Notes under the pieces: model-generated
Seen by the model: only the letters and a program-made list of their open reading frames with translations
Told to the model about the DNA's origin: nothing
Databases searched by the model: none
Made by a program: the position numbers and the translations under genes
Source of the DNA: an uncultured Gemmatimonadales bacterium
Lineage (GTDB): Bacteria; Gemmatimonadota; Gemmatimonadetes; Longimicrobiales; Gaopeijiaceae
Assembly (NCBI GenBank): GCA_963809895.1
Contig: CAWELD010000010.1
Coordinates: 512,001-576,000, forward strand
DNA length: 64,000 nucleotides
Reading direction: 5' to 3'
In this document: one piece after another, positions 1 through 64,000 of the stretch
Position numbering within the stretch: the first letter of the stretch is position 1
Layout of the letters: every line of letters starts with the position of its first letter

Positions 1-1
1 G

Positions 2-1238
2 ATCCAGGGTGCGGCGGGCTCCAGGCCTACGTTCATCCACGGACGTTCAGGTCGGCCTCGCCGCGGCGCCTCCGTCGGGCACGCTGACGCTCCGGAATCT
101 CCGGTTCGAGACCGCCTGGAACTTCGGCTCCGACAACCCGCACGGGTCCGCCCTCGTGGTCGGATTCGTCGACGGGACGAGGATGTCCTATGACCAGGTG
201 GTGATCGAAGACGTGGATCTGGATGTGCCGGACGGGCCTTCCGGGGGGCACCCGGGATCCGGGGCGTGGATCTTTCCGAGCCCAACGAACGGCGCTCACG
301 TCACGCTCCGGAACGTGACCGAGAGCGGTGGAACGTACGCTCTGTATGTCTTTGCCCCGGGCCCCGCGACCCGAGGCGCGTCGGTGCGCGTCGAAAGCTC
401 GTCGTTCTGGAACCCGGGACGTCCCGGCATCGTGGTCTTGGATGCATCGGGAAATTCCGCCCAGGGGGCCATCAACGACGTCGACATCGACAACGTCACC
501 GTGACAGCGGACCTCGGCGTCTTCGCCACGCGAAATAGTAGTGGCGTGGGGGGGCGTGTCGACGTCACGAACTCGACGTTCAGCGGCGGCGCGCTCTGGT
601 ATCAGAGCGGCGCGACGGGGCTCATCCAGGGCAACACGATAGACTGCGGCCATGCCGCCGCCTGCATCCGTGTCCGATCCGGCGCAAACACCAGCGCCCC
701 GGAGCCGTTGCGCGTGATCGGAAACCATCTCGTCGGCGCAACCCGGGACGCGCTGTGGCTCACGGAGCTGGACGCAGGGCCGTTCGAGATCCGCGACAAC
801 CAGCTCGACGGAAGCTGGGCGGGAGGGGACCGGACCGACCCCTTCAGCTATTCGTTCAGAGGCAGCGGCATCCGTGTGGAGAACACCCAGACGGCCGGGG
901 TCGTGACCGGCAATCTCATCACGGGAGCCTATCAGGCGATCTCCGTGGACGGTGGCTCGGCCGGTGTCTCGGCCCAGGACAATACCATCGCGACGGTCTG
1001 GTCGGGCGTGAGCGTGGCGTACGGCGGACAGCTGTCCGTGCACAGCAGTGACATCACCGACTACCTGGTGCCCATCGGAACGGACGGTGCGTTCGCCACG
1101 GGTGACCTCACCTGCAACTGGTGGGGAGACGCGGGCGGTCCGATAGACGTCGATCCGGGAATCGCCACGGGTGTCTTCACGCCGTGGGCGATCGCCTCGG
1201 TGGCGGGTACCGGCACCACGAGTTGCAGTGGCGGTTGA
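2..1238 (+). CDS. Right-handed parallel beta-helix (pectin-lyase-like) secreted protein, 5'-partial
   Basis: Repeating IxGNxI / IRDNxL / VTGNLI beta-helix turns and a C-terminal NWWGDxxGP motif. Runs in from the window edge; possible frameshift near nt 35-45. Confidence 0.7.
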   Translation, partial: SRVRRAPGLRSSTDVQVGLAAAPPSGTLTLRNLRFETAWNFGSDNPHGSALVVGFVDGTRMSYDQVVIEDVDLDVPDGPSGGHPGSGAWIFPSPTNGAHVTLRNVTESGGTYALYVFAPGPATRGASVRVESSSFWNPGRPGIVVLDASGNSAQGAINDVDIDNVTVTADLGVFATRNSSGVGGRVDVTNSTFSGGALWYQSGATGLIQGNTIDCGHAAACIRVRSGANTSAPEPLRVIGNHLVGATRDALWLTELDAGPFEIRDNQLDGSWAGGDRTDPFSYSFRGSGIRVENTQTAGVVTGNLITGAYQAISVDGGSAGVSAQDNTIATVWSGVSVAYGGQLSVHSSDITDYLVPIGTDGAFATGDLTCNWWGDAGGPIDVDPGIATGVFTPWAIASVAGTGTTSCSGG

Positions 1239-1403
1239 GCCGGCGCTGCAGGCATGAAGCGGTCGGTGGGATCGCGGTGCGTGACGTCCGACGGGCGGAC
1301 GGATCGCGCCGCGATCCCGCGGCCACCGGGATGGGGTGGCTGTCCAAGCGCACCGAAGGGCCTCGGTTGCGGATTTGGTGTTCACGAGGCTATTCGTGCC
1401 ACC

Positions 1404-2549
1404 ATGAAGAAGACGCTCGTCGCCTTTGTCGTGGCCATCTGGGCGCTGCCGGCGTCTGCGCAGCAGATGCCCGGGACCCTGCAATCACTCGACACGATCT
1501 ATCGGTTGGATGGCGAGGAGCTGGTGCTCGAAGCCGTGCCCACGGTGCTGCCGCTCCCGGATGGCTCCATGGTGCTGCCGCAACGAGACGCGGCCGAGCT
1601 GCGACGCTTCCTTCCCACTGGTCAGGAGCTGCTGCCGGCGCTGGGCGGAAAGGGGGCCGGGCCGGGCGAGTACGACCTCATCAACACCCTGGGGTGGAAG
1701 GGCGACTCGCTGTGGGTGTTCGACGGGCGCCAGAACCGCTTCACGCTCTATCCCGATTACGGCAGCGGCGAGCCCAACACCTACATGGGCGTGCATGCAG
1801 ACTCTCCTCCGGGCGGCGTCCTTCCCAATTCACCCCTGGTGCTTCCGATCGCGCTCCGACCGGACGGTGCCGTGCTCGGGCTCCTGGTGGGGCCTTCCTG
1901 GCCCACGGGCGACCAGGGTGAGGGCCAGACCATCGCATTGGTCGGTCCCGATCAGAAGACGCAGAGGGTCGTGGCGCGACTTGTCACGACGGCGGATGCC
2001 GAGAGAGACGGCAGCTCCACCTACGTGTTCCTGGATCCATTCGCCCATCAGCCGGTCCGAGCCGTGTCGGCCGATGGCGGATGGTTCGCGTTGGTCCAGT
2101 CACGAGCGCCGCGGCTGGATGGCCTCTTTCCCCAATCGATCCTCATGTTCGATGCCCAGGGGGATACTGCCTGGACGACCGAGATTATGGTGCGCGGAGC
2201 CGCGATTTCGGAGCACGCCAGACGGGAGCTCGTTGGGCAGGTGGCCGAGTTGTACCCGCAGGGCGTGCGCGGGCGGTATCTGAAGTGGATGGAGGGTGAA
2301 GACCGGGCGACGTTCTATCCGCCGGTTCGTGCGGCAGCCCTCGACATCGACGGCTCGCTCTGGCTCCAGCTCCGCGTGTCCGAGGAGAGCACGCAGGTTG
2401 TGCGAATCGGACCGGACGGTCGCCGGCCTTCCAGTGTTCCCGTGCCCGCCAACTCGATCCTCCGGGCGGTCCTGGGCCGACGCCTCTGGTTCGTGACCAG
2501 CGACGAGTTCGACGTCGAGAGCGTGGTGGCGGTGCGGGTCGGGGGGTGA
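1404..2549 (+). CDS. Secreted 6-bladed beta-propeller protein (TolB-like/NHL type) #1
   Basis: Sec signal MKKTLVAFVVAIWALPASA; LGGKGAGPGEY motif; DSLWVFD; C-terminal DEFDVESV. Confidence 0.75.
   Translation: MKKTLVAFVVAIWALPASAQQMPGTLQSLDTIYRLDGEELVLEAVPTVLPLPDGSMVLPQRDAAELRRFLPTGQELLPALGGKGAGPGEYDLINTLGWKGDSLWVFDGRQNRFTLYPDYGSGEPNTYMGVHADSPPGGVLPNSPLVLPIALRPDGAVLGLLVGPSWPTGDQGEGQTIALVGPDQKTQRVVARLVTTADAERDGSSTYVFLDPFAHQPVRAVSADGGWFALVQSRAPRLDGLFPQSILMFDAQGDTAWTTEIMVRGAAISEHARRELVGQVAELYPQGVRGRYLKWMEGEDRATFYPPVRAAALDIDGSLWLQLRVSEESTQVVRIGPDGRRPSSVPVPANSILRAVLGRRLWFVTSDEFDVESVVAVRVGG
1521..1610 (+). repeat. 90-bp repeat, copy A (inside propeller gene #1)
   Basis: ctggtgctcgaagcc...gagctgcgacgcttc recurs at 6675-6764 and 11136-11225. 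Confidence 0.95.
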
Positions 2550-2592
2550 CGATTCGCCGGGGACAGGCTCGAGCGACGCCCCCGCGGTTCCC

Positions 2593-2976
2593 CTATCCGC
2601 CGAAGGCCGCGGCCAGACCCCGATCGAAGGTGCGGATGCGTTCGATGTCGCGGCGTCGGCAGCAGGCGAGGTGAAGGAGGTCCCGGGCCGTGAGCCCGGG
2701 GTTCGCGCCCACGAGCGAGCGGGCCAGATCCACGTCTTCCCAATCCACGGACCAGATCTCGCCCACCTGGGTGCGCGCCAGCGTGAGCGCGGCATCCAGC
2801 GTCTCCATCCGGTTCAGCGGCAGGTAGGCGTGCCGCAGCTCCTGGAGCACCTCCGCGGAGGTGACCAGCGTTTCAGCTGAAACGCGCTCCCGCAGGAAGA
2901 ACGCCCGCGCCTCTTCCTTCAAGGGATGCTCCCGACCCACGGCGTACATGAAGACGTTGGTGTCGACGAAGATCAT
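2593..2976 (-). CDS. vapC: VapC PIN-domain toxin, orphan copy 1
   Basis: MIFVDTNVFMY...EVLQE...RDLLH...TFD PIN motifs; near-identical to 14412-14795. Confidence 0.85.
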   Translation of the reverse strand: MIFVDTNVFMYAVGREHPLKEEARAFFLRERVSAETLVTSAEVLQELRHAYLPLNRMETLDAALTLARTQVGEIWSVDWEDVDLARSLVGANPGLTARDLLHLACCRRRDIERIRTFDRGLAAAFGG

Positions 2977-3075
2977 GTCCCGCTTCCGCCGGAGCGCTGG
3001 GAGTCGCCGATGAGCCGCTTGTGCTGGTCCCAATCCGGTTCCCGGCCGTCGCACTCGTCGGGATTTGCGACAAGA
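2973..3075 (-). pseudogene. Deleted remnant of the antitoxin gene
   Basis: Matches the 3' end of 14792-15067 with a 12-nt deletion, then jumps to gggatttgcgacaaga, which lies upstream of the intact copy at about 15122-15137. Confidence 0.85.
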
Positions 3076-3156
3076 TCCTACGATCGGAGATGCTTGACTT
3101 TCTGATAGACTGCGACGCATGATAGAAGCCCCCCCCAAGGGACAGGGAGGAGAGAC

Positions 3157-3512
3157 GTGAGAGGGAATCGTGGGAGGCGGCTCGGATCCGCCACGAGCGC
3201 AGCACTGGCGCTGATGATGCTGGCTGGGTGTCAGGACGATCTGGCACTGGGTGCCAGGGTTCGCTGGCGTGTTTCTCGACCAAGATGGAAACGCTGTAGT
3301 GAGCCTCGCCCGGCCGGGCGCCGAAGCGGCTGCCACGGCATGGGTCCACGGGAGGGGACCGGAGCACGCACAACGTCCTGTGCGCTTCAGGTCGGTGGAG
3401 TTCTCGTTCGACCAGTTGAGTGACTGGCGTGATGAGGTGATGGCTCAGGCCGGGCCTGATGCGGTCCTCTTCGATGTCGACGAACTGAGGAACGGGGTGA
3501 CCATCGGCGTCA
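3157..3512 (+). pseudogene. Broken lipoprotein gene, probably the pro-region of a secreted serine protease
   Basis: Lipobox LAGC in one frame, followed in another frame by PGFAGVFLD...FSFDQLSDWRD...DVDELRNGVTIGV; no catalytic domain follows. Confidence 0.45.
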
Positions 3513-3582
3513 CCACCTTGCTTGGGACGATTTTCGCAGTATATACTCAAGATAGCGTATTGCCTCGATGATTGGGGGAAGC

Positions 3583-4410
3583 ATGTGGCATTCAGCGGTT
3601 CCCGTGCTCGTGCGTTCGGACCGGCTCAGGCAACGGCTTGTCCAGTTCTCCTGGCCAGCGGAAGTCGAGCTTCTCGTGTTCTCTGAGACCGCCGATCTGG
3701 CCAATCTCCCGGAGCCGTGCGGGGTCTTCTTGGTCGAGGACCAGGTTCTTCGCGAGTCGTCGATTCGTTCCGCGCTCGCTGCGTGCCTTCTCCGGGCCCG
3801 GACCTTGCGATGTATCTTGGTGCTCTCGACCTCGACCAGACCACTCTTCCTGCGGTCCCTCGCTGGCCGCGGCAGAGTCGCGGGGGTGCCTCCAGACGCG
3901 AAGACACTCCCGGAGCGGGTGATGCGAATGAAGTTACAATCATGGCGAGATCGCATGGTCTCCCGGATTCGGGCGGCACGCTACCCGCCCTTTCTCCTCC
4001 GGGAGGCCCTCGTTCTCTTGCTTCGGCAGGGTGTCTCAGAGGACTTTGGGCACCGCCTCCGCACCGTTACGGCGGTCGCCGAGAGACTCGGCGTCCGACG
4101 CGAGACACTGTCCCGTTTGAGCAGCGCGCATCGAATTCAAATACCGGACTTCGCAGACGCATGCCTGATCGTGGGGGTTCTCTCCGAGGCGGCCATTGCC
4201 AAGACCCCGTGGGTGGAGCTGTCGATTCGCCTGGGCTACGCTTGGCAGTCTGGCCTGGTCGAACTTGTGAAGCGTGGCCTCGGCGTTGCACCTGGCGAGG
4301 CTAAGCATGTTTGGCTTGGAAACCTCGCGCGCTGGTGGGAAACCACAGCGCTTGTCCCCGCTCTCCAGTCGACATCGATGAGGAACACGGACCTTGATCA
4401 CACCGGCTGA
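3583..4410 (+). CDS. AraC-like double-HTH transcriptional regulator
   Basis: TVTAVAERLGVRRETLSR and WVELSIRLGY...VKRGLGVAP resemble the two AraC HTHs. Confidence 0.6.
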   Translation: MWHSAVPVLVRSDRLRQRLVQFSWPAEVELLVFSETADLANLPEPCGVFLVEDQVLRESSIRSALAACLLRARTLRCILVLSTSTRPLFLRSLAGRGRVAGVPPDAKTLPERVMRMKLQSWRDRMVSRIRAARYPPFLLREALVLLLRQGVSEDFGHRLRTVTAVAERLGVRRETLSRLSSAHRIQIPDFADACLIVGVLSEAAIAKTPWVELSIRLGYAWQSGLVELVKRGLGVAPGEAKHVWLGNLARWWETTALVPALQSTSMRNTDLDHTG

Positions 4411-4527
4411 AGACCGCGCACGCGGAGCGTAACGCGGCTGCCACGTTCGGCGCACTCTTGAGGGGCCCAAGGAGCGCGCTACGTCGAAAGCTGCCCTCCG
4501 ATCTTTCACTGACACTGGGAGGTGCCC

Positions 4528-4809
4528 ATGTTTGCACGCCTGCGATTGACGCTGGCGCTTGGTTCTGTCGTGCTCGCGATGTACATGTTGATTGGTGCGA
4601 GTCCCGCGAGTGCGATCACCTTCACTAGCTTGGCGGAATGCACAGCGCACCCCTCCCAAAACACCTGCTGCCAGTGCGCAGGGGTCGGACCCAACCCTGA
4701 ATCTGGTTCAAAATTCTGCTATCAGAGTGACCCCGGTCAAGGCGGGACTGATTGGTGTAACGACGAGGTCTGTCCATACGAGGACCCACCCTGCGGTATC
4801 GTCGAGTGA
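4528..4809 (+). CDS. Small secreted Cys-rich protein A (93 aa, 8 Cys)
   Basis: RBS gggagg upstream; signal peptide ending ASPASA; mature part has 8 Cys; stop overlaps the next start (TGATG). Confidence 0.75.
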   Translation: MFARLRLTLALGSVVLAMYMLIGASPASAITFTSLAECTAHPSQNTCCQCAGVGPNPESGSKFCYQSDPGQGGTDWCNDEVCPYEDPPCGIVE

Positions 4810-6017
4810 TGTCGGCTCGGAACGGGGCACGGGAGTACGTCCCGTGCCCCGTTCATGCGAAGAGGTTCGCTAGTCGTCCGGCTGCATCGCAGTCCGGATT
4901 CCACCTTGCGGAGATCCTCTCGATCCTCGCCATTTTGATCTCGGTGGCTGGCTGCCAACCCGATCACTCACCCCTTTTTTTCGGGGGCGAGGAACCCCGC
5001 GACCTTGGCGCGGCGCTCCAAGGTGCCCCGTCCGTGAAATCGTGGGACCTCGTGGAGCAATGGGGCGCCCTAGATGGCCCACAAGCGTTCTCCGTGATCA
5101 ACGATGTCGCGGTCTCAAGAGACTCGGTTCTGGCAGTCGCTGACCGTTACACGTGCAGGGTGATCCTGATTGACATTCCGACTGACTCCACTTGGTCCAT
5201 CGGCGGCTGCGGCCGGGGCCCGGGCGAGTTCCAAGACATCAACGCCTTGGCGTTTCAGGGGAGCACCCGCTTGTGGCTGTCCGACCGAGGGCAAGGAAAG
5301 GTCGCTCTCGTCAATCTACGGACGGGAACGGTAGAGAAGGAGCGTCCACTGGATGCAATACTCCCAGGCCTAGGTGCGATAGCCGCACGCGAAATCGTCC
5401 CAATTCGCGGTGACACGGTGCTTCTAGGCTTGAAACTCCTTCCATCTCAGACCCGTGGGAGACTGCTCGTCGCCAAAGTCGACTTCGAGACAGAGACCCT
5501 CTTGAGACGATTCGTCGCTGATCCCGCGATGTCGGTTGACACCAGATGGTCGTGGGGCCCGAGCGTCCACATTTGCGGCTCACGAGATTTTTGGGCGGTT
5601 GCCAATGAGTGGACTTCGCAGGTGCAGGTCTACTCCATCGCCACGGGCCAGCTCCTGTCGAATGTAAACCTCCCGACTACTTGGTGGATCCCTGTCGACG
5701 ATGGAGCAGAGCCGAACAGTCTTATCGCTCCATCCCAGGATCCGAGAATACTGTGCACGGAGAGCTCGATAGCCATCAACCACAAGGAGTGGCTTGTGAT
5801 TGACCGTCGCCTCACGATTCCTCACTCACGACTGGTTCTGATGGACCCTAGCGGGACAATCAGGCTCGTCGACGAGGCGGAGGCCCCCACGCACGGCTCG
5901 CCTCACACACTAACCCTGGGTGCGATTTTGGGAGATCTACTCTTCGGATATACCACCAGCCTCTTCGACTACCCCATAGTGCGCGCATACCGTCTGCAGG
6001 AGCTTGAAGATGAGTAA
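4809..6017 (+). CDS. 6-bladed beta-propeller (lipo)protein #2
   Basis: Lipobox-like ISVAGC; IGGCGRGPGEFQDINAL motif; C-terminal YPIVRAYRL. Exact start uncertain. Confidence 0.7.
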   Translation: MSARNGAREYVPCPVHAKRFASRPAASQSGFHLAEILSILAILISVAGCQPDHSPLFFGGEEPRDLGAALQGAPSVKSWDLVEQWGALDGPQAFSVINDVAVSRDSVLAVADRYTCRVILIDIPTDSTWSIGGCGRGPGEFQDINALAFQGSTRLWLSDRGQGKVALVNLRTGTVEKERPLDAILPGLGAIAAREIVPIRGDTVLLGLKLLPSQTRGRLLVAKVDFETETLLRRFVADPAMSVDTRWSWGPSVHICGSRDFWAVANEWTSQVQVYSIATGQLLSNVNLPTTWWIPVDDGAEPNSLIAPSQDPRILCTESSIAINHKEWLVIDRRLTIPHSRLVLMDPSGTIRLVDEAEAPTHGSPHTLTLGAILGDLLFGYTTSLFDYPIVRAYRLQELEDE

Positions 6018-6666
6018 GCAGTCTAGGGTGAGGCGAGCGGCACTCGAATGGTCGCTGGTTTTGCTCATCGTCTGTCTAACGCTAGCGCTGTACATGGAAC
6101 GTCGGGATGCGGGCACTTTGGTGGCGTCCGCAGAACGGATCGTTAAGGAGCGAGATAAGGCGAACACGGAGCTTGAGCACCTGTCATATTTCTTCCGGTC
6201 CCAGGCCGCCCACATCGGTTCGCCCTTCGCCAGGGGCATCGACGTGGTTGGCGATACCGCGATCCAGTTCGTCCGGCCCCACGATGGCCTCTACTATGCG
6301 ATGCAGACGTCCTGCCCCGCTTGTTCACGGAATTTTCCATTCATCGAGCGGCTCCGGCGAGAATCGCCAGAGACCTTCGGCGTGTTCATCTTGTCCTTCA
6401 CTGATTCCGCCTCAGTGTTGCGCGAATATGCTCTCGAGCAACGCCTAGCTTCACCCGTCCTAGCGCAGCTTGCTGGAGGCATAACTGAGCTATTCCCCGG
6501 ATATGGAACGCCATTCGCCATCGCGGTGTTGGACGGGTGCATCGTCCTGACGGCGGCCGGCGAGTTCAGTCCGTCGGAACAGAGAGAGTTCGAGATTCTA
6601 GCGCGAGAACGACCCGTCCGTCGTTCAGAGCCCCCGACGAGAATGAAACCTGTGAGCGCATGCTAA
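6010..6666 (+). CDS. Membrane-anchored thioredoxin-fold protein (TlpA/redoxin-like)
   Basis: N-terminal TM helix; TSCPAC CxxC motif; GTPF cis-Pro loop; overlaps the upstream stop. Confidence 0.7.
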   Translation: MSKQSRVRRAALEWSLVLLIVCLTLALYMERRDAGTLVASAERIVKERDKANTELEHLSYFFRSQAAHIGSPFARGIDVVGDTAIQFVRPHDGLYYAMQTSCPACSRNFPFIERLRRESPETFGVFILSFTDSASVLREYALEQRLASPVLAQLAGGITELFPGYGTPFAIAVLDGCIVLTAAGEFSPSEQREFEILARERPVRRSEPPTRMKPVSAC

Positions 6667-6674
6667 CCGGGTAA

Positions 6675-6792
6675 CTGGTGCTCGAAGCCGTGCCCACGGT
6701 CCTGCCGCTCCCGGATGGCTCCATGGTGCTGCCGCAACGAGACGCGGCCGAGCTGCGACGATTCAGGGCGTGCCCCTGGAGGCCGTGGCGTG
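6675..6792 (+). repeat. 90-bp repeat copy B plus 28-bp tail shared with copy C
   Basis: Two synonymous differences from copy A; tail agggcgtgcccctggaggccgtggcgtg also at 11226-11253. Confidence 0.95.
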
Positions 6793-7800
6793 CGGTGTCT
6801 GCCCCTCGTGCACCAACCGGCGCATGGCCGAGGTGGCGGCACACCTCTGCGACCGGGTGATCCCTGCCGTGTCCGTGCGCCAGTGGGTCCTCTCCGTCCC
6901 GAAGCGGCTGCGGCCGCACCTCGCAATCCTCACGGAGCCCGACGCAGCAGATATGCTGGAGTTGCGTGGAACCGGTGGCTTCAGCGTCGACGGCTCCGTG
7001 CGCATCACCGCGCACGACCGGGCCGGGCTCGAGCGATGTCGCCCTCCGCCTCGCTCCGCTCGAGCTGCTCCAGCGGCTCGCCCGCCTGATCCCCCCTCCG
7101 CGACTGCACCGGCACCGCTACCACGGCGTCTTCGCCCCGCACTCCAGCTGGCGCTCGGACGTCGTGCGCTTCGCGAGGGAGACGACGCAGGACCCCGAGC
7201 CCCACGCCCTCCCCTCGCCTCCGGGGGCCACCCCCGCCCCCTGCGCCCACGGCGCTTCACGCGCCCGCTCCCGATGGGCCCGTCTCCTGGCCCGCGTCTA
7301 TGAGGTCGACCCGCTGCGGTGCCCGTCCTGCCATGGGGAGATGCGCGTCGTCTCCTTCCTCACCGACCCACCCGTCGTCCGCCGGATCCTCCGGCACCTC
7401 AACCTCCCCGAACATCCACCGCCCCTCGCACCGGCTCGAGGGCCGCCCCAGCGCGAGCTCCTCGCCGTCGATCCTCCCTCTCCCTGCGATCTCGGCCCTG
7501 CGCCTTCCTCCGGGCGCGACCCCTTCGACCAGAGCCTCCCCGGCGACGACGGCACTTGGTCCGCTTGAGACGGCTGCTGAAGCCTGGGGTGCGGCCGCCG
7601 CCTCGCCGAAGCCCGCCCATCCAGCCATCCAGATGCCGCATTCGCGCATCGCCCGCCTCCAGGGGTGCCCGACGCCCCTACCGGTTCATCCAGACCGCCC
7701 GCCTGCTGCCGTTCTGCCTGACACGAGCGCCTTGCCGACACGAAGCTCACCCCCGTATCCTGCGCCCAGGTGGTCCCACCCCGTTTGAACTTCCTATTCC
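6781..7800 (+). mobile_element. Internally deleted IS91/ISCR-family rolling-circle element
   Basis: Fragments GVCPSCTNRRMAEVAAHL...VRQWVLSVPKRLR, GGFSVDGSVRI..DRAGLER and LELLQRLARLIPPPRLHRHRYHGVFAP...WARLLARVYEVDPLRCPSC across two frames; HUH region missing; oriIS-like end. Confidence 0.85.
7782..7800 (+). other. oriIS-like terminus of the ISCR/IS91 element
   Basis: CGTTTGAACTTCCTATTCC resembles the ISCR oriIS consensus (GTTTGAACTTCCTATAC as recalled). It lies about 215 bp past the transposase stop, where base composition shifts. Confidence 0.75.
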
Positions 7801-7950
7801 TAGCAACGGTCTGATTACGCTGCACGAGGGCCGGCAGAGTGTTCAGGTGCGACGATGCCCCGAGCGGATCGTAGCCGACCTGCCGCTCCGTCCTTCTGTA
7901 TTCTCTGAGGTGGCATCACTCGTCTGAGTTTCCGCGTTCGAGGACTAGCT

Positions 7951-9036
7951 ATGCCAAAGATCTTTGCGTGGTCCGTCGTGCTTGGGCTGCTGCCCATCCA
8001 CACACTCGCTGCCCAACGGGTCGTCGTCGCCGGCCCTGCCCGATGCGATTCGTGTCGCATTACCGTGTCAAGGGAATTGCTCTTCGGAGACGACAGCGGT
8101 TCAGGTATCATTGAAGATCTCGGCTCCTGGGTGCGGCGCGGACCTCACGGAGAATATCTAGTGGTGGCGCGCGCAGGCTCAGCGCAGACCATCGCGGTCT
8201 TCGACTCTCTTGGACGCTTTCGGCAACGCGTCGGTAGGCCCGGACAGGGTCCCCGTGAGTTCCAAGACATTGTTCAAGTCCAAGTGGTTCACGGCACGCA
8301 TATCGCAGTGTTGGACCGGCTGAACATGCGCCTCTCTCTATGGTCAGCACAGTTCGCGCTGGAGGAGACTCATCCCTTGGGTGTCCTCTTGGGAAACGAC
8401 GCCTTCTACCTACCGGACGGATCGTTGATCTCCAATGGCCGCCAACCTACGCCGGCTCTTGTCGGTCGTCCAGCCATCCTGATAGACACAGCGGGGCAAC
8501 CCATAAGGGCGTTCAATGCTCATGGTGACCGGTACGTGGCGACTAATGAGGACCAAAGTCGCCGTCGCCTCGCGCTGAGTGGTGATACCGCCTTTTGGTC
8601 TGCTCATGTCGATCGATACGAGATGCATCTTTGGCGCCCGGGAGGACAGCTGCTGCTCACGTTGGACGGTTCGCTCGACTGGTTTCCGAATGTTGCAGAG
8701 GAACAGATTCCCGGCGAACCCTCACCTCCTCGACTCCTTGATCTGAGGGAAAAGGATGGCGTACTGTGGATGCTCGTAGCGGTAGCGGACAAAGACTGGA
8801 AGGACTCGGTTACTCCCGACGCAAAGAACTCCCGAGGTTATCACATTGTCGATTACCGCGGCTACCGGGATGCCATGCTTCACGCGGTTGATGTCCACTC
8901 GGGCGAGCTGTTGGGAGAGTATCGACTAGACGTCCCCGCATTCAACTTCGTAGATGACGACCACCTCGCGTACGTCGAAGAGGACGCCGACCTAGTTCCC
9001 CGTATGGTCATAGTGGCCTTCCACCTCTTGCGTTGA
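7951..9036 (+). CDS. Secreted 6-bladed beta-propeller protein #3
   Basis: Signal peptide; N-terminal CDSC; VGRPGQGPREFQDI motif; C-terminal DADLVPRMVI. Confidence 0.75.
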   Translation: MPKIFAWSVVLGLLPIHTLAAQRVVVAGPARCDSCRITVSRELLFGDDSGSGIIEDLGSWVRRGPHGEYLVVARAGSAQTIAVFDSLGRFRQRVGRPGQGPREFQDIVQVQVVHGTHIAVLDRLNMRLSLWSAQFALEETHPLGVLLGNDAFYLPDGSLISNGRQPTPALVGRPAILIDTAGQPIRAFNAHGDRYVATNEDQSRRRLALSGDTAFWSAHVDRYEMHLWRPGGQLLLTLDGSLDWFPNVAEEQIPGEPSPPRLLDLREKDGVLWMLVAVADKDWKDSVTPDAKNSRGYHIVDYRGYRDAMLHAVDVHSGELLGEYRLDVPAFNFVDDDHLAYVEEDADLVPRMVIVAFHLLR

Positions 9037-9145
9037 CTGCCTCTTGGACTCTATTAGACGAGGAGCGCGCACCCTACCCGGCTCACTTCATACTTTGTAC
9101 CTAGGGGGGAGGGGCTGTTAATATTCATTCAACGAAGAGGGACCT

Positions 9146-9535
9146 GTGAGAATCCTACTACTCGCATTGCTTCTGACGCCTTTCACAATACTCGGGCGTC
9201 CCGCCCCGCTCTCAGCCCAAGACCCGCACCCCTGCTGGGGCTGCGAATCGATTGGGGGCGCCACGCTCTGTGTGAATGAAGATGGCGACACCGGTCGCAA
9301 GCAGACTTGCACGCAATACTGGGAACCGATCCACTGCGAGTTCAGTCTTGAGAATTGCCCGACCTTCGTGTATGACGAGTTGCCCGCCGACGCCTCGGTG
9401 ACTGTCGGGGGGACATTCCTTGGCGTCGGCTGGCCCGGTGTTACCGAGCAAGACTTGGAAATAAACCCCTGCACTGGCTTGGTGCTGACCATTGCTGACT
9501 ACCCTGATGCACCGCCGTTGACGATGACCTTGTAG
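9146..9535 (+). CDS. Small secreted Cys-rich protein B (129 aa, 7 Cys)
   Basis: RBS gaagaggg; signal peptide ending PLSA; six clustered Cys plus one in the C-terminal NPCTG. Confidence 0.75.
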   Translation: MRILLLALLLTPFTILGRPAPLSAQDPHPCWGCESIGGATLCVNEDGDTGRKQTCTQYWEPIHCEFSLENCPTFVYDELPADASVTVGGTFLGVGWPGVTEQDLEINPCTGLVLTIADYPDAPPLTMTL

Positions 9536-9613
9536 CGAGGCCTGGCCCCTCCCCTTTCCTAGGTCTCGGCTGACGAGAAGATAGGTTGCACCACCCGAGG
9601 TTGCAGATGACTC

Positions 9614-10699
9614 TTGAGATACACTTCCACTTGGATAATCCTTTCCTCCACCTGCTTGTTATTCATCATGGGGACCCCCGTGAGGGGTCAAGCATTCGAT
9701 GCCAGTCTCTCCTGGGAGGTGGGTGCAGCAGAAGGTGGTCCTGAAGAGTTGTGGACTTTCATCCGAGATGCGGTCGTGCTCGACGGCACCATATTCGTAG
9801 TAGACTCGGGAGCGCCCGCCATCCGGCTATTTACTCTGGACGGGCAATTCCTGAAGACAATGGGGCGTGCAGGTAGCGGACCAGGCGAGTACCGCATCCC
9901 CCTTTCGGTTGAGACGGCCGGTGACCGTGTGGCGGTGCTAGACCAAACACAGGGTCGCATCTCCTTGTTCGATAGTGGGGGCCGCTATGTCGAGACTCAT
10001 AGGTTGGGTGCGACACCGGTTCGCGTCTGGGAACTCTCCTCAGGTTGGACGCTGTCTCTCTACCGTGGCTACGTCGACGGACAGCTTTCCCTCCTCACGG
10101 CTCGACGCGACGCTAGGCTTGACACACTGGCAACCTTTCCTAATGCCTATGTCGAGTTTCATGTAGCTCCAAGAGGGTACCCGAGCGTCCCGAGCGTCAA
10201 TATCGTTGGCGGCATGGATGGCGCAGTGGCGGTCTTGAATGACTCGACGGTAGTCCTTGTGGATAGTGCATCGATCTTGAGGGTCCTTCGACCTCGAGCA
10301 CGCGGGTGGGTCGAGACGCTTGCGGAGCGTTTGTCAGTACGCTCTGAGCCGCTCTCCGACGCAGATCGACGTGCAGCTGCCGAAGTGGTGCATGCGGCAT
10401 TCCGGGACGATCCGCGCCTAGTAGATCCCACCTTCCCGGAGAAGTGGCCAACGTGGATCGACTCTCACGCCACGAAAGGTGTGGTGTGGCTCCGGGAGGG
10501 AGGCATGAAGGGTTCGTTCCTCGGTCGCTATCCCGAACGGTGGTGGCTATGGCAGCCGGGGCGAGGGGCTGCCCTCGGTCTCATCCTACCTGCCGGGACA
10601 CGAGCGCTTCGCTTTCTTGGCACGAAGGGTGTGATCGCAAAGCGCCAGACATCATTGGGTATAGAGGTCCTGCAATTCTTCAGGATCACGCCGTCGTAG
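9614..10699 (+). CDS. Secreted 6-bladed beta-propeller protein #4
   Basis: Signal-like N-terminus; IFVVD; MGRAGSGPGEY motif; C-terminal TSLGIEVLQFF. Confidence 0.75.
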   Translation: MRYTSTWIILSSTCLLFIMGTPVRGQAFDASLSWEVGAAEGGPEELWTFIRDAVVLDGTIFVVDSGAPAIRLFTLDGQFLKTMGRAGSGPGEYRIPLSVETAGDRVAVLDQTQGRISLFDSGGRYVETHRLGATPVRVWELSSGWTLSLYRGYVDGQLSLLTARRDARLDTLATFPNAYVEFHVAPRGYPSVPSVNIVGGMDGAVAVLNDSTVVLVDSASILRVLRPRARGWVETLAERLSVRSEPLSDADRRAAAEVVHAAFRDDPRLVDPTFPEKWPTWIDSHATKGVVWLREGGMKGSFLGRYPERWWLWQPGRGAALGLILPAGTRALRFLGTKGVIAKRQTSLGIEVLQFFRITPS

Positions 10700-10700
10700 T

Positions 10701-11135
10701 GTGGCAGCCAAGAGAAGGACCCGCGTCATGCTGGGAGGCGTTGCCGTCCTGACTTGCGTTGCGCAGGCCTTGTCGGGTGCGGAGGTTGTCGGTCAGGCGT
10801 CAGCATCCGGGGCGGAGGCCGTTGCAGATGTTCTCCTTCGAGAGCTCGGCATCACCACCACCGCGGGCTCCTCACCAGCGCCGATGGACGGTTCGGGTCT
10901 CGCCTCTCTGCAATCAGCAATCACAGGGCGCACGGCACTTGCACACGCGGTGCGAGGGCTTCTCTCTATGTGGCCAATCAGGGAGTCCTGCGACTCCTCC
11001 CAACAACCGACTGAACGCTGCGGGGATAGAGTCTGGCTGTGGAGTGTATTCGGTGCCTCTGAGCCGGCCGATCTACTGAGGTCGGCCGAGCGCATCGCGA
11101 CGGTTCTGGCCTACTGGATAGACAATCTGCAGGAG
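10701..11135 (+). pseudogene. Truncated hypothetical secreted protein fused in frame to repeat copy C
   Basis: Hydrophobic N-terminus directly after propeller #4; the frame runs into the ELVLEAVPTV repeat. Confidence 0.35.
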
Positions 11136-11253
11136 CTGGTGCTCGAAGCCGTACCCACGGTCCTCCCGCTCCCCGATGGCTCCATGGTGCTCCCGCAGCG
11201 AGACGCAGCCGAGCTGCGGCGCTTCAGGGCGTGCCCCTGGAGGCCGTGGCGTG
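11131..11253 (+). repeat. 90-bp repeat copy C plus shared 28-bp tail
   Basis: Eight differences from copy A, all synonymous in the propeller frame. Confidence 0.95.
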
Positions 11254-11439
11254 TCGTACCGTCCTCACGACGCGAGTCCCGGCATTCTCGCCGCCGGACC
11301 CGCCCCGTCCGCCCCTTCCAGCGCCCGCGTCGTGCCCCCCACTTGGGGCATGCCTCGCACCAACCGCGCCCACCGGCAGCGCCGTCGCCCATACGAGACG
11401 CCGCGCTTTCCTGCGGCGGCTCAAGGGTTCTCCCCCTCG

Positions 11440-11622
11440 GCGGTGTATCGCCCGCTTCGCCCCGCCACGACGCTCCTCTACCGGGTCGTCCAGCATCACC
11501 TCAACACCTTTCTCGTGCTGCGCGAACGGGACACGGGCCGCTCCGTCCCGACCTGGACCGAGAAGGAGTTCAGGCAGTACCTCACCTGCGGGATCTTGGC
11601 CCACGGCTTCGCCCGCATCCGC
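11440..11622 (+). mobile_element. N-terminal fragment of an IS91-family transposase (Zn-binding domain region)
   Basis: VYRPLRPATTLLYRVVQHHLNTFL...EKEFRQYLTCGILAHGFARIR, typical of IS91/ISCR N-termini; truncated. Confidence 0.8.
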
Positions 11623-11726
11623 TGGGCGCGGAAGTCGTCGGCGCACTCGGCGGCGATGCGCATCGCGTCTTCGAACGGGAGGGCGGACTTGAACCGCACC
11701 ATGAGGACGAGGCTGGGGTTCGGCAC
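11623..11726 (-). pseudogene. 5' fragment of a YdhR-like monooxygenase gene
   Basis: ggag RBS and GTG, then LVLMVRFKSALPFEDAMRIAAECADDFRA; cut by the IS fragment. Confidence 0.4.
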
Positions 11727-11833
11727 GGTGCGGCTCCGGCGTGAGGGGACTTCGGCGCCCGCTTGCTGCCGGTGACGGAGGAGGGGCAACTTGTCCGACG
11801 AAGTGCCATCCGAAAAGACCCCCGGGAATCCCA

Positions 11834-12769
11834 ATGCGACCGCTTTCGCTCTCCGCCTCCCTCGTCCTCGCCGCCGCCTGGGCCGGTGCCGCACCGGGAG
11901 GCGTCGCCGCCCAGTCCGCCGGCACCCGGCAGCAGGGCTCCTCGCCCTCCGAGGTGCTCGCCGCCTCCACCGACGCCGACTGGCGGAGTCCGGACCCCGC
12001 GCGAACGGTCTACTTCGAGCTCGCCGGGGGGCGCGTGGTGGTCGAGCTCGCCCCGCGGTTCGCGCCGAACCAGGTGGCGAACATCGAAGCGCTCGTCCGG
12101 GCGGGGATGTTCGACGGGGGCCACGTGGTCCGGAGCCAGGACAACTACGTGGCCCAATGGACGGTGCGGGATCCCGCCGGTGGGACGGAGCCGCCGGCCC
12201 TGGTGGCGACGCCGCTGCCCGGCGAATTCGAGATCCCGGCCGCGGGCTCTCCATTCACGCCCCTTCCCGACCCGGACACGTACGCGCCCGAGGTGGGCTT
12301 GGTGGACGGCTTCCCCGTGGCGCGCGACCCGGCGTCGGGCGTGACGTGGATGGTCCACTGCTACGGCATGGTGGCGGAAGCCCGGGGCAACGACCCGGAC
12401 TCCGGCAACGGCAGCCAACTCTACGCCGTCATCGGTCAGGCGCCCCGCCACCTGGACCGGAGCGCCACCATGGTCGGCCGGGTCGTGTCCGGCATGGAGC
12501 ACCTCTCCACGCTTCCCCGGGGCACGGGGAGCCTCGGCTTCTATGAGACCCCCGGGGAGCGCGCGCCCATCGCGCGCGCGGTCATGGCCTCGGACGTGCC
12601 GGCCGCCGATCGCTCGGCGGTGCAGATCCTGCGCACCGACACGCCGACGTTCCAGGCGTATGTCGCGGCGGAGCGCTTCCGGACGGAAGCGTGGTTCCAG
12701 CATCAGGCAGGTCGAATCGACGTGTGCAACCTCCGGCTTCCTACCCGCGCGACGCCCACGGGGCGGTAG
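11834..12769 (+). CDS. Periplasmic cyclophilin-type peptidyl-prolyl isomerase
   Basis: Signal peptide; [53 protein letters not shown]. Confidence 0.85.
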
Positions 12770-12849
12770 GCCGGGGCCCGGGCGCGTCGGCAGGACCCGG
12801 CGTCGTTCGCGGATGCGTTCGCCGACGCACGTGGCGGCAAGGGACGTCC

Positions 12850-14298
12850 TCAGCTTCCCTCGTACAGCCGCTCCAGGTCCACCAACTCGACATCCGAACG
12901 CCCTGCTGTTCGGGCCCGGAGCGAGTCATCGAACCTCGCTCCGATGAGCATCAGGCGCGCGTGGGCTGCCCGCGGTCCCAAGGCGGCTCGAGCGCGTTCG
13001 AGCCTGTGGAGGTGGCCGGTATCGAAGGTCTCGCCGGCCTTGGCCTCTGCGATGACACGCACGATGCGCTCCGCTGGGGGGGCGCCGTCGGTTTCGTCGG
13101 CAGCCACCACCACGTCGAGCTGGTGGTCGGTGCCGTCGATCGTGGCAACCGAGGGGCCGACGTGTTCGGGATCTCCATCCAGGGTGTTCCGGCTCGCGTA
13201 GCGGCGCACCCAGGTCCTCGCGATCTCTTCGAACACCGGCCCACGGACCTGAGAGTCGAAGGTGGCGACGAGCCGCCGCGCCCATGTCTCCGCGGGCGCG
13301 CGGTCCCTGAGGAGACGTGCGTGGGGCTCGAGGACGGCGTAGTGGAATTGCAGGAAGGGATCGGCCAGCGCATAGAGTGGCCGTTGGGCGCGGATGGGAT
13401 CCTCGTGACGAGCGACGAAACCGGCGGCCACCAGGCGATTCAGGGCAGGCGCCAGGTTGGACACCGGGCGGCGGAGCCGGTTGGCGATGGAGCCGGCCGT
13501 GACCGACCCGGTAGCGATGGCACCGAGAATGCTGTGATGCATGGACGCGCTCGCCGCAGCCAATGTCGGGTCCTCAGCGAGCAAAGTGTTCGCTTCGTGG
13601 TGGAGGGTGGCCGCCGGCGAGAGAATCCGTCGTGAGATCCAACGGTCGAAGTCCGCCTCGTCTTCGGGCAGGTCGTGGTCGACCATGTCGGTCGCATACC
13701 CGATCACCCCTCCTATGACCGAATACAGCCGGACGGCCAGCGTCAGATCGGCGTCGGGCAGCATGCGCTCCCGGGCCCCCCGGAAGTCCAACGGCTGCAT
13801 CACGAGCTCCAGCCCGGCGCGACCTCGCAACGGCGCTTCCCCCGCCGTCAGCGATCGCATCATCGCCACCGCGGACCCGCACAACACGAGGCGGCTCCGT
13901 CCCGGTCCGCTCCGGCGGCTTCCAGGCCCCAGGGCGCGGGCCACGATCGAGTCGAGGGCGGGGTCTCCCTCGAGCAGATAGCCGAATTCGTCGATCACCA
14001 CCGGGATCGGCTCGTCGGAGCCCAACGCCAGCAGCAGCTCCACGGCCTCGCTCCAATCACCGAGGGCCAGGCGGCCTGTCGCCTGCCAGGCACCGAGGGC
14101 CTCGCCGAGCCGGGCGAGATGGACGGCGGGCTCGCCGCGTGTGGCTTCCCAGTAGAAGCCTCCACGCTCGCGCGCCATCGCCTCCAGCAGCGTGGACTTG
14201 CCGATCCTCCGGCGACCGTACACCAGGCCCAGCGTGGGCCGAGTCACGTTCGAATCCAGGAAGCCCGCCAGGGGTGCGCGGCTCGTGGTCAGATCCAT
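12850..14298 (-). CDS. ATPase_2 (archaeal-type AAA) + wHTH + DUF234/PD-(D/E)XK-like protein
   Basis: YGRRRIGKS Walker A; VVIDEF Walker B; LCGS; GPVFEEIAR; QLDVVV...IAEAK. Confidence 0.8.
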   Translation of the reverse strand: MDLTTSRAPLAGFLDSNVTRPTLGLVYGRRRIGKSTLLEAMARERGGFYWEATRGEPAVHLARLGEALGAWQATGRLALGDWSEAVELLLALGSDEPIPVVIDEFGYLLEGDPALDSIVARALGPGSRRSGPGRSRLVLCGSAVAMMRSLTAGEAPLRGRAGLELVMQPLDFRGARERMLPDADLTLAVRLYSVIGGVIGYATDMVDHDLPEDEADFDRWISRRILSPAATLHHEANTLLAEDPTLAAASASMHHSILGAIATGSVTAGSIANRLRRPVSNLAPALNRLVAAGFVARHEDPIRAQRPLYALADPFLQFHYAVLEPHARLLRDRAPAETWARRLVATFDSQVRGPVFEEIARTWVRRYASRNTLDGDPEHVGPSVATIDGTDHQLDVVVAADETDGAPPAERIVRVIAEAKAGETFDTGHLHRLERARAALGPRAAHARLMLIGARFDDSLRARTAGRSDVELVDLERLYEGS

Positions 14299-14326
14299 GC
14301 CTCTTTCCGGGCCGAGAGGGGGTCTA

Positions 14327-14377
14327 TACTCTTCGCTAGAATACTATGATTGTTAATAGTATGCCAGCATGGAGTAT
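14327..14377. promoter_or_regulatory. AT-rich inverted repeat upstream of the ATPase gene
   Basis: atactat-N8-atagtat nested within atactc...gagtat. Confidence 0.4.
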
Positions 14378-14411
14378 TTGCCGTTGACTGACCCAGGGCC
14401 CCGCGGTTCCC

Positions 14412-14795
14412 CTATCCGCCGAAGGCCGCGGCCAGACCCCGATCGAAGGTGCGGATGCGTTCGACGTCGCGGCGTCGGCAGCAGGCGAGGTGAAGGAGGT
14501 CCCGGGCCGTGAGCCCGGGGTTCGCGCCCACGAGCGAGCGGGCCAGATCCACGTCTTCCCAGTCCACGGACCAGATCTCGCCCACCTGGGTGCGCGCCAG
14601 CGTGAGCGCGGCATCCAGCGTCTCCATCCGGTTCGCCGGCAGGTAGGCGTGGAGCAGCTCCTGGAGCACCTCCGCGGAGGTGACCAGCGTTTCAGCTGAA
14701 ACGCGCTCCCGCAGGAAGAACGCCCGCGCCTCTTCCTTCAAGGGATGCTCCCGACCCACGGCGTACATGAAGACGTTGGTGTCGACGAAGATCAT
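14412..14795 (-). CDS. vapC: VapC PIN-domain toxin, copy 2
   Basis: PIN motifs; ATGA overlap with the upstream antitoxin. Confidence 0.9.
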   Translation of the reverse strand: MIFVDTNVFMYAVGREHPLKEEARAFFLRERVSAETLVTSAEVLQELLHAYLPANRMETLDAALTLARTQVGEIWSVDWEDVDLARSLVGANPGLTARDLLHLACCRRRDVERIRTFDRGLAAAFGG

Positions 14796-15067
14796 GTCCC
14801 GCTTCCGCCGGAGCGCTGGGAGTCGCCGATGAGCCGCTTGTGCTGGTCCCAATCCGGTTCCCGGCCGGGCTCTCGGGCGTCGCACTCGTCGAAGAAGCGC
14901 TTCAGCTCGCTCTGGGTCTCGAGGCCGCGGCGACCTTCCGCGGCCTGCGCCCGTTCCCGGGCAGCTTCCCGTAGCCAGGCGCTCAGCGTCTTGCCCTCGC
15001 GCACCGCCATGCGCCTGAATCGCTCCTTCTCAGCGGCGTCGAGGACGAGATGAATGCGCTCGGTCAT
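14792..15067 (-). CDS. RHH/CopG-type antitoxin (VapB-like)
   Basis: ERIHLVLDAAEKERFRRMAVREGKTLSAWLREAA; coupled to vapC. Confidence 0.8.
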   Translation of the reverse strand: MTERIHLVLDAAEKERFRRMAVREGKTLSAWLREAARERAQAAEGRRGLETQSELKRFFDECDAREPGREPDWDQHKRLIGDSQRSGGSGT

Positions 15068-15198
15068 AGCAACCCCGGTGGGCTCATACTTAATACATAC
15101 ACATCAATCATACCCACGACCGGGATTTGCGACAAGAAACCTGGATCCAACGGTGAGGTGTTGCCGATCCGCCGGGCTGGTGATCGTGCGCCACCTCG

Positions 15199-16434
15199 CT
15201 ATCCCACCCCACGCCCTCCCAGCGCCCCCAGGCGCGCCCCGTCCAGGGCACCGAACAGGTGGGCCCGTCCGGGGAGGATGCGCACGCCCACGGCGTTGCC
15301 GACATCGGCGGTGTGATCCGGGCCGACGCGAGCCACCCAGGGCGCGCGACCGGGCCCTTCGAGGTGCAGAAGAAGCTCGCTGCCCAGGGCTTCTCTCCGT
15401 AGCACTGCGCTCTCGAAATGGACGCCGGACTCGGACGGTTTGCCCACCGCCAATCCCTCGGGGCGCACCCCGAGCACTGCGGGCCCCTCGGAGGGCGAGG
15501 GTTCGGGGGATTCTCTCGACGCCCCGGTACCGCTGCGGGGCGCCGCAGCCTCGCCGCCGGCTGCCGGCGTCGGCCGAGGCGACAGGTCTTCGGGCCGCCC
15601 GACCACGGTGAGCATCCCGGCGGTGAAGACCGGGCCACCGCCGTCGTCGGTGAGGACACCGTCGACGGTATTGATGGGTGGGCTGCCGATGAAGCGTGCC
15701 ACGAAGAGGTTGGCGGGAGTGTCGTAGATCTCCAGCGGCCGGCCCACCTGCTGCAGCTCGCCGGCCCGGAGCACGGCGATGCGGTCGCCGAGGCTCATGG
15801 CCTCCACCTGATCGTGGGTGACGAAGATCATGGTGGTGCCGAGACGCCGGTGGAGCGCGGCGATCTCGTCGCGCATCTCCAGCCGCAGCCGGGCATCCAG
15901 ATTCGACAGGGGCTCGTCGAACAGAAAGACGGCGGGCTCGCGCACGAGCGCCCGACCCAACGCCACCCGCTGACGCTGCCCCCCGGAGAGCTGCCCGGGA
16001 CGGCGGTCCAGGAGCTCGTCCAGGCCGAGCATGCCCGCGGCCCACGCCACTCGTCGCTGGATCTCGGCCGCCGGCATCTTCCGCATGCGCAGGGCGAAGG
16101 ACAGGTTGTCCCGCACCCGCATGTGGGGATAGAGCGCGTAGTTCTGGAAGACCATGGCCACGTCGCGCTCGCCGGGCTCGAGCTCATTGACCGTCCGGCC
16201 TCCGATGTGGATCTCGCCGGCCGTGGGTTCCTCGATGCCGGCGATCATGCGGAGCACGGTGCTCTTGCCGCAGCCCGACGGGCCCAGCAGCACCAGGAGT
16301 TCACCGCCCGCCACCTCCAGGTCCAGCGGCTGCACGGCGTCCACGTCGCCGAAACGCTTGGCGAGGCCGTGCAGCGCCAGGGGGGCGCCGGGCGTTGCGT
16401 GTTCCTGGTCAGACGCTCGGGGGGATTCCGTCAC
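15199..16434 (-). CDS. Sugar ABC transporter ATP-binding protein (MalK/UgpC family)
   Basis: GPSGCGKS, VFQNYALYPHM, LSGGQRQR, DEPLSNLD, YDTPANLFVARFIG; TOBE-like C-terminus. Confidence 0.92.
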   Translation of the reverse strand: MTESPRASDQEHATPGAPLALHGLAKRFGDVDAVQPLDLEVAGGELLVLLGPSGCGKSTVLRMIAGIEEPTAGEIHIGGRTVNELEPGERDVAMVFQNYALYPHMRVRDNLSFALRMRKMPAAEIQRRVAWAAGMLGLDELLDRRPGQLSGGQRQRVALGRALVREPAVFLFDEPLSNLDARLRLEMRDEIAALHRRLGTTMIFVTHDQVEAMSLGDRIAVLRAGELQQVGRPLEIYDTPANLFVARFIGSPPINTVDGVLTDDGGGPVFTAGMLTVVGRPEDLSPRPTPAAGGEAAAPRSGTGASRESPEPSPSEGPAVLGVRPEGLAVGKPSESGVHFESAVLRREALGSELLLHLEGPGRAPWVARVGPDHTADVGNAVGVRILPGRAHLFGALDGARLGALGGRGVG

Positions 16435-18731
16435 GGCGTCACCTCCAACGGCGTTCCGAGCCGCCCGGACATCTGACGTCCGTTCACGGTTGCGGCCATG
16501 GCATCCCCCTGGACCTCCACGCTCACCTGGTGTCCACGGATCACGGCCCCCTCCAGTCGCACGCACTCGAGCCCCAGGGGCAGCGGATCCACGATGATAG
16601 CGACGTCGGCGGCGGCGGCGCCGCTCGGTGCGTCGCCACCTCCGGGCTCCAGCCCCGCGACCCCCCGCACCAGCAGGTCCAGCACCCAGGAGTGCTGGTA
16701 GTCGTCGATGCCCCGGAAGCGGCTGGGGTGCCCCGTGTATGGATTGTAGTGCTCGAAGCAGTTGGGGTGCCCGGGATCGCCGTCGTCGAACATCATGTGC
16801 ACGAAGCGGGTGAGGACGCGGGCCGCCACCGGTCCGACCTCGCGGCGGCCCGCCCGCCACTGCCGGAGCAGGCCCTCGATCAGGTGGCTCGTCGTCATGG
16901 GCCAGACCCGGCCGTTCCAGGGGCAGTTGTGGCGCTTGCCCTTCCACAGGCCCCGGGCGTCGAAGAGGGGGTCGTCCACCGATGAGGAAGGGATGGGCCA
17001 GGTCGTGCCGAAGGTGCGGGGATCGTCCAGATGCGCCAGCAGCCGCTCCAGGTGATGGTCGTCCAGCAGGTCCGTGAGGAGGGGGTAGAACCCCACCGCC
17101 GCCTTGACCCCGGTGCGCTCTCCGGTGCCGGCGTCCACGTCGGTGAAGATGCCGTCCTTCTCGCTCCACATCTCCTGCATGAGGGCCCGGGCGCTCGCGT
17201 CCGCCGAAGCTTCCCATTCGCCGGCCTCGGCGTCCCGGCCCAGGCGCTGGGCCATTAGCGCCAGTGCCCGCCGGAGCCGATGGGCGTACACGGTGACGTC
17301 CACCCCCTTGAGTGCCAGGTGGGGCTCCCAGTCGGTGGTGTCCGAGGCCTCGTCCACCGCCAGGTAGCGGGACATGTACTCCTGGCCGGTCTCGTAGTGG
17401 TTGACCACCGTGATCATCCCCGAGCCCTCGGGATCCCGCTCCCGGGCGAGCCAGCGAGCGTAGCGGGCGAGCCCGTCGTAGGCCTGGGTCAGGAAATCCT
17501 CGTCGGGATGTACGGCATCCACCGCCAGCACCGCGTCGCCCCAGTTCGAGTGGTAGAAATCGGGCTCGGGGCCCGCGCGGCGGCGGCCGAGCCAGAGCCG
17601 GCCGGGCAGGAAGCCGTCGTCCCGCTGCGCCTCCAGGAAGTTGAGCAGCGAGCCCCGGGCCACCGCCGGGTCCCGGCTCCAACGGGTCTCCATCATGTGG
17701 CATTGGGCCGAGTAGCTGATGGGCCAGTGGAAGTACTCGATCCCCTCGGCGATGGCAGGATGGGGATATCCGCCAGGATTGCCGCCCACCCGATTCAGGT
17801 GGAGCCCGTAGATCCGGTAGTCGAAATAGCGCGTGAGGCGCTCGTCGTCACAGACGAAGGTGGGATAGGCGTCGAACGCTTCACTCCACCGATCGGTGGA
17901 AGTGGGGATGGCTGCGCTGGGAAAGGTAGCGCGCACGGGCGCGGGTCGGGGCGCGGAGTCCCTCGCCTCCGCACCGGCCGCCAGCGTCGCCTGCAGGGCG
18001 AAGGTTACCGACGCATCGTTCGCCAATCCGGCCAGCGGTCGCGCCAGCGCGGCGTAGATCCAGCCACGGCCCACCAGGCCGGGAAGTCCCACGCGGTCCG
18101 GCAGTCCGCCGGCGGCCCTGGTCCTGCCCGTCCTCCAGCTTTCCGGGAAGGGCGTCAGGGCCCACACCGGGAACGCCCGTCCTTCGGAGCGTAGCGCATG
18201 ACGGCGCGCGACGCCGTCGGTCTCCAGCCGGAAGCCCACCGGGAGCGACACGTCGTGGTGCTCGAGCAGGCGGCTCCAGGCGACGGCGCGATCCTCGGCC
18301 CGCGACAGCGGCGCGGCCTCTTCGGGTAGCGCCGTGAAGGCCACCAGCGAGGCGCCCTCGAGCTCGGCGCTCCAGCCCACCGGCAACTCCCACACCGAGG
18401 TGAACCACCCGCCGGGCAGGACGCAGCGCGTCTCCTGGAGGGGAATCCCAGGGCCGGCATCGCCGACCTTCGCCTCCCAACGGGCCACCAGGCGATCGGG
18501 GCGCCAGACGCGGCTGCCGTCGGCCATGCGCAAGGGGATCTCTCGCCCCGCGGCGTCCACCAGCGCCACCGTGAACAACGGCCCCACCGGAAAGTGGAAG
18601 AGGTGCGCGGCGTCCCAGAAGCCGGGACGGTCCAGGTGGTCGGGAAAGGGCGGGGCCCACAGGAAGCCCTCTCCGGCCGATAGGTACCACTTGTCCGGGC
18701 GGGCCAACGCCGCCAGGCGGGCCTCGCTCAC
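16431..18731 (-). CDS. GH63/MGH1-like (alpha/alpha)6 glycoside hydrolase
   Basis: YETGQE, WNGRVWP, CFEHYNPYTG motifs of the trehalase/GH63 clan. Confidence 0.7.
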   Translation of the reverse strand: MSEARLAALARPDKWYLSAGEGFLWAPPFPDHLDRPGFWDAAHLFHFPVGPLFTVALVDAAGREIPLRMADGSRVWRPDRLVARWEAKVGDAGPGIPLQETRCVLPGGWFTSVWELPVGWSAELEGASLVAFTALPEEAAPLSRAEDRAVAWSRLLEHHDVSLPVGFRLETDGVARRHALRSEGRAFPVWALTPFPESWRTGRTRAAGGLPDRVGLPGLVGRGWIYAALARPLAGLANDASVTFALQATLAAGAEARDSAPRPAPVRATFPSAAIPTSTDRWSEAFDAYPTFVCDDERLTRYFDYRIYGLHLNRVGGNPGGYPHPAIAEGIEYFHWPISYSAQCHMMETRWSRDPAVARGSLLNFLEAQRDDGFLPGRLWLGRRRAGPEPDFYHSNWGDAVLAVDAVHPDEDFLTQAYDGLARYARWLARERDPEGSGMITVVNHYETGQEYMSRYLAVDEASDTTDWEPHLALKGVDVTVYAHRLRRALALMAQRLGRDAEAGEWEASADASARALMQEMWSEKDGIFTDVDAGTGERTGVKAAVGFYPLLTDLLDDHHLERLLAHLDDPRTFGTTWPIPSSSVDDPLFDARGLWKGKRHNCPWNGRVWPMTTSHLIEGLLRQWRAGRREVGPVAARVLTRFVHMMFDDGDPGHPNCFEHYNPYTGHPSRFRGIDDYQHSWVLDLLVRGVAGLEPGGGDAPSGAAAADVAIIVDPLPLGLECVRLEGAVIRGHQVSVEVQGDAMAATVNGRQMSGRLGTPLEVTP

Positions 18732-20131
18732 GAGCCTCCCGAGGTGGCGGTCGCGCCGCCGCCGTCGTTGGCGGATCCGTCGTTCACGCCTCCGCGCACG
18801 TAGGCCAGGAAGGCCGATTCGCGGAGCATGGGATGCGTCTCCAGCTGCGTGATCAGCGGGCCGGCGGCCCGAAGCAGCGCCTCACGGTCGGCCACCTCGG
18901 GCTCCAGCGGTGCATCGCCGGGTTGGCGCGCCTCGAAGATCACGTTGTCGCGGATCTCGAACCCCTCGGGAACCGCGTGGCGGGCGATGGGCCGCTGCGT
19001 GCAGTAGGGCTCGCCGGAGTCGTAGCGCTCGTCCTGGTTCGTGCGCACCAGGACGTTGCCGGTGAGCTCGCCGGGATCGGTGCCTTCGGCGGCCGGCACG
19101 GCGCGGTCCACGATGACGCCGCAGGCGCCGGTGCCGAAGACCACGTTGTCGGCGAAGGTGCCCCGGGGCCGGCCACCGTCGGGTCCCCAGTAGGCCATGC
19201 CCCAGGTGAGGATGTCCTCCACCACGTTCTCGCGGACCACCACCTGGGCGTCCACGAAGGCGCCGATACCCTTCCAGTAGTGGGTGACGCGGTTACCGCT
19301 GATGGTGGCCTGGCCGTTCCATGTCACGCCGATACCCACCCCGCGGCCGCCCCCGTGGCGGGCGCCGGAGGCAGCGTCCACGCCGTCGATGAGGTTGTCC
19401 GTGATGGTGGCCCGAGCAGTGCGGTAGAGCGCCACCCCGTCCCAGGAGTTCCGGAGAATGCGGCATCGGCGCAGCGTCAGATCTCCTCGCTCCCGCACGG
19501 TGACGCCCATGACACCGGAGATGGTGGAGCCGTGGACGATGGCCGAGTCGCCCAGGTTGTCCCGGACGACGCAGTCCTCCACGGTCACCGGCCCACCACG
19601 CACGACCACGCCGGCGTCGGTTGCGCGGCCGTCGGGATCCCGGATCCCGCCCGTGACGGTAATCCCCCGGAGCCCGCAGTTTCGGCAATCGTCGAAGAGC
19701 ACGCCGTATCCCGAACGGGTCTCCAGCACCACCGCCGTGGGATCGTCGGGGTCACCTTCCAGGGTGATGGAATCGCCGGCGAGCCGGAGGCCCCGAGTGG
19801 CGGGCACGGTCTCGGTGGCGTCCTGGCAGTTGCCGCAGGCCGGGTCGATGTAGTCCACGGGCGAGAGCACGTAGCGCCCCGGCGCCAACCTGACCCGGGC
19901 CGGGCCGGAGAGGGTGTCCAGAAGGGCCTGCAGCCCGGCGCCACCGTCGGCCTCGGCGCGGACCTCCACGACCGGAGGGCCGGCGTTCGCCGACGGTCCG
20001 CAGGCGGAGATCGTGATGGCGAGGAGTACCGCCGCAGGCAGGGTGACGCGGAGAGCGCGGCGGTAGTCCGGGCGGTGCGGGCGCAGGCGACGGGGGTCGC
20101 GGATCGTGGTCGCGCGATGGATCGATGGCAT
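18728..20131 (-). CDS. Right-handed beta-helix lipoprotein
   Basis: Lipobox ISAC; ILRNSWDG, ITDNLI, ISGNRV, VRENVV repeats. Start may be the GTG near 20047. Confidence 0.7.
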   Translation of the reverse strand: MPSIHRATTIRDPRRLRPHRPDYRRALRVTLPAAVLLAITISACGPSANAGPPVVEVRAEADGGAGLQALLDTLSGPARVRLAPGRYVLSPVDYIDPACGNCQDATETVPATRGLRLAGDSITLEGDPDDPTAVVLETRSGYGVLFDDCRNCGLRGITVTGGIRDPDGRATDAGVVVRGGPVTVEDCVVRDNLGDSAIVHGSTISGVMGVTVRERGDLTLRRCRILRNSWDGVALYRTARATITDNLIDGVDAASGARHGGGRGVGIGVTWNGQATISGNRVTHYWKGIGAFVDAQVVVRENVVEDILTWGMAYWGPDGGRPRGTFADNVVFGTGACGVIVDRAVPAAEGTDPGELTGNVLVRTNQDERYDSGEPYCTQRPIARHAVPEGFEIRDNVIFEARQPGDAPLEPEVADREALLRAAGPLITQLETHPMLRESAFLAYVRGGVNDGSANDGGGATATSGGS

Positions 20132-20174
20132 GCGCCCGAAGCTAGGGTCGGGCGCTCCGAGCCGCGACCCGGCG

Positions 20175-22796
20175 CTACTCGGCGTTCAGCGTGCGCGCCG
20201 GATCGACGCGCGAGGCCCGCATGGAGGGCACCAGGGTCGCGACCAGCACCGAGGCGCCCAACACCACCACCACCACGGTCCAGGCGCGGGGATCCAGCCA
20301 GGCGACGCCCCGGAGATTTCCGGCGAGGGCCCGGGCGAAGAAGGCCCCGGCGGCCAGTCCCAGGACCAGGCCGAGGCCGCCGACGCGGGCGCCCTCGCCG
20401 AGGACCATCCCCCGAACCTGACCCTCGGAGGCGCCCACGGCCATGCGGATGCCGATCTCCCGCGTGCGTGTGGCCACGGAGAACGCCACCAGCCCGTAGA
20501 CGCCGGCCACGGTCAGAAGCAGGGCCACGGCTCCGAACGCCGAGAAGAGGCCGCCCAGGAACCGGAGCGGTGCCAGCGCACGCCGGTGGATGTCGGCCAG
20601 CGTGCCGACGTTGGCCACCGCCAGATCCGGATCGAGACGGGCCAGGGCCTGTCGCACCGCCGGCACCAGGCTGACGGGATCGCCGTCCACTCGCAGCAGG
20701 AAGGCGCGGCTGGCGCGTGGGCTCTGCGCGTGGGGCACCAGGACCATGGGCAGCGTGGAGCCGCTGCCGATTTCGGTGACCAGGTGGTCCGGGAAGACGC
20801 CCACCACGGTCCGGTAGACGTTCTCGTCCCGCCACGAGCGCACCTTCATGCCCACGGGGGATTGTCCCTCGGGCGCCAGCAGGCGGGCCATGCGCTGGCT
20901 CACCATCATCACCGGTTCGGAATTCGCGTCGTCCGTACGGGTGAAGGTACGGCCCCGGGTGGGAGAGAGGCCCAGCGTCTCCAGGTAGTGGGGATCCACC
21001 TCGACCCATTGCGCGATCTGCTCCGGTCCATCGGGCGGCTCGGGAGCGCCCTCGGGCAGGAAGGCGCGCACCAGCTCCAGACCGCCACCGTTGAACGGCG
21101 TCGTCGATGTCAGCGCCACCTCGCGCACGCCCGGCAGGGCGGCGAGCTCCTCCTCGCCTCGTCGGTAGAAGGCCAGGATGTCGTCGGGCTCCTGGTAGCG
21201 GCCCGAAGGCAGCACCAGCGAGAAGGTGAGGAGTCCCTCTGCTCGGAAGCCGGGATCGGTGGCGAGCTGGGTCTGGAAGGAGCGGAGCACCAGGCCCGAT
21301 GCCAGGAGCAGGACGACGCTCAGCCCCACTTCGACCACGACCAGGGCACGCTGGCCTCGGCGGCGTGAGCCTCCGCCTCCGCGGCCTCCTTCGCGTAGAC
21401 TGGGGGCGGGCTCGGCGCGGCCCGCGGCGACGGCCGGCGCGGTCCCGGCCACGAGCGCCGCCAGCAGGGAGAGGGCGAGGGCCGCCCCCACCACCGTGGG
21501 ATCGAGGCGGGCCGCGTGGGCACCGGAGAACGCTGCCGGCGCGATGCGCGCGAACGCCCGCATGAGCAGCAGCGCCAGTGCGATCCCGGCGGCTCCGCCC
21601 GCGACGGCCAGCAGTCCGCTCTCCAGCAGCACCTGCCGTATCAGCCGGCCCCGGTCGGCTCCCAGCGCCGCCCTGAGCGAGAGCTCCCGGGCGCGGCGAC
21701 GGCCCTGGACCAGGAGCAGGCCGGCCACGTTCAGGCAGGCCACCAGCATGACGGCCAGGACCGCGAGGCCGGCCAGAAGCGCCAGGCGGGGGGTCTCCAC
21801 CGAATAGAGCGAGCGCTGCAGCGGCACCACCTGCACGCGCCAGTCCCGCTCGTCGTCTCCCTGCGGGAGCTGGCTGCGGGCGCGGGCGACCACCTGGGAC
21901 AACCGCGTGGTGGCAAGCTCGGCGTCGGCGTCGGGCGCCAGGCGGGCGATGACCTGGAAGGTGTGGTTGTCGCGACGGTCGGCCCACTCGGGTGGCGCGT
22001 CGCCCCAGCCGTAGGCGATCCACGCATCGGCCCCCACCGGCCAGGCATGGTCGGCGGCGAGCACGCCTACCACCGTGTAGCCCCGGCCGTCGAGGCGCAC
22101 GGTGCGGCCGACCACGGTGGGATCCGCTCCCCAGCGCCTGCGCCACAGGCCCTGGGAGAGCACGATGGTGCGCGGCGCATCGGCCGCCTCGTCGGCGGCG
22201 CCGAGCACGCGCCCCACGAGGCCCTCCACCCCGAGAACATCGAAGAACGACGGGCCCACTTCGGCTACCCGGATTCGCTCGGCGGCCACCTCGCCTGCCA
22301 GGTCCACGCTGGCCTGGCTGTAGATGGCCGCATCCGCCAGCACGTCGCTCTGACTGACGTCGTGGAAGTCGGGCCACGACACGCTGGAGCGCTGGAATCC
22401 CTGTACCGGGTTACGGGACCAGACGCGGACCAGCCGGTCGCCGTCGGGGAAGGGGAGCGGGCGGAGCAGGAGGCGGTCCGCCACGCTGGCCACCGCCGTG
22501 GCGCTCCCGATGCCCACGGCCAGGATCGCCACCGCCGCCGCCACCAGAGCCGGCCGCCGCCGGAGCGAGCGGAGGGCCTGCCTGAGATCCACCATCCATC
22601 GTCCCATCCCTGCCTCCCGTCGTCGCAGATGGAGGGCGTGAGGCACGATGCCAAGCGCCCACACCGAGTCCTTCAATGCGCTGCCGCCCGCCCGGCTCCG
22701 ATGTACCAGGTCGGCCTCCCACTGCCTGAACAGGCGAGGGCGGGAGTCGGCGGGAGCCAGCAGGCACCCGACCCGGATCAGCCAGCGCGCCAGCAC
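20175..22796 (-). CDS. ADOP-type duplicated MacB/FtsX-like permease #1
   Basis: DLRQALRSLRRRP, ACLNVAGL, RARELSLRAALGA, RTREIGIRMAVGA, RASRVDP. Confidence 0.9.
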   Translation of the reverse strand: MLARWLIRVGCLLAPADSRPRLFRQWEADLVHRSRAGGSALKDSVWALGIVPHALHLRRREAGMGRWMVDLRQALRSLRRRPALVAAAVAILAVGIGSATAVASVADRLLLRPLPFPDGDRLVRVWSRNPVQGFQRSSVSWPDFHDVSQSDVLADAAIYSQASVDLAGEVAAERIRVAEVGPSFFDVLGVEGLVGRVLGAADEAADAPRTIVLSQGLWRRRWGADPTVVGRTVRLDGRGYTVVGVLAADHAWPVGADAWIAYGWGDAPPEWADRRDNHTFQVIARLAPDADAELATTRLSQVVARARSQLPQGDDERDWRVQVVPLQRSLYSVETPRLALLAGLAVLAVMLVACLNVAGLLLVQGRRRARELSLRAALGADRGRLIRQVLLESGLLAVAGGAAGIALALLLMRAFARIAPAAFSGAHAARLDPTVVGAALALSLLAALVAGTAPAVAAGRAEPAPSLREGGRGGGGSRRRGQRALVVVEVGLSVVLLLASGLVLRSFQTQLATDPGFRAEGLLTFSLVLPSGRYQEPDDILAFYRRGEEELAALPGVREVALTSTTPFNGGGLELVRAFLPEGAPEPPDGPEQIAQWVEVDPHYLETLGLSPTRGRTFTRTDDANSEPVMMVSQRMARLLAPEGQSPVGMKVRSWRDENVYRTVVGVFPDHLVTEIGSGSTLPMVLVPHAQSPRASRAFLLRVDGDPVSLVPAVRQALARLDPDLAVANVGTLADIHRRALAPLRFLGGLFSAFGAVALLLTVAGVYGLVAFSVATRTREIGIRMAVGASEGQVRGMVLGEGARVGGLGLVLGLAAGAFFARALAGNLRGVAWLDPRAWTVVVVVLGASVLVATLVPSMRASRVDPARTLNAE

Positions 22797-23123
22797 CTAC
22801 GCCTCGCGTGCCCGGCCGGGGTGGGTCACGCCGTCGATGGTGAGGGGTGCCAGCGCCCGGTAGCGCTCCAGCCCTTCGATGAGCGCCTGCTTGCCGGCCT
22901 TGGTGATGGCGTAGTAGCGGCGGGGCGGCCGCTTCTCGGCCCGGGCCACCTCCACGTCCTCCCAACTGGACTCGGCGAGCCCCTCCTCTTCGAGGCGCTC
23001 CAGCGTGGGATACACGGTGCCGCTGGTGAGGCCGGTCTCGCTCTGGATGTCGAAGCCGTGGCCGTGGCCGCGGGCCAGGGCGTGGAGGATCATGATCTGG
23101 CCGACGCTGGGCTTTCGGGGCAT
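22797..23123 (-). CDS. PadR-family regulator #1
   Basis: HGFDI...GTVYPTLERLEEEG...RRYYAITKAG. Confidence 0.9.
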   Translation of the reverse strand: MPRKPSVGQIMILHALARGHGHGFDIQSETGLTSGTVYPTLERLEEEGLAESSWEDVEVARAEKRPPRRYYAITKAGKQALIEGLERYRALAPLTIDGVTHPGRAREA

Positions 23124-23267
23124 GGGGCGCCTCACTCGTTTCTAGCTAAGTTGAATGTCAACCTAGATAGCTTCCGGGCGACGGGCAAGTGTGGGGTGCC
23201 TCGCCCCATCGGGGGCCGCCTGGGGGGCTTCGCCCGCCGGGGCCGCACCGGGTGGTGATCGGGTGGC

Positions 23268-23452
23268 CTGGCGCCTGGGCCGCATCGAGTGGCGTTTCGC
23301 AGCCAGGGATGGCCGCGGCGGAGGGTGCTGGCTGCAAAGTCCAGGACTATCCTGGCGTTTGCAGCCACGGAAGAGGAGACGCGTGTTCAGGGCTGCAAAC
23401 ACCAGAATAATCATGGTGTTCGCAGCCCTCTTCACGTGATTCGGCGATCCAG
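23268..23452. repeat. REP-like nested palindromic intergenic element
   Basis: Two related hairpins, tggctgcaaa...tttgcagcca (23329-23367) and agggctgcaaacacca...tggtgttcgcagccct (23389-23429), inside an imperfect outer inverted repeat. Confidence 0.65.
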
Positions 23453-23502
23453 GGCGGCGATCCCCATGTTCGCCCCCCACGACCGACCACGCGCGAGCCG
23501 CT

Positions 23503-24240
23503 CTAGCCGTCCACCAGCTCCCGCGCCCGCGCCCACACGGCGTCGAACATCTCCTCGGTGAGCGTGCCGGTGAAGGTGTTCTGCTGAGACGGGTGGTACG
23601 AGGCCAGCACCGGTAGCCGTTCGGGGGCCCCGCGCTCGGCGGGCAGATCCTCGGGCCGCCCCACGAGCGTCTCGGCGCCGTGGCCGAATCGCGGCCGAGG
23701 CGTGGCTACGTCCCACCGCTCGGCGCTCATGATCCGGAGCACCTGATTCCAGGCGTAGGATCCCAGCGCCACGACCCCCCGCAGGCCCGGTGCCAGCAGG
23801 CGCAGCTCCTCTTCCAGATACGGCCGGCAGCTCCGGCGCTCATCGGGCGTGGGGCGGTTCCCGGGTGGGGCGCAGCGGACGGCCGCGGTGAGCCAGAGGT
23901 CGTGAAGCTCCAGGCCGTCGCCTCGCGCCTCGGCCGTGGGCTGGCTGGCGAAGCCTGCCCGGTGGAGCGCCCGGAAGAGCCAATCCCCCGAACGATCTCC
24001 GGTGAACATGCGGCCGGTGCGGTTGGCGCCGTGGGCCGCCGGTGCGAGTCCCACCACCAGCAGACGAGCCTCCGGGTCTCCGAAGGCGGGCACCGGACGG
24101 CCCCAGTACTCCTCGTGGGCGAAGGACGCCCGCTTTTCCTGCGCCACCTTCTCGCGCCAGGCCACCAGCCGCGGGCAGCGCCGGCAGGCCGCCACCTCCT
24201 CCTGCAGTCGGAGGAGGTGGCGCGTACCCGACTCGGTCAT
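23503..24240 (-). CDS. udgB: Uracil-DNA glycosylase family 5
   Basis: CRRCPRL, GLAPAAHGANRTGRMFTGDRSG, YHPSQQNT. Confidence 0.9.
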   Translation of the reverse strand: MTESGTRHLLRLQEEVAACRRCPRLVAWREKVAQEKRASFAHEEYWGRPVPAFGDPEARLLVVGLAPAAHGANRTGRMFTGDRSGDWLFRALHRAGFASQPTAEARGDGLELHDLWLTAAVRCAPPGNRPTPDERRSCRPYLEEELRLLAPGLRGVVALGSYAWNQVLRIMSAERWDVATPRPRFGHGAETLVGRPEDLPAERGAPERLPVLASYHPSQQNTFTGTLTEEMFDAVWARARELVDG

Positions 24241-24247
24241 GCGGTGC

Positions 24248-26557
<2,310 letters not shown>

Positions 26558-26712
26558 GAATGGCTCCAGGGTTCAGGTGGCGTCTCGGGGCTGGACCGGG
26601 GGCAGGGAGGCCCGCACGGCGAGACGTGCCGGGGGCCTCCGGCAATTTCGACAGCTACGCGGCCGGAAGCGTTGAGGTCCGCGGCCCACCGCCGCAAGGT
26701 CACCGCTACCGG

Positions 26713-27210
26713 TCAGGAATCGGCTTCCAGCAGCTCGAACGTGCCGGTCCGCCGGTTCTTCCGCACCTGATTCCAGTCGAAGCAGCGGCCGTTCATGGCG
26801 ATGTAGATCCCCGGCGGCAGAACCTGGGCGAAGGACAGCGCGCTACCGAGGTTGAAGAGGCCGTCGGAGCTGCCGAAGGCGTAGGGGATCATGGCTCCGG
26901 TCAGCACCACCGTCTTGCCCTGGACGGTGCCCGCCAGGGTGCGGGCGGTCTCGGTCATGGTGTCGGTGCCGTGGGTGATGACGATGCGATCTTCGGCGCA
27001 GCGTTGGCAGTTGCGGCTGATGGTGTCCCGGTCCGCGTCGGTCATCTCCAGGCTGTCCACCATCATCAGGGTGCGGACCTCCAGGTCGAGGGCGCACCGG
27101 CCCCGCCGGAGCATCTCGGGCAGGTGGGTGTCTCCGAAGGAGAGCTCTCCCCGGATCTCGTCGTATTCCTTGTCGAAGGTGCCGCCGGTCACGAAGACCC
27201 GGATGGCCAT
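26713..27210 (-). CDS. Asparaginase-domain protein
   Basis: TGGTFDK and ITHGTDTM motifs. Confidence 0.88.
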   Translation of the reverse strand: MAIRVFVTGGTFDKEYDEIRGELSFGDTHLPEMLRRGRCALDLEVRTLMMVDSLEMTDADRDTISRNCQRCAEDRIVITHGTDTMTETARTLAGTVQGKTVVLTGAMIPYAFGSSDGLFNLGSALSFAQVLPPGIYIAMNGRCFDWNQVRKNRRTGTFELLEADS

Positions 27211-27230
27211 GAAGGGCTCCCTGTCTGGAA

Positions 27231-27620
27231 TCAGCCGGGCTCGCCCTCCGATTCCACCGCGTCGCGGGTCAACTCGTTGGCCGCATCGATGGCGAGGGGG
27301 AGCGCGGCCCGGAGCTCGCCTGGCGCCACCGAGGCCCGAAAGGGCCGGCGCAGGCTCCGGTACGCACCATCCTGGCGCAGCCGGGCGCCCACCGCCAGAT
27401 CGATGGCGCCATCGGGGGAGTCCGCGGCAGGCGTCACGATGATGTGGCGCTCCATCCCGTCGCGGTACCACTCGAAGATCCGCTCCGGCCTGCCGGCTGG
27501 ATCGCGCAGGAGATCCGTGCCGTTGGCCAACGCGAAGATGTTCAGGTCCGAATCGATCTCCTGCAGGACGGATCCGGCGGGCTGTTCTTCGCCGCCTGGT
27601 CCGGTTGGCTCCTGAGACAT
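27231..27620 (-). CDS. Hypothetical protein
   Basis: Operon-like spacing and high-GC codon pattern. Confidence 0.6.
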   Translation of the reverse strand: MSQEPTGPGGEEQPAGSVLQEIDSDLNIFALANGTDLLRDPAGRPERIFEWYRDGMERHIIVTPAADSPDGAIDLAVGARLRQDGAYRSLRRPFRASVAPGELRAALPLAIDAANELTRDAVESEGEPG

Positions 27621-27729
27621 GGGATCGACGCTCCTGGCTGGCGGTCGGATGCTGCGATGCCCGGCGGAAGGCCGCGGCTGTGCTTCTATAGACGCGGCCC
27701 GCCGAACGAAGGTTTCCCCGATGACCCCT

Positions 27730-28377
27730 TCAGCGAAAGAACAATTGTAGTTCGAGCCCGGACCGGAAGGTGCCGTAGGTGTCGGTCGAGCGCTCCCTCT
27801 TCACACCGGCGAGGTTGTCCACGATGTCGGCGCTGGTGTGGAGGTACTGGACGCCCGTGTACGCACCGATGGCGATCTGACGTGTGGGATACCACTCGGC
27901 GCCCAACGCCAGAGAGCCCTGGATGTTGAAGCCCGTCTCGTCGCGCTGAAGATCGTCGTTGATGTGGAGATCGCTCCCGGACCACCCCACGGACAGCTTG
28001 GTACGCAGGTAGGGCGAGACCGGGCCGGTCCGCATCCCGTAGTAGCGGATCGAGGGGCCGATGTTGAGGAGCCAGGTGGTGGCCACGCCATCCTGGGTGA
28101 CATTGGCCTCGAGTCGCTCGTCGCTGGTGCCGCGACGGAATTCGACCTCCATGCCGCCGTTCAGCCGGTCGCTGAGCATGCGCCAGACTCCGAGGACGGT
28201 GCCCAGGTCCGAGTTGAAGAGCTGGGTGGCGATGGACCAATCCCCCTTCCGGGGCGCTTGCTGCGCCTGGAGCGGGGCCGAAGTCACAAGGGCGGACAGT
28301 CCCAGGGTGGCGAGAGCGATCAGGGTTCGGCGCACGGGGTTCTCCAGCGGGAAGTGGGACGATGCTTCGGCATCCAC
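27730..28377 (-). CDS. Outer-membrane beta-barrel protein
   Basis: Signal peptide; amphipathic strands; aromatic C-terminus LQLFFR. Start may be the GTG near 28335. Confidence 0.7.
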   Translation of the reverse strand: MDAEASSHFPLENPVRRTLIALATLGLSALVTSAPLQAQQAPRKGDWSIATQLFNSDLGTVLGVWRMLSDRLNGGMEVEFRRGTSDERLEANVTQDGVATTWLLNIGPSIRYYGMRTGPVSPYLRTKLSVGWSGSDLHINDDLQRDETGFNIQGSLALGAEWYPTRQIAIGAYTGVQYLHTSADIVDNLAGVKRERSTDTYGTFRSGLELQLFFR

Positions 28378-28418
28378 GGGGTCTCGGTCCCTACCCTACG
28401 CGCCCGTAGCGGTGGGGG

Positions 28419-29363
28419 TTACCGTCCGCTCCCCTCGGCGGGTCGGCCGCTGTCGAGCCAGGCGGTCCACCAGAGGTCGCGGAGCATGGCGCCTCCGGCG
28501 GCCAGTCGCTCGGCTGCGAACGCCACGTGGTCCGCCGGTGCGCGCGCCTCGGGATCATCGTCGAAGGGTGACTCCTGCTCGAGCCGGTAGAGGCGCTCCA
28601 CCTGCCGGTTCGACTCCAGGATGTGATCCATGACGGCCGATCGCACGTCGCGGAAGTCGCGCGCGGGGCGAGCCGGCATCGCGGACCGGATGTCTGGGTA
28701 GCGCACGTGCGCGCCGACGAAGCCGGTCTCGAAGCGGTAGTGGAAGTCGCGCTCCGTGGTGTATCCCCGGGGATTGGGGGCGTCGCTGCTCCAGCCGTTG
28801 AAGTGGATGGTGGTGTGCTGGGGCTGGGCCGCGTCGGTGACGTAGTGGCCGAGGATCCCGGCGTCGTTGACGATGCGCTGCTGGATCCACTCCCGCTCCT
28901 CGCCCGACGCCTGTCGCCACAGGCGCCACTCGGCGAGGAGTCGCTGGTACAGCTCCACGATCCGATAGGGCAGAAAGCCGGCATCGCGCTCCGGTCGCTC
29001 CAGCCCGGCCGCGTACAACCGGCGCACGTATTCCCAGCGCTGGGGCGCGTCCAGGGCATCGGCGGGGACGTTCTCCAGGTCGATGTAGTGGTCGTAGGAG
29101 AAGGCCTGATCCATGGCCGTGAGCTCGCGGCTGCGCCAGCGGTCGGGCTCGGGATCCAGGTAGACCAGCTGGTCGCCGGCGTCCCGGAAGAAGGCGGGGA
29201 TCCCCTCGGGCAGGGTCTCCACCGCCGCGCGGGCGGCCATCTCGTGGCCGTCGGAACCCCAGAAGAACGGCGGGGCGGAGGGAGTGGCCGCCAGCATGGG
29301 CAGCGCGAGGAGGCTCGCGAGGGCCGCGGCGGGCCGGCGTACAGGGGAGCGGAACGGGCGCAT
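28419..29363 (-). CDS. S1/P1 nuclease (phospholipase C/P1-like) family protein
   Basis: WGSDGH N-terminal motif; HYIDLE; GHYVTDAAQPQH; HYRFE. Confidence 0.8.
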   Translation of the reverse strand: MRPFRSPVRRPAAALASLLALPMLAATPSAPPFFWGSDGHEMAARAAVETLPEGIPAFFRDAGDQLVYLDPEPDRWRSRELTAMDQAFSYDHYIDLENVPADALDAPQRWEYVRRLYAAGLERPERDAGFLPYRIVELYQRLLAEWRLWRQASGEEREWIQQRIVNDAGILGHYVTDAAQPQHTTIHFNGWSSDAPNPRGYTTERDFHYRFETGFVGAHVRYPDIRSAMPARPARDFRDVRSAVMDHILESNRQVERLYRLEQESPFDDDPEARAPADHVAFAAERLAAGGAMLRDLWWTAWLDSGRPAEGSGR

Positions 29364-29469
29364 GGGGCTCGGAAGGTCGGCGGCCCTGGGGGCCGGATGG
29401 CGTTCGGAGGGTTCCTGAAGATCGCCTCTTCAGGCGCCGGCCCCAAGCGCCGGACGGGACCGCGGCATG

Positions 29470-30741
29470 TCACGCCAGGCCTGCGGCGCGGGCCTCCAGA
29501 TGGCGGCGCACCGGTGCGCTCCGGGTGCGCGCGGCCGCGAGCCCGTAGGCCCGAGCCGCGTCTTCGGGACGACCGGCCCTCTCCAAGAGCCAGCCGCGCA
29601 CTGAAGGCAGCAGGTGACCCCGGGCGAGTCCCGCGTCGTCGTCCAGGCCGTGCAACGCCTCGAGCCCGGCGCGGGGACCGTCCCGCATGCCCACCGCCAC
29701 GGCCCGGTTCAGGCGCACGACCGGAGACGGCGCCAGGCGCATGAGCACATCGTAGTGCGCCACCACGGTCGCCCAGTCGGTGTCGTCGAAGCTGGCCGCG
29801 ACGGCGTGGCAGGCCGCGATCCCGGCTTCCACGTGGTAGGTGGTGAGCAGATCGCCCCGGCCGGCCCGCTCCAGGTGGCCGAGCCCCCGGTCCCGGAGCT
29901 CCAGATCCCACGCGGATCGATCCTGCTCCGCCAGAAGCAACAGGTCGCCACGGTCGTCGGTACGCGCCGGCAGACGGCTCGCCTGCAGGAGGAAGAGCGC
30001 CAGGAGCGCATCCACCTCCGGCGCCAGGGTCGCCGGATGGGTGGCCAGGAGCCCCGCCAGGCGGATCGCCTCGCCACACAGCTCCTGACGCACCAGCGCG
30101 TCGCCCTCGCTGGCCGCGTATCCCTCGTTGAACATGAGATAGAGAACCTGGAGCACCTCTGCCCGGCGCGCCGGCAGCTCGTCGTCGGGAGGCACCTCCA
30201 GCGGCAGCGCCGACGCCCGCAAGGTGCGTTTGGCCCGGACGATGCGCTGAGCCATGGTGGCCTCGGGCACCAGGAACGCCGCGGCGATCTCCCGGGTGCT
30301 GAGCCCTCCGACGGTGCGGAGGGTGAGGGCCACCGCGCCGTCGCGGCCGAGCCCCGGGTGGCAGCAGAGGAAGACCATGGCGAGCTCGGCATCGGCCAGC
30401 GCGGAGCCTGGCCCCGGGGTGGAGCCCGGACCGGCGAGGTCCCCCAGGGCCTGGATGCGCTCCTCCAGCTCCTGGACATCCAGCTCCGCCTCCCAGCGCC
30501 CCTGCCGTCGCAACCGATCCAGCGCCCGGTTGCGAGCCACCCGGAAGAGCCAGCCTTCCGGATGGTCCGGGACACCACGGAAGGCCCAGATGCGGAGGGC
30601 GCGGATCATGGCCTCCTGAACCGCTTCTTCCGCGAGCTCCAGGCGCGCCGGGCCCAGCGCCCGTGTCAGGTCCGACACCAGCCGCCCGGCGCTCCGGCGG
30701 AAGAGGTCGTCGACCAGCTCGTGGATCACCGGGCCCGACAT
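29470..30741 (-). CDS. ECF sigma factor with C-terminal TPR/DUF6596-like extension
   Basis: AEEAVQEA, WLFRVARNRALD, CCHP, EIAAAFLV...MAQRIVRAK, YLMFNEGY. Confidence 0.88.
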   Translation of the reverse strand: MSGPVIHELVDDLFRRSAGRLVSDLTRALGPARLELAEEAVQEAMIRALRIWAFRGVPDHPEGWLFRVARNRALDRLRRQGRWEAELDVQELEERIQALGDLAGPGSTPGPGSALADAELAMVFLCCHPGLGRDGAVALTLRTVGGLSTREIAAAFLVPEATMAQRIVRAKRTLRASALPLEVPPDDELPARRAEVLQVLYLMFNEGYAASEGDALVRQELCGEAIRLAGLLATHPATLAPEVDALLALFLLQASRLPARTDDRGDLLLLAEQDRSAWDLELRDRGLGHLERAGRGDLLTTYHVEAGIAACHAVAASFDDTDWATVVAHYDVLMRLAPSPVVRLNRAVAVGMRDGPRAGLEALHGLDDDAGLARGHLLPSVRGWLLERAGRPEDAARAYGLAAARTRSAPVRRHLEARAAGLA

Positions 30742-30751
30742 CGGTCGACCG

Positions 30752-31096
30752 TCAGCCCCGGTCGAGCTCTTCGATGGCCCGCAGCTCGAGCGATCCGAAC
30801 TCGAGGTGTGGGCAACCCGCCGCCATCTCCTGGGCCTCGTCCAGGTCGGCGGCATTGAGGATCCAGAATCCTCCCACCACCTCCTTGGCTTCGGCGTAGG
30901 GGCCGTCGGTAACGCTCCCGCCCCGGAGCACCCGCGCCTGCTCGCCCTGGAGCTTGTCGCTGGTTTCCAGGTGGCCGGCTTCTGCGAGGCGTCGGCTCCA
31001 GTCGATGTAGCGTTGTATGAGCGCCTGCATCTCGGAGGGGGAGTAGCGCTCGAAGGTCTCGGTGTTGTCTCGGGCCAGCAGGAGATAGCGGGGCAT
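30752..31096 (-). CDS. YciI/DGPF-domain protein
   Basis: TDGPYAEAKEVVGGFWI; usual partner of this ECF group. Confidence 0.88.
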   Translation of the reverse strand: MPRYLLLARDNTETFERYSPSEMQALIQRYIDWSRRLAEAGHLETSDKLQGEQARVLRGGSVTDGPYAEAKEVVGGFWILNAADLDEAQEMAAGCPHLEFGSLELRAIEELDRG

Positions 31097-31258
31097 GGCG
31101 TGTAGCTCCGTTCGGGTGAATCCATCGCTCCGCCCATGGACGAACGGCCGGTGGCGATTTCGACATCGGGGCTGTTCGCCCGGTACCCGGATGGATATTA
31201 GTGAGGCCGGTGGCGCCGTTGCGAGCGCCCGGATCCTCCCAGAATCGGAGCGACACCC

Positions 31259-32233
31259 ATGCGACGAGTCCCCTGGCTCGGCCTCGTGCTCCTCGGAGGG
31301 ATCGCGTGCGCGGTCCCGGACCGCCCCGCCGAGCCGCGCGCCGGATCCACGTCTCCCGATCCGAGCCGCCACGAGGTGACGGCCGACGACGGACACCCAC
31401 TCACGGTGTGGGAGAAGCGTCCCGAAGAGGCCCCCCGGGGCGTCGTGCTGCTTCTGCACGGGCGCACCTGGAGCTCGCTCCCCGATTTCGACCTGCGGGT
31501 GCCGGGCGAGGACCTGAGCCTCATGGACGGGCTGACCGAGGCGGGGTTCGCCGTTTACGCCCTGGATGCGCGCGGGTACGGCGGCACGCCCCGCGACGAC
31601 AGCGGATGGCTCACGCCCGATCGCATGGCGCTGGACGTGACGGCGGTCCTGCGCTGGCTGCAGGAGCGGGAATCCCCGGCCCGGCGGCCTGCGCTCGTGG
31701 GATGGTCCTTCGGGTCCACGGTGGCGCACCTGGCGGCCCAGCGGCACCCGGAGCTGGTGTCGGGCGTCGTGCTGTACGGCTTCTGGAAGGACCCGGAGGG
31801 TACGCTTCCGGCGGACACGTTCAGCGGGCCGCCGCCCCGGCACTTCAACACGGCCGGCGCCGCCGCCAGCGACTTCATCGCCCCCGGCGCCATCTCGGCG
31901 GCGGCCGTGCACGCCTACGTGGATCAGGCGCTGGAGGCGGACCCGGTGCGGGTGGACATCGCGCACGTCGAGCAGTTCAACGCCCTCGACCCGGGCGCTC
32001 TCACCATGCCGGTCCTCATCCTGCAGGGCGAGCTGGATCCCATCGGGTCGACGCCCATCCAGGCGCACGAGTTCGAGGCTCTGGGCACCGGCGACAAGGA
32101 GTGGGTGGTGTTGGGGGGATGCGATCACGCGGCGCTGCTGGAGCGTTGCCGGCCGCGCTTCCTGAGGGCGCTGGCGGGGTTCGTGGGCGAGGTGACGGGT
32201 CCACGCAACTCCGAGGCGTCCGGCGGCGTCTAA
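31259..32233 (+). CDS. Alpha/beta hydrolase lipoprotein
   Basis: Lipobox IAC; DARGYG; GWSFG nucleophile; GELD; DH. Confidence 0.85.
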   Translation: MRRVPWLGLVLLGGIACAVPDRPAEPRAGSTSPDPSRHEVTADDGHPLTVWEKRPEEAPRGVVLLLHGRTWSSLPDFDLRVPGEDLSLMDGLTEAGFAVYALDARGYGGTPRDDSGWLTPDRMALDVTAVLRWLQERESPARRPALVGWSFGSTVAHLAAQRHPELVSGVVLYGFWKDPEGTLPADTFSGPPPRHFNTAGAAASDFIAPGAISAAAVHAYVDQALEADPVRVDIAHVEQFNALDPGALTMPVLILQGELDPIGSTPIQAHEFEALGTGDKEWVVLGGCDHAALLERCRPRFLRALAGFVGEVTGPRNSEASGGV

Positions 32234-32422
32234 CGGATAGTCGCCACGGACGAAGGTCGTCGGCCGGCACGCGTCGGCGTCCACTCGTCGCCCGCCCTGG
32301 AACGAAACCCTACGGGGGCGGAGTACGAAGGGATGAGGGACGAGGGTGTGGCGGGGCCGTCCAGGCCCCGAACGGAACGAGTGGGTCGCGGACCCCTGGG
32401 GTGCCGCGACGGCGAGGGAGTC

Positions 32423-32812
32423 ATGACGAAGCTGCTCATCGTGCTGCTGGGGATCAACCTGATCGCGCTGGTCGTGGTCTGGGTGCTCTATCGCAAGGCC
32501 AAGAAGGCCCAGAAGAAGCGACGCGTCGAGGCTCCCAACTCGGAATACAAGTCCCGCTACGTCCTGGACGTGGAGTCCAAGGAGCGCTGGGAGCGCCTGG
32601 ACCTCAATCGGCTGCACGAGGTCAACCGCGAAGAGGCCGAGAAGGTGCTGGCCAAGCTCAAGGCCACCAGCGTGCGGGCCCTCTCCACCCAGGAGCGGGC
32701 CTTCCTGGACCGCATGGTCGAGGCCGAGCGGCGGACGCGTCGAACCGGCGCTCGGCGCCCCGATCGCTCCGGCGGACCCCAGACCCCGACGCCCGCGCCC
32801 GGGACGTCCTGA
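32423..32812 (+). CDS. Membrane-anchored hypothetical protein (DUF6576-like C-terminus)
   Basis: N-terminal TM; KVLAKLKATSVRALSTQERAFLDR. Confidence 0.6.
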   Translation: MTKLLIVLLGINLIALVVVWVLYRKAKKAQKKRRVEAPNSEYKSRYVLDVESKERWERLDLNRLHEVNREEAEKVLAKLKATSVRALSTQERAFLDRMVEAERRTRRTGARRPDRSGGPQTPTPAPGTS

Positions 32813-32818
32813 CCTCTC

Positions 32819-33752
32819 TCAGTCCTCCGCCGGGAAGCGCTCCGCCAGCGCCCACAGGTGCTCGTAGCGTTCCCGGCACACGCGCTTGGTCGTCTCCACG
32901 TCCACCTGATCGTCCCTGAAGCGCCGCTGGCGCCGGAAGTACTCCATGGGATCGGTCCAGGTGGGCTCCTGGTTGATGCGCCAGCGGCGTCCGTCGAAGA
33001 CCTCGTAGAGCGGGAACAGTCCGCTGGACACGGCCGCGCGCACGAGCTCGACCGAGTCGCCGGGCTCCGACTTCCAGCCGGTGGGGCAGGGGGAGTGCAT
33101 GAGGAGGAAGCGCATCCCGCTCATGCCCAGCGCCGGTATCCAGCTTGCGCCGGAAATCCACGGGGTGGGCGATGGAGAGGGTGGCGGCGTAGGGGATCCC
33201 GTGCGCCGACATGATGCGCATGATGTCCTTCTTGGCCTCCTGCTTGCCGGAGGGCGTGGTGGTGGTGCGGGCGCCGGGAGGCGTGGCTGACGAGCGCTGG
33301 CCGCCGGTGTTGCCGTAGATCTCGTTGTCGTAGCAGATGTAGATGATGTTCTCGTTGCGCTCGGCGGCGGCGGACAGCGTCGCGAGCCCGATGTCGTAGG
33401 TCCCTCCGTCACCGGCCCAGCACACCACCTGTCCGCGCTCCTCGTTCAGGTCGCGGATGGCCGCCAGCCCCGATGCCACGGCGGCGGCCGAGGCGAAGGT
33501 GGTGGCCACGGTGGGCACCCCGTAGCTGGTGGTGGGAAACGCCCCGGCCGTGACCGCGCCGCAGCACGCCGGGATGGCCAGCGTGCACGTATCGCCGGCG
33601 TCGGCCAGCGCGCGGCCCAGCATGGTGAGACCCACGCTCATGCCGCAGCCGCCGCAGTTGGTGTTGCCGGCCCGGAGCAGGCACTCCTCGCTGCAGGGGA
33701 TGTCGGGCACGGTGCGGAAGGCGCCGGCGGGCGCCCGGGTCGCGGTGCTCAT
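32819..33752 (-). CDS. porB: 2-oxoacid:ferredoxin oxidoreductase beta subunit (frameshifted)
   Basis: CGGCG, AGDGGTYDIG, YDNEIYGNTGGQRS, then HSPCPTGW in a second frame; one extra base near 33135. Confidence 0.85.
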
Positions 33753-34939
33753 GCGATCACCTCCTCGCGCTTCACGCCGGTCCAGACCGGCGGGCCCGCC
33801 TCCGTGCGGGCGGCCAGGTCGTCCAGGACGTTCTCCAGCAGGCCGGGCGTGACGTCGCCGCCGCCGATCCCTACCAGGTAGTTCTGGATGAGGGGCTGGT
33901 GGGGGTGTCCCTGGAAGCTGGCGCGCACGTCCTGCCACCACACGCCGCCCAGGCCGGCGGCGTAGTCCCGGTCCAGCACTCCGATCCGGCTGGCGCCGGC
34001 CAGCACGGTCCGCAACTCCTTTTCGGGGAAGGGCCGGAACATGCGGAGCGTCACGAGTCCCACCTTCTCGCCGCGCGCGCGGCGTTCGCGCACGACCTCG
34101 CGTGCCGTGGTGGCCACCGTCGCCGACGCCACGAGCACCGTGTCCGCGTCATGGGTCTCGAAGGTGGAGAGGACGCGGCCCGGGTCGCGCCCGAACACCT
34201 CGCGGAAGGCTTCTCGTGCCTCGTCGAATACGGCCGGCACGCGTTCGAAGGCTTCCTGGATCTCCAGGCGGAGCGACGCGGTGGCGTCGGGCCACACCAG
34301 CCCCCCCAGCGTGCGCGGATCGTCGTGGTCGAGGCGGTGGGGTAGATCCAGGTTCGGAAGGTAGGCGTCGACCTGGTCCTGCGTGGGCAGATCCGTCTCG
34401 GCCTGCGTGTGGGACACGATGAAGGCATCCATGCACACCAGGACCGGCAGCAGGATGCGGTGATCCTCCGCCAGGCGGAACGCCAGCAGCGTGGTGTCCA
34501 CCACCTCCTGGTTGTTCTCGCAGTAGAGCTGGATCCAGGGAAAGTCCCGGAGCATGAGCGTGTCGCCCTGATCCGCCCAGATGTTCCAGGGCGGTCCCAA
34601 CGTCCGGTTCACGGCCACCATGACCACCGGCAGCCGGTAGAAGCCCGCCACCATGATGTTCTCCACCATGTAGGCGAGGCCGTTGGACGAGCTGGCGGTG
34701 AAGGCGCGGGCGCCGGCCAGCGAGGCGCCCAGGGTGACCCCCATGGCGCTGTGCTCGCTCTCCACCGGGACGACCTTCCCCTTGCTGAAGGGAAACGCGG
34801 CCACGCGCTCCACGATCTCCGTCTGCGGCGTGATGGGGTAGATGCCGCACGCCATCCCCCGAGCTCTGCGATTGGCCTCTCCGGCCAGGCTCAGGGCATG
34901 GCCCGCGGCGTGGTTGCCGGTCACGACCTCCAGCGGCAT
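33749..34939 (-). CDS. porA: 2-oxoacid:ferredoxin oxidoreductase alpha subunit
   Basis: YPITPQTEI, VESEHSAM, RAFTASSSNGL. Confidence 0.92.
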   Translation of the reverse strand: MPLEVVTGNHAAGHALSLAGEANRRARGMACGIYPITPQTEIVERVAAFPFSKGKVVPVESEHSAMGVTLGASLAGARAFTASSSNGLAYMVENIMVAGFYRLPVVMVAVNRTLGPPWNIWADQGDTLMLRDFPWIQLYCENNQEVVDTTLLAFRLAEDHRILLPVLVCMDAFIVSHTQAETDLPTQDQVDAYLPNLDLPHRLDHDDPRTLGGLVWPDATASLRLEIQEAFERVPAVFDEAREAFREVFGRDPGRVLSTFETHDADTVLVASATVATTAREVVRERRARGEKVGLVTLRMFRPFPEKELRTVLAGASRIGVLDRDYAAGLGGVWWQDVRASFQGHPHQPLIQNYLVGIGGGDVTPGLLENVLDDLAARTEAGPPVWTGVKREEVIA

Positions 34940-34994
34940 GGGTCCCTCCTCTATGCTCTGGGAAGCCGGCGAAGGCTCCCGGACGCTCGATGGA

Positions 34995-37244
34995 TCACAG
35001 ATGGCTCATGAAGACCACGTTGCGAGGGCACTCCGTGACGCAGATGCCACAGCCCTTGCAGTAGGCGTAGTCGAAGACCAGGTCGTGCCCCACGCGCTTG
35101 AGCACGCCTTCGGGGCAGTAGGTCACGCACAGGTCGCACTCGTTGCACACGCCGCAGGACAGGCAGCGGCGCGCCTCGCTGGGGTCCGTGAGGCCCCGGT
35201 GGACCTCCTCGAAGGTGGTGCGGCGCAGGTCCGGGGCGAGGGCGTCGGCGTGGACCGCGGGCTGACGCTCGAACAGATGCATGCGCAGGGCGTCGGGCTT
35301 GATGACCTCGTCGCGCCAGACCTCCACGTCGGAGCGCACACGTCCGGCGTCGCCCTCGGGCGCCACCTCACCGGTGAAGGTCTGGTGGATGTGGAGCGCT
35401 GCCCGCCGCCCGCTGCCGATGGCCCCGGCCACGGTACCGTCGCCGGTGGCCAGGTCCCCCACGGCGAAGACCGGCGTCTCCAGCAATCCCAGGAGCTCGG
35501 CCTTCTCACGCACCTCGGTGCCCTCCGGAAAGACGCTCAGGTCGGGGGATTGCCCCAGCGCCAGGATCACCCGTGTGCAGGGGATCTCGAAGTCCGAGTC
35601 CGGGAGCTCCACCGGACGCCGGCGCCCCGAGGCGTCGGGCTCGCCCAACTCCATGCGGCGGCACAGCAGGCCGTGGCCCGCGCCGTCGCCGTCGGCCTGC
35701 GCCACGGCCTGGAGCATGATCGGTTGCGTCAGGTAGTCCAGCACGATGCCCTCTTCCAGCGCTTCGTCGATCTCTTCGGCGATGGCGGGCATCTCTTCGC
35801 GGGTGCGACGGTAGACGACGCGCACGCTGGCGGCTCCGGTGCGGAGGGCCACCCGGGCGGCGTCCATGGCGGTGTTGCCGCCGCCCACCACGACCACCTC
35901 CTCGCCGTCGACGCGCACGCCGCCCTGGCGGGCCCGGTCCAGGAAGTCGATGCCCTGGAGCACGGTCTCCGAGTCGCCCACGCCCAGGCGCAGGCTGCGG
36001 AGCTCCTGCAGGCCCGTGGCCACCAGCACGGCATCGTAGGAGCGACCCAGCTCGAGCAGGCGGGCGCGATCCACCGGCTGGCCGGTGACGGCCTCGACCC
36101 CGAGGGCCAGGACGCGTCCGACCTCACGGTCCACCACCTCGTCGGGGAGGCGGAAGCCCGGGATGCCGCTGCGCAGCAGTCCGCCCAGCTCGGGACCGGA
36201 CTCGTAGACGGTGACCCCGTAGCCGAATCGGGCCAGGTGGTAGGCGGCGGTGAGGCCCGCCGGTCCCGAGCCCACCACGGCGACCCGTTCGGGCCGGGGC
36301 TCCGTGCGGACCGGCTCGGCATGGCCGTGGTCGCCGGCGTAACGCTCGAGTTGACGCACGTTGACGGCGCCGTCGAGCTGGATGCGGTTGCACGACGCCA
36401 TGCACGGCGCCGGACACACCCGGCCGCACACGGCGGGGAACGGTGAGGTGCGCAGCAGGATCTCCAGGGCGTCGTCGGGCCGGTCGTCGGCCAGGGCGTG
36501 CAGGAAGCCCTGCACGTCGTTGCCGGCGGGGCAGACGTGGTTGCAAGGCGGCACGTACTGCTGGCGGCGCGGCTGCTCCGTGGCCCACTGCCCCGTACGA
36601 ATGGCCGGCGCTGCGCCCCCGGCCCCGTCGAGGAAGCCCGGGAGCCTGGCGGGCGGCTCGGGACGCGGGTGGGAGACCTTCCGCTCCGCAGGGGTGTGCG
36701 GCGCCCCCAGGAGTACTGCGTGGAAGGCCTCCCGAGCCGCCTCTACGTTGCCGCCGCCGAAGCCCAGGTGCTCCAGCGCCGCCAGCATCTCGTCCAGGGG
36801 AAAGTCCAGCAGACGTGCCACCGCACCCGCCAGCGCGGTGTTGACGATGGGCACGCTGCGGGTCCCCAGCTTGTGACGGAGCGCCAGCGCGGTGCCGTCC
36901 ACCGTGGCGATGCGCGCCGTGGGGAACGACGACGCCAGCGACGCGGGCGGCGCATCGGTGTTGAGCAGGATCCAGCCCCCGGGCACCAGGCCCGTGGCCA
37001 CCGTCGGCCCCACCAGGGTGGCGTCCAGCACCACCACGTGGTCGGGCTCGTAGATCAGGTTGCGGTCGGTGATGGGGTCGTCGGAGAACCTGCAGAAGGC
37101 CTGGATCGGGGCGCCGGAGCGTTCGGCGGCGTAGAGCCCGAAGGCCTGAACGGATTGTCCGCGGAGAAAGCGGGAGGTGGCGATGAGTTTCGCCAGGGTC
37201 ACACCGCCCTGGCCTCCGCGTCCGTGGATCCGGATTTCGACCAT
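34995..37244 (-). CDS. Fusion of POR gamma subunit, GltD/SudA-like FAD/NAD(P) oxidoreductase and 2[4Fe-4S] ferredoxin (delta-like)
   Basis: IRIHGRGGQG; PCNHVCPAG, CGRVCPAPC, GSGPAG, GGGNTAMD; CxxCxxCxxxCP motifs including YCKGCGICVTECP. Confidence 0.88.
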   Translation of the reverse strand: MVEIRIHGRGGQGGVTLAKLIATSRFLRGQSVQAFGLYAAERSGAPIQAFCRFSDDPITDRNLIYEPDHVVVLDATLVGPTVATGLVPGGWILLNTDAPPASLASSFPTARIATVDGTALALRHKLGTRSVPIVNTALAGAVARLLDFPLDEMLAALEHLGFGGGNVEAAREAFHAVLLGAPHTPAERKVSHPRPEPPARLPGFLDGAGGAAPAIRTGQWATEQPRRQQYVPPCNHVCPAGNDVQGFLHALADDRPDDALEILLRTSPFPAVCGRVCPAPCMASCNRIQLDGAVNVRQLERYAGDHGHAEPVRTEPRPERVAVVGSGPAGLTAAYHLARFGYGVTVYESGPELGGLLRSGIPGFRLPDEVVDREVGRVLALGVEAVTGQPVDRARLLELGRSYDAVLVATGLQELRSLRLGVGDSETVLQGIDFLDRARQGGVRVDGEEVVVVGGGNTAMDAARVALRTGAASVRVVYRRTREEMPAIAEEIDEALEEGIVLDYLTQPIMLQAVAQADGDGAGHGLLCRRMELGEPDASGRRRPVELPDSDFEIPCTRVILALGQSPDLSVFPEGTEVREKAELLGLLETPVFAVGDLATGDGTVAGAIGSGRRAALHIHQTFTGEVAPEGDAGRVRSDVEVWRDEVIKPDALRMHLFERQPAVHADALAPDLRRTTFEEVHRGLTDPSEARRCLSCGVCNECDLCVTYCPEGVLKRVGHDLVFDYAYCKGCGICVTECPRNVVFMSHL

Positions 37245-37365
37245 GAGTTCCCTCCTCGGGCGGGGAGGGAAGGCCGGGAGGGAGGCCGGAGGAGCCCGAG
37301 CGTCAGTGGTGAATCGCTATTCGAAGATGGGGCATCCGGCCCTCGGTGGAAACAGGCTTGATCGT

Positions 37366-37839
37366 TCAGCCGCCGGCCCGTCGCCACACCATGGCTCCCC
37401 CGGTGAGCGTAAGGTACACGGCCAGTGCGAGATGGCCGCGGCCGAGGAGCTCCGTGCGGGCGCTGACCAGCAGGTCCGGCGGAAAGAGACCCGGCGGAGC
37501 CGCCACCGCCCGGAGCCAGGCCAGCAGGAGGTTCATGGTCACGATCGCGGCGATCCCCAGCGCCAGGTGGAGCGTCACGGGACGAACGATGTCGGCGCGG
37601 GTCAGAGGCCAGCGAGCGGCTGCCCACAGCGCCACCAGAGTGGCGGGAATCCACGGCAGGGCGTTGAGGAGCTGAAGCCGGACGAGCAGCGGAAAGGGGA
37701 GAGGAGCCTGTCCGGCGCCACCGGCCAGGTGGATGCGCGCCGCCGAGATCAGCGCCACGGTGATCCAGGCCGCGGTGAGGGCCAGGGCGCCTCGCCAGGG
37801 GAAGCCGGTGGGACGCGGGGAGGAGTCGGGGGTGACCAT
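37366..37839 (-). CDS. Small membrane protein (about 4 TM)
   Basis: Hydrophobic segments resembling the TM region of LytS-type sensors. Confidence 0.5.
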   Translation of the reverse strand: MVTPDSSPRPTGFPWRGALALTAAWITVALISAARIHLAGGAGQAPLPFPLLVRLQLLNALPWIPATLVALWAAARWPLTRADIVRPVTLHLALGIAAIVTMNLLLAWLRAVAAPPGLFPPDLLVSARTELLGRGHLALAVYLTLTGGAMVWRRAGG

Positions 37840-37993
37840 GGCCCGGATTCTGGCGTGTGGGCCGTGGTGCGCCAAGGTCGGTGCACGCGGCGGGGCCGCT
37901 GAGCCGGACGGAGCCTGTCCCCCGACAACGACCGCGCGGGCGACCGTACCTCCGGCCGCCCGCGCGTCTCCGTCCGAGCCGTCGCGAGGCGCG

Positions 37994-38497
37994 TCAGCGC
38001 ATGTTCGGCGGCAGCAGGACCTTGTTGATGACGTGGATGACACCGTTGGACGCCTGCACGTCGGCGGCCACCACCTTCGCGTCGTTGATCATGACGCTGC
38101 CGTCATGGGTCATGATGTCGATGGAGGCGCCGTTCACCGTCTTGGCCTCGGACAGCTTCACCACCTGGCCCGACATGACCTCACCGGGCACGACGTGATA
38201 GGTCAGGACGGCGGTGAGCTTCTCCTTGTCGGCCAGCAGCGCGTCGAGGGTTCCGGCCGGAAGCGCGGCGAACGCCTCGTCGGTGGGCGCGAAGACGGTG
38301 AAGGGACCGTCGCCCTTGAGGACGTCGACCAGCCCGGCGGCCTGCAGCGCCGTGGCGAGGGTGCTGAAGTTGCCGGCGGCCACGGCCGTGTCGACGATGT
38401 CCTTGTCGTTGTTGGCCATCTGGGCCGACGCGGCTGCGGGAACGAGCGCCAGAAGGGCCAGCGCGGCGCCCATGGCGAAGCGATGTGAGCGAGTCAT
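37994..38497 (-). CDS. Fasciclin (FAS1) domain secreted protein
   Basis: [28 protein letters not shown]. Confidence 0.92.
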
Positions 38498-38540
38498 GAC
38501 AGCTCTCCGGATGAGGTGTGGAAGGTGCCGCAAGGCACCA

Positions 38541-38630
38541 CTTGTACAGCGAATGTGCAACTATGGTAGTGACGTTCTTGGAGGATGTCAAGGGTTTGTG
38601 CAATGTTTAGTTTGACGTGAGTTGTACAGA
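38541..38630. promoter_or_regulatory. Divergent promoter with putative CarH/LitR operator
   Basis: TGTnnA motifs at 38543/38554 and 38586/38597 (11-bp spacing), plus 38604 and 38623. Confidence 0.55.
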
Positions 38631-38647
38631 CCCCTAGCTTCTCAGTC

Positions 38648-39604
38648 ATGAACCCGACCCGAATCAGCAACGACCGCAGCGAGCCGCGGCATCCCATCCG
38701 CGTCGTCACCGCCCGAACGGGCCTCACCGCCTCCGCCTTGCGGGCCTGGGAGCGCCGCTACGGCGCCGTGGAGCCTGGACGGAGCGAGGGAGGCCAGCGG
38801 CTCTATTCCGATGCCGACGTGGAGCGCCTTCGTCTCCTGAAGAGCGCCACGGACGCCGGCCGCGCCATCAGCCAGGTGGCGGAACTGGAGGACGACGCTC
38901 TGCGGGAGATGGTGGCGGAGGATCGCCGGTCCCGCCCGCCCCACCCTCCGGACGAGCGTCCTGAGCCGACCTCCCGGGCGGTGACCCTCGTCGAGGCGGC
39001 GCTGCGGGCCGTCGAGGAGCTCGATGCCGAGTCCCTCGAATCGGAGCTTCGGCGCGGCGTGGTGACGTTGGGAGCGCGGACGTTCACGGACGAGTTGGTG
39101 GCGCCGTTGCTGCGCGAGATCGGCGCTCGCTGGAGTCGGGGCGACCTGCGCCCGGCGCACGAGCACGTGGCCAGCGCGGTGGTGGAGCGGGTGCTGGGTT
39201 GGATGCTGGACTCGGCCCGGGCCGAAGGCGCCGCCCCGGTGGCGCTCATCGGCACGCTTCCCGGAGAGGAGCACGGCCTGGGGGCGTTGCTGGCCGCGGC
39301 CACCGCGGCGTTGGAGGGATGGCGCGTGACCCTCCTGGGGCGGGATCTTCCGCCGCAGGACATCGGTCTGGCCGCTCGACGGCTACAGGCTCGGGTCGTC
39401 GGGTTGAGCGTGGTGAATCCCCCCGCACCGCGAGTGCTGGAGACGCAGATCCGCGAGCTGCTGGGCGAGCTGCCCCCGGGCACCGTGGTGGTGGCGGGAG
39501 GGCGTGCGGCGGGGTCGATCGCCATCGGCGATGACGGGCTCAGGCTTCGCACCACCGACACCCTGGCGGCCTTCCGTGCCCTCCTGGCCGAGCTCGCCGG
39601 ATGA
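38648..39604 (+). CDS. MerR-family cobalamin-binding photoregulator (CarH/LitR-like)
   Basis: LRAWERRYG MerR HTH; W-x9-EH (WSRGDLRPAHEH); ExHxxG (EEHGLG). Confidence 0.88.
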   Translation: MNPTRISNDRSEPRHPIRVVTARTGLTASALRAWERRYGAVEPGRSEGGQRLYSDADVERLRLLKSATDAGRAISQVAELEDDALREMVAEDRRSRPPHPPDERPEPTSRAVTLVEAALRAVEELDAESLESELRRGVVTLGARTFTDELVAPLLREIGARWSRGDLRPAHEHVASAVVERVLGWMLDSARAEGAAPVALIGTLPGEEHGLGALLAAATAALEGWRVTLLGRDLPPQDIGLAARRLQARVVGLSVVNPPAPRVLETQIRELLGELPPGTVVVAGGRAAGSIAIGDDGLRLRTTDTLAAFRALLAELAG

Positions 39605-40845
39605 GCAACCTGCTCATGCTCCTGGGTCTGGCCGCGGGGTTGGCGCTCGGGCTGGCGGCGTCGATCACAGGCTCACCGGCACTTCACGCCGTGGCTTCGG
39701 GGGTCGCGCCCCTGGGCGATGTCTTCATCCGCGGGCTTCAGATGGTGGTGATCCCCCTGGTCATGGCCGTCGTGTTCACGGGCGTGGCGCGTCTGGGCGA
39801 CACGCGCAAGCTGGGTCGTGTGGGTGGCACGGCGCTGGGCTTCATCTGGCTCACCACCCTCCCCGCTGTGGTGATGGGCATGCTGGCCATGCATCTGGTG
39901 CTGGGCTTCGTGCCCCCGGTACCGGTTCCCGCCACCCCCGGCGCGGCGGAAATCGCACAGGTTCCCGGTATCGTCGACTTCATCGTGGGCCTCATCCCCC
40001 GCAATCCCTTCGCCGCGGCCGCCGACGGGCGGCTCCTGCCGCTCCTTGTGTTCGCGGTGCTGTTCGGCGCCGCGGCGGGCGCCCTGCCGGAGGCTCAGCG
40101 CGAGCGGCTGGTGGAACTGGTGGACGCCGTCGGTGACGCCTTCATCAAGCTGGTGATGTGGATCCTGTGGATCGCGCCGGTGGGGATCTTCGGCCTGACC
40201 GCCCCTGCCACGGCCCGCATGGGTCTGGGGCTGTTGGAGTCGCTGGCCGCGTTCGTGGTCACGGTGGTGGTGACGTTGTTCGTCTTCATGGCGCTGATCT
40301 ATCTGCCCACCGTGGCGCTACTGGGCGGCGTCCGGCCCGGCCGCTTCATCCGCGGCACCCTGGCCAGCTACACCATGGGATTCACCACCACGAGCAGCGT
40401 GGCGACGCTGCCGGTTCTGCTCCGCGACGCGCCGGAGCTCGGCGTGTCGGAGTCGGTGGCGGACCTGGTGCTACCGCTGGCCGCGGCGCTCAACCGTGCC
40501 GGGAGCGGGCTGTTCCAGGGCGCGTCGGTGGTCTTCGTGGCGTGGCTCTACGGTATACAGGTCCCGGGCGGCGCCTGGATGGGCGCGGTGGTCGCCTGCT
40601 TCTTCGCCGCCGCCACGGTGGCACCGATTCCCAGCGCCAGCGTCATGACCCTGGCGCCTGCGCTGAACGCCGTGGGCGCTCCCCTGGCGGGCCTGGGGAT
40701 TCTTCTGGCCGTGGATCGCGTGCCGGACATGTTCCGGAGCGCCACGAATCAGACCGGCCACATGGCCGCTGCGGTCGTGACCCAGGGGCGGGTGGGGGAG
40801 CCCGCGCACCCGGCTCAGAAGCGCCAGCCGACTCCCGCGGCGTAG
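39601..40845 (+). CDS. Dicarboxylate/amino acid:cation symporter (GltP/DctA family)
   Basis: LIPRNPF, FTTTSSVATLP, DRVPDMFRSATN. Confidence 0.9.
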   Translation: MSNLLMLLGLAAGLALGLAASITGSPALHAVASGVAPLGDVFIRGLQMVVIPLVMAVVFTGVARLGDTRKLGRVGGTALGFIWLTTLPAVVMGMLAMHLVLGFVPPVPVPATPGAAEIAQVPGIVDFIVGLIPRNPFAAAADGRLLPLLVFAVLFGAAAGALPEAQRERLVELVDAVGDAFIKLVMWILWIAPVGIFGLTAPATARMGLGLLESLAAFVVTVVVTLFVFMALIYLPTVALLGGVRPGRFIRGTLASYTMGFTTTSSVATLPVLLRDAPELGVSESVADLVLPLAAALNRAGSGLFQGASVVFVAWLYGIQVPGGAWMGAVVACFFAAATVAPIPSASVMTLAPALNAVGAPLAGLGILLAVDRVPDMFRSATNQTGHMAAAVVTQGRVGEPAHPAQKRQPTPAA

Positions 40846-41363
40846 AGGGTCTGCGAGGCATCGAAGCCGTCGTACCAGCGGTGGCGAACCTCACCTCGAA
40901 GCAGGAGGTGGGGGATGACCTCGACGCGGAGCCCGGCGTGGCCGCCGTAGAGCGCGGACACGAAGTCCGCATCGGCCGGGCGGTCGTCGGCGAAATTGAA
41001 GGTGGTCCCGAGGTTGCCCCCGGCATACGGGACGAAGCGCCCGAAGGCCCACTCCGCGTGCATGGCGAAGTCCACGGTCCAGCGGATCTGGTCCACTTCG
41101 TCGGGATCCGTCCACGTCGCATGCTCCACCCCGGGTTCCAGGGTGAAGATCCGTGACAGGGGCAACTCGAACCGGAGTCCCACCACCGCCGCATTGTCGA
41201 CGCTGATGCTGTCGATCCCGTTGTCGAAGGACATGGTGCCACCGATCAGGGAGAGCGCCGGATTCGGCAAGGGCGAATCCTGGGCCACGAGGCCTCCCGC
41301 ATCACTCGCGAGGATCATCCCCGCCGTCACCACCACCCATCCCCATCCACGCGTGAGCCTCAT
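40815..41363 (-). CDS. Small outer-membrane beta-barrel protein
   Basis: Signal peptide; FVPYAGG; terminal GWRF. Confidence 0.7.
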   Translation of the reverse strand: MRLTRGWGWVVVTAGMILASDAGGLVAQDSPLPNPALSLIGGTMSFDNGIDSISVDNAAVVGLRFELPLSRIFTLEPGVEHATWTDPDEVDQIRWTVDFAMHAEWAFGRFVPYAGGNLGTTFNFADDRPADADFVSALYGGHAGLRVEVIPHLLLRGEVRHRWYDGFDASQTLYAAGVGWRF

Positions 41364-41454
41364 CGTCCGGGAACCTCCGTTCGTGCTGTTGGTGTCGTGG
41401 ATCGGCGCGCCGGCGCGAGCGTGCGGCGACCGTCCGATCGGCGTCCATTGAACG

Positions 41455-41943
41455 CTACATGGTAGAGCTTCGCAGCAGGATTCGCTCGATGGCCCGCTGG
41501 CGGAACCGGAAGATACGGCCGAGCTGCAGCCGCACCACGGGCAGGGCCACCTCGCCCAACGGCCAGGCCGGCAGGCGAAAACGAACGCGATCCTCCATGC
41601 GCGTGCCGCCCTCCACGGGACTGAAGGTGTGCGTATGCACCCAGGTATGGTAGGGCCCTCGGATCTGTTCGTCCGTGAAGCTCATGGGCGGATTCCAGGC
41701 CGAGATGCGCGTGCGCCAGGTGAAGGGGACGCCGAAGAGCCGCAGCCGATAGTCGATCAGGCGGCCCTCGTGGACGTCCACCGGGAGGGGCGTGACGATA
41801 CGGAAGGCGAGCTCGGGCGGGGTGATGCGCTCCAGGTTCTCCGCGGCCGCGAAGAACGGAAAGACCTCGTCGATGGCCAGAGGCAGCACGGTCTCGGTGC
41901 GCAGCAGGTGCTGGCCGCGGTCGAGTCGCTCGAAGGTGATCAT
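41455..41943 (-). CDS. SRPBCC-family protein
   Basis: NLERITPP, FTDEQIRGPY..WVHTHTF, MEDRV. Confidence 0.82.
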   Translation of the reverse strand: MITFERLDRGQHLLRTETVLPLAIDEVFPFFAAAENLERITPPELAFRIVTPLPVDVHEGRLIDYRLRLFGVPFTWRTRISAWNPPMSFTDEQIRGPYHTWVHTHTFSPVEGGTRMEDRVRFRLPAWPLGEVALPVVRLQLGRIFRFRQRAIERILLRSSTM

Positions 41944-42091
41944 GGGCTGCAGAACCCAGCGTCCAGGGAATGGGTTCCAGGACCTCGTGGATTGCGGCGT
42001 TTTCGCCGGTGGGGTGACGACCGTACTTTGCGGTCCGGGTCGCTCCCTGGGCGGCCGGAGCTCATCCATCCATCGCGGCGGAGCTTACACG

Positions 42092-44968
42092 ATGCGTTCC
42101 ACGATCCGTGCTTCCGTGCGGGCGGCCGGTGCAGCCGCCCTCGCTCTCCTTCTCCTTGCCGGCCCCACGGCGGCCCAGGAGGGAGCCTCCGACTCGTCCC
42201 CTCGTACCATGACGCCCGACGACTACGGCAAGTTCGAACGGCTGGGGCGCTCGACGCTCTCCGACGACGGCCGCTGGCTCGCCGTGGAGATCCTGAGGGT
42301 GAACGAGGAGAACGAGCTGCGGGCACGGGCGCTGGCGAACCCGGATTCGGTGGTGGTGGTGCCCTACGGCACCAGCGCCGCCTTCTCCAGCGACGGCCGC
42401 TGGCTGGGCGTGAGCCGCGGTGTGAGCTCCGACGAGCGCGAACGTCTGCAGAAGGCGAAGAAGCCGGTCCACGACGACCTCGTGCTGGTCGATCTGTCCG
42501 ACGGCTCGCGCACCGAGGTGGAGGACGTGGCCAGCTTCGCCTTCTCCGCCGACGGCCACTTCCTGGCCATGCGTCGATATCCGCCTCAGGGCGACCGCGA
42601 CGCCAAGGGCGTGGACCTGGTGGTGCGCGACCTCTCCAGCGGCGTGGAGACCGCCTTCGGCAACGTGTCGGAATACGCCTGGGCGGATCAGGGCACGTTG
42701 CTGGCGATGACCGTGGACGCCCAGGAGATGGCGGGCAACGGGGTGCAGCTCTTCGACGCCGGCAGCGGGCGCCTCACGACCCTCGACTCCCACGACACCC
42801 GCTACTCGGGCCTGCGCTGGCGCGACGACGCCAACGATCTGGCGGTCATGCGCCAGATGCCCCGCGACGACGATGGTGAGAAGGCCTGGGCGGACACGGC
42901 GCAGGTGGTTCTCGCGTGGACCGGGATCAGGAGTGGCACGCGTCCCGCCACGCACCTGCTCTCTGCCGCCACCGGGGGATTCCCGGACAGCACGCGGATC
43001 GTGTCGTTCCAACCCCTGCGCTGGTCCGAAGAGGGCGACATGGTCTTCGTGGGCCTGGACGCCCGTGAGGTGGCGCCGCCGAAGTGTGAGCCGGAGGGCG
43101 AGGGTGAGGCCGCGGACGAAGCGGAGGAGGGTGGCGACATGGAGGGCCAGGAGGCGCCGGCTCCGGACGCCGAGGCGTGCGAGAAGGTCGACGAGGACGA
43201 CAAGCCCACCGTGGAGGTCTGGCACGCCAAGGACGTGGACATCGTGCCCACCCAGAAGGTGCAGGCGAACCGGGACCGGCGTGAGAACGACCTGGCGGCG
43301 TGGCACGTGGCCGGGAACCGGCTGGTCCGCCTCGAGGACGACCTCACCGAAGACGTGACCATCCTGCCCGATGCCGATGTGGCCATCGGCAGCGACGCCA
43401 CGCCCTACGAGGCGGACCGCATGTTCGGGCCCGCCTACAGGGACGTGTACCTGGTGGATCTGGACAGTGGCGAGAAGACCAGGGCGCTGGAGCAGGTGGA
43501 GTTCTTCCTGGGGGCCAGCCCGTCGGGACGCTACCTGATCTGGGTGCAGGACGACGACGTCTGGAGCTGGGACGCGCGCGACGGTACGACCACGAACCTG
43601 ACCGGCGACCTGCCGACCTCGTTCGTGGACGTCGACGACGACCACACGGTGGACCAGAAGCCGCCCTACGGTGTGGGCGGATGGCTGGAGGACGACGAGG
43701 CCGTGCTCCTCTACGACAAGCTCGACGTCTGGCAGGTGGCGCCCGACGGATCCGACGCGCGCCAGCTCACCCACGGGGCCGACGCCAACGTGCGGTACCG
43801 GCGCGTGCGCCTGGACTTCGACGAGCGGGCCATCGATCCCGACGAGCCCCAGTACTTCTCGATGTACGACGACTGGGCGGAGGAGTGGGGGTACGGGCGC
43901 TCGAACGACCTGGGCGGAGACGTGCAGCGCCTGGTGTGGGGCCCGCAGAGCTACGGCGGCCTGACCAAGGCAGAGGACGCCGACGTCTACCTGTACCAGG
44001 AGCAGGACTTCGACGACTCGCCGGACTACTTCGTTACCGGTCCCCGGCTGCGGAACCCCCGCCAGGTGACCAAGACCAATCCGTTCCAGGACGACTACCT
44101 GTGGGGGCACACCGAGCTCATCACCTACCAGAACACCTACGGGGACACGCTCCAGGGCGCGCTCTACTACCCGGCGGGCTACGAGCCGGGCCGCAAGTAT
44201 CCCATGATCACGTACATCTACGAAATCCTCTCCAACGGCGTGCGCCGCTACTACACGCCCTCGGAGCGGGACTACTACAACCTCCAGAGCTGGGTGCAGC
44301 ACGGCTACTTCGTCTTCCAGCCGGACATCGTCTACAAGGACCGCGACCCGGGGGTGAGCGCGGTGGCGGCGCTGGAGCCGGCGGTGGCGGCGGTGGTGGC
44401 CAAGGGCGATGTGGATCCGGAGCGGGTGGGCCTGGTGGGCCACTCCTGGGGTGGCTATCAGACCACCTTCACCGTGACCCAGACCGACATCTTCGCGGCG
44501 GCGGTGGCCGGAGCGCCCCTCACCAACCTCTTCAGCATGTACCTGTCGGTGTACTGGAACAGCGGCGGTACCGACGCGCGCATCTTCGAGATCAGCCAGG
44601 GGCGCATGGAGGTGCCGTTCTGGGAAGACGAGGCGGCCTACGAGCGCAACAGCCCGGTCTTCCACATCGAGGATCTGCACACGCCCTTCCTCATGGCGCA
44701 GGGCTCGGAGGACGGCGCCGTGGACTTCAATCAGGGCGTGGAGTTCTACAACGCGGCGCGCCGGGCCGGGAAGGACTTCGTCTTCCTGGTCTACAACGGC
44801 GAGAACCACGGCTTCAGCCAGGAGCCGAACCAGAAGGACTACCACCGGCGCATCATGGAGTGGTTCGGTCACTACCTGAAGGGAGATCCGGCCCCGGACT
44901 GGATGACCCAGGGCGTGCCGTACCTGGAGCAGGCCGAGGAGACGCGGACCTCGCGGGGCGGTGGGTGA
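42092..44968 (+). CDS. S9 prolyl oligopeptidase-family serine peptidase
   Basis: Signal peptide; propeller region; GHSWGG, DGAVD, ENHG catalytic triad. Confidence 0.92.
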   Translation: MRSTIRASVRAAGAAALALLLLAGPTAAQEGASDSSPRTMTPDDYGKFERLGRSTLSDDGRWLAVEILRVNEENELRARALANPDSVVVVPYGTSAAFSSDGRWLGVSRGVSSDERERLQKAKKPVHDDLVLVDLSDGSRTEVEDVASFAFSADGHFLAMRRYPPQGDRDAKGVDLVVRDLSSGVETAFGNVSEYAWADQGTLLAMTVDAQEMAGNGVQLFDAGSGRLTTLDSHDTRYSGLRWRDDANDLAVMRQMPRDDDGEKAWADTAQVVLAWTGIRSGTRPATHLLSAATGGFPDSTRIVSFQPLRWSEEGDMVFVGLDAREVAPPKCEPEGEGEAADEAEEGGDMEGQEAPAPDAEACEKVDEDDKPTVEVWHAKDVDIVPTQKVQANRDRRENDLAAWHVAGNRLVRLEDDLTEDVTILPDADVAIGSDATPYEADRMFGPAYRDVYLVDLDSGEKTRALEQVEFFLGASPSGRYLIWVQDDDVWSWDARDGTTTNLTGDLPTSFVDVDDDHTVDQKPPYGVGGWLEDDEAVLLYDKLDVWQVAPDGSDARQLTHGADANVRYRRVRLDFDERAIDPDEPQYFSMYDDWAEEWGYGRSNDLGGDVQRLVWGPQSYGGLTKAEDADVYLYQEQDFDDSPDYFVTGPRLRNPRQVTKTNPFQDDYLWGHTELITYQNTYGDTLQGALYYPAGYEPGRKYPMITYIYEILSNGVRRYYTPSERDYYNLQSWVQHGYFVFQPDIVYKDRDPGVSAVAALEPAVAAVVAKGDVDPERVGLVGHSWGGYQTTFTVTQTDIFAAAVAGAPLTNLFSMYLSVYWNSGGTDARIFEISQGRMEVPFWEDEAAYERNSPVFHIEDLHTPFLMAQGSEDGAVDFNQGVEFYNAARRAGKDFVFLVYNGENHGFSQEPNQKDYHRRIMEWFGHYLKGDPAPDWMTQGVPYLEQAEETRTSRGGG

Positions 44969-44984
44969 GGGCCCAGGAGACCGG

Positions 44985-45662
44985 ATGGCCGACCCTCTAG
45001 CGATTCCGGCGGGAGACGCCGAGGAGCTCCCCGGGCTCCTGGAGCGGCCGCCGGATGCCCACGCGCTGCTCGTGCTCGCCCACGGCGCCGGCGCGGGCAT
45101 GCGCCACGCCTTCATGGAGGCGGCGGCACAGCGGCTCGCCGAGCGCGGGGTAGCCACGCTTCGCTACGAGTTTCCGTACATGGCCGCCGGTGGGCGGCGC
45201 CCCGACCGGCCGCCGGTGGCTCGGGCCGCGGTCCGGGCCGCGGTGGCGGCCGGTCTGGAGTTGGCTCGCGGGCTCCCGGTCTTCGCTGGAGGCAAGTCCT
45301 TCGGCGGGCGCATGACCTCGCAGGAGGCGTCGGCGGGCGGGTTGTCGGGCGTAGCTGGGCTGGTCTTTCTCGGCTTTCCGCTGCACCCGGCGGGGCGGCC
45401 CGGCACCGAACGGGCGGATCACCTGGCGGGCGTCCGGCAGCCCATGCTGTTCGTCCAGGGCACCCGCGACCGCCTGGCGGAGCTCGAGCTGCTGCGGCCG
45501 GTGTTGGACGGCCTGGGCCCGCGGGCGACGCTCCACGTGGAGGAGGGCGCCGATCACGGATTCCACGTGTTGAAGCGCTCGGGCCGGACCGACGCCGGCG
45601 TGCTGGATGCCATCGCCGACGCGGTGGCAGCGTGGATGCGACAGGTGCCGGCGGGGCCGTAG
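44985..45662 (+). CDS. Alpha/beta hydrolase (KANL3/Tex30-like)
   Basis: [28 protein letters not shown]. Confidence 0.88.
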
Positions 45663-45763
45663 CCGGTCGCCCGCCCCCCTCTTCCGCGGTGATCCGTGAA
45701 ACCTGACCATGGCGAGTCTCGTCGGGCGTTTATACAATGTAGAATCACACGCCACCGACCCTC

Positions 45764-48394
45764 ATGCGCCCACTTCCACAACGTGATCCGCCCCTCGCGG
45801 CCCTGGCCGCGCGTCTCCTGGCGCTTCTGGCCGGCTCCTCGGACGGCCGCGCCATGGCTGACGACCTGGCGGAGGAGCACCGACGCTTCGTGCGTCCGGT
45901 CCGAGGCGGTGCGAGGGCTGCGCTCTGGTACTGGTGGCAGGTGCTGCGGTCGGCGGCGGCGCTGATCGCGGCGCGCTTCGGAGAGGACACCACAACGGCG
46001 AAGGGAGGGGGGATGAGGATGGGCTCCGTCATGCAGGACATCCGGTATGCGTTGCGCGGGCTCCGGTCGAGGCCCGTGTTCACCGTCACCGTCGTGGTGA
46101 CGTTGGCACTGGGCGTCGGGGGCACCGCGGCCATCTTCACCGTGCTGCGGGGCACCCTGCTGCGTCCCCTGCCGTACGTGGCGCCCGACGACACCTACGT
46201 GTTCTGGGACGTCTATTCGTGGCAGCCCAAGGAGTTCGCGCTGCTGCGGGACGACTGGGACGCCTTCGACGCCGTGGGCGCCTACTGGCCGGAGCAGGAG
46301 GTGCTCCAGGTGGATGGGGGCGCAGCGACCGCCGAAGACGGGTTGCTGGTGACCCACGAGATCTTCCAGGCTCTGGGTCGCGACGCGGCGCTGGGGCGCG
46401 TCCTGACGGCCGACGACGAGGGGCCCGGAGGTGGCAGTCCGGCGCCGGTGGCCGTGATCGCCTGGGGTCTCTGGCAGGAGTTGGGCGGCCAGAGGGACAT
46501 CCTGAACCGGACGGTGAGGATCAGCGGGGTCGACACGCGAGTGGTGGGGGTGATGCCGCCGGACTTCTTCTTTCCCGATCCGGGGGTGCGCATCTGGCGG
46601 CCCATGAACATCGACCCGAGGCGCGGAGGCGGGTATCTCGCACTTCTGGGGCGAAGCGCGTCCGGTGTGGGGCCGGGGGAGATCCAGGCGAACGTGGACC
46701 GGGTGACGGCGCGACTGGGCGAGACCTTCCAGTACCCCGCCGAATTCGACCGGACGCGTGATCCCTCGCTCACTCCGGTGAAGTCGTATCTCTTCGGTGA
46801 CACCCGCACCCCCCTGCTGCTGGTGGCCGGCGCGCTGGCTCTCACGCTACTCGTCGCCTGCGCCAACGTGGCGGCGCTACTGGTAGCGCGGACGGATGCA
46901 CGTCGCGGTGAGTTGGCGGTGCGGACGGCGGTGGGCGCTGGCCGGGGCCGTCTCGCCCGGCAGCTTTGCACCGAGACCCTCGTCCTGGGTGGTCTGGCGG
47001 GGCTCGCCGCGGCGGTCGTGGGCTCCGGCGCGCTCCGGCTACTTCGAGGCCTGCTGCCCGTGCCGCCCGGGATGGCGGAGGCGCTCGGCGTCGACGTGGA
47101 GACGGTGCTGGCGGCCGTGGTGGTCGGCGTGACGACGGGCGCCGTGGTGGGGATGGGTCCGGTGCTTCGATTGCTGCGTGGGCATGGGTCGCTGTCGCAG
47201 GGAGGCGCCCGGGGACGGATTGGTGGAAGCCGCCTGGAAAGTGGTTTGGTGGTGGCTGAGGTGGCGCTGGCGCTCCTGTTGGTCGGGGGCGCGGGGCTGC
47301 TCGTACGGAGCGTCAGGGCGCTGGAGCGGGTGGACACCGGCGTGGATCCCTCCGGCGTACTGGTGGTCGATCTGGTGGCGGGGAATGGGGACTTCGGTGG
47401 GCAGGAGCTGCCTGGGCTCTACCGGGAGCTTCGACAACGGGTCGGTGAGCTGCCGGGCGTGACATCGGTGGGACTCACCCAGAAGCTCCCCTTGCGGGGC
47501 CGTGGCTGGATCACCGGCGTGGGTGACCTCGATCAGCCTGGCGGGGACGAAGTGTTTGCCTTCGTGCGCTTCGTGACGCCGGGCTACCTGGAGGCCCTGG
47601 GCGTCCCGCTGCTCCAGGGACGCGGAATGGACGAGGTCCTGGACGCCCCGGGTGCGGACCGCTCGGCCCTCGTGAACGAGACGCTGGCGCACACGCTCTG
47701 GCCCGACGGGAATCCCCTGGGGCATCGCACGTCCGACGCCATGGGCAACGACGTCACCGTGGTGGGCGTGGTGGGTGATGTGAAGGAAGGCGATCTCACG
47801 GATCCCCGCGAGCCGGTCCTGTACGTGCCCCTCATGCAGAACGCCAGCTTCGTGGCCCCCACGATGGTGCTGGCATCGCGGCCCGGAGCCGATACGGAGC
47901 TCGCCGCCTCGGTGCGCGAGGTGGTAGCGGCCGTGGACTCCCGTGTGGCGGTGGACAGGATCGAGTCCATGGACGCCGTCGTTGAGCAAGCCCAGGGTGA
48001 AGCCCTCCGGGTCATGCGGCTGCTGGCAGCGTTGGGCGGTCTCGCGCTCCTGCTCGGTGCGGTGGGCGTATACGGTGTCCTGTCGCACTGGGTGGGCCGG
48101 CGCTCCCGGGTGTGGGCCGTGTCGCTGGCGCTCGGCTCGTCGCCGGCGCGTGTCGTGCGCGGGGTGGTAACCCGGGGGCTCGGCCTCGTCATCGCCGGCC
48201 TGATCCTCGGGGCGCTCGCGTTTCTCGGCACGGCGCGAGCCGCCGCAGGCCTTCTGTACGAGGTGGCGCCGTGGGATCCGGTCGCCCTGGGTGCCGCCGC
48301 GGGCGCCCTCCTGGGCGCAGGGATCCTCGCCGCCTGGCTGCCCGCTCGCCGCGCGGCGCGCGTGGATCCCATGACGACGCTCAGGGGAGAGTGA
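45764..48394 (+). CDS. ADOP-type duplicated permease #2
   Basis: DDLAEE prefix domain; QDIRYALRGL; ACANVAAL; RRAARVDPMTTLRGE. Confidence 0.9.
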   Translation: MRPLPQRDPPLAALAARLLALLAGSSDGRAMADDLAEEHRRFVRPVRGGARAALWYWWQVLRSAAALIAARFGEDTTTAKGGGMRMGSVMQDIRYALRGLRSRPVFTVTVVVTLALGVGGTAAIFTVLRGTLLRPLPYVAPDDTYVFWDVYSWQPKEFALLRDDWDAFDAVGAYWPEQEVLQVDGGAATAEDGLLVTHEIFQALGRDAALGRVLTADDEGPGGGSPAPVAVIAWGLWQELGGQRDILNRTVRISGVDTRVVGVMPPDFFFPDPGVRIWRPMNIDPRRGGGYLALLGRSASGVGPGEIQANVDRVTARLGETFQYPAEFDRTRDPSLTPVKSYLFGDTRTPLLLVAGALALTLLVACANVAALLVARTDARRGELAVRTAVGAGRGRLARQLCTETLVLGGLAGLAAAVVGSGALRLLRGLLPVPPGMAEALGVDVETVLAAVVVGVTTGAVVGMGPVLRLLRGHGSLSQGGARGRIGGSRLESGLVVAEVALALLLVGGAGLLVRSVRALERVDTGVDPSGVLVVDLVAGNGDFGGQELPGLYRELRQRVGELPGVTSVGLTQKLPLRGRGWITGVGDLDQPGGDEVFAFVRFVTPGYLEALGVPLLQGRGMDEVLDAPGADRSALVNETLAHTLWPDGNPLGHRTSDAMGNDVTVVGVVGDVKEGDLTDPREPVLYVPLMQNASFVAPTMVLASRPGADTELAASVREVVAAVDSRVAVDRIESMDAVVEQAQGEALRVMRLLAALGGLALLLGAVGVYGVLSHWVGRRSRVWAVSLALGSSPARVVRGVVTRGLGLVIAGLILGALAFLGTARAAAGLLYEVAPWDPVALGAAAGALLGAGILAAWLPARRAARVDPMTTLRGE

Positions 48395-48395
48395 C

Positions 48396-48740
48396 ATGAC
48401 GAGCTCCGACGATCCGGTCCCGGGAGTGTTCGAGGAGCAGGTCCTGGTGGCCGTGGTGCGATGCGGTGACGACGCCTATGGCATGACCGTGCGCCGGGAG
48501 CTCCAGGACCGCACCGGCCGGGACGTCTCCATCGGCGCCGTCTACGCCACCCTGGACCGTATGGAGTCCAAGGGCTGGGTGAGATCGCACCACGCCACCG
48601 AGGCCGAAGCGCAGGGCGGTGGCCGGCGCCGCTACTTCGCCCTGGAAGAGGCCGGCGCCCGGGCCCTTCTCGAGGTCCGCCGAGTGCGGGACCGGCTGTG
48701 GCAGGGCGTCGATCCGGAGACGATTCTCCCCGAGGGATAG
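48396..48740 (+). CDS. PadR-family regulator #2
   Basis: AYGMTVRREL...GAVYATLDRMESKG...RRYF. Confidence 0.9.
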   Translation: MTSSDDPVPGVFEEQVLVAVVRCGDDAYGMTVRRELQDRTGRDVSIGAVYATLDRMESKGWVRSHHATEAEAQGGGRRRYFALEEAGARALLEVRRVRDRLWQGVDPETILPEG

Positions 48741-48906
48741 CGCGACGCTGCCGCACAGTGGGGGGCGCGGGGGCGGCGACTGCCGCCGGGTGGGGGGCGC
48801 GGGGGCGCCGACTGGCCCAGAGGGTGGCGAGCTCGGGGGCGCCGGGGGCGACAGAGGGTGGGGGGCGCGAGGGCGGCGACTGCCGCCGGGCTCGCGCGGC
48901 CGGCGA

Positions 48907-49619
48907 CTGCCGTCAACCCTGCAAGCGCGCGGTTTTTCGCGGCGCCTGCTGGACCGGGGGCGATAATTGCCGTGAACTGTGCGAGCGCCGAGCGGGGTCG
49001 AATCGCGCGCGTGTTTCGCGGCGATTATTGCCGCGAAGTCTGCATCGCCGCTGCCGAGGGCGCCCGCTGCTCGGTTGACGGCAGCGAGGACGTCGACTGC
49101 CGCAGGGTGGGGGGCGCGAGGGCGGCGGGGCCGCAGAGGGTGGCGGGCGCGAGGGCGTCGACTGCCGCCGGGCTCGCGCGGCCGGCGACTGCCGTCAACC
49201 CTGCAAGCGCGCGGTTTTTCGCGGCGCCTGCTGGACCGGGGGCGATAATTGCCGTGAACTGTGCGAGCGCCGAGCGGGGTCGGATCGCGCGCGTGTTTCG
49301 CGGCGATTATTGCCGCGAAGTCAGCATCGCCGCTGCCGAGGGCGCCCGCTGCTCGGTTGACGGCAGCGAGGACGTCGACTGCCGCAGGGTGGGGGGCGCG
49401 AGGGCGGCGGGGCCACAGAGGGTGGCGGGCGCGAGGGCGGCGTGCCGTCAACCCTGCAAGCGCGCGGTTTTTCGCGGCGCCTGCTGGACCGGGTGCGATA
49501 ATTGCCGTGAACTGTGCGAGCGCCGAGCGGGGTCGGATCGCGCGCGTGTTTCGCGGGGATTATTGCCGCGAAGTCTGCATCGCCGCTGCCGAGGGCGCCC
49601 GCTGCTCGGTTGACGGCAC
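48907..49619. repeat. Array of three 178-bp units with terminal inverted repeats (48907-49084, 49189-49366, 49442-49619)
   Basis: Near-identical units bounded by (c/g)tgccgtcaacc...ggttgacggca(g/c), separated by G-rich spacers. Confidence 0.92.
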
Positions 49620-49939
49620 CCGCCGCCGGCCGGCCGGTCCACACGCCCGCCGCCACCGCCGGCCTACCCACTCGCCGCCCGCGGTCCGGCCCGCCCGCCC
49701 CCGCCGCGCTCGCCGCCCCGCCCCCGCCGCCTCGCCGGCCCGCCCGCCCCCGCCGCCTCGCCGCCCCGCCCGCACGTCTACCCACCCGCCGCTTGTGGCC
49801 CGCGCTCCCCGGTCTGCCCGTCCCCCGCTCGCCCCCGCCCGCCGCCCCACCCACCCGCCGCCCGGCCCGCGGCACCCTCGATCCATCCCTCTTGAAATTC
49901 GATATGAAACCATACTGAATTCTCTCCGTAGTGGCGTTC

Positions 49940-52648
49940 ATGACCGCGACGCCCACCCCACACGATGTCCGCGCTCGGCGAGCGGGAGCCCTCTACCGGG
50001 CCCTGTCCACGCTGCTCCCGGCGGACTTTCGCCGCGCCTACCTGGATCAGGCGGCGGCGGACGTGGAGGATGCGGTGCGGGCCGCATCCCGGCGGGGAGG
50101 TCGCCGGTCCGCGATGCGCGCGACGGTGGCCGCCCTGGCCGACCTTGTGCGCCGCGGCGCGGCGGAGCGGCGGAGACGAACGACCCGAGAAGGAGCGGAG
50201 AGGATGCGGAGCTGGTGGATGGAGCTGCGCCTGGCGGTTCGGGCCCTGGCCCGGCGCCCGGGCTTCACGGCGGTGGCGGCACTGACGTTGGCCCTGGGGA
50301 TCGGTGCGAACCTGGCGATCTTCGCCGTGGTGCACGGGGTGGTCTTGAAACCTCTCTCGTATCCCGATCCGGACCGCATCGTTGTGGTGGAGCACCACGC
50401 GCCGGGTCTGGACATTCCCGACGTGCCCCAGTCCGACGGTACGGCACTGGCCTATCAGGATCACCTGGCGGCCTTCGCGGCCTTTGCCGTCGTCGGCACC
50501 GAGGGCCGCAACCTCGCGCCCATCGACGGCGGCGACGCCACCCGCATCCGTGCCGGGGTGGCGAGTGGCGGCTTCGCGCAGGTGCTGGGCGTGGTTCCGG
50601 CTCTGGGCCGGGTCCTCGGCGAGGACGACTCCCGCCCGGGCGCCCCCCCGGTGGCCATGCTCTCCTACCCCTTCTGGCGGGACAACTACGGCGCGGACCC
50701 CGCGGTGCTGGGCCGCACTCTGGCTCTCGACGGAGTGAGCACGGAGATCGTCGGTGTGTTGCCGCGGAAATTCGTCTTCCCGAGCGAAGGCGACGGACGC
50801 GTCGATGTGCTCTTGCCCGTCGAGTTGGACCCCGACGAAGGCTTCGGCTCCTTCTCCAACATGGGCTTGGCACGACTCGCGCCGGGGCTCTCCCTGTCGG
50901 ACGCGCAACGTGAGGTCTCCGACTTCCAGAAGCGCTTTCCGGAGTTCATCCCGAACCTGCAGTTGGAGTTTCTCGAGATGGCTCAGTGGAGTGTCACGGT
51001 GACCCCTCTCCGGCAGGCCCTGGTGGAAGACATCGCTACCACGCTCTGGATCCTCCTGGGCACCGTGGGCCTGGTGCTTCTCATCGCCGCCGCCAACGTG
51101 GCCAATCTGGTGCTGGTGCGTACCGAGGCACGCCGGCGCGAGGTCGCGGTACGTACCGCCCTCGGGGCAGGGCGCGGAGCGCTCGCGCGGACGTTCCTGG
51201 GTGAGAGCGTGGTCCTGTCGGCGCTGGGCGCCGCCATGGGCGCCGTGCTCGCATGGGGCGCCTTGCGGCTGGTTCTGACGTTGGCTCCGCCGGCGCTTCC
51301 ACGGCGAGACGACATCGCCATGGACGGTTCGGTCATCCTGTTCGGGGTGGGTCTCACCGTGCTCGCGGCGCTCGTCTTCGGCATGCTCCCGCTCATCCGA
51401 TCGCGCATGCACGGGCTCAGCGAGGGACTCAAGGAGGGGCTCCGTGGGAGCACGGCCAGCCGGGGCGCCCTCCGTGGCCGCAACATCCTCGTGGCGGGGC
51501 AGCTGGCGCTGGCGCTCCTTCTGCTGGCGGGCTCCGGGCTCCTGTTCCGCAGCTTCATGCAACTCCGAGCCGTCGATCCCGGCGTGGATCCCGAAGGCGT
51601 GACGACGGCGGTGGTGTCGCTGGACCGGTCGTATCTGGAGCCCGGCGCCGCGCGGCAATTCTATCGCCGGCTCGTGGATCGGGTGTCGGCACTGCCGGGC
51701 GTCGAGGTCGCGGGAATCGTCGACGACGCGCCGCTCTCGGGCCGGGGCATGAGCGCCAGCTCGTTCGAGGTCGAGGGCTGGGACCGTCCGGACGACGCCC
51801 CGCCCGTGGTGGCGCTCCGCAAGGTGATCACTCCCGGCACGCTCGAGGCTCTGGGCATCACGCTGGAGCGAGGGCGTCCGCCGACGTGGCCCGAGGTGGA
51901 GGACCAGGCGCCGGTGGCGGTGGTCAACCACGAGTTCGCCCGGCGCTTCCTGGATGACGATCCACTGTCACACCGCATCAGTCCCGGTGACGAGGGGCAG
52001 CTCTATCAGGTGATCGGCGTCGTCGGCGACGTTCGCGAGCTCGGGGTCGAGGAGGAGATCCGCCCCACCATCTACTGGCTGCTGGACGCGCCCGACGGAC
52101 AGAGCGACCCCCAGCAGATGACGCTCGTGGTCAAGGGACCGTCGGCGGCAGTCGTGACTCCTCGGATCCGGGCGATCCTGCGCGAGCTGGATCCGGGCGT
52201 GCCGGTGTCGGTGGTGGAGACCATGGACGAGATCCTCACGCGCGACCTCGCCTCCACCTCCTTCACCGTCATCCTGCTGGGCCTGTCGGCCGCCATGGCC
52301 CTCGTGTTGGGCACGGTGGGGATCTACGGGGTGATCTCGTACGTGGTGAGCCAACGCACGCGCGAGATGGGTGTGCGCATGGCCCTGGGCGCCGCCGGGG
52401 CGGACGTGCGCCGCATGGTGGTGCGGCAGGGCATGCTGCTCACCGTGGTGGGCCTCGCCGTCGGGCTGGTGGCGGCCATGCTCCTGACCCGCGTGCTCCG
52501 CAGCGTACTCTTCGAGGTGTCGGCCACGGATCCCCTGGTCCTCGCTCTGACCACCAGCCTGCTGTTCGTGGTCAGCCTGCTGGCGAGTTGGATTCCCGCG
52601 CTGCGGGCGTCGCGCGTGAATCCCGTGGAAGCCCTGAGGGCGGAGTAG
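49940..52648 (+). CDS. ADOP-type duplicated permease #3
   Basis: LPADFRRAY prefix; ELRLAVRALARRPGF; AAANVANL; RTREMGVRMALGA; RVNPVEALRAE. Confidence 0.9.
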   Translation: MTATPTPHDVRARRAGALYRALSTLLPADFRRAYLDQAAADVEDAVRAASRRGGRRSAMRATVAALADLVRRGAAERRRRTTREGAERMRSWWMELRLAVRALARRPGFTAVAALTLALGIGANLAIFAVVHGVVLKPLSYPDPDRIVVVEHHAPGLDIPDVPQSDGTALAYQDHLAAFAAFAVVGTEGRNLAPIDGGDATRIRAGVASGGFAQVLGVVPALGRVLGEDDSRPGAPPVAMLSYPFWRDNYGADPAVLGRTLALDGVSTEIVGVLPRKFVFPSEGDGRVDVLLPVELDPDEGFGSFSNMGLARLAPGLSLSDAQREVSDFQKRFPEFIPNLQLEFLEMAQWSVTVTPLRQALVEDIATTLWILLGTVGLVLLIAAANVANLVLVRTEARRREVAVRTALGAGRGALARTFLGESVVLSALGAAMGAVLAWGALRLVLTLAPPALPRRDDIAMDGSVILFGVGLTVLAALVFGMLPLIRSRMHGLSEGLKEGLRGSTASRGALRGRNILVAGQLALALLLLAGSGLLFRSFMQLRAVDPGVDPEGVTTAVVSLDRSYLEPGAARQFYRRLVDRVSALPGVEVAGIVDDAPLSGRGMSASSFEVEGWDRPDDAPPVVALRKVITPGTLEALGITLERGRPPTWPEVEDQAPVAVVNHEFARRFLDDDPLSHRISPGDEGQLYQVIGVVGDVRELGVEEEIRPTIYWLLDAPDGQSDPQQMTLVVKGPSAAVVTPRIRAILRELDPGVPVSVVETMDEILTRDLASTSFTVILLGLSAAMALVLGTVGIYGVISYVVSQRTREMGVRMALGAAGADVRRMVVRQGMLLTVVGLAVGLVAAMLLTRVLRSVLFEVSATDPLVLALTTSLLFVVSLLASWIPALRASRVNPVEALRAE

Positions 52649-52653
52649 AGGCC

Positions 52654-52986
52654 ATGAGCGACGCGCCTCTCAAACCCCAGTCGTTCCAGGTCCTTCTGGC
52701 GCTTGCCGAAGAGGCCCGCCACGGGTTCGCCATCCGCGAGGCCGTGGAGGCGCGTACCGAGGGTGGCGTGGTGCTGTGGCCCGCGACTCTGTACGGGCTG
52801 CTGCGGGATCTTTCGGCCGAAGGCCTGATCGAGGAGTTGCCGCCGGCTCGGGTGGACGACGACGATGGACGTCGAAAGTACTACGGGCTCACGCCGAACG
52901 GTCGGGAACGGCTGCGGGCGGAGGCCGATCGCCTCGCGGGCTGGGCCGAAGCCGCCCGCCAGGGGCTGCAAACCAGCGAGGGGTGA
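52654..52986 (+). CDS. PadR-family regulator #3
   Basis: FQVLLALAEEARHGFAI...PATLYG...RRKYYGLT. Confidence 0.9.
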   Translation: MSDAPLKPQSFQVLLALAEEARHGFAIREAVEARTEGGVVLWPATLYGLLRDLSAEGLIEELPPARVDDDDGRRKYYGLTPNGRERLRAEADRLAGWAEAARQGLQTSEG

Positions 52987-53018
52987 CCGACCCGGTGCCC
53001 TGGGGGCTCAGGTCCGGC

Positions 53019-53708
53019 TCACGTGTCTGGCGAGTCCCAATCCGGTACAGCGCCCCCCGGCGCGTCACCCGTCGCGCCCTCGTCCGCGGGTGCGTCTTCG
53101 GATGCCGGCCGATTCGCCGGCGCGTCAGCCGCCGCCGGCCCATCCTCGGGCGGCTCACCCATGCTGTGCTCCGTGAGCAGCCGGCGCTCGGGGATCGCCA
53201 TGTCGTCCGAGGCCAGCTTGTCGATGCCATCCACGGTGATGGCCAGCAGGCCGTTCTCCTGCACTTCCACGAAGCCGCGCTTTCGGAGGTACCAGAGCGG
53301 GAAGGCCAGGTGCTCGCGAGGGGTGCCCAGGGTCCGTTCGAGGTGCGAGGGAGCGAGCCCGGCCTTGTCCGGGTCGTTGCGTCGGGCGATGTAGAGGAGC
53401 GACAGCAGGGCGTGGAACAGTCTTTGATCGTCGTCACGGTCCGTCTCGGCCGTGTCCTGCCGGAAGATCTGCCAGCGGTCCGCCCGGTCCTGTTCGTACC
53501 TCGCGTCATAGGCGGCCCGGGCCTCGGGATCCGAGAGCACCTCGTACGCCTCGCGCACTTCGTTGAAGCGCCGCGCGTCGCCCGAGACGTTGTTGTCGGG
53601 GTGATATCGCTTGGCCAGGTGCCGAAACACCCGCTCGATCGTCTCGGGATCGGCCGCCGAGCTCAGCTGGAGGATTTCGTAGTAGTCCGACGATGGGCGC
53701 TCAACCAT
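53019..53708 (-). CDS. DnaJ (J-domain) protein with wHTH-like C-domain
   Basis: DYYEIL...YHPDN...AYEVLSDP; WYLRKRGFV...ITVDGID. Confidence 0.85.
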   Translation of the reverse strand: MVERPSSDYYEILQLSSAADPETIERVFRHLAKRYHPDNNVSGDARRFNEVREAYEVLSDPEARAAYDARYEQDRADRWQIFRQDTAETDRDDDQRLFHALLSLLYIARRNDPDKAGLAPSHLERTLGTPREHLAFPLWYLRKRGFVEVQENGLLAITVDGIDKLASDDMAIPERRLLTEHSMGEPPEDGPAAADAPANRPASEDAPADEGATGDAPGGAVPDWDSPDT

Positions 53709-53712
53709 GGGA

Positions 53713-56700
53713 TCAGCCGCCCCCCCCGGTGCGCCCGGGCCGCCGCCACCGGATCGGCGCCGCGGGCTCCGGCTGCAGCTCCACGGCCTCGGTTTGAAGC
53801 AGGCGCAGCGCCTCCTCGACCGCCGCCTCGAGCTGGGCATCGCGGCCCGCGGCCAGCGAGGCCGGATCGTTCTTCACCTCGATGTCCGGGGCGATGCCCT
53901 TGCCCTCGACGTCCCATTCGCCGTCGACGTTGTAGAATCCCCCGCGAGGAGCCACCATGCGGCCCCCGTCCAGCAGCGGAGGCGTATCCCAGGTGCCGAC
54001 CAGCCCACCCCAGGTGCGCGCACCGACCAGCGGCCCGATCTGCTTGAAGCGGAACAGGTAGGGCATGAGATCTCCGCCGGACCCGGCCCGTTCGTTGATC
54101 ACCATCACCTTGGGTCCCCACAGTCCCGCCATGGGCTGCGTGAAGGGACGATGGTCCCCGGCCCTCGAGTTGAAGTAGCCGGTGAGCTCGCGGCCCAGGA
54201 CGTCGATGATGTAGTCCGCTGCCGAGCCCCCGCCGTTGTTGCGCTCGTCGATGACCGCGCCCTTTCGGTCCTGCTGCGCGAAGTACATGCGGTTGAAGTA
54301 GCTGTAGCCGCCCTGTCCGGTGTTGGGGAGCCAGACGTAGGCCAGGCGCCCGTCGCTGAGCTCGTCCACCAGACGGCGGTTGTGCTCCACCCAGGCCCAG
54401 GTGCGGAGCTGGCCTTCGTTGCCGGTGGGCTCCACCAGCACGTCGCGAGCGCCGTCCATGCTCGGGGTGTCGTTCACGGTCACGCGGATGGTGCGGCCCG
54501 CGGTCCCCTCCAGCAGTTGGAACGGATTCGTGGGCCAGCGGAGCTCCCGGCCGTCGATGGCCAACAGGTAGTCGCCTTCGCGCACGTTCTGCCCCGGCAC
54601 GGCCAGCGGCCCGGTGAGCCCCGGCGTCCACTCCTCGCCGGAGTAGACGCGCGCGACGCGGTAGGCGTCTCCGTCACGCTCCAGATCCACGCCCAGGAGT
54701 CCGGTGCGGGGATTCTCCAGATCCGGATAGTCGCCACCGGATACGTAGGAGTGCCCGATGGACACCTCGCCGCTCACGATGTCCAGGACGTAGTTGAAGT
54801 CCGAGCGGTGATCCACGCCCTCGAGCCAGGGCGAGTACCAATCCCAGATCTCGTTCCAGGGCGCGCCGTGGGTGTTGTCCACGTAGAGGAAGTCGCGCAT
54901 GAAGCGCCACCCCTCGCGAAGCATCTGAGTCCATTCGGCCCGAGGCTCGATGTGGATGCGCAGGTCGGAGAGGGCGAGCCGCCCCTCGCCGTTGCGGGGT
55001 GGCTGGCCACCGGCGTCCGTGATGGCCCAGTAGGCGCCGGCGCGGTACAGGAGTTTCTTGTGGTCGTCGGAGACGGTGGCCTCGGCCACACCCTCCAGGA
55101 ACGTCTCGGACTCTGCGTCGTCGACGGTGTAACGGCGGAGCGTGAGGCCCGGCGTGTTGGGCACCGATTCGAAGACGAAGACCCGGCCGGCGGGCCCCTG
55201 CAGGAGTCCGCCGTAGTTCCGCGCCGGCAATCCCGGAGCATCCACGATGCGTCCGGCCAGACCGTCGAAGTCGATGCGCACCTCGGGCGGCGTCGGAGCG
55301 GTCCCGGTGCCGCCGCCTCGCCCTCCGCCAGCCGCGCTGTCCGGCGTTGGCTCGGGCGTGCTCGTCTCCTCGTCACTCCGCGCCCGGAAGGGGGATTCCT
55401 CGTCGCTCCGGAGCAGGGCCAGGTAGAGGGAGCGCGTCACGGGACGATCGAACGACGTCATGTCCAGCCAACCGGTGTTCAGGCCGTAGTCGGTGGACGC
55501 CAGGAAGTAGAGGTAGCGCCCGCCGGCGTCCCACACCGGTGTGATGGCGTCGGCCATGCCGTCGGTGAGCTGATGCGCCTCACCCGCCTGGATGTCGTAC
55601 ACGAAGACGGCACGGAGCTGGTTGTCGAGCCGGCGCGCGTAGGCGATCCAGCGGCTGTCCGGCGACCAGACCGGGTTCATGCTGCGCTCGGGATGGGCGT
55701 AGCGGTCGGTGTCCACGTGGGTGACCTCGCCCGACGCCACGTCCACCACCAGCAGGCGGTAGTCGGTATCGGTGAAGGCCAGCCTGGAACCGTCGGGCGA
55801 CCAGGTGGGCAGGAAATAGAACGAGGGGTCGTCCAGCGCGATGCGGCGCGGATTCGCTCCGTCCTGGTCGGCGATCACCAGGCCGTACTCCCCGCCCTGG
55901 TCGCTGAACCACGCCACGTGCGCACCGTCGGGCGACCATACCGGCGAACGGTCGGCCACGCCGGAGCTGCGGGTGAGGTTGCGCCAGCTTCCTTCGTCGG
56001 CGGGGACGGTGAAGATGTCACCGCGGTATTCGAAGAGGGCGCGCTTACCGGTCGGCGAGAGCCGTGCGTTGGTGAGCCGGGCAGCGGACACCGCCTCCCA
56101 GCGTGGGCGGGCCCAGTTGAGGTCGCCGGCCACCCGGATGTCCAGGCGTCGCGTGGCGTCGGTGGCGGGGTCGAGCTCGTGGAGCCAGCCAGCCTGCTCG
56201 TACACCACGACCCCGTCGTGGGCGTCCATGCTCTTCACGTCGAAGTCGGCGTGGTGGGTGTGCTGCTTCAGCTCGCCGGTGGCGGGATTCCAGGACCAGA
56301 CGTTGTTGGCCCAGTCACGCTCGGACAGGAAGTAGACCACGCCGTCCATCCAGGCGGGATCGGTCTGACGCTCGCCTTCCCAGGGCGGCGTGCGGCGCTC
56401 CAGGGTCGTCAGGTCGACGACGCTGATGGGTTGCGCCTGGCCGCCCCGGTAGTTCCTCCACTCCGGATCCCAGAATCCCACCTCCTGATACGCCGCCATG
56501 GCGCCGTCGGCTGAGAGCGCGCCGGCGTAGGCCCGGGGGATGGGCAGCGCCTCGGGCAGCCCACCGTCCAGACCCACGGTGTAGAAGCGCCAGAGCTGTG
56601 TGGGATGTCCCTCACGGCCGGACTGGAAGACGACTTTGCCGTCCGGGGTCCACCCCTGCACGACGTCGGCGCCCGGGTGCCAGGTGAGACGGCGTGGCTG

Positions 56701-57003
56701 GCCTCCCTCGGCGGGCACCACGTACACGTCGGTGTTGCCCCCGTACTGCCCGCTGAAGGCCACCCAGCGGCCGTCGGGCGAGAAGTGGGGATCGGTCTCG
56801 GCCCCGTCGGCGCTGGTCAGGCGCATGGCGCCGCCCCCCTGGCGTCCCACGATCCAGAGGTCGTTGGCATGGACGAAGGCGATGTGCGTGTCGCTCACCG
56901 TCGGCTCGCGCAGCAGGCGAGTCCCCTGGGCCGCCAAAGGGGCAGACTGAAGCGTGGCGGCGAGCACGACACCGGCGTGGGCGAGAAGGGACAGCGGGCG
57001 CAT
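53713..57003 (-). CDS. Tricorn protease (S41 family)
   Basis: PD40-type propellers; PDZ region; DERNNGGG, AGSGGD, RTWGGLVG, GIAPDIEV. Confidence 0.93.
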   Translation of the reverse strand: MRPLSLLAHAGVVLAATLQSAPLAAQGTRLLREPTVSDTHIAFVHANDLWIVGRQGGGAMRLTSADGAETDPHFSPDGRWVAFSGQYGGNTDVYVVPAEGGQPRRLTWHPGADVVQGWTPDGKVVFQSGREGHPTQLWRFYTVGLDGGLPEALPIPRAYAGALSADGAMAAYQEVGFWDPEWRNYRGGQAQPISVVDLTTLERRTPPWEGERQTDPAWMDGVVYFLSERDWANNVWSWNPATGELKQHTHHADFDVKSMDAHDGVVVYEQAGWLHELDPATDATRRLDIRVAGDLNWARPRWEAVSAARLTNARLSPTGKRALFEYRGDIFTVPADEGSWRNLTRSSGVADRSPVWSPDGAHVAWFSDQGGEYGLVIADQDGANPRRIALDDPSFYFLPTWSPDGSRLAFTDTDYRLLVVDVASGEVTHVDTDRYAHPERSMNPVWSPDSRWIAYARRLDNQLRAVFVYDIQAGEAHQLTDGMADAITPVWDAGGRYLYFLASTDYGLNTGWLDMTSFDRPVTRSLYLALLRSDEESPFRARSDEETSTPEPTPDSAAGGGRGGGTGTAPTPPEVRIDFDGLAGRIVDAPGLPARNYGGLLQGPAGRVFVFESVPNTPGLTLRRYTVDDAESETFLEGVAEATVSDDHKKLLYRAGAYWAITDAGGQPPRNGEGRLALSDLRIHIEPRAEWTQMLREGWRFMRDFLYVDNTHGAPWNEIWDWYSPWLEGVDHRSDFNYVLDIVSGEVSIGHSYVSGGDYPDLENPRTGLLGVDLERDGDAYRVARVYSGEEWTPGLTGPLAVPGQNVREGDYLLAIDGRELRWPTNPFQLLEGTAGRTIRVTVNDTPSMDGARDVLVEPTGNEGQLRTWAWVEHNRRLVDELSDGRLAYVWLPNTGQGGYSYFNRMYFAQQDRKGAVIDERNNGGGSAADYIIDVLGRELTGYFNSRAGDHRPFTQPMAGLWGPKVMVINERAGSGGDLMPYLFRFKQIGPLVGARTWGGLVGTWDTPPLLDGGRMVAPRGGFYNVDGEWDVEGKGIAPDIEVKNDPASLAAGRDAQLEAAVEEALRLLQTEAVELQPEPAAPIRWRRPGRTGGGG

Positions 57004-57164
57004 GCGGATCTCCCGTGGTGGAGCGAGTGCCAGAAGGGAGGTGGATGACAGCAGAGTAGGCGTCGGGGCCCCCCACCCGCCACCCCGTCCTTGCCCGTCT
57101 CGCGGTGGGCACCGCATCATCCCTCGTCCCGCGCGGTCCCGCCCTCTCCCCCCAAGGTCGCACC

Positions 57165-59606
57165 GTGGCTTCTCAGCGTCGCGTGATCTTCCGCCCCACG
57201 GCCTGGCTGGCCTTTGCGGCGTACCTGGCGCTGGGGTTCCTGACCCTCCGGCCGGAGTGGTTCGGCGCCGACCTGCACCTTCGGCGCGTGGTGTGGCTCT
57301 CCAGCGGCGTCGGGCTGGCCGCGGTGCTCCGCATGGGACCGGGGATCTGGCCGCTGGTCGCGCTGGCCGAGGTCATCATCACCCTGTTCACCAGCACGGC
57401 ACCGCTCCACGCCCTGGGAACGGCGCTCGGGAACAGCCTGGAGGTGCTGCTCGCGTGGTCGCTGCTCCGCGTGGTGGGCATGAACCCGGACCTGCGCCGC
57501 TGGTGGGACGTGGCGGCTCTGGTTCTGGTGGCGGCGGGGGTGGCCGCCTGGCTGGGGGCGGGCGTCTCGACGCTCTCGCTCGTGGTGTTCGAGGGAGTCC
57601 CGTGGAGCTCGTTCCAACGCATCTGGATCCTGTGGTGGCTCACCCACGCCAACGGGATGATCCTTGCGGCTCCCTTCCTATTGGCCATCGGCTCCCGCCA
57701 GTCTCCCTGGACGGGTTCGCGTCGCCTGGAGGCGGTGGTGCTCGCCGTGGGCCTGGTCGTGCTGGGGGCCCTGGTGTTCGCGTCGAACTCTCCGGCCGAT
57801 GTCGGGCGCCGGCTGCTCTACGCACCCTTCCCGTTCCTGTTGTGGGCCGCGTTCCGGTTCGGGCTTCTGGGCGCCTCCGCGGCCAACCTGCTCCTCTCCA
57901 CCCTGGCCATGCTGGGAACGGCCGCCGACCGGGGACCCTTCGTCGCGGGCACGGACAACCAGACGCTCTTTCAGCTCTGGGTCTTCGTGGCGGTGAACGC
58001 CATCACGGCGCTGCTGGTGGCGGGGATGGTGGAGGAGCGTCGGCGCACCGCTCACGCGCTGTCGCGAAGCGAGGGACACCTCCGCTCGGTGGTGGAAGCC
58101 ACGGCCGACGCGCTGGTCGCGGTGGACGCTGACGGCCGCGTGTCGTTCACCAACCAGCGCTTCGACAGTCTGTGGGATCCCGAGGGGGGCGTGGCTCCCC
58201 AGGGGTCGTTGGATCCGGAGGATCCCCGGGTGGAGCGGCTCATGGCGGGGCCCAGCGAAGATCCCTTTCCCACGCTGCGGTCTTCGCATCGGACCCTCCT
58301 GGATCACGTCCGCTTCGAGGACGGACGGACCTTCGAGCGCTTCAGCGCGCCGCTGGTGCGGCAGGGACGGGTCACCGGGCGCATCTGGTCCTTCCGCGAT
58401 CTCACGGAGCGCCGCCGGGCCGAGGAGGAGCGGCAGCGCCTGGAGCAGCAGGTCCAGCACGCGCAGAAGCTGGAGAGCCTGGGCGTGCTGGCCGGGGGCA
58501 TCGCCCACGACTTCAACAACCTGCTGGTCGCCATCATGGGCAACGCCGATCTGGCGGAGGGCGCGCTGGAGAGCACGCATCCGGCCCGGGATCCTGTGGA
58601 GGAGGTCCTGCGCGCGTCGCAGCGGGCCGCCGACCTGTGCCAGCAGATGCTCGCCTACGCCGGCAAGGGACGGGTCCAGGTGGGCCCCGTGGATCTCAAC
58701 GAGGTCGTGCAGGAGATGGGTGAGCTCATGGGCGTGTCCATCTCCAAGGGGGCCCGGCTGCGTCTCGACCTGTCGACCGGGTTGCCCCCGGTCCGGGGCG
58801 ACGTGGTGCAGCTCCGCCAGGTCGTGCTCAACCTGCTCACCAACGCGTCGGATGCCCTGGACCGGGGTGAAGGCGAGATCCGCATGTCGACCTACTCGGC
58901 GGCACCGCACGACTTCGATCCTTCGGCGTCGGTGCTCGACGAGCGGCCCGGTTCCAGGCGGCTCCTGGCCCTGGAGGTCACGGATACCGGCATCGGTATG
59001 GACGAAGGCACACGCGCCCGCATCTTCGATCCCTTCTTCAGCACCAAGGCCCAGGGTCGGGGACTCGGACTGGCGGCGGTCCTGGGGATCGTGCGAGGGC
59101 ACCGGGGCACGCTGGAGCTGTGGAGCCAGCCGGACGGGGGCACGCGCGTGCGCGTGTTGCTTCCGGCCCTGGATTCGGACGTGCGCGCGGACGAGATCCC
59201 GACGCCCGAGCCCCTGGCGCCCGAGATGCCCGACGGCCGCCTCCGGGGCACGGTGCTCGTGGTGGACGACGAGGACCCGGTGCGCACGGTGGCGTCGCGC
59301 ATGCTGCGCGAGGCCGGCCTGACCGTGGTGGAGGCGGCCGATGGCCGCGAGGCGTTGGACCGCTTCGCCACCCTGGGCGGCGAGGTGGACGTGGTCCTGC
59401 TGGACCTCACCATGCCTCGCCTGGGCGGTGTGGAGACGGCGCGCGAGCTCACGCGTCTCGCTCCCGACCTGGCCATCATCCTGTCCACCGGCTACAGCGA
59501 CGCAGGCGCCCGCGACGAGGTGGCCGACGGCCTGCCGGTGCTCCGCAAACCGTACCGGCGGAGCGCACTGCTGAGCCGCATCCGCGACGCGCTGGAAGGG
59601 TCGTAG
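57165..59606 (+). CDS. MASE1-PAS hybrid histidine kinase/response regulator
   Basis: MASE1-like TM region; LAGGIAHDFNNLL H-box; NLLTNASDA; DTGIGM; GLGLA; receiver domain VVDDE/DLTMP/KP. Confidence 0.92.
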   Translation: MASQRRVIFRPTAWLAFAAYLALGFLTLRPEWFGADLHLRRVVWLSSGVGLAAVLRMGPGIWPLVALAEVIITLFTSTAPLHALGTALGNSLEVLLAWSLLRVVGMNPDLRRWWDVAALVLVAAGVAAWLGAGVSTLSLVVFEGVPWSSFQRIWILWWLTHANGMILAAPFLLAIGSRQSPWTGSRRLEAVVLAVGLVVLGALVFASNSPADVGRRLLYAPFPFLLWAAFRFGLLGASAANLLLSTLAMLGTAADRGPFVAGTDNQTLFQLWVFVAVNAITALLVAGMVEERRRTAHALSRSEGHLRSVVEATADALVAVDADGRVSFTNQRFDSLWDPEGGVAPQGSLDPEDPRVERLMAGPSEDPFPTLRSSHRTLLDHVRFEDGRTFERFSAPLVRQGRVTGRIWSFRDLTERRRAEEERQRLEQQVQHAQKLESLGVLAGGIAHDFNNLLVAIMGNADLAEGALESTHPARDPVEEVLRASQRAADLCQQMLAYAGKGRVQVGPVDLNEVVQEMGELMGVSISKGARLRLDLSTGLPPVRGDVVQLRQVVLNLLTNASDALDRGEGEIRMSTYSAAPHDFDPSASVLDERPGSRRLLALEVTDTGIGMDEGTRARIFDPFFSTKAQGRGLGLAAVLGIVRGHRGTLELWSQPDGGTRVRVLLPALDSDVRADEIPTPEPLAPEMPDGRLRGTVLVVDDEDPVRTVASRMLREAGLTVVEAADGREALDRFATLGGEVDVVLLDLTMPRLGGVETARELTRLAPDLAIILSTGYSDAGARDEVADGLPVLRKPYRRSALLSRIRDALEGS

Positions 59607-59621
59607 CCCACGAGCCGTGGC

Positions 59622-59641
59622 GGGCCCCCCGCGCGGGGCCC
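59622..59641. terminator. GC-rich hairpin between convergent genes
   Basis: gggcccc...ggggccc between the kinase and ligD stops; no U-tract. Confidence 0.35.
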
Positions 59642-59651
59642 GGTTCCTCCG

Positions 59652-62228
59652 TCAGCCCACCCGTTCCAGGAGGCGCTCGAGGACGGCCAGCAGTTCGGGC
59701 CTCAGCTCCAGAACGGGCAACAGGGGATCCTCACCCAGCGCTTCCATGCGACCCGGCGCATCCAGGAGCGTGAAGTCCCGGGGACCCAGCTCGGGCGTCA
59801 CCTCGTCCCAGGTGAGGGGCATGCTCACCGAGCCTTCGGGCACCGGCCGGGTGGAGAAGGGCGCCACCAGCAGCTTACCCCATCCGTTCTGCAGGTAGTC
59901 CACGTACACCTTGCCGTCACGCTGCTCGATGGAGCGGGCCACCGTGGCGATGTCGCCCCGCTCCTGCACGACCACCGTGGCCAGGAGCTGGGCGAGCTGG
60001 CGGGTCTGGTCGTGGGTGAGCTGGCCGCCTAGCGGCACCAGCAGGTGAAGCCCCGACGAGCCTGTGGTCTTCACGAACAGGGGCAGGTCGATCTCGTCAC
60101 AGATCCCGCGCAGCGCCAGCGCCACCTCCACCACGTGCTCGAAGGGCGCTTCCTTGGGATCCAGGTCCAGGATGCACCAGTCGGGACGGCCCAGATCGGT
60201 GACCCTGCTCGACCACAGATGCATGAGGAGCGCAGCCGAGTTGGCCACGTACAGGAGCCCCTCCACGCCGTTCAGGACGAAGTAGTCCAGGTCCCGCTCC
60301 GAGCCTTCGCTGTAGACCGTCTCGGTGCGGAGCCACTCCGGTGCCCAGTCCGGGGCGTTCTTCTGGAAGAACGAGTTGCCGTGGATGCCGTCGGGATACC
60401 GCGTCAGCACGAGGCAGCGGTCCTTCAGGTAGGGGAGCATCCAGGGGGCGATGGCCCGGTAGTAGTCGATGACCTGGCCCTTGGTGATCCCGGCCTCCGG
60501 ATAGAGCACCTTGTCCAGGTTGGTGAAGGCCACGGTGCGTTCCACCCCGCCGGTGACCGGGGCGGGCTCGGGCAGCAGCGCTTCGGCATCCTCGTCCTCG
60601 TGGCCCTCGGTGCGGGCCGGCGCCGCGCCGGCGTCCATCAGGCACTCCTGGGGCGGCTTGTCGTCGCGGAGACGCTGGAACGAAGGATGCCGCACCAGTC
60701 CGGCGCCGGTGAGCTCCTTGAAGCGCACTTCGGCCACGAGCTCGGGCTGGACCCAGTGATGGCCCCGGCCCCGGGGCATCTCGTCGCCCGTGCACGGTGC
60801 ATCGTCGCGCTCCAGAGGCTCCAGGCGCGCCAGGATGTCGTCGAGCTGCGCATCGCTGAAGCCCGTGCCCACGCTTCCCATGTAGCGGAGCTCGGCAGCG
60901 GCCTCGCCGGGCACGCCGGCCCACTGCGCCAGGTGCAGCGCGCCGAAGCCGCTGCGGGATCCCTTGGGATCGGTCCAGCCCACCACGACGAAGTCATCGG
61001 TCCGGACCGTGCGGATCTTGTACCAGTTGGTGGAGCGGCCGGCGGCGTAGCGGGCATCGGCCTTCTTGGCCACCACACCCTCGATGCGGAGCTTGGCGGC
61101 GTGCTGGAAGACCGCTTCGCCCTCGCGCTCGATATGCTCCGAATAGCGGACGGGGCCCACGGTCGGGAGCACCTCGCGCAGCAGGCGCTTGCGCTCCACC
61201 AGGGGGAGCGGGCGCAGGTCCAATCCCCCGAAAGACAGCAGGTCGAAGGCGTAGTAGGTGGCCGGAAGCTGGACGGCCGCTACGGCGATGTCGGTGCGGC
61301 GTTGCAGCCGCCCGCGCTTCTGGAGGAGCGAGAAGGAGGGCATCCCGGTGGCGTCGTGGACCACCACCTCTCCGTCCAGGATCATCCCCTCGTAGGGAAG
61401 CCCCCGCACTGCCCGGGCGATCTCGGGGAAGGTCTCGGTGAGGTCGTTGCCGTTGCGGGACCAGAGCGTGGCGCCGGCGCCGGTGCGCTCGGCGACGATG
61501 CGGTAGCCGTCGTACTTGATCTCGAAGAGCCAGCCGTCTCGGGTGAAGGCCTCCTCGCGGGGCGTGGCCAGCATGACCTTCACGTCCGTGCCCCGGACGG
61601 ATTTCTTCTTCGCGCCCGCCTCGGACGCCTGGGCCGCGATGCGGGACTCCTTGGCGCCGGGATCGGCGAGCTCGTCGACGGTGAGCCCCGACAGAATCGA
61701 GTCCGGCGGATAGACTTCGGTGCCGCCCTCGTCCACCAGGGCGTCGCGCTCCTTGATGAGCAGCCAGTGGTTGTCGCCGGCCCGGGGTGTGTGCACCAGC
61801 GTCCAGAGTCCCTTGAGCTTGTAGCCGCGCAGCTCGAAGAGGAGCTTGCCCTGGTCCAGTCCGTGCTTGTCGCCGGGAATCTCGATCCACACCCCTTTGT
61901 CCCAACAGATGGAGGGGCCGGCCCCGTACTGGCCCTCGGGGATGACGCCCTCGAACTCCGCGTATTCGAGGGGATGGGGCTCGACGTGCATGGCGAGCCG
62001 TTTGTCGGCGGGGTTCGGCGAGGGACCCTTGGGTACGGCCCAGGATTCCAGCGCGCCGTTCATCTCCAGGCGCAGGTCCCAGTGCAGGTTCCGTGCGTCG
62101 TGGAGCTGCACGACGAACAGGCGAGGCCCGGGAGGACCACCCTCCTCACGATCTCGCCCGAACGGCTCCGGGGTGGCGCCGGCAGCGCGCTTCTTCCGGT
62201 AGCGCTCCAGGCGGTCGGAGGAGGGCAC
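59652..62228 (-). CDS. ligD: DNA ligase D (phosphoesterase-ligase-polymerase)
   Basis: HDARNLHWDLRLE/SWAVPKGP; EIKYDGYR; EGVVAK; TNLDKVLYP; RYPDGI; KTTGSSGLH. Confidence 0.95.
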   Translation of the reverse strand: MPSSDRLERYRKKRAAGATPEPFGRDREEGGPPGPRLFVVQLHDARNLHWDLRLEMNGALESWAVPKGPSPNPADKRLAMHVEPHPLEYAEFEGVIPEGQYGAGPSICWDKGVWIEIPGDKHGLDQGKLLFELRGYKLKGLWTLVHTPRAGDNHWLLIKERDALVDEGGTEVYPPDSILSGLTVDELADPGAKESRIAAQASEAGAKKKSVRGTDVKVMLATPREEAFTRDGWLFEIKYDGYRIVAERTGAGATLWSRNGNDLTETFPEIARAVRGLPYEGMILDGEVVVHDATGMPSFSLLQKRGRLQRRTDIAVAAVQLPATYYAFDLLSFGGLDLRPLPLVERKRLLREVLPTVGPVRYSEHIEREGEAVFQHAAKLRIEGVVAKKADARYAAGRSTNWYKIRTVRTDDFVVVGWTDPKGSRSGFGALHLAQWAGVPGEAAAELRYMGSVGTGFSDAQLDDILARLEPLERDDAPCTGDEMPRGRGHHWVQPELVAEVRFKELTGAGLVRHPSFQRLRDDKPPQECLMDAGAAPARTEGHEDEDAEALLPEPAPVTGGVERTVAFTNLDKVLYPEAGITKGQVIDYYRAIAPWMLPYLKDRCLVLTRYPDGIHGNSFFQKNAPDWAPEWLRTETVYSEGSERDLDYFVLNGVEGLLYVANSAALLMHLWSSRVTDLGRPDWCILDLDPKEAPFEHVVEVALALRGICDEIDLPLFVKTTGSSGLHLLVPLGGQLTHDQTRQLAQLLATVVVQERGDIATVARSIEQRDGKVYVDYLQNGWGKLLVAPFSTRPVPEGSVSMPLTWDEVTPELGPRDFTLLDAPGRMEALGEDPLLPVLELRPELLAVLERLLERVG

Positions 62229-62244
62229 GGGGTGGCGCTCGGGG

Positions 62245-63600
62245 TCAGCCGCCGGGGGGCGCGGCCGGCGGCGGCGTCATGTGGCACTGCCTCGGATTCG
62301 CGCCGGCCAGCGCCACCGTGGCGCTGTCGCCCTTGAGCCAGAAGAGGTCGTCGCCCTGCTGGTAGCGCGCGCCGTCGGCGGCCTCCACCTGTGGCATGAG
62401 GCGGCGGCGCCCGTTCAGCGTCAGCCAGGCGCCGGGGGGCGGGCCCTCGACGAAGAGGGCGGAACCCGTGGCGCCGTCGTCACAGGAGACGTCGAAGGGT
62501 CCGCGGAGCCCGAGGTCCGCCAGCTCCGGGTGACCCGCGTGCCACTCGGGGATGGGACCGGACGCGAGCTGACGCACCATGGCCACCGCCGCGTCGATCA
62601 CCGCGGTCATGTGGTCGAAGTCCACCCGGTCGACCTCGTCGGAAGGACGGTGGTAGTCGGTGTGCAGGTTGAACGACGACAGCGTGTGAGCGGGGATTCC
62701 CAGGCGGGCGAAGGCGATGTTGTCGCTCCGCCGGAAGAAGTTCTGGTCCGGGCGCGGATCGGGAATGATGGGGGATCCCTCTTCGGCCAGGATGTCGCCC
62801 ATGGTGGAGAGGCTGTAGCCGGTGAGCCATCCCCGTCCGGGGCCGCCGGCGAGCGAGTCGGGGCGTCCGATCATCTCCACTTCGAGGTCGGCCACCATGT
62901 CGCCCAGCGGGCGGACCGGGTGTTCGATGTACCAGCGGGTGCCCAGGAGTCCCATCTCCTCACCCGTGGACAGCACCACCACCACCGTGCGTGCCGGCGG
63001 CTCGCCCCGGGCCAGTGCCCGGGCCATCTCCAGCACCGCCACCGAGCCCGAGGCGTCGTCGTCGGCGCCGTTGTAGATGGAGTCACCGTTCACGGGCCGG
63101 CCGATGCCCAGGTGGTCGTAGTGGGCGGCGATCTGCACGACCTGGGACTGGAGCTCCGGGTCGGCGCCGGGAATCACGCCCACCACGTTCCACGCCATGG
63201 TGCGGTTCTCCGGGGGCACGGTGTCCAGGTCGACCGATGCGTCGGCCACCCGCCAGCCCGTGCGGCCGCGGAAGGTGGCCTGCACAAGCGGCACGTGCTG
63301 GATGAAGGCGCTGTCGCCGGCGGGCGTGACGCCGTAGCGCTGGAGCTCGCCGGCCAGGAAGTGGGCGGCCCGGTGGGCGCCGGGCGTGGCGGTACGCCGG
63401 CCCTCCATGGAGTCGGCGGCCAGAACGTCGAGCAGGTGCTCGACCCGTTGGCGCCGGGGCACGGTGTCGTCGGGTAGCGGTGCCGCCGCCGCCGCGCCGG
63501 GGCCACCGGCCATGGTGGCGTCCGCGTTGCCCTCGCCGCTGCACGCGCCAGCCGCCACCAACAGTCCGAGGCAGGCCAGTCGTCGAATGTTGCCCGTCAT
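62245..63600 (-). CDS. M28 family peptidase lipoprotein with C-terminal MliC-like domain
   Basis: Lipobox AGAC; AHYDHLG, NGADDDASG, GEEMG, RSDN, YHRPSD; tail AADGARY...FWLKGDSA flanked by two Cys. Confidence 0.85.
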   Translation of the reverse strand: MTGNIRRLACLGLLVAAGACSGEGNADATMAGGPGAAAAAPLPDDTVPRRQRVEHLLDVLAADSMEGRRTATPGAHRAAHFLAGELQRYGVTPAGDSAFIQHVPLVQATFRGRTGWRVADASVDLDTVPPENRTMAWNVVGVIPGADPELQSQVVQIAAHYDHLGIGRPVNGDSIYNGADDDASGSVAVLEMARALARGEPPARTVVVVLSTGEEMGLLGTRWYIEHPVRPLGDMVADLEVEMIGRPDSLAGGPGRGWLTGYSLSTMGDILAEEGSPIIPDPRPDQNFFRRSDNIAFARLGIPAHTLSSFNLHTDYHRPSDEVDRVDFDHMTAVIDAAVAMVRQLASGPIPEWHAGHPELADLGLRGPFDVSCDDGATGSALFVEGPPPGAWLTLNGRRRLMPQVEAADGARYQQGDDLFWLKGDSATVALAGANPRQCHMTPPPAAPPGG

Positions 63601-63721
63601 GCGTCGCTCCCCCGCTTGCCGTCGTTTCACCGTCCCGTCCCCCCTCTACCTTCGAAGCGTGGAACTTCGGGTGCGTGGGTCGCCGACGCCAGACGGGGCG
63701 GTCCGCGGGCGTCGATAAGTG

Positions 63722-63879
63722 ACGTCTGGAGGCCCTGATTTCGACGATTGGCCGATTCGACTCGCTGAGCGAGTTGAAATCGACATGGCGCTGACTGGCG
63801 GAACGACGAGGGTACGAGTTCGACTCGCTGAGGGAGTTGAACCGACGATCCGTCAGTTCAACCCCCTCCAGTGGAACGT
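63722..63879. repeat. REP-like nested palindromic element
   Basis: Two 23-nt palindromes ttcgactcgctgag(c/g)gagttgaa (63756-63778, 63819-63841) inside the outer IR ctggagg...cctccag. Confidence 0.7.
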
Positions 63880-64000
63880 TGTCGTCGCGCCGGGGCGGGG
63901 CCGCGCGTTGCCTGAGTCGTCGCCGCGCAGGGGCGGGCGCGCTGTACTGGTCATCGCCGTGCCGGGGTGGGCGCGCTACCCGATCGTCGCCCCGCCGGGG

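Follow-up and report, generated by a model that had tools for sequence, protein, structure and literature searches.

Two families of small cysteine-framed proteins, predicted to be exported and each encoded beside a six-bladed propeller, in an uncultured Gemmatimonadales bacterium

NVEALA proteins (PF14055) are small proteins of Bacteroidota encoded near DUF5128/TolB-like propellers and redoxins. The locus described here resembles these arrangements in pairing a small secreted Cys protein with a PF17170-type propeller, and the top structural match of one propeller (prop4) is Bacteroides BF0058 (4RAA). It differs in its heads of six to eight cysteines and, in one of two miniprotein families (type B), in a tail with an odd Cys. 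The PF14055/NVEALA motif matched neither miniA nor miniB, the miniproteins of the locus, nor any of 11 paralogues; a genome search with PF14055 gave 0/31 but likewise missed all control genomes.

In SOQ1 and NHLRC2, an NHL propeller and a thioredoxin-like domain are joined in one protein. The same two folds are predicted here, with a weak profile match to SOQ1, but in separate ORFs; the constant partner of the propeller is the miniprotein, and type B mostly lacks a thioredoxin. Methylamine dehydrogenase clusters (mauBEDA) encode a Cys-rich small exported chain, a propeller, a CPxC thioredoxin and sometimes MauE, a parts list that is similar in outline. By contrast, the propellers here have six blades, the small chain is hypervariable and has no conserved Trp pair, and no MauG was seen.

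According to the main text of PMC6671954, in which the word ‘propeller’ does not occur, bacteroidetocins (class IIf bacteriocins) are disulfide-bonded secreted peptides with their own thiol oxidoreductase, and their clusters include a double-glycine leader and a peptidase ABC exporter but no immunity protein. The cassettes analysed here share the dedicated thiol oxidoreductase in type A only, mostly lacking it in type B, and differ in their Sec-type leader, their propeller partner and the absence of an exporter from the window cassettes. Polymorphic toxin-immunity systems with orphan immunity arrays include AID/rAID (10.1101/471110) and Vibrio cholerae T6SS arrays (PMC5361080). As in those systems, a variable gene is followed by a coupled partner, and partner genes also pile up alone in recombinase-headed arrays; here, however, neither a known toxin domain nor a delivery machine is present, and the partners all come from a single propeller family. 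A search of the main texts of largely open-access papers returned no description of these cassettes and nothing on NVEALA or DUF5128. Neither miniprotein family matches Pfam, NCBIfam or PDB. Both cassette kinds recur across many related bacteria and are absent from the papers and family libraries searched.

We analysed a window of 64,000 nucleotides, in which an ORF check recovered, all on the plus strand, the eight ORFs of the original prediction. The features of the region are as follows.

1404-2549, plus strand: prop1, secreted six-bladed propeller, an orphan with no miniprotein; donor of the 90-nt tag in the ISCR remnants
2580..3048, minus strand: partial vapBC duplicate (vapC whole, antitoxin cut), PIN domain; left bracket of the island
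2593-2976, minus strand: vapC copy within this duplicate, between prop1 and cassette 1
3583-4410, plus strand: probable HTH regulator, weakly AraC-like; alternative start possible at 3568
4528-4809, plus strand: miniA, type A secreted 8-Cys miniprotein, C-x7/8-CC-x-C...C...C-x4-C-x6-C, without tail
4809-6017, plus strand: prop2, predicted lipoprotein propeller, lipobox VAGC; TGATG overlap with miniA
6010-6666, plus strand: thioredoxin-like, membrane-anchored TlpA/ResA-fold protein with CPAC, assigned by profile search
6675..7750, plus strand: 90-nt prop1 tag and internally deleted ISCR (IS91-like) element (NF052416, Y2_Tnp); transposase remnant at 6770-7568
7951-9036, plus strand: prop3, secreted DUF5128-like propeller (PF17170) with N-terminal CxxC, upstream of miniB
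9146-9535, plus strand: miniB, type B secreted 7-Cys protein; 6-Cys head (about residues 25-72) and tail with GT motif and C109
9614-10699, plus strand: prop4, secreted NHL-type six-bladed propeller (PF17170), likely cognate partner of miniB
11131..11644, plus strand: second prop1 tag and 5' part of ISCR element, interrupting ORF 10701; transposase remnant at 11425-11637
14399..15067, minus strand: intact vapBC pair; right bracket of the island

The left vapBC duplicate is 98.7% identical to 14399-14867 over 469 nt, and a 90-95 nt stretch copied from prop1 lies ahead of each ISCR/IS91 transposase remnant. The original prediction overlooked the minus-strand vapC copy and these transposase remnants; it had correctly placed the cassettes in AT-richer DNA (cassette genes 58-63% GC, genome about 69%). 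Its proposal that the units are exchanged as cassettes gained no support for the pairs: no attC-like site was found in the region, and the ISCR pieces represent insertions. The array is interspersed with these ISCR remnants rather than with a cassette recombinase. A loose attC scan (RYYYAAC..GTTRRRY) gave 0 sites in positions 1-15000 of the window and no excess in the C3 block, compared with a density of 10.8 sites per 100 kb in the DNA behind the C10 integrase; under a strict pattern none was detected, that stretch included. Promoter and terminator scans stayed at chance level, and PADLOC matched 0/8 proteins.

We identified about 107 propeller paralogues in the genome with a genome-built profile, most of them without a miniprotein. 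Prop3 and prop4 exceed the PF17170 cut-off of 22.9 bits (27.7 and 40.3 bits), while prop1 and prop2 have no Pfam match but reach 1e-55 and 6e-34 against the genome-built profile. The motif GxxGxGP[GR]E[FY], noted originally in all four propellers, is indeed present in each, but it occurs in 58/107 propeller matches of the genome; it marks the family only and was rejected as a marker of the system. Prop1, with no miniprotein beside it, was also rejected as a cassette member. Prop3 paralogues share the N-terminal Cys pair, and two of them adjoin miniproteins. The prop4 model (pLDDT 84) has an NHL-type fold and matches NHL domains as well as BF0058. No polar residue is invariant among 44 partner propellers, and the propellers are predicted NHL folds without conserved catalytic residues. 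Two blocks with integrase genes at their head hold 41 of the 107 matches, and a relative of prop4 (33% over 234 aa, same clade) stands alone between attC-like sites as an integron cassette. Most orphan propellers fall into clades without miniprotein-linked members in the FastTree tree, which has many long branches and is relied on for the prop4 clade only.

The two miniprotein types share a Sec-type AxA-Q leader in their alignments. Beyond the signal-peptide junction they show no relatedness; a single origin was rejected, and types A and B are two unrelated families. Type A relatives keep the observed Cys frame of miniA, of which a 98% identical copy is present in another assembly. A single-sequence search with miniB returned only itself, and further relatives required profile searches, which collected 58 representatives of type B. 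This type was found in 51/314 genomes of the same family, and several further families of the class also have it. The count of cysteines is odd in 80/82 mature type B proteins, with additional Cys arriving in twos. The miniB model has a well-predicted head (pLDDT about 95) and a tail near 55. Its fold search gave no PDB match at E<=0.001 and none with Z>=2, which does not by itself demonstrate a new fold; ESM Atlas held no usable match for miniB and one 0.76 match, below use, for a relative.

The original prediction tied the miniproteins to propellers, and this linkage was borne out. A genome-wide filter, set after the window genes were known, returned 68 ORFs, reduced to 39 small secreted Cys-rich ORFs by removing 29 that overlapped called genes. 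Of these 39, 14 have a propeller within 500 nt, in every case on the same strand (12/37 without the two window genes); 500-nt propeller flanks make up 2.3% of the genome. The observed linkage is far beyond chance. In other genomes, a co-oriented propeller directly follows the variable type B gene in 48/51 loci (33/33 and 15/18), the 33 loci coming from 32 other genomes after two candidates matched in the signal peptide only had been dropped. The closest miniB relative is likewise followed by a 43% relative of prop4. For type A, a propeller adjoins the miniprotein gene in 5/5 genomes matched.

The pairs also co-diverge: their distance correlation is 0.44 versus <=0.23 in 2000 permutations, and nearest neighbours agree in 26/44 miniprotein-propeller pairs versus 3 expected. 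Observed pN/pS is 0.84 in head loops, 0.53 in the tail and 0.48 in the propeller across 12 type B pairs, which overlap and are near saturation. The head loops thus appear to drift nearly freely, while the tail, with its extra Cys, evolves more slowly. The idea of one system with one catalyst is not supported in that form: the two types are unrelated and type B mostly lacks a thioredoxin.

We tentatively read each cassette as encoding a small protein with a signal peptide and rapidly evolving acidic loops on a fixed Cys frame, followed by its own six-bladed propeller as a likely binder. The pair would act as a polymorphic antibacterial effector with a cognate immunity or carrier protein; of the readings considered this is the likeliest, though still less likely than not. 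Miniprotein and propeller would both be exported via Sec, and the miniprotein head would close into three or four disulfides. Type A may be oxidised or reshuffled by the adjoining membrane TlpA-fold protein. In type B this role may fall to the unpaired Cys in the tail, possibly also a docking site on the propeller. The variable head would then act on a target outside, and lone propellers, integron cassettes included, might be collected as orphan protection against the miniproteins of other strains.

This effector proposal is supported by the linkage of both types, the co-divergence of pairs, the pN/pS contrast, the odd Cys count and the lack of invariant polar residues in the propellers. It also draws support from the asymmetry of the parts, since miniproteins almost never occur without a propeller but most propellers occur without a miniprotein. 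Bacteroidetocins, as presented in PMC6671954, set a precedent for a toxic Cys peptide served by a dedicated thiol oxidoreductase. Several observations count against the proposal. Linkage and shared descent alone would also produce co-divergence, and the clades of orphan propellers without linked members suggest that the propellers may have a function independent of miniproteins. Neither window cassette includes an outer-membrane exporter or a peptidase transporter, and no downstream propeller was detected in 3/51 type B loci. Typical antimicrobial peptides are cationic, whereas the heads of type B carry a median net charge of -5 and 94% of them are negative, which makes them acidic.

Those acidic heads suit cation binding, and the cassettes could instead encode a two-part envelope binding protein, in which the propeller is a stable platform and the miniprotein an exchangeable head that sets specificity and docks by its tail, the pair capturing outside ligands (metal, peptide, surface or phage) with no toxicity. 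We consider this somewhat unlikely. The tail evolves at the rate of the propeller while the head drifts, and its poor modelling alone is what folding upon a partner would predict; the headless state of most propellers also fits. However, type A has no tail, and 20 ten-kb loci, with 26 neighbours scanned against Pfam, contained no recurrent transporter or TonB-dependent receptor.

Among the roughly 15 miniprotein loci of the genome, at least 6 have an ECF sigma factor or HTH_18 regulator immediately upstream, and ECF sigma or HTH regulators also lie near several loci of other genomes. Given these upstream regulators, signalling or a stress response fits as well as an effector. The miniprotein might be a strain-specific peptide signal sensed by the propeller as receptor, with feedback to the adjacent regulator, but we judge this unlikely. 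No membrane transducer, anti-sigma factor or kinase recurs in the loci, and many loci have no nearby regulator. The AraC regulator of the original prediction is probably an HTH protein, but its match to HTH_18 stays below the cut-off (E=0.075), so that the AraC assignment is weak. Its place as a conserved part gained no support: regulators of different cassettes are of different kinds without demonstrable homology, and a shared family was rejected.

The thioredoxin-like protein at 6010-6666 has profile matches to CycY/DsbE/ResA structures (E 3e-4 to 7e-3); a single-sequence search found one 98% copy, and more distant relatives required profile searches. A membrane TlpA-fold protein (CxxC or CxxS) adjoins type A in 5/5 genomes matched, which upholds the prediction of a dedicated thioredoxin-like partner for this type, whereas generic TlpA matches have a propeller in 0/16 WATWC/WASWC-type loci. 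Propeller and thioredoxin-like protein might form a split SOQ1/NHLRC2-like thiol machine for maturation or redox work, with the miniprotein as substrate or redox buffer. The weak SOQ1 profile match (E 1e-4) and the N-terminal CxxC of prop3-type propellers are consistent with such a unit. It is nonetheless about as unlikely as the signal reading: the commoner type B lacks this thioredoxin in 20/20 loci (a MauE and redoxin pair occurs in 1/20), four type A-linked relatives have CxxS instead of CxxC, and near-neutral head loops are unexpected in a housekeeping redox part.

Two enzymatic readings are close to refuted because the conserved catalytic residues are absent: a pair resembling methylamine dehydrogenase, with a Cys-rich light chain, a propeller as heavy chain and MauD/MauE, and a peptide-amidating propeller of the PAL type. 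The similar parts list, the match of the partner-propeller profile to PAL (3fvz, E 2e-10) and the single locus with MauE and redoxin favour them, but neither miniprotein alignment contains the conserved Trp pair, the propellers have no invariant His, Tyr or Arg, and there is no match to the MauD model or NCBIfam. The island is a patchwork that does contain broken and duplicated gene pieces, and its small ORFs might be no more than chance or shadow reading frames. This is barely credible, since across dozens of genomes they keep an invariant Cys frame and a fixed position and show synonymous changes, in line with their predicted conservation.

The effector proposal has a broader and more doubtful form, a phylum-wide conflict system in which knottin-like miniproteins of two independent origins would each have a personal NHL propeller. 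The free-thiol tail of type B would replace the thioredoxin in folding and docking, and the lone propellers, roughly 90 in each genome and partly integron-stocked, would serve as an antidote library against the miniproteins of neighbours.

Type B is widespread yet unmatched in Pfam, NCBIfam, PDB and ESM Atlas. The split between an odd-Cys tail and a thioredoxin provides a direct test of two folding routes for such proteins. If the miniproteins are effectors, the cassettes would represent a large natural collection of antibacterial scaffolds stapled by disulfides, together with their matched binders; if the propellers are platforms, they would represent a bacterial variable-head binding system. 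The cassettes offer a testable reason for the presence of some 100 DUF5128-like propellers in one genome.

All eight genes of the original prediction were found in one common orientation. Cassette genes are AT-richer, as had been proposed (58-63% GC, compared with ~69% for the genome). The island and its repeats are arranged as follows:

1404-2549, plus strand: prop1, a six-bladed propeller gene
1521-1610: ISCR-related site in prop1
2580-3048 and 14399-14867: direct repeats (469 nt, 98.7% identity) of vapC and a cut antitoxin, bracketing the whole island
3583-6666, plus strand: cassette 1 (regulator, type A miniprotein miniA, propeller prop2, thioredoxin-like gene)
6675-7750: ISCR-related site
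7951-10699, plus strand: cassette 2 (propeller prop3, type B miniprotein miniB, propeller prop4)
11131-11644: ISCR-related site

Between prop1 and cassette 1 sits a minus-strand copy of vapC, which duplicates part of the vapBC pair at 14399-15067 with 98.7% identity. The adjacent segment 3093-3513 is a gene fragment whose source gene lies elsewhere in the genome (G000:C3:1978493-1979021). Remnants of an ISCR/IS91 element follow both cassettes, each fused to a copy of one 90-95 nt stretch of prop1. A contig of another public run (X2) contains a prop1-like 5' end and then a complete ISCR element in order, indicating that such an element once resided within a prop1 gene. Having inserted in prop1 after ...TTC, the element then took the 90-95 nt tag with it to two further positions. 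The source genome itself yielded no intact ISCR transposase. The remnants are insertions and do not demonstrate that ISCR mobilised the cassettes, nor do they establish the proposed cassette exchange. Three GC-rich tandem copies (~282 nt each) with shorter internal repeats occupy 48748-49661.

A search of the source genome for small ORFs that begin with a hydrophobic segment and encode four or more cysteines gave 68; 29 of them overlap called genes and were dropped, leaving 39. Fourteen of the 39 have a propeller no more than 500 nt away, in each case on the same strand, while 500-nt propeller flanks make up 2.3% of the genome; the predicted tie between miniproteins and propellers is thus borne out. 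An ECF sigma factor or an HTH regulator lies upstream in at least six of ~15 such loci. The regulator of cassette 1 is present, but its likeness to AraC is weak, and it has no demonstrable kinship with regulators of the other loci. Another type of long miniprotein, with a single cysteine and a helical tail (G000:C3:1056402, 1569122, 2644479, 816368), is propeller-adjacent in three of its four occurrences. At locus L004 (G000:C3:823216-823718), a propeller lies opposite a tandem pair of 6-Cys secreted peptides that both end in DCGVQ.

A five-member profile retrieved 58 type B representatives, nearly all 116-168 aa, which share a Sec-type leader, six cysteines, a GT motif and a seventh cysteine. 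With a wider profile, at least 51 of the 314 family genomes carry type B, as do at least 35 of 251 sampled across the phylum, all inside the class; these are lower bounds because few candidates were scored per genome. A co-oriented propeller lies downstream in 33 of 33 loci and in 15 of 18 more. The three misses have a propeller upstream, only an accessory gene downstream, or no propeller within 1.2 kb. Downstream of the nearest miniB relative (51%) lies a prop4 relative (43%). Mature proteins have 7 (n=60), 9 (n=19), 11 (n=1) or 6 (n=2) cysteines, so cysteines are gained pairwise, with one left odd. The miniB head is modelled well (pLDDT ~95; tail ~55). In 12 overlapping pairs, near saturation, pN/pS is 0.84 in head loops, 0.53 in the tail and 0.48 in the propeller. 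Miniprotein and propeller distances correlate at 0.44 (permutations at most 0.23), a value that linkage alone could yield.

The type A profile matched five of 314 genomes, counting the source genome; of these only G189 is new, the other four being part of the profile seed or close to it. Types A and B align at the leader junction only, which argues against a single system. The TlpA/ResA-like thioredoxin gene adjoins type A in all five genomes, so the proposed dedicated disulfide catalyst has a candidate in type A but mostly not in type B, where this gene occurs in 0/20 loci of 10 kb (MauE and a redoxin in 1/20). Searches with the thioredoxin-like protein returned generic TlpA proteins (propeller nearby in 0/16) and a full-length subfamily (CPAC, CPVC, CRAC, CPRS, CPWS) that adjoins propellers and 6-8 Cys miniproteins, whose cysteine frame agrees with miniA. 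Type A thus combines even cysteines with a thioredoxin, and type B odd cysteines with a tail, mostly without a thioredoxin. By analogy with the cysteine in the BPTI pro-region, this split suggests that the tail cysteine may stand in for the catalyst.

The source genome has 107 propeller matches (E<1e-8, fragments counted; profile from its own paralogues). The GxxGxGP[GR]E[FY] motif noted in the window is present, but also in 58 of the 107. Prop3 and prop4 pass the PF17170 cut-off, and for prop4 the structural model (pLDDT 84) has matches in Bacteroides BF0058 and in NHL domains. Across 44 partner propellers, conservation of at least 90% is confined to Gly, Pro and one Trp, which counts against an enzymatic role. 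Prop3 (in its N-terminal part, 7951-8090) and at least four paralogues carry a CxxC-like pair before the first blade, which may have a structural or redox role.

A second, unnamed family of 270-330 aa adjoins type B cassettes in 5/5 source-genome copies and many other loci; prop3 takes its place in the window. It is weakly propeller-like (hhalign probability 54%) and has a conserved LQxLADLxSDxR motif:

L008:3599-4528, L001:8507-9448, L011:2689-3576 and others: 270-330 aa family

Its polar residues are better conserved than those of the main propellers, so it is possibly catalytic. At the second type B locus (L001:12872-14056), four propellers are interleaved with a DUF885-like protein (HExxxH) and with a 150-aa duplicate of that protein's N-terminal part.

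Two blocks, each with an integrase gene at its head, hold 41 of the 107 matches:

G000:C10:600939 onward and G000:C3:3211567 onward: long co-oriented arrays, the first headed by an integron integrase and the second by a recombinase that is shorter and divergent

One integrase is clearly of integron type (388 bits, cut-off 265). Loose attC-like sites are enriched behind it, and a close prop4 relative lies alone between such sites there. In neither block is a propeller flanked within 500 nt by a filtered Cys-rich ORF.

NVEALA neighbourhoods, to our knowledge uncharacterised, are alike, but one of their defining features fails here. SOQ1/NHLRC2 and mau clusters also show a resemblance, yet each has a defining feature that is absent here. 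The same holds for bacteroidetocin clusters (PMC6671954). Our literature search, which screened search results for freely available papers, found no published description of these pairs.

The miniprotein is almost never found without a propeller, the propeller is often alone, and the miniprotein head changes fastest. Acidic heads, the absence of an exporter and numerous orphan propeller clades keep three other readings in play. The propeller could be a platform for a variable-head binder, which we consider possible but rather unlikely; the miniprotein could be a signal, which is doubtful; or the pair could be a thiol-maturation unit, which is about as doubtful. The linkage asymmetry and the fast-changing head fit best with the miniprotein acting as an effector and the propeller as its cognate binding or immunity partner, a reading that we tentatively favour, at somewhat below even odds.
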